Below are positions 1-16,850 of a stretch of 16,850 bases of DNA, one piece after another. The stretch is from contig NW_021825033.1 of NCBI RefSeq assembly GCF_006345805.1, forward strand, positions 1 to 16,850. The letters run 5' to 3'. Within the stretch, counting starts at the first letter, position 1. Every line of letters begins with the position of its first letter. Made by a program: the position numbers and the translations under genes. The stretch is from Octopus sinensis. Its lineage: Eukaryota. A model generated the notes under the pieces. It was not told the origin of the DNA. It made no database searches and saw nothing but the letters and a program-made list of their open reading frames with translations.

Positions 1-107
1 CATTCAAAAGAGATATCTCAAGAATCAATCACTTCTACCATCCACAACAAGTCACTTTCAGGGCACTTGACCATTTAACATCCTACTACTATCATAGCAC
101 TCCCGCA

Positions 108-141
108 TTCTTCTTCTTCTTCTTCTTCTTCTTCTTTCTTA

Positions 142-208
<67 letters not shown>
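108..208. repeat. Compound microsatellite (TTC)n followed by (TTA)n
   Basis: Tandem trinucleotide arrays read directly from the sequence. Confidence 0.97.
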
Positions 209-209
<1 letters not shown>

Positions 210-378
210 TTTGCCAAGAATTCACAACGACCACGAACTCACGAGAGTAAACAAGAGAGACAGAGACAGAAACAGGCAGAAACAAGGAAAATGCCCCTTG
301 TATGTGAATACTATGCAAATATTCTTTTAAAAATCTTTTCATTTAATTTTTCTAAAATCTAATTGTTTTTCATACTTA

Positions 379-414
379 CAGTTGAAAAAGTTTCAATGAC
401 CGAAACCGGTACTG
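379..414 (+). ncRNA. Minimal type I hammerhead ribozyme-like motif (Penelope-like element type, U3-A8 core variant), possibly decayed
   Basis: CAG-TTGAAAA-AGTT(TCAAT)GACC-GAA-ACCGGT-A-CTG: stem I CAG/CTG, core UUGAAAA, short stem II, GAAA, palindromic stem III ACCGGT, GUA cleavage triplet. The first stem II pair is A-C instead of G-C. Confidence 0.55.
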
Positions 415-433
415 AAATGTTTTTATAAAATTA

Positions 434-665
434 CTAGATTAAGGTGACCCGCTCTACACGCGGGTGAGGGTTTGGTTGTTACTTTCTATTGCTTCCTTTC
501 TGTTTCTTATCGCCACATTCTCCCTCTTTGTTTCTCTCTCCTTTCTCTTTCACTTTCCCACTCTCTTATTCTTCCTTTCTCTCGGACTCTCCATCGCTCT
601 CTCTTACTCTCTATCTTTATCTATCTCTCTCCCATTTATAAAAAACAAAAGATCTTGAGTAAGTT
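434..665 (-). mobile_element. Helitron-like 3' terminal fragment (left arm of the inverted repeat)
   Basis: Hairpin ACCCGC-N7-GCGGGT at 447-465, then on the minus strand 9 nt and CTAG|T at 437-434. The inner boundary is uncertain. Confidence 0.6.
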
Positions 666-843
666 GAGAAAGAAAATATTTAGAAAGATCAAACATAAAC
701 ATCAGGCAGTGACAACGGAAAGCACACTTGCCTGTTGTACGTGCCATTTTTTGAGCGATTAAAAATAAGGAAACAAGGGATTTTTTTGTTGAATTTAGGA
801 CTTATTTTGGGATTTTTTCGACGATTGACCATGCAAAGGTCTG

Positions 844-1091
844 AACTTACTCAAGATCTTTTGTTTTTTATAAATGGGAGAGAGATAGATAAAGATAGAG
901 AGTAAGAGAGAGCGATGGAGAGTCCGAGAGAGAAAGGAGAGAGAGAAGGAAGAATAAGAGAGTGGGGAAAGTGAAAGAGAAAGGAGAGAGAAACAAAGAG
1001 GGAGAATGTGGCGATAATAAACAGAAGGAAGCAATAGGAGTAAGTAACAACCAAACCCTCACCCGCGTGTAGAGCGGGTCACCTTATCTAG
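844..1091 (+). mobile_element. Helitron-like 3' terminal fragment (right arm of the inverted repeat)
   Basis: Hairpin ACCCGC-GTGTAGA-GCGGGT at 1061-1079, 8 nt spacer, CTAG at 1088-1091 followed by T. No clear 5' TC terminus was found. Confidence 0.6.
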
Positions 1092-1110
1092 TAATTTTAT
1101 AAAAACATTT

Positions 1111-1146
1111 CAGTACCGGTTTCGGTCATTGAAACTTTTTCAACTG
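1111..1146 (-). ncRNA. Second, inverted copy of the hammerhead-like motif
   Basis: Exact reverse complement of 379-414. Confidence 0.55.
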
Positions 1147-1399
1147 TAAGTATGAAAAACAATTAGATTTTAGAAAAATTAAATGAAAAGATTGCTTCCT
1201 TTCTGTTTCTTAAATGTTGCCTTAATTTTCAAAATTTCGAACCCATTTTCCGTGCTTAAATTACAAATCCGCTTCCACTTTACCATGTTGAAAATTTGAT
1301 TGAAAACGGGTAAAAGGTGTCCAGTCTAGACCCCCAAGTATCCCCAAAAATCAATAAAATCCCCGTTTTCACATTCCAATTGAATAAAAGGATAAAAGT

Positions 1400-1426
1400 A
1401 TAATATATATAATACATATATATACA

Positions 1427-1506
<80 letters not shown>

Positions 1507-1507
1507 T

Positions 1508-1541
<34 letters not shown>

Positions 1542-1548
1542 ATATAAT
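1400..1548. repeat. Imperfect (TA)n microsatellite
   Basis: Read directly from the sequence. Confidence 0.95.
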
Positions 1549-1901
1549 ATTCATTATAATCAAGGATAAAAGCTATGTAGGATTTCCCTCGCTTCACTCG
1601 TGTCTATATGATAAAATAAGGTAGTTTTAGAACCATTTGGTTTCTCCTTCTAGCATGTGGCGTTACTCAATAGTTGCCCTTGTTATAATTATATATATGT
1701 ATATATAAATATATATATATATATTCAAATTTTCTTATAAATTATGTTTTTAAGTATACTTCACAACACATGGGCTGTATTAATAATTGCTCATTACGAG
1801 CTGAATCGAAGGATAAGAGAAATTATAGAAGGAACACATCGAGGCAATCAATACAAATTCCAAAGCATAATTTAAAGTACACAACGAAATAAATATACAT
1901 A

Positions 1902-2273
1902 TCTTTATATATAAAACTGTAGTTGTGTGAGTGTCTGTCCCCTTCGATTTAGATTCCTAACTACTCCCACATTTTGCGGTGCAGTTTAACCAAAACCAGG
2001 TATCTTATAGTCGTGATTCATATCGAGCCCTTCTGGGTATTAGCACGCGTCTACGATTTTAAAAATAATTTACCATCATTTTTTTCCATTTTAAGGCATA
2101 TTTTTTTAAAGGGAAGTAACTCTCTAAAAATGTCTACGATGAGTCAACGATTTAAAAAAAAAATTACCATCATATTTTTTCAATTTTTTTGCTATTTTTT
2201 GGCTATAACTCTCTAAAAATGCTTTATAGTTATTTCCCTTACAAACCCGAGCAACGCCGGGCGATACTGCTAG
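1902..2273 (+). mobile_element. Complete non-autonomous Helitron (~372 bp)
   Basis: 5' end A|TCTTTATATATAAAA; 3' hairpin CCCG(A)GC-AAC-GCCGGG at 2246-2261, 8 nt spacer, CTAG|T at 2270-2273. It sits between A and T with no TSD and has an internal imperfect tandem duplication (~2050-2221). Confidence 0.8.
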
Positions 2274-2626
2274 TAAATTTATATAAATAAGTGAATAAAA
2301 TTACATGTAAAAGTTATATGTCATAAGTATGCATTATATACGTTGGGTTCCAATCGATTAAGAATTTGATGTTTATATGAGTTATCGGATGAGAGTTCAA
2401 AATTTTAAAAGAGTTAAATAAATTTGGTAAAATATTACTACATAAGATAAATATTCAAACTCGGGGTTAAAAGACATCATCTACGGCCGTTTCAGGTGTA
2501 CGTTAAGTGTATAAATGGTGTTTTAAGTATTCCATATACAAAAACATAATGCCCTTCCCTCATCAGTATAGTTTCCATCGTGATGAAACCCTACATGATA
2601 ATAATTTGATAGATTATATATATATA

Positions 2627-2994
2627 CGGTAGAACCTCGCAGTACGAGCGCGCCATTGTACGAGTAATTTCGAATCTTTGTCTTGAAGTACGAGCGAAAA
2701 TCCGCAGTACACAAATCGTCCCGTCTTTAAGGTAATTCAGTTAATTAAACCAATTTACATATTTCTTTCGCAATCTCATTTTTATAATTGTCATTTTACT
2801 TGTAACTGCACCTTTTCTGTTGTTTTAAAACCCATAAAAAAAATTATTTTCGAGTGGTTTGGGGAGGTGGGGGTGGAACGGATAAATTGTATATTTTAGC
2901 TAAATTCAATGGGGAAAATTGATTTGTAAACGAGTAAATCGTAAAACGAACAACGTCATGGAATGAATTAAACTCGGACTGCGAGGTATCACTG
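2627..2994. mobile_element. Tc1/mariner-superfamily (Tigger/pogo-like) MITE
   Basis: TIRs CGGTAGAACCTCGCAGTACGAG (2627-2648) and CTCGGACTGCGAGGTATCACTG (2973-2994) match 17/22. TA on the left and CA on the right (possibly a decayed TA TSD). Internal GTACGAG repeats; no ORF. Confidence 0.75.
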
Positions 2995-3013
2995 CATATG
3001 TGTGTGGGAGGGG

Positions 3014-3040
3014 ACATACATACATACATACATAGATACA

Positions 3041-3119
<79 letters not shown>
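3014..3119. repeat. (CATA)n followed by (TA)n microsatellite
   Basis: Read directly from the sequence. Confidence 0.95.
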
Positions 3120-3122
<3 letters not shown>

Positions 3123-3472
3123 TATGCGTAAGGAGAATGAGAAATATCAAGAAATATCATGAAATCACGTGATCTCACACCTGATTACCTAAATAAGAGG
3201 ACACAAAAATATAAACGTGATTTTTATGGAAATTTAACAAGTAAAAACTGTTATTAATAATGTTTTTCTTTTCGAAATTTTTCAGTCACATTCACTGTGT
3301 GTATATGTATGCGTGGTGGTGGCGGTGTTTTTCACTTCTTAATGATTTCTTATGTTTGAAATACATATACTTAAATTGATATTAGCTATGCGTGATTGTG
3401 CGCATGCGTGTATAGGTGTGCGTGTATATTTGTGTGTGTATGTGTTTGTGTGTGAAGATTGATAGCTAGAAA

Positions 3473-3567
<95 letters not shown>
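3473..3567 (+). repeat. (GATA)n microsatellite
   Basis: Read directly from the sequence. Confidence 0.97.
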
Positions 3568-3939
3568 CAAGCATACAAACATATACACTCACATTCGCAC
3601 ATACATACATGTGTTTGTGTGTATCTCTAAGTCCTCGAACGTAATCCAAAAGAACATAATTATATTTATATAATAAGCAATAAAGGAAGTTAGTGTATTG
3701 AGCTGTACGGAATAAGTAACAACTTAAATGATTCAAGTAACGACTCTTTATCAAGAAAGGAAAGGGACGAAAGAAGTAAATAATTAATTAACAAGGGAGA
3801 CGAATTTCTGGTATCGTTTGGTCGTCTAACTTCTTTAGGAACGGGATGCTATCTGTATAACTCGGCTATAACTTTTTCTTTTTCAAATTATGTAGCATCA
3901 TACCCACCATATCCAATAATTTATCTTTATTACGATCCA

Positions 3940-4150
3940 GTAAGGGCACCTCCACATGATCGTTTAATTTGACATAAGTAACAGCCAAATTTCCCTGAAA
4001 TTACATCCTGCCATCTTAAAAGAGAACGTTGGATACTGTGGTCTTGGGTTCCCTAAACTCATCAGTAAAAAGGGGTGGGCATGGCTGGAACCCTTTCATT
4101 CATAGTTTTTTTTTTCGTTCAAGATTGACCTACTATTAAAAAACAACAAA
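3940..4150 (+). mobile_element. Degenerate 3' portion of an interspersed retro-repeat ending in an (AAC)-like tail
   Basis: CATGGCTGGAACCCTTTCATTCATAG...GATTGACCT...AAACAACAA resembles the reverse complement of 7456-7521, and GTAACAGCCAAAT resembles the reverse complement of 5282-5295. Alignment by eye. Confidence 0.45.
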
Positions 4151-4616
4151 ATATTACCTATCAATTCAACTCCTCAAACTCGTCTCTTCTCCTTCCCTCT
4201 TCCCCGCCGCCACTGATTTTATCGCTCATACGCTGCGAACCCCTTCACCAACTATTTCCTTACCAAGTATCAAACATCCCTGAACTCTCCATCTCTGCCT
4301 GCAACTGTTTTGCCGAACCTATGACAAAATGGGCCGACCAATACATGTCGATCTTCTCATTGCCCCTACCCCCGTTGATATCCACGAAATCAATCATAAT
4401 CCTCATTCCTTTGGCTTCTCGTCCTTCCCCGACCCTTTTTAGCTGTTGTGTCACCTCTTAACATTTTTATTGCTCCTTAATACTTTTTCCTTTTCCAGAG
4501 AATTTTACCAGTATCTTACTAATGTAGTTACATTTTAGTGTAGATGATCAAGTGTACTAAGATGTTTGTTCGTTATCATGAAATCCAAATCCTCACTTGG
4601 TCCGCATACGCAACTC

Positions 4617-4841
4617 TACTCTTTTACTCTTTTACTTGTTTCAGTCATTTGACTGTGGCCATGCTGGAGCACCACCTTTTTAGTCGAGGAAATCGACCCC
4701 AGGACTTATTCTTTGCAAGCCTAGTACTTATTCTATCGGTCTCTTTTGCCGAACCGCTAAGTTACGGGGACGTAAACACACCAGCATCGGTTGTCAAGTG
4801 ATGTTGGGGGGACAAACACAGACACACAAACATATATACAT

Positions 4842-4889
<48 letters not shown>

Positions 4890-5063
4890 ATATATATATA
4901 CGATGGGCTTCTTTCAGTTTCTGTCTACCAAATCCACTCACAAGGCTTTGGTCGGCCCGAGGCTATAGTAGAAGACACTTGCCCAAGGTGCCACGCAGTG
5001 GGACTGAACCCGGAACCATGTGGTTCGTAAGCAAGCTACTTACCACACAGCCACTCCTACGCC
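4617..5063 (-). mobile_element. tRNA-derived SINE family A, full-length copy 1
   Basis: Minus strand: A box TGGCTGTGTGG, B box GGTTCAGTCCC, CORE-like CCTTGGGCAAGT, central TA/TG microsatellite, 3' stem-loop CAGTCA-AA-TGACTG and (GTAAAAGA)n tail. Four further copies occur in the window. Confidence 0.9.
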
Positions 5064-5121
5064 TATGCATTTTTCCGCATTAAATATACTTGTGACAGAA
5101 AAAGTCTCAAAACATTTGGTC

Positions 5122-5636
5122 GGTGGAATTGCGCTTTAAGCACGCCATATAACCACTCATAACTTCTTTTAATTTTTGGGAATTTTCAGAAAACTTATGT
5201 GAGTTTGTGTTATACACAGGGAAATTCATACGCTTATACAAAAACCGAAAAGAATAAATTTAGGTGCATGATTTAAGACCTATTTAGCTGTTATTTTTAG
5301 CACATCTCACGACCACCTGATACTCTCCTCGTTTATTTATCTGAGTGACGTGTAGATGTCTTTCAATATCTTTCTCCTCGTAAACACATTTAATGGTCTA
5401 CGGCTGGGATTTAAGTCAAAAATTTCGGCTGTCCGCATTTTAAACTGTGGTTTTAAAAGAAAAATTCGAAAAATTAACCCATACATTTCTTTTAAATTTT
5501 GAAAACTTAATTTTTTTTTTCATAATTGCGTGAATTCCTCTGTGTAGAATACAAATTCGTAAAAAAAATTTTGAAAATTACAAGAAAATAAAAAAAGCTA
5601 TAAGGGATTATGGCGTGCTTCAAGCAGAATTCTGCC
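5122..5636. mobile_element. Non-autonomous DNA transposon/MITE with long degenerate TIRs (possibly Mutator-like)
   Basis: GGTGGAATTGCGCTTTAAGCACGCCATA... versus the reverse complement of the right end GGCAGAATTCTGCTTGAAGCACGCCATA...; similarity extends ~120 bp. Flanked by CATTTGGTC and CATTGGTC (imperfect 8-9 bp TSD). Confidence 0.7.
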
Positions 5637-5846
5637 CATTGGTCTTGCACGTTTTACAACTGTACAACACTGCAGGGTACTCACTTAAGAAATGAAGAGT
5701 TGTATTTAGGGTTAAGAATATATCATATTTTCGAACTGTAGCATTGCGGTTGAATGAAGACTTCGGTTTCTATGAATTTTTTCGGAATTTTGATATCTAA
5801 AAGTATGCTTTAATAAATTTATGAGACGAACTAAGTTCACTTGCAT

Positions 5847-5878
5847 TATATACATATATATATACACACACACACATG

Positions 5879-5927
<49 letters not shown>

Positions 5928-5960
5928 ATATATATATACATACATATTATATAATACATA
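5847..5960. repeat. Imperfect (TA)n/(CA)n microsatellite
   Basis: Read directly from the sequence. Confidence 0.9.
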
Positions 5961-6497
5961 CATTTAGATATAAATATACACATATACACTTATATGTGTG
6001 TGTGTCCGTGTGTCTTTGTGTGTGTATGTATATAGGCAAATAGGTTTGTACGTGGTTGTGTTATGATTGCATGTATATAAGTTTTTTATTATGTATGCAT
6101 GTATATACATCTGTATGCGTGTATTTATAAATTTAATCTCAAAAGACCTATCGAGCCAGATTTAATATAAACAATATATCATATCATAAGTATGTGGGCG
6201 TTGTGTTTGTGTAACCCCATGTGGTGTCCACTAGATTTCGGAACGATATGGTTTGCAATATGGCGAGAGAATGGCATCTAGAGTGTAAAATAAAAGAAAC
6301 GGTGTGATTGTTAGAGGGAGAGAGGGCGGGAAGATTGAGTAAAAAAAAGAGGGGTAAGAGGGGGAGAAAGGGATGGAAGAGAAAGAGAGTAAAAGGGAAA
6401 CTGTTGCCGACGTATAAATACGACGAAGGAATGACTTTATATTGTTTTCAATTGAGTTGTGTTAGAAGTAGAAAAGAGGATAACTATAGAGGACGAG

Positions 6498-6619
6498 CAG
6501 ACAGATAGGCAGACAGACAGACAGACAGACAGACAAATTGGAAAACGAACTGAAAAACAGACAGGCTGACAAATAGACAGACTGACAGAGCGATGGACAG
6601 ACAGGCAGGCAGGCAGTTG

Positions 6620-6709
<90 letters not shown>

Positions 6710-6848
6710 TAAAGACAACAGACAGAAGGAAAGACAAGGAGACAGACAGACATATAGACAGACAGATAGATAGGAAGTCAGGTAGACAGACGAACAGATA
6801 GGCAGACAGGCAGACAGACAAATTGATAGATAGATAGATAGATAGATG

Positions 6849-6885
<37 letters not shown>

Positions 6886-6886
6886 G

Positions 6887-6928
<42 letters not shown>

Positions 6929-7120
6929 CATACATACATACATACATACATACATACATACATACATAAATACATACATACATACATACATAGACAAACA
7001 GACGAGAGGACGGACACACAGTTGGACAAACGGACAGACAGACAGACACACACGCACGCACACACACACACACATACGGACGGACGGACGGATGAATCGA
7101 ATGACAGACAGACAAATAAA
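6498..7120 (+). repeat. Compound degenerate tetranucleotide block (GACA/GATA/CATA/GGAC)
   Basis: Read directly from the sequence; it explains the long YLSI/CMYV pseudo-ORFs. Confidence 0.95.
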
Positions 7121-7455
7121 CAGAGAGATAAAGAAAGAAATTAGGAAAACCTAGGTTGGTATGTCTGTTTGTAAACCTAAACAAAACTCATGGAGAGAGG
7201 GGGAAAAATGGTAAAGCGAGGATGACAGATAGTGAGAAATGGAGAATATTCTATAACGACACCTGATGTTTATTGACATGTTCATCGTTACAGTAAAAAG
7301 GTTGATACACAAGTTATATGTGAAAACAATGATATTGCAGAAAAAAGCAAAAAGAAGAACATTTTGGATGAATAAAAAGGTCGACATTGAATTATTTTTC
7401 ACATCAATCGACGGACACCATTTTGTACAGTTAGATTACGATTCCTATTGCTCCC

Positions 7456-7521
7456 GTTATTGCTGTTTATCCCAGATCTGCGCTGATCGAGCAGGCCAAT
7501 GATCAAAAGCATTCCAGTGAC
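7456..7521 (-). mobile_element. Short 3'-terminal fragment of the same repeat family as 3940-4150
   Basis: The minus strand reads GTCACTGGAATGCTTTTGATCATTGGCCTGCTCGATCAGCGCAGATCTGGGATAAACAGCAATAAC. Confidence 0.4.
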
Positions 7522-7530
7522 GTAATTCTT

Positions 7531-7607
<77 letters not shown>
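7531..7607 (+). repeat. (GATA)n array abutting the LINE 3' end
   Basis: Read directly from the sequence. Confidence 0.97.
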
Positions 7608-7976
7608 TGTTTCTTTATTAGCCACTCAGGGCTGCACACAGATAGAACAAATTACAAGGTAGAGCTTTTCTTTTGAAGGTTTAAAAAATTTTTTTTTTAA
7701 ATTAAAAAAAAGTTTCCATCAAAGGGATCGTAAAAGGGAGAAAGAGGACAAAAAAGGGGGTTAAAAAAGGGGGGAGAGGAAAAAAATTGATCAATAGGGA
7801 TCGTTATCACAGAAATGTCAATATGAAGTGTAAAGGAGGACAGGTGAGGTTTACCCGTGGAAAGAAAGCCTACGGAAAAGACCACGGTAACCTCGGTCAA
7901 TGAAGTCACATTTTATATTTCTTTTTTTTTTTTTTTTTTTTTGCAAATAAGCAATCTCTGTTTTCAATTTCTGGGT

Positions 7977-10900
7977 TCATAGGATTATGCTCAAGGTGGC
8001 TTCGTCATTCATACGTGCCATTCTTGCTACATTCACCCATCTTTTTTTAAAACATTCGCTAGACAAAACTTGCCTCTCTACTCTCACTTTCCTTTTCAAG
8101 GGTACTTGAAGAAGTTGATGAGAGATTGACCAGAGAGGAAAGTTTTTGTCTCCAATCCTTTCAGACGCGTCCACCAGATACATTCTTTCGCCATAGCCAC
8201 AAGGATGATGAAAATAGCTCTTCCTTCCCGTTTGAAGGAAGGAGGCGTGACAATATTGACGATAGACTCCTGATAAACCGACTCGTCCCACACGTGACAG
8301 CAGTTGTTCGACATAAGCCCACAGGTCGGAAATTGTTGGACACTGAACGAGTGCGTGCAGAACGGTTTCGTCGCTCTGACCGCATCTCGGGCAGGTCGGC
8401 CCCGTGTTTTTCTCGAGCCGTGTCTGTAGAGCTTATCCCGACGGGTAGCGCTTCTCGGTAGCACTACCAGGCCAGGATCTCTGGAAGTTGTCCATGGCCC
8501 TGGCCCGAAAGTCGTCCTGAACAGGCGGGTCAGGTACTCCTCGTCGACGTCCAGGTTCGCCCCGAGCTCGTCGTCGTACCTCCCCTCCACTAAACCCCTA
8601 TAGAATGCTGTGGTTGTGTTGAAGTCACTTAAGGTCGACCCAGGACGGCAGAGTTGCTTGAGAGCAACGCGACACTCGCGGTGCCATTCGCCCTTCCTCG
8701 GCCTCTTTTTGATCCACGACTGCAGTTCGGTCATGGAGACGAGCTGCGGGAAAGCGTGCCTCACAAACGGCGACCACACCTGTTCACCGTCGTCTACATA
8801 GAGCCAGAGATGTCGCAGTCTCAGCGCGTATCTGCGCATCATCAACCACGGCATGCCCAGCCCTCCTTTTAACGGGTGTTGACAGCAAATGGATCGCCTG
8901 ACCATCGGACGCATCCTTTCCACAAGAAGCGAAAGAGAATGCGTTGTAGTTTGGTGATGGTAGGGTCGGGACAAGGTACGACGGTCAGGCGGTAGTAGAT
9001 GACGGACGCGATGTATGTGTTCGCCACCTCCGCTCGACCTTTTAGGGACAGTTTCCTCTCGGCCCATTGCCGGGCGAGAGTGACCACCCTACTCGTTATC
9101 TCGTTCCAGTTCTTCTCCACTTGGAGGTCCGGACCAAACCAGACCCCGAGCAACTCAACCGGGCCGTCGGTCCAGCGTCCCACGACGGAGGCGCTGGTGG
9201 ACGGCATGAGCTTGCTTCTCCAGGTGCCTAGTCGCAAGCCCACTGACTTTTCCCGGTTGATTTTCGCTCCTGTCACCGCTTCGTAGTTTTTCAGTGTCTC
9301 GCCGACCAGCTCGATGTGCTCGTGGCTAGACACTATGACGGTGACGTCGTCCGCGTATGCAGACACGCTCGTCCCGCATCCCAATTCTCGCGGGATGCCC
9401 CTTAGAGTCGCCAGCTTCCGCAGTGTGGCTCAAGAGTCAATACGTATAGAAGCGCCGAGAGGGGGCATCCCTGACGGACCGAACGTGCAATGTCGAAAGG
9501 TCTCGATAGATGTCCATTTACGCGAATTACCGAACGGATGCCTCTGTACAAGGCAGCTATCCAGCCGCGGAAGACGGGACCGAAACCAGCCGCTCTCAGG
9601 ACTGCCTCCAAGTATCGATGGTCTACCCTATCAAAGGCTTTCGATTGATCCAAGTTGATCAGGGCCCCACCCATGCCAGGTTCGTTAACTACCCTGTCTA
9701 TGATGTAGCGCATCAGATGGAGGTTGTCATGGATGGTCCGGCCTGGCACGGCGCACGTTTGCGCCTTGTCGACCAGTTTCTCGATGACAAGCGCCAACCT
9801 CTTGGCTAGCACCTTGGCCAAAATTTTCAAGTCTGCATTAAGCAGAGTGATGGGCCTAAAGTTATCTATTACATTTCCCTTGTTTAGATCTTTTTTCAGC
9901 AGTGTTACGGCTCCTCGGCTCACAAAACCAGGAATGCTCCCGTTTTGCTGCCAGTTGCAGTACACCGCCGCCAAGAGATCTCCAAACAAGTCTGGCATAC
10001 AATGTAAAGCTCGTAGGGTAGACCATCCAAACCCGGTGATTTGTCCCTCGAGCATTCTGCCATCGCTTCCCGCACTTCCGCCGCCGTGATGGCACCTTCG
10101 CAGCACCCTGCCTTTCTTGTCGAGAGTCGTGGTAGGCTATGTAGGTAGGCACTGAAGTCCACCCTACGTTCTTGCCCTCCACTCGTTCCGAACAGTCGGG
10201 CAAAATGCTGCTGAAAGGCCTCACACATTTTACTTGGCTCGAGCAATTCGCGCCCCTGTTCATCTACCAGGGACCGAATGGTGGCTTTGTTGCCCTGTTG
10301 CGCCTCTGCCACCCGGGCCTCTCTCGCGGCTCCAACACCTTCGTTCCTTAGAGCACGCATCCTAGCTCTGACAGCACATCCTTCGTGTTTGGCGTTGAAG
10401 TGTTGGTCGAGGGCCAACCTCGCCGCCAAAACGTCGGATGCGATGCCGCTTCTAATTGCCTCTTCTAGCTTCTTAACTAGCTCACCCTCTACTCTATTTC
10501 TATCTATGGCTAGTGCTTTGCTGTACCTAATCGCTTCTGCTTTTACTGCTCTCTTGAGGGCAAACCACCATTTGTTGTTGATGATGGCTCCCGTCAAAGC
10601 CCTCTTTACTAGTGTGCTAATCCGGTCTCTGAAAACCTGTCTCGATGGGAAAGACGCGTTTAGTTTCCAGTATCCGGGACCCTGCCTAAGTGTCTTACCT
10701 AAGTCTAGCGTACATGTCACAAGTTTGTGATCCGTGTAGCTGACTATGTGGAATTGTGGACATCCTATGCTATCTCTATCTACTGTCCTACACAGTATCC
10801 TATCTAGATACGATCTCGACGACCCGATGCGGTTGCTCCATGTCCACGTTGGCGCATTCGGGTGGTCTAGTCGGAACCTGTCAGACAGTTGAAAGCGTCT

Positions 10901-11040
10901 GAGCAGGTCTCTGAGGCATTTGCATCCCCGTCTATTCCTATCTCTACCCACGTAGTCTACATGCGTGTCCAAGGTAGCATTCCATCCCCCACTAAGAGTA
11001 AAGGACGAGACGTTCCAAAAATCTAGACGTTGAAAGAAAT
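7977..11040 (-). pseudogene. LINE ORF2: AP-endonuclease C-terminal half, reverse transcriptase, CCHC zinc finger; multiple frameshifts
   Basis: EN motifs GGWNA, TWTWSN, SYLDRI, TDHKLV. RT motifs KSPGLDGLPYE, NFRPITLLNADLKILAK, LDQSKAFDRVDH, QGCPLS, YADD (9346-9357), GGLGMP. CPRC-x8-H-x4-C at 8393-8340 lies in an alternative frame. Stop codon at 7977-7979. Confidence 0.95.
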
Positions 11041-11042
11041 CC

Positions 11043-12327
11043 TTTTTGTGAGTGTGCCTCACTGCCACATGTATAGCATCGTGGCCCTCGACTACTACGT
11101 ATAACTTGCGGCCATCCTCAATATGTACGTGGGTGGGGATTTTATTTATGTCCTCTTGACTTATGTGGAAGAGGAACTCTATTCTCTTTCCCAGCCAGTC
11201 CTTGTTTTCCGAAACAACCGATATCTAGGATGTTTAAGTCCTCCATTTCGGATGTTAAGGCGGATGTATCCACAGTGTTGTAGTCACTTGGGGGACACCA
11301 CTGATATGACTTTCGTCACCTTCTTGCCGAGGTAACTCGTGTCAACGTTAGTTCATCAGAATGAAGGGTTATCGTTGAGAATTTCTTCGCCAACTCTTCA
11401 TTCTGAAAAACCACCTGTACGTGTGCGAACTTGTTCGCCCAAGTCACACAATCCTTGTATCCCCAGATGGGGCGTAAGCACTTTTCGACTTTGTCTGTGC
11501 TTGCCTTTTCTGGACTTTTAGTTTTTTTATTTGTGATTTTATATACAATTGTCTTTTTTTTCTCCTCATTCAGTATGTGCTGAGGTATGTGTAAGAGTAT
11601 TTTTCCGTTTTCATTTGTAATAAGGTTTCTGCAATCTTTAATCTGTTGTGTAGTAACGAAACTTTTGTTACCTTTTCTTTTATCGCCTCGGCGAGTTTTT
11701 TGTTGTTTTTGTTATTTGTTACTGCCGGTGGTGTTGGTGTTGATGGCAGGGGTGTGGGTTGTAGGTTTGTGGTTGCTGATTATGCAACTAGCAAGGGGTG
11801 GAAAATTGCCTGCGTAATTTAGTCCTGCATTAAACGCAAATTTCGGCATTTCGTTTGCTTGTCGTCGTTATTTTTTCACTTGTTGGTGGTGGAGTGAGCA
11901 GTGGTTGAAGGGAATTGTTGTTGTCGTCGTCGTTGTTGTTGTTGTTTTTGTTGTTGTTGTTGTTATTGTCGTTCTTGGTGACGGCGGTGGTGTTAGTAGT
12001 ATTAGTAGCATTGACGGCACGGTCTTTGGTGGCGGTGATGGTGGTGTTGGTATTGTTATTGGTGGCGATGTCTTTAGTAGGGATAGTAGTTTTAGTAGCA
12101 GATTCTGCCATGGTGTTGTTGTCGGTGTTGGTGGTGGACTTACTGATGGTGTTGACGGTGCTTGGCCTTGCGACCTTTGTTTTGTATTTGTTGCTGTTGT
12201 CGATGTTGATGGTGGTGGAGGTGGTGGTGTTGTTGTCAGGTTCAGCGTATGCTAACAGAGCATCCTGTTTTTCTGTCTCTGCGTCACACTTGACTTGCAC
12301 CTCAGCCTCGTGGTGACCAGTGGCCAT
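11043..12327 (-). pseudogene. LINE ORF1 (gag-like nucleic-acid-binding protein), frameshifted and C-terminally truncated
   Basis: ATG at 12327 (MATGHHEAEV...) and a Thr/Asn-rich N-terminus. Hand translation of 11520-11043 gives KVEKCLRPIW...HVQVVFQNEELAKKFST...YLGKKVTKV...KLYVVVEG and a zinc knuckle start RCYTCGSEAH at ~11081-11052. Confidence 0.75.
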
Positions 12328-12546
12328 TTTGGAAATAAAATGGCTAAATGAAACCACGAAGGCTATGAGAATTTTTTCTTTTAAATTTTGCCCACAAGGG
12401 GCAAAATTTTGTGTAGATATTTATCAAAGGTTTGCAGTGGATGTTGTTGCACAACTTTTAAACACAAATATTTGTCAATATACACTTTTGAACGTATAAA
12501 AATACCAACTTACGTGGAGCCCCATTGACTTGCGTCTGTCTGTCCA

Positions 12547-12724
12547 AGATAGATAGATAGATGATATATAGATAGATAGATAGATATAGATAGATAGATA
12601 GATAGATGATAGATAGATAGATAGATAGATAGATGTAGATAGGTGTCTGTAGATAGATAGATATCTGTATGTATATATATATATATATATTATATATATA
12701 TATATATATTATATTATATATATA
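12547..12724 (+). repeat. Imperfect (GATA)n followed by (TA)n, abutting the LINE 5' end
   Basis: Read directly from the sequence. Confidence 0.95.
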
Positions 12725-12935
12725 TTCTTTTATTCTTTTACTTATTTCAGCCACTTGACAGCGTCCATGGTGGAGCACCGCCTTTTAGTCGAACAAATGG
12801 ACCCAACGATTTAATCTTTGTAAGCCTAGTACTTATTCTATCGGTCTCTTTTGTTGAACCGCTATGTTACGGTGACGTAATCACAGCAAAATCGGTTGTC
12901 AAGTGATGGTAGCGGGGACAAACAGAGACACAAAC

Positions 12936-12978
<43 letters not shown>

Positions 12979-13139
12979 ACGGGCTTCTTTCAATTTCTGT
13001 CTACTAAATCCACTTACAAGGATTTGGTCGGCCCGAGGCTATAGAAGAAGACACTTGCCCAAGGCGCCATACAGTGGAACTGAACCTGGATCGATGTGGT
13101 TGGTAAGCAAGCTTCTTACCATACAGCCACGCCTCCGTC
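12725..13139 (-). mobile_element. tRNA-derived SINE family A, full-length copy 2
   Basis: Colinear with 4617-5063; A box TGGCTGTATGG and B box GGTTCAGTTCC on the minus strand. Confidence 0.9.
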
Positions 13140-13157
13140 ACACACCACCATAACGCT

Positions 13158-13189
13158 ATATATATATATATAGATAGATATATAGATAA

Positions 13190-13240
<51 letters not shown>

Positions 13241-13241
13241 T

Positions 13242-13299
<58 letters not shown>

Positions 13300-13365
13300 C
13301 TGTGCGTGTGTATGCTAATACATAGATTCGTACAAAATACACATAAGTGCATGTATATATGTATG

Positions 13366-13399
<34 letters not shown>

Positions 13400-13527
13400 T
13401 GTATGTATGTATGCATGCATGTATGTATGTATGTATGTATGTATGTATGTATGTATGTATGTATGCATGTATGTATGTATGTATGTATGTATGTATGTAT
13501 GTAGGTATGTATGTATGCATGTATGTA
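13158..13527. repeat. (TA)n, (GATA)n (to ~13299) and (TATG)n (~13350-13527) microsatellites
   Basis: Read directly from the sequence. Confidence 0.95.
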
Positions 13528-13718
13528 TTATATTTTTCGGCTTTGTATTGAACACGTATGTCCTTCACGTCTCCGTTATGTAATGAAAAGATTTGTCAAA
13601 CATTCAACGCGTTTTCTTATGTCCTATTTGCTGCGTCCCGTTTTCTCTTCTTGTTGGTAGCTTAACCATACAATTTTTCCCGTCCCTTCTATCTTTCCAA
13701 GTTAACAAGATTCCACTG

Positions 13719-13945
13719 CTTTATTCTTTTAGACGTTTCAGTCATTTGGCAGTAGCCATACTGGAGCACCGCCTTAATGGGCTTTATCCAAAGATATCGA
13801 CCCCAGGACTTATTCTTTGTAAGCCTGGTACTAATTCTATCGGTCACTTTGCCGAACCGCTAGTTTCCGGGGACATAAACACACCAACATCGGTTGTCAA
13901 GCGAAGTTGGAGGGACAAACACAAACACAAAGACATACACACACA

Positions 13946-13980
<35 letters not shown>

Positions 13981-14000
13981 TCACATACACACATACACAG

Positions 14001-14037
<37 letters not shown>

Positions 14038-14176
14038 ACGGGCTTCTTTCAGTTTCCATCAACCAAGTCCACTCACAAGGCTTTGGTCGGTCTGTGGCTA
14101 TAGTAGAAGACACTTGCTCGAGGTGTCACGCAGTGGGACTGAACCCGGAATTATGTGGTTGGGAATCAAGCTTCTT
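13719..14176 (-). mobile_element. tRNA-derived SINE family A, copy 3, lacking the first ~25 nt (A box)
   Basis: Colinear with copy 1 up to ...AAGCTTCTT, where an unrelated sequence begins. Confidence 0.88.
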
Positions 14177-14875
14177 TTATTCATTAAATTGGCCACAAGG
14201 GCCTTAAAAAGAAAGGAAGCTGCGAGCTGGACAAGGACATAATGAGATGAAATGATTGACGATATGATAATAATGAGGGCAACAGCAACGCCCGTCGATT
14301 GCTGTTTACCCGAGCACATTGTTCTTTATAAATGCATATTGAGGCAACAAACCTCTTACATAACAAAATATAAAGGAGGCAATAAACCTCTTACAAGAAA
14401 GCCACTGTGAAGCAGCAACCTCTTACAGTAAAAAAACAATAAATCAATACAAATGAGGCGCCAAGCCTCTTACTTTAATTGATCATAAGTCTTCCAGCCT
14501 GACTAGACTTCTCGCCTTGGTCAAACACCTGGACGATGTCAAGTCGGGCCGCTTCAAAACAAAGTCAAAAGTGTCCGCCGGGAAGGAGTTCATTATCCTG
14601 CACAGATCCGTTTCCCATATGACCTCCGCAGCCACCTGCGAAGGCCAGTCTGGGTCCTCCGTGCAGGACAGAACCCCTTCCCTTTGGCCTTTCCTTTTTA
14701 TCTTCTTGATGAAGTTCTCCATTGTCCCTCCCTTATGGAAGAGGATCACAAACTCCTCCTCCACACCATGGGAGGAATCTACCTTCGTTGGCACAATTCC
14801 CACAGAAGGTACTTCGGGACACGCCGGCAGTGTATCACAAACCTCCTGCTTGTTTATTTTGCTTTTGTCCTGCAT
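14177..14875 (-). mobile_element. Putative 3' fragment of a second, Tx1-related non-LTR element (130-codon open frame plus structured 3' UTR)
   Basis: GC-richer ORF 14875-14483 has weak similarity to the ORF2 C-terminus (NFIKKIKRKGQREGVLS vs NFFKY.LKRKVRVERQVLS). The terminus GCCCTTGTGGCCAAT...AATAAAAG resembles the main element terminus GCCCTGAGTGGCTAATAAAG. Confidence 0.5.
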
Positions 14876-14889
14876 CAGTATTGTACTAT

Positions 14890-14962
14890 GTGTGTATATA
14901 TATATATATATAAGTGCATGAGTATAAGTGTGCGTATGTATGTATGTATGTATGTATGTATG

Positions 14963-14991
<29 letters not shown>
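14890..14991. repeat. (TA)n and (TATG)n microsatellites
   Basis: Read directly from the sequence. Confidence 0.93.
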
Positions 14992-14994
<3 letters not shown>

Positions 14995-15027
14995 AATATA
15001 TTTATGTGTGTGTTTTTGTATTTAAAT

Positions 15028-15352
15028 GTGAAGGCGCGTGGCTGAGTAGTTAGGGGTATTCGGCTCACGATCGGAAGGTCGCGAGATCGAGTCCTGCGGT
15101 ACGTTGTGTTCTTGAGCAATACACATTATATCACGTTGCTCCAGTTCATTCAACTGCCAAATATGAGTAATATCTGTATTTGAAAGGGTCGGCCTTGTCA
15201 TAGTCTTTGTCACGTTGAATTTTCCTGAGAACTACGTTAAGGGTACGTGTGTCTACGGAGTGCTCAATCACATTCACGTTAATTTCACGAGCAGGCTGTT
15301 CCGTTGATTGGATCAACTGGAACACTCGTCGTAGTAAGCGACGGAGTGTCAG
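15028..15352 (+). mobile_element. tRNA-derived SINE family B
   Basis: GGCGCG-TGGCTGAGTAG (A box), GATCGAGTCC (degenerate B box), CORE-like TGTGTTCTTGAGCAA, two terminal hairpins, followed by (GT)n. Confidence 0.8.
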
Positions 15353-15385
15353 TGTGTGTGTGTGGGGGTGTGTGTGTATGTTGTG

Positions 15386-15431
<46 letters not shown>
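15352..15431. repeat. (GT)n microsatellite between the tail-to-tail SINEs
   Basis: Read directly from the sequence. Confidence 0.95.
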
Positions 15432-15433
<2 letters not shown>

Positions 15434-15678
15434 CTTTTCTTCTTTCACTTGTTTCAGTTATTTGACTGTGGCCATTCTGGAGCACCGTCTTTAATCGAAC
15501 AAATCAATTTCAAGACTTATTTTTTGTAAGCCTTGTACTTATTCTATCGGCCTCTTACGCCGAACCGCAAAGTTACGGGGAAGTAAATACACCAACATCG
15601 GGTTGCCAAGTGATGGTGGGGAGACAAACGCAGACACACAAATACACACACATACACACACACACACACATATTTATA
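15432..15678 (-). mobile_element. SINE family A, copy 4 (3' half only)
   Basis: Matches the family A tail up to the central CA microsatellite; the tRNA head is absent. Confidence 0.85.
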
Positions 15679-15876
15679 TACTCTTTTACACTTTTACTTA
15701 TTTCAGTCATTTGACTGCGGCCATGCTGGAGCACTGCCTTTCTGCTTTTAGTCGAGCAAATCGACCCCAGTCTCTTTTGCCGAACCGCTAAGTTACGGGG
15801 ATGTAAACACACTAGCATCGGTTGTCAAGCAACGTTGGGAGGACAAACACAGACACACAAACATATGCATACACAT

Positions 15877-15914
<38 letters not shown>

Positions 15915-16070
15915 CGGGCTTCTTTCAGTTTCCGTCTACCAAATCCACTCACAAGGCTTTAGTCGGCTCGAGGCTATAGTAGAAGACACTTGCGCAAGGA
16001 TCCACACACTGGGACTGAACCCGAAACTATATGGTTGGGAAGCAAGCTTCTTACCACACACCCACTCCTG
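15679..16070 (-). mobile_element. SINE family A, copy 5, with an internal deletion of ~35-40 bp
   Basis: Colinear with copy 1, but ATCGACCCCAG joins directly to TCTCTTTTGCC, lacking GACTTATTC...TATTCTATCGG. Confidence 0.9.
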
Positions 16071-16375
16071 TAAAGTTAAATACCTCATCTGTAAATATGC
16101 ATACTCCGGTCCCAAACCTGTATTTCTGATATCAAGTGACAGTAAAAGTCACGAATATTTTGACGAAAAGTTTTTAAATGAGGCTACACAAGAAAAATTT
16201 ACTTTATATATAAATTGCTGGTGACCGGAAAGTGACGGTGGATTCGAAAATTCCACAAGACTCTTCCAGAATTTTTCGTATGTAAAATATATTTGTGGAT
16301 AGAGGCGTCAAGTAACAGGAGTTGATATTAAAAACAATTTCAGTATCAATATGATTATGAATTGTTAAGTAAGGG

Positions 16376-16549
<174 letters not shown>

Positions 16550-16619
16550 AGAGGCATTTACTGATATATGCACACACGCGCCTATATACTGCATGTATAT
16601 GCTTATAGAAAATTGTTTA

Positions 16620-16850
16620 CATATATATATATATATTATATATATATAATATATATATATTCATTATATGCCCACTTAACCGTGGATACGTATATGAATA
16701 TATGTATGTCTATAATATTCACACACAAACACAGACCACATAATATATGTATATATATTTATATTTATATCTATATTTATAATATATATATACATATATA
16801 TATGCATACATATATATATTTATATATAATTATATATTATATTTACATAT
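16620..16850. repeat. AT-rich degenerate (TA)n low-complexity region
   Basis: Read directly from the sequence. Confidence 0.85.

Follow-up and report, generated by a model that had tools for sequence, protein, structure and literature searches.

A young L1-group, likely Tx1, LINE with a well-supported preference for GATA arrays in Octopus sinensis

Comparison of genomic copies lends good support to the targeting of GATA arrays by a young LINE of the L1 group, likely of the Tx1 clade, as an earlier note on a single locus had suggested. Most copies have TATC on both flanks in a fixed orientation with a nearly fixed phase at the 3′ junction and no poly(A), copies that landed off target are tail-less, and copies are found stacked behind one another. 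The reading we favour, with a probability of about 0.72, is that the family resides in (TATC)n/(GATA)n arrays in one orientation, likely through an APE endonuclease that nicks the GATA strand, with the 3′ end so produced priming at the RNA's AATAAAGAAACA.

The window copy and its family

The window analysed here is a whole contig of 16,850 bp from a genome of 2.72 Gb, and holds a GC-rich minus-strand element at 7608-12546 flanked by two GATA arrays of the same orientation. Its parts are as follows:

7531..7607, minus strand: (TATC)n array of 19.8 copies at the 3′ junction; downstream half of the target array
7608..12546, minus strand: LINE copy of 4,939 bp with an internal deletion, from a ~6.2-kb family
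7608..7976, minus strand: 3′ UTR, T-rich, with terminus AATAAAGAAACA and without poly(A)
7977..11039, minus strand: ORF2 remnant with the C-terminal half of the APE endonuclease, RT (YADD) and zf-RVT
11038..11042, minus strand: apparent breakpoint of an internal deletion of ~1.27 kb, with GGA microhomology of 3 nt, from comparison with full-length copies
11040..12327, minus strand: ORF1 remnant with Thr/Asn-rich N-terminus, zinc-knuckle half deleted, from tblastn to the L077 ORF1
12328..12546, minus strand: 5′ UTR, first bases TGGACAGACAG, from 5′ ends of other copies
12547..12642, minus strand: degenerate (TATC)n array of 25.5 copies at the 5′ junction; upstream half of the target

Both ends agree with what the earlier note had read from the letters: the 3′ end passes from AATAAAGAAACA at 7608 immediately into (TATC)n without any intervening poly(A), and the 5′ end near 12546 adjoins a TATC array of the same orientation (12547-12642). 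The 5′ boundary is accurate to a few bases and does not lie well inside 12546, as the alignments of at least 29 other copies begin at query position 1-3, and a TCTC directly ahead of it is common to many copies. The ORF2 remnant carries several frameshifts and was assigned by Pfam RVT_1 and zf-RVT matches and by tblastn to the open ORF2 of L063. Relative to full-length copies, ~1.27 kb is missing at ~11040, a loss that takes in the 3′ half of ORF1 together with the endonuclease's N-terminal half and that the earlier note did not mention. No contig in four public runs covered the deletion junction (11021-11042), which fits either a real deletion or an assembly error. A target duplication of the window copy is unreadable inside the repeat. 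In the search for an empty allele, the genome (G000) gave no second full-length match to the unique flank 7100-7530, and contigs of the four public runs end inside the GATA array with none bridging the element.

Full-length copies measure ~6.1-6.4 kb and have two ORFs, a separate upstream ORF1 of ~700 aa (698 aa in L077) and an ORF2 of 1,145 aa, open in L063, with APE endonuclease, RT and zf-RVT domains (Pfam Exo_endo_phos 2.6e-15, RVT_1 3.8e-30 and zf-RVT 3.1e-7); the catalytic motifs of the endonuclease are present in open copies. The closest solved structure is L1 ORF2p (PDB 8sxt; E 2e-53 over residues 21-875), with R2 at 5e-21. Copies have a common 3′ end and variable 5′ truncation, with 88 distinct breakpoints among 95 truncated copies. 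Judged by domain order, ORF1 and this truncation pattern, the family is an APE-type non-LTR retrotransposon of the L1 group. Architecture and behaviour make membership of the Tx1 clade likely, and the Tx1 name stands on none of the protein matches found. A CCHC zinc knuckle in ORF1 is a feature of that clade, and the zf-CCHC match in the ORF1 of an open copy is weak (E 0.0039, 17.7 bits, below the cut-off of 20.8). Among named proteins the closest relatives belong to a cuttlefish and to Argonauta hians, the latter with 68% over 38% of the query. A quick tree, built without a labelled Tx1 or L1 reference, covered 36 of the 37 RTs chosen (P0123 being too short); in it the family joins an Argonauta protein (support 99) in a group with a cuttlefish protein that adjoins fish and turtle proteins.

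Since 19 of the 52 compared copies differ from the window copy by at most 1.0% substitutions, the family is young; a second group lies near 5%, and some copies have ORF2 in common with the rest and a different 5′ UTR and ORF1 start. Searches with the 3′ end and the 5′ end gave 1,673 and 564 first-look candidates, of which 40 each were scored, and these are not copy numbers; extrapolation from two copies per 800 kb gives an estimate of several thousand copies, roughly 800-25,000. A hairpin in the last 85 nt of the 3′ UTR was unsupported (z +0.99).

Flanks, target duplications and RNA-borne repeats

After duplicate removal, 182 raw 3′ ends were reduced to 141, including the window's own copy. 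At least three TATC units lie within 25 nt of 118 of these, and poly(A) was seen at 0/141. The phase of the 3′ junction is almost fixed, reading GAAACATATCT in 94 and GAAACTTATCT in 17 of the 141. Several copies, L072, L079 and L115 among them, have just 5-8 nt of TATC on the 3′ side, some of them with a long upstream array.

Both ends were available for 121 of the 141 copies, the other 20 having run past the retrieved sequence or merged with identical contexts. For 5′ ends we asked for at least three TATC units within 25 nt upstream (strict) or within 70 nt. The earlier note had set two-sided TATC that extends to 5′-truncated copies as the mark of targeting, and this is what was found: 69 of 95 truncated copies have upstream TATC under the strict test and 81 within 70 nt, with TATC in the opposite orientation upstream of 0/95. 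Full-length copies, one more having been excluded as mis-chained, gave 23/25 and 24/25. Stacking, defined as lying within 500 nt behind the 3′ end of another copy, was seen in 34 of 114 copies, and truncated copies that are not stacked still gave 46/63 (strict) and 53/63 (70 nt). In 80 arbitrary 10-kb stretches the strict test was satisfied at 198 of 159,680 sampled positions (0.124%) and the 70-nt test at 0.235%; in the GATA-rich window itself the strict figure is 4.5% of minus-strand positions. Most copies were chosen by similarity to the window copy, and the unselected 800-kb sample, in which TATC stands on both sides of 2/2 family copies and 0/3 distant relatives, holds only those two.

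Even the 70-nt test fails for 14 of the 95 truncated copies. The nine long non-stacked failures listed comprise three inversions or chain breaks, four degenerate or TGTC arrays, and L125 and L155, which are true non-array sites. Truncation points that pass into GATA also appear at loose contig ends in runs X1, X2 and X19, of which X19 comes from a second study, and such junctions in the contigs of other runs argue against a pure assembly effect.

Two off-target copies, L058 and L124, bear on the earlier note's alternative that TATC is generated as a 3′ tail. No TATC follows the 3′ end in either; what comes directly after the element is a target duplication of non-TATC sequence, 14 nt long in L058 and 90 nt or more in L124. 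Because such copies carry no TATC tail, we favour targeting over a tail. Templated microsatellite 3′ tails belong to LINEs of the CR1/L2/RTE type. The pattern expected of these, a repeat whatever the site and unrelated 5′ flanks, is not seen here, as the 5′ flanks are TATC and off-target copies are tail-less.

Most target duplications are short or absent. An exact test found at least six informative bases in 4/121 copies against 0-2 in shuffled pairs, and a looser test 32 copies against 10-16. Long readable duplications occur in L009 (~55-60 nt) and L025 (~120 nt, 72 exact). Long duplications as a rule were rejected, since an early 3′ variant recurs at most 60 nt upstream in only 8/74 copies, a count in which some of the 3′ "variants" are likely assembly indels.

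In L079 a 17-nt duplication opens with just one TATC and is separated from the element's 5′ end by TATCTATCTATCTCTC. L149 shows, in order, a TATC flank, the 5′ 2.2 kb inverted, ~20 nt of inverted TATC-like sequence, and a forward part that picks up 9 nt further on. We take this structure to be a twin priming pattern, and it would mean that the RNA started in upstream TATC. The 5′ TATC of full-length copies is therefore likely in part RNA-borne, judging by L079 and L149, and the same two copies suggest that the last units of the window's 12547..12642 array possibly are too. It follows that the two-sided pattern of one full-length copy, such as the window's, is weak evidence alone. The earlier note's caution that a single locus is only suggestive was well placed and can be taken further, as the window alone could not show targeting and the truncated copies carry the case.

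Target choice, a sister family and array length

Under the targeting reading, the APE endonuclease would nick the GATA strand within ~3 nt of the junction, and the 3′ end freed at the nick would prime reverse transcription at the RNA's AATAAAGAAACA end, where 2-4 nt of RNA-DNA pairing is possible. The second-strand cut would be variable, usually close and sometimes 50-120 nt off, and transcripts could begin a few units upstream within the array, leaving TATC at the RNA 5′ end. From the sequence comparisons we infer that the endonuclease selects the target, possibly aided by the short pairing.

Searching with the C-terminus of the Argonauta protein led to a young sister family with a similar 3′ motif and, like the TATC family, open ORF2 copies. 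The two are 69.7% identical over ORF2 (65% in the endonuclease and 79% in the RT). In rows that were not de-duplicated, the sister family has (ATT)n at 36/42 3′ ends and ATT at 14/23 5′ ends, with TATC at 0/42 and 0/23, respectively. The 5′ ATT is present at 12/12 full-length ends and only 2/11 others, and the latter count suggests that the sister family may insert at the edges of arrays, or else carry a tail; its insertion geometry differs from that of the TATC family. The betaB6-betaB5 hairpin reads SNR(S/I)GSS versus TNRIGSS, with 7-8 of 9 loop residues the same in the TATC and ATT families, and this hairpin loop is the part usually linked with target choice. At the position aligned with L1 R155, the TATC family has Tyr in its commonest form (26 of 36 readable copies) and His in one, while Arg occupies it in 10/10 ATT copies and Arg or Lys in 18/19 homologues; the loop behind this position is three residues shorter in the TATC family. 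R155 of L1 is described as implicated in DNA contact downstream of the nick (PMC1950540). We infer that Tyr for Arg/Lys here, with the shorter loop, underlies a switch from ATT to TATC. Two young sister families in one genome with different end repeats amount to a natural swap experiment for endonuclease specificity, the mapping of which bears on programmable gene insertion.

An alternative is that targeting is real but mainly RNA-driven, with read-through UAUC beyond AAAGAAACA annealing wherever a GATA strand is nicked, and an endonuclease of only weak specificity. The near-fixed 3′ junction phase, with each sister family's end in phase with its own repeat, would suit this account, as would the almost identical hairpin loops; the annealed tail would go uncopied, so that tail-less off-target copies are compatible with it as well. 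Against it stand the fixed substitution at the DNA-contact position, just described, and the precedent of Tx1L, whose endonuclease is reported to nick nearly exclusively at its own target in vitro (PMC1950540), and we consider the RNA-driven account unlikely.

Array length bears on a further question. When the two flanks of each occupied, non-stacked site are added together, the median is 350 nt in 62 of 68 rows, the six rows with zero upstream length (inversions or chain breaks) being left out, and 320 nt with all rows. In the 80 arbitrary stretches 2/27 TATC arrays were occupied, and length-weighted sampling of the 25 free arrays gave an expected length of 184 (160-216). Occupied arrays are about twice the expected length, which points to either growth at or after insertion or a steep preference for long arrays. 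We offer only tentatively the idea of a self-feeding microsatellite amplifier, a family that arose by a recent, mappable target switch (a few endonuclease changes outside the hairpin, Arg to Tyr at the R155 position and the shorter loop) and that lengthens its array with each insertion. Occasional 50-120-nt target duplications together with RNA-borne TATC would then create additional and longer landing sites. GATA arrays are common as neutral sites and as markers, and a LINE able to split them, and possibly to lengthen them, would bear on microsatellite evolution in cephalopods; the octopus SSR count is given as the highest among 719 genomes (PMC6387519).

The excess length, and the extra TATC in L079 between target duplication and 5′ end, could also suggest that the element makes TATC itself, by a 3′ tail and slippage at the 5′ junction, while inserting at arbitrary sites. 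This is very improbable given the tail-less off-target L058 and L124, the copies in which TATC on the 3′ side is limited to 5-8 nt, some of them with a long upstream array, and the old variant arrays (TGTC, TCCA, TACC) that flanks often hold and that would be unexpected in a fresh tail. Equally hard to credit is the view that insertion is random and that selective retention, recombination or misassembly at microsatellites then produced the pattern. The many assembly indels (between copies, a median of 17 gap openings per 3 kb) and the stacking speak for this view, but it is opposed by the several hundred-fold enrichment, the 0/95 reversed flanks, the very young copies, the junctions in contigs of other runs and the lack of TATC at sister-family ends.

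Relation to known microsatellite-targeting elements

Waldo, Mino, Dong and Togen belong to R1, R4 and NeSL-related clades. These too are microsatellite-targeting non-LTR elements, with motifs that differ from the one here (ACAY, AC, TAA and TG, respectively; PMC3812793, PMC4640811). Microsatellite targets on record in the cited papers are ACAY, AC, TC, TTC and TAA (PMC3812793), with TTCC/TTTC (PMC4494074) and TG (PMC4640811) in addition, and the choice of microsatellites by APE-type retrotransposons is described as poorly understood (PMC3812793). No GATA-targeting family was found in the literature searched, though the PMC4494074 supplements, Kojima and Fujiwara 2004 or Repbase may hold one. 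The repeat annotation of Octopus vulgaris reports 13 recently active L1-Tx1 families, and a term search of its main text did not return the word "target" (PMC13282606).

The nearest likeness is to Kibi and Koshi of teleosts, which occupy (TC)n and (TTC)n, and to crocodilian Tx1 families in (TTCC)n/(TTTC)n (PMC4494074, PMC3812793); as here, an APE-type LINE sits in one microsatellite class with stacked copies between target repeats. PMC4494074 takes more than 20% of flanks with one repeat as its criterion, and the present family, with 118/141 3′ ends and 69/95 truncated 5′ ends, exceeds this by a wide margin. Kibi and Koshi differ in their pure pyrimidine target, a comparison that relies on their published descriptions; the family here has an octopod host and a TATC/GATA target, and its TATC junction motif does not match the (TC)n/(TTC)n of Kibi or Koshi proper. 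Tx1L of Xenopus is likewise a two-ORF APE LINE with sequence-specific integration (PMC4494074, PMC1950540), but its target is a DNA transposon and its hairpin loop has 11 residues, whereas the loop here aligns without gaps to the 9-residue loop of L1. Mammalian L1 ORF2p is the best solved relative, though L1 differs in having poly(A) and only a loose preference for TTTT/AA, whereas this family has no poly(A) and a strict array preference. Within the already known class of site-seeking retrotransposons, the new part is likely the GATA landing site.

Repeats surrounding the element

Besides the two arrays that flank the LINE copy, the window holds four other GATA-type arrays, each lying on the strand of the flanking pair. 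TATC is about 15 times as dense here as in arbitrary stretches. Other repeats are also present, including one SINE-like copy sitting directly beyond the 5′ array of the element.

Repeats in the window
3456-3567, GATA-type array, same strand as the flanking arrays
6498-7052, GATA-type array, same strand as the flanking arrays
13158-13299, GATA-type array, same strand as the flanking arrays
16376-16548, GATA-type array, same strand as the flanking arrays
332-439 and 1086-1193, perfect 108-nt inverted repeat, arms 646 nt apart
4609-5058, 12715-13157, 13706-14193 and 15422-16069, very abundant SINE-like repeat, several copies
14483-15001, minus strand, 172-aa open frame, part of an older high-copy repeat

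More inverted similarity is found inside the inverted repeat, which is possibly a foldback or MITE-like element. The 172-aa frame had no Pfam match, and the repeat that contains it shows about 52-83% identity (150 scored of 1,871 candidates).

Variation at 5′ ends

Among the copies fetched from the assembly, L126, L136-L139, L143, L144, L153 and L154 are 96-98% identical on the ORF2 side and divergent in the 5′ UTR and ORF1 start (~73-74% identical), a pairing which suggests that 5′ ends have been swapped between subfamilies. At L124:1300-1593, a full-length off-target copy carries a duplicated segment of 90 nt or more. Between this duplication and the 5′ end lie ~150 nt of additional sequence, which may stem from a 5′ transduction or a template switch. 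Element sequence is re-copied in short tandem at the 5′ junctions of two other copies (L146:5090-5140 and L129:6520-6560), suggesting that the RT made repeated template jumps.

A sister family ending in ATT

A young sister LINE family (L177-L216 in the assembly), whose ORF2 is 70% identical to that of the TATC family, has copies terminated by (ATT)n. ORF2 is open in several copies (1,142-1,150 aa), tandem stacks occur in the family, and the example below is preceded by a ~1.9-kb ATT array.

L207:1880-7771, minus strand of L207, sister-family copy
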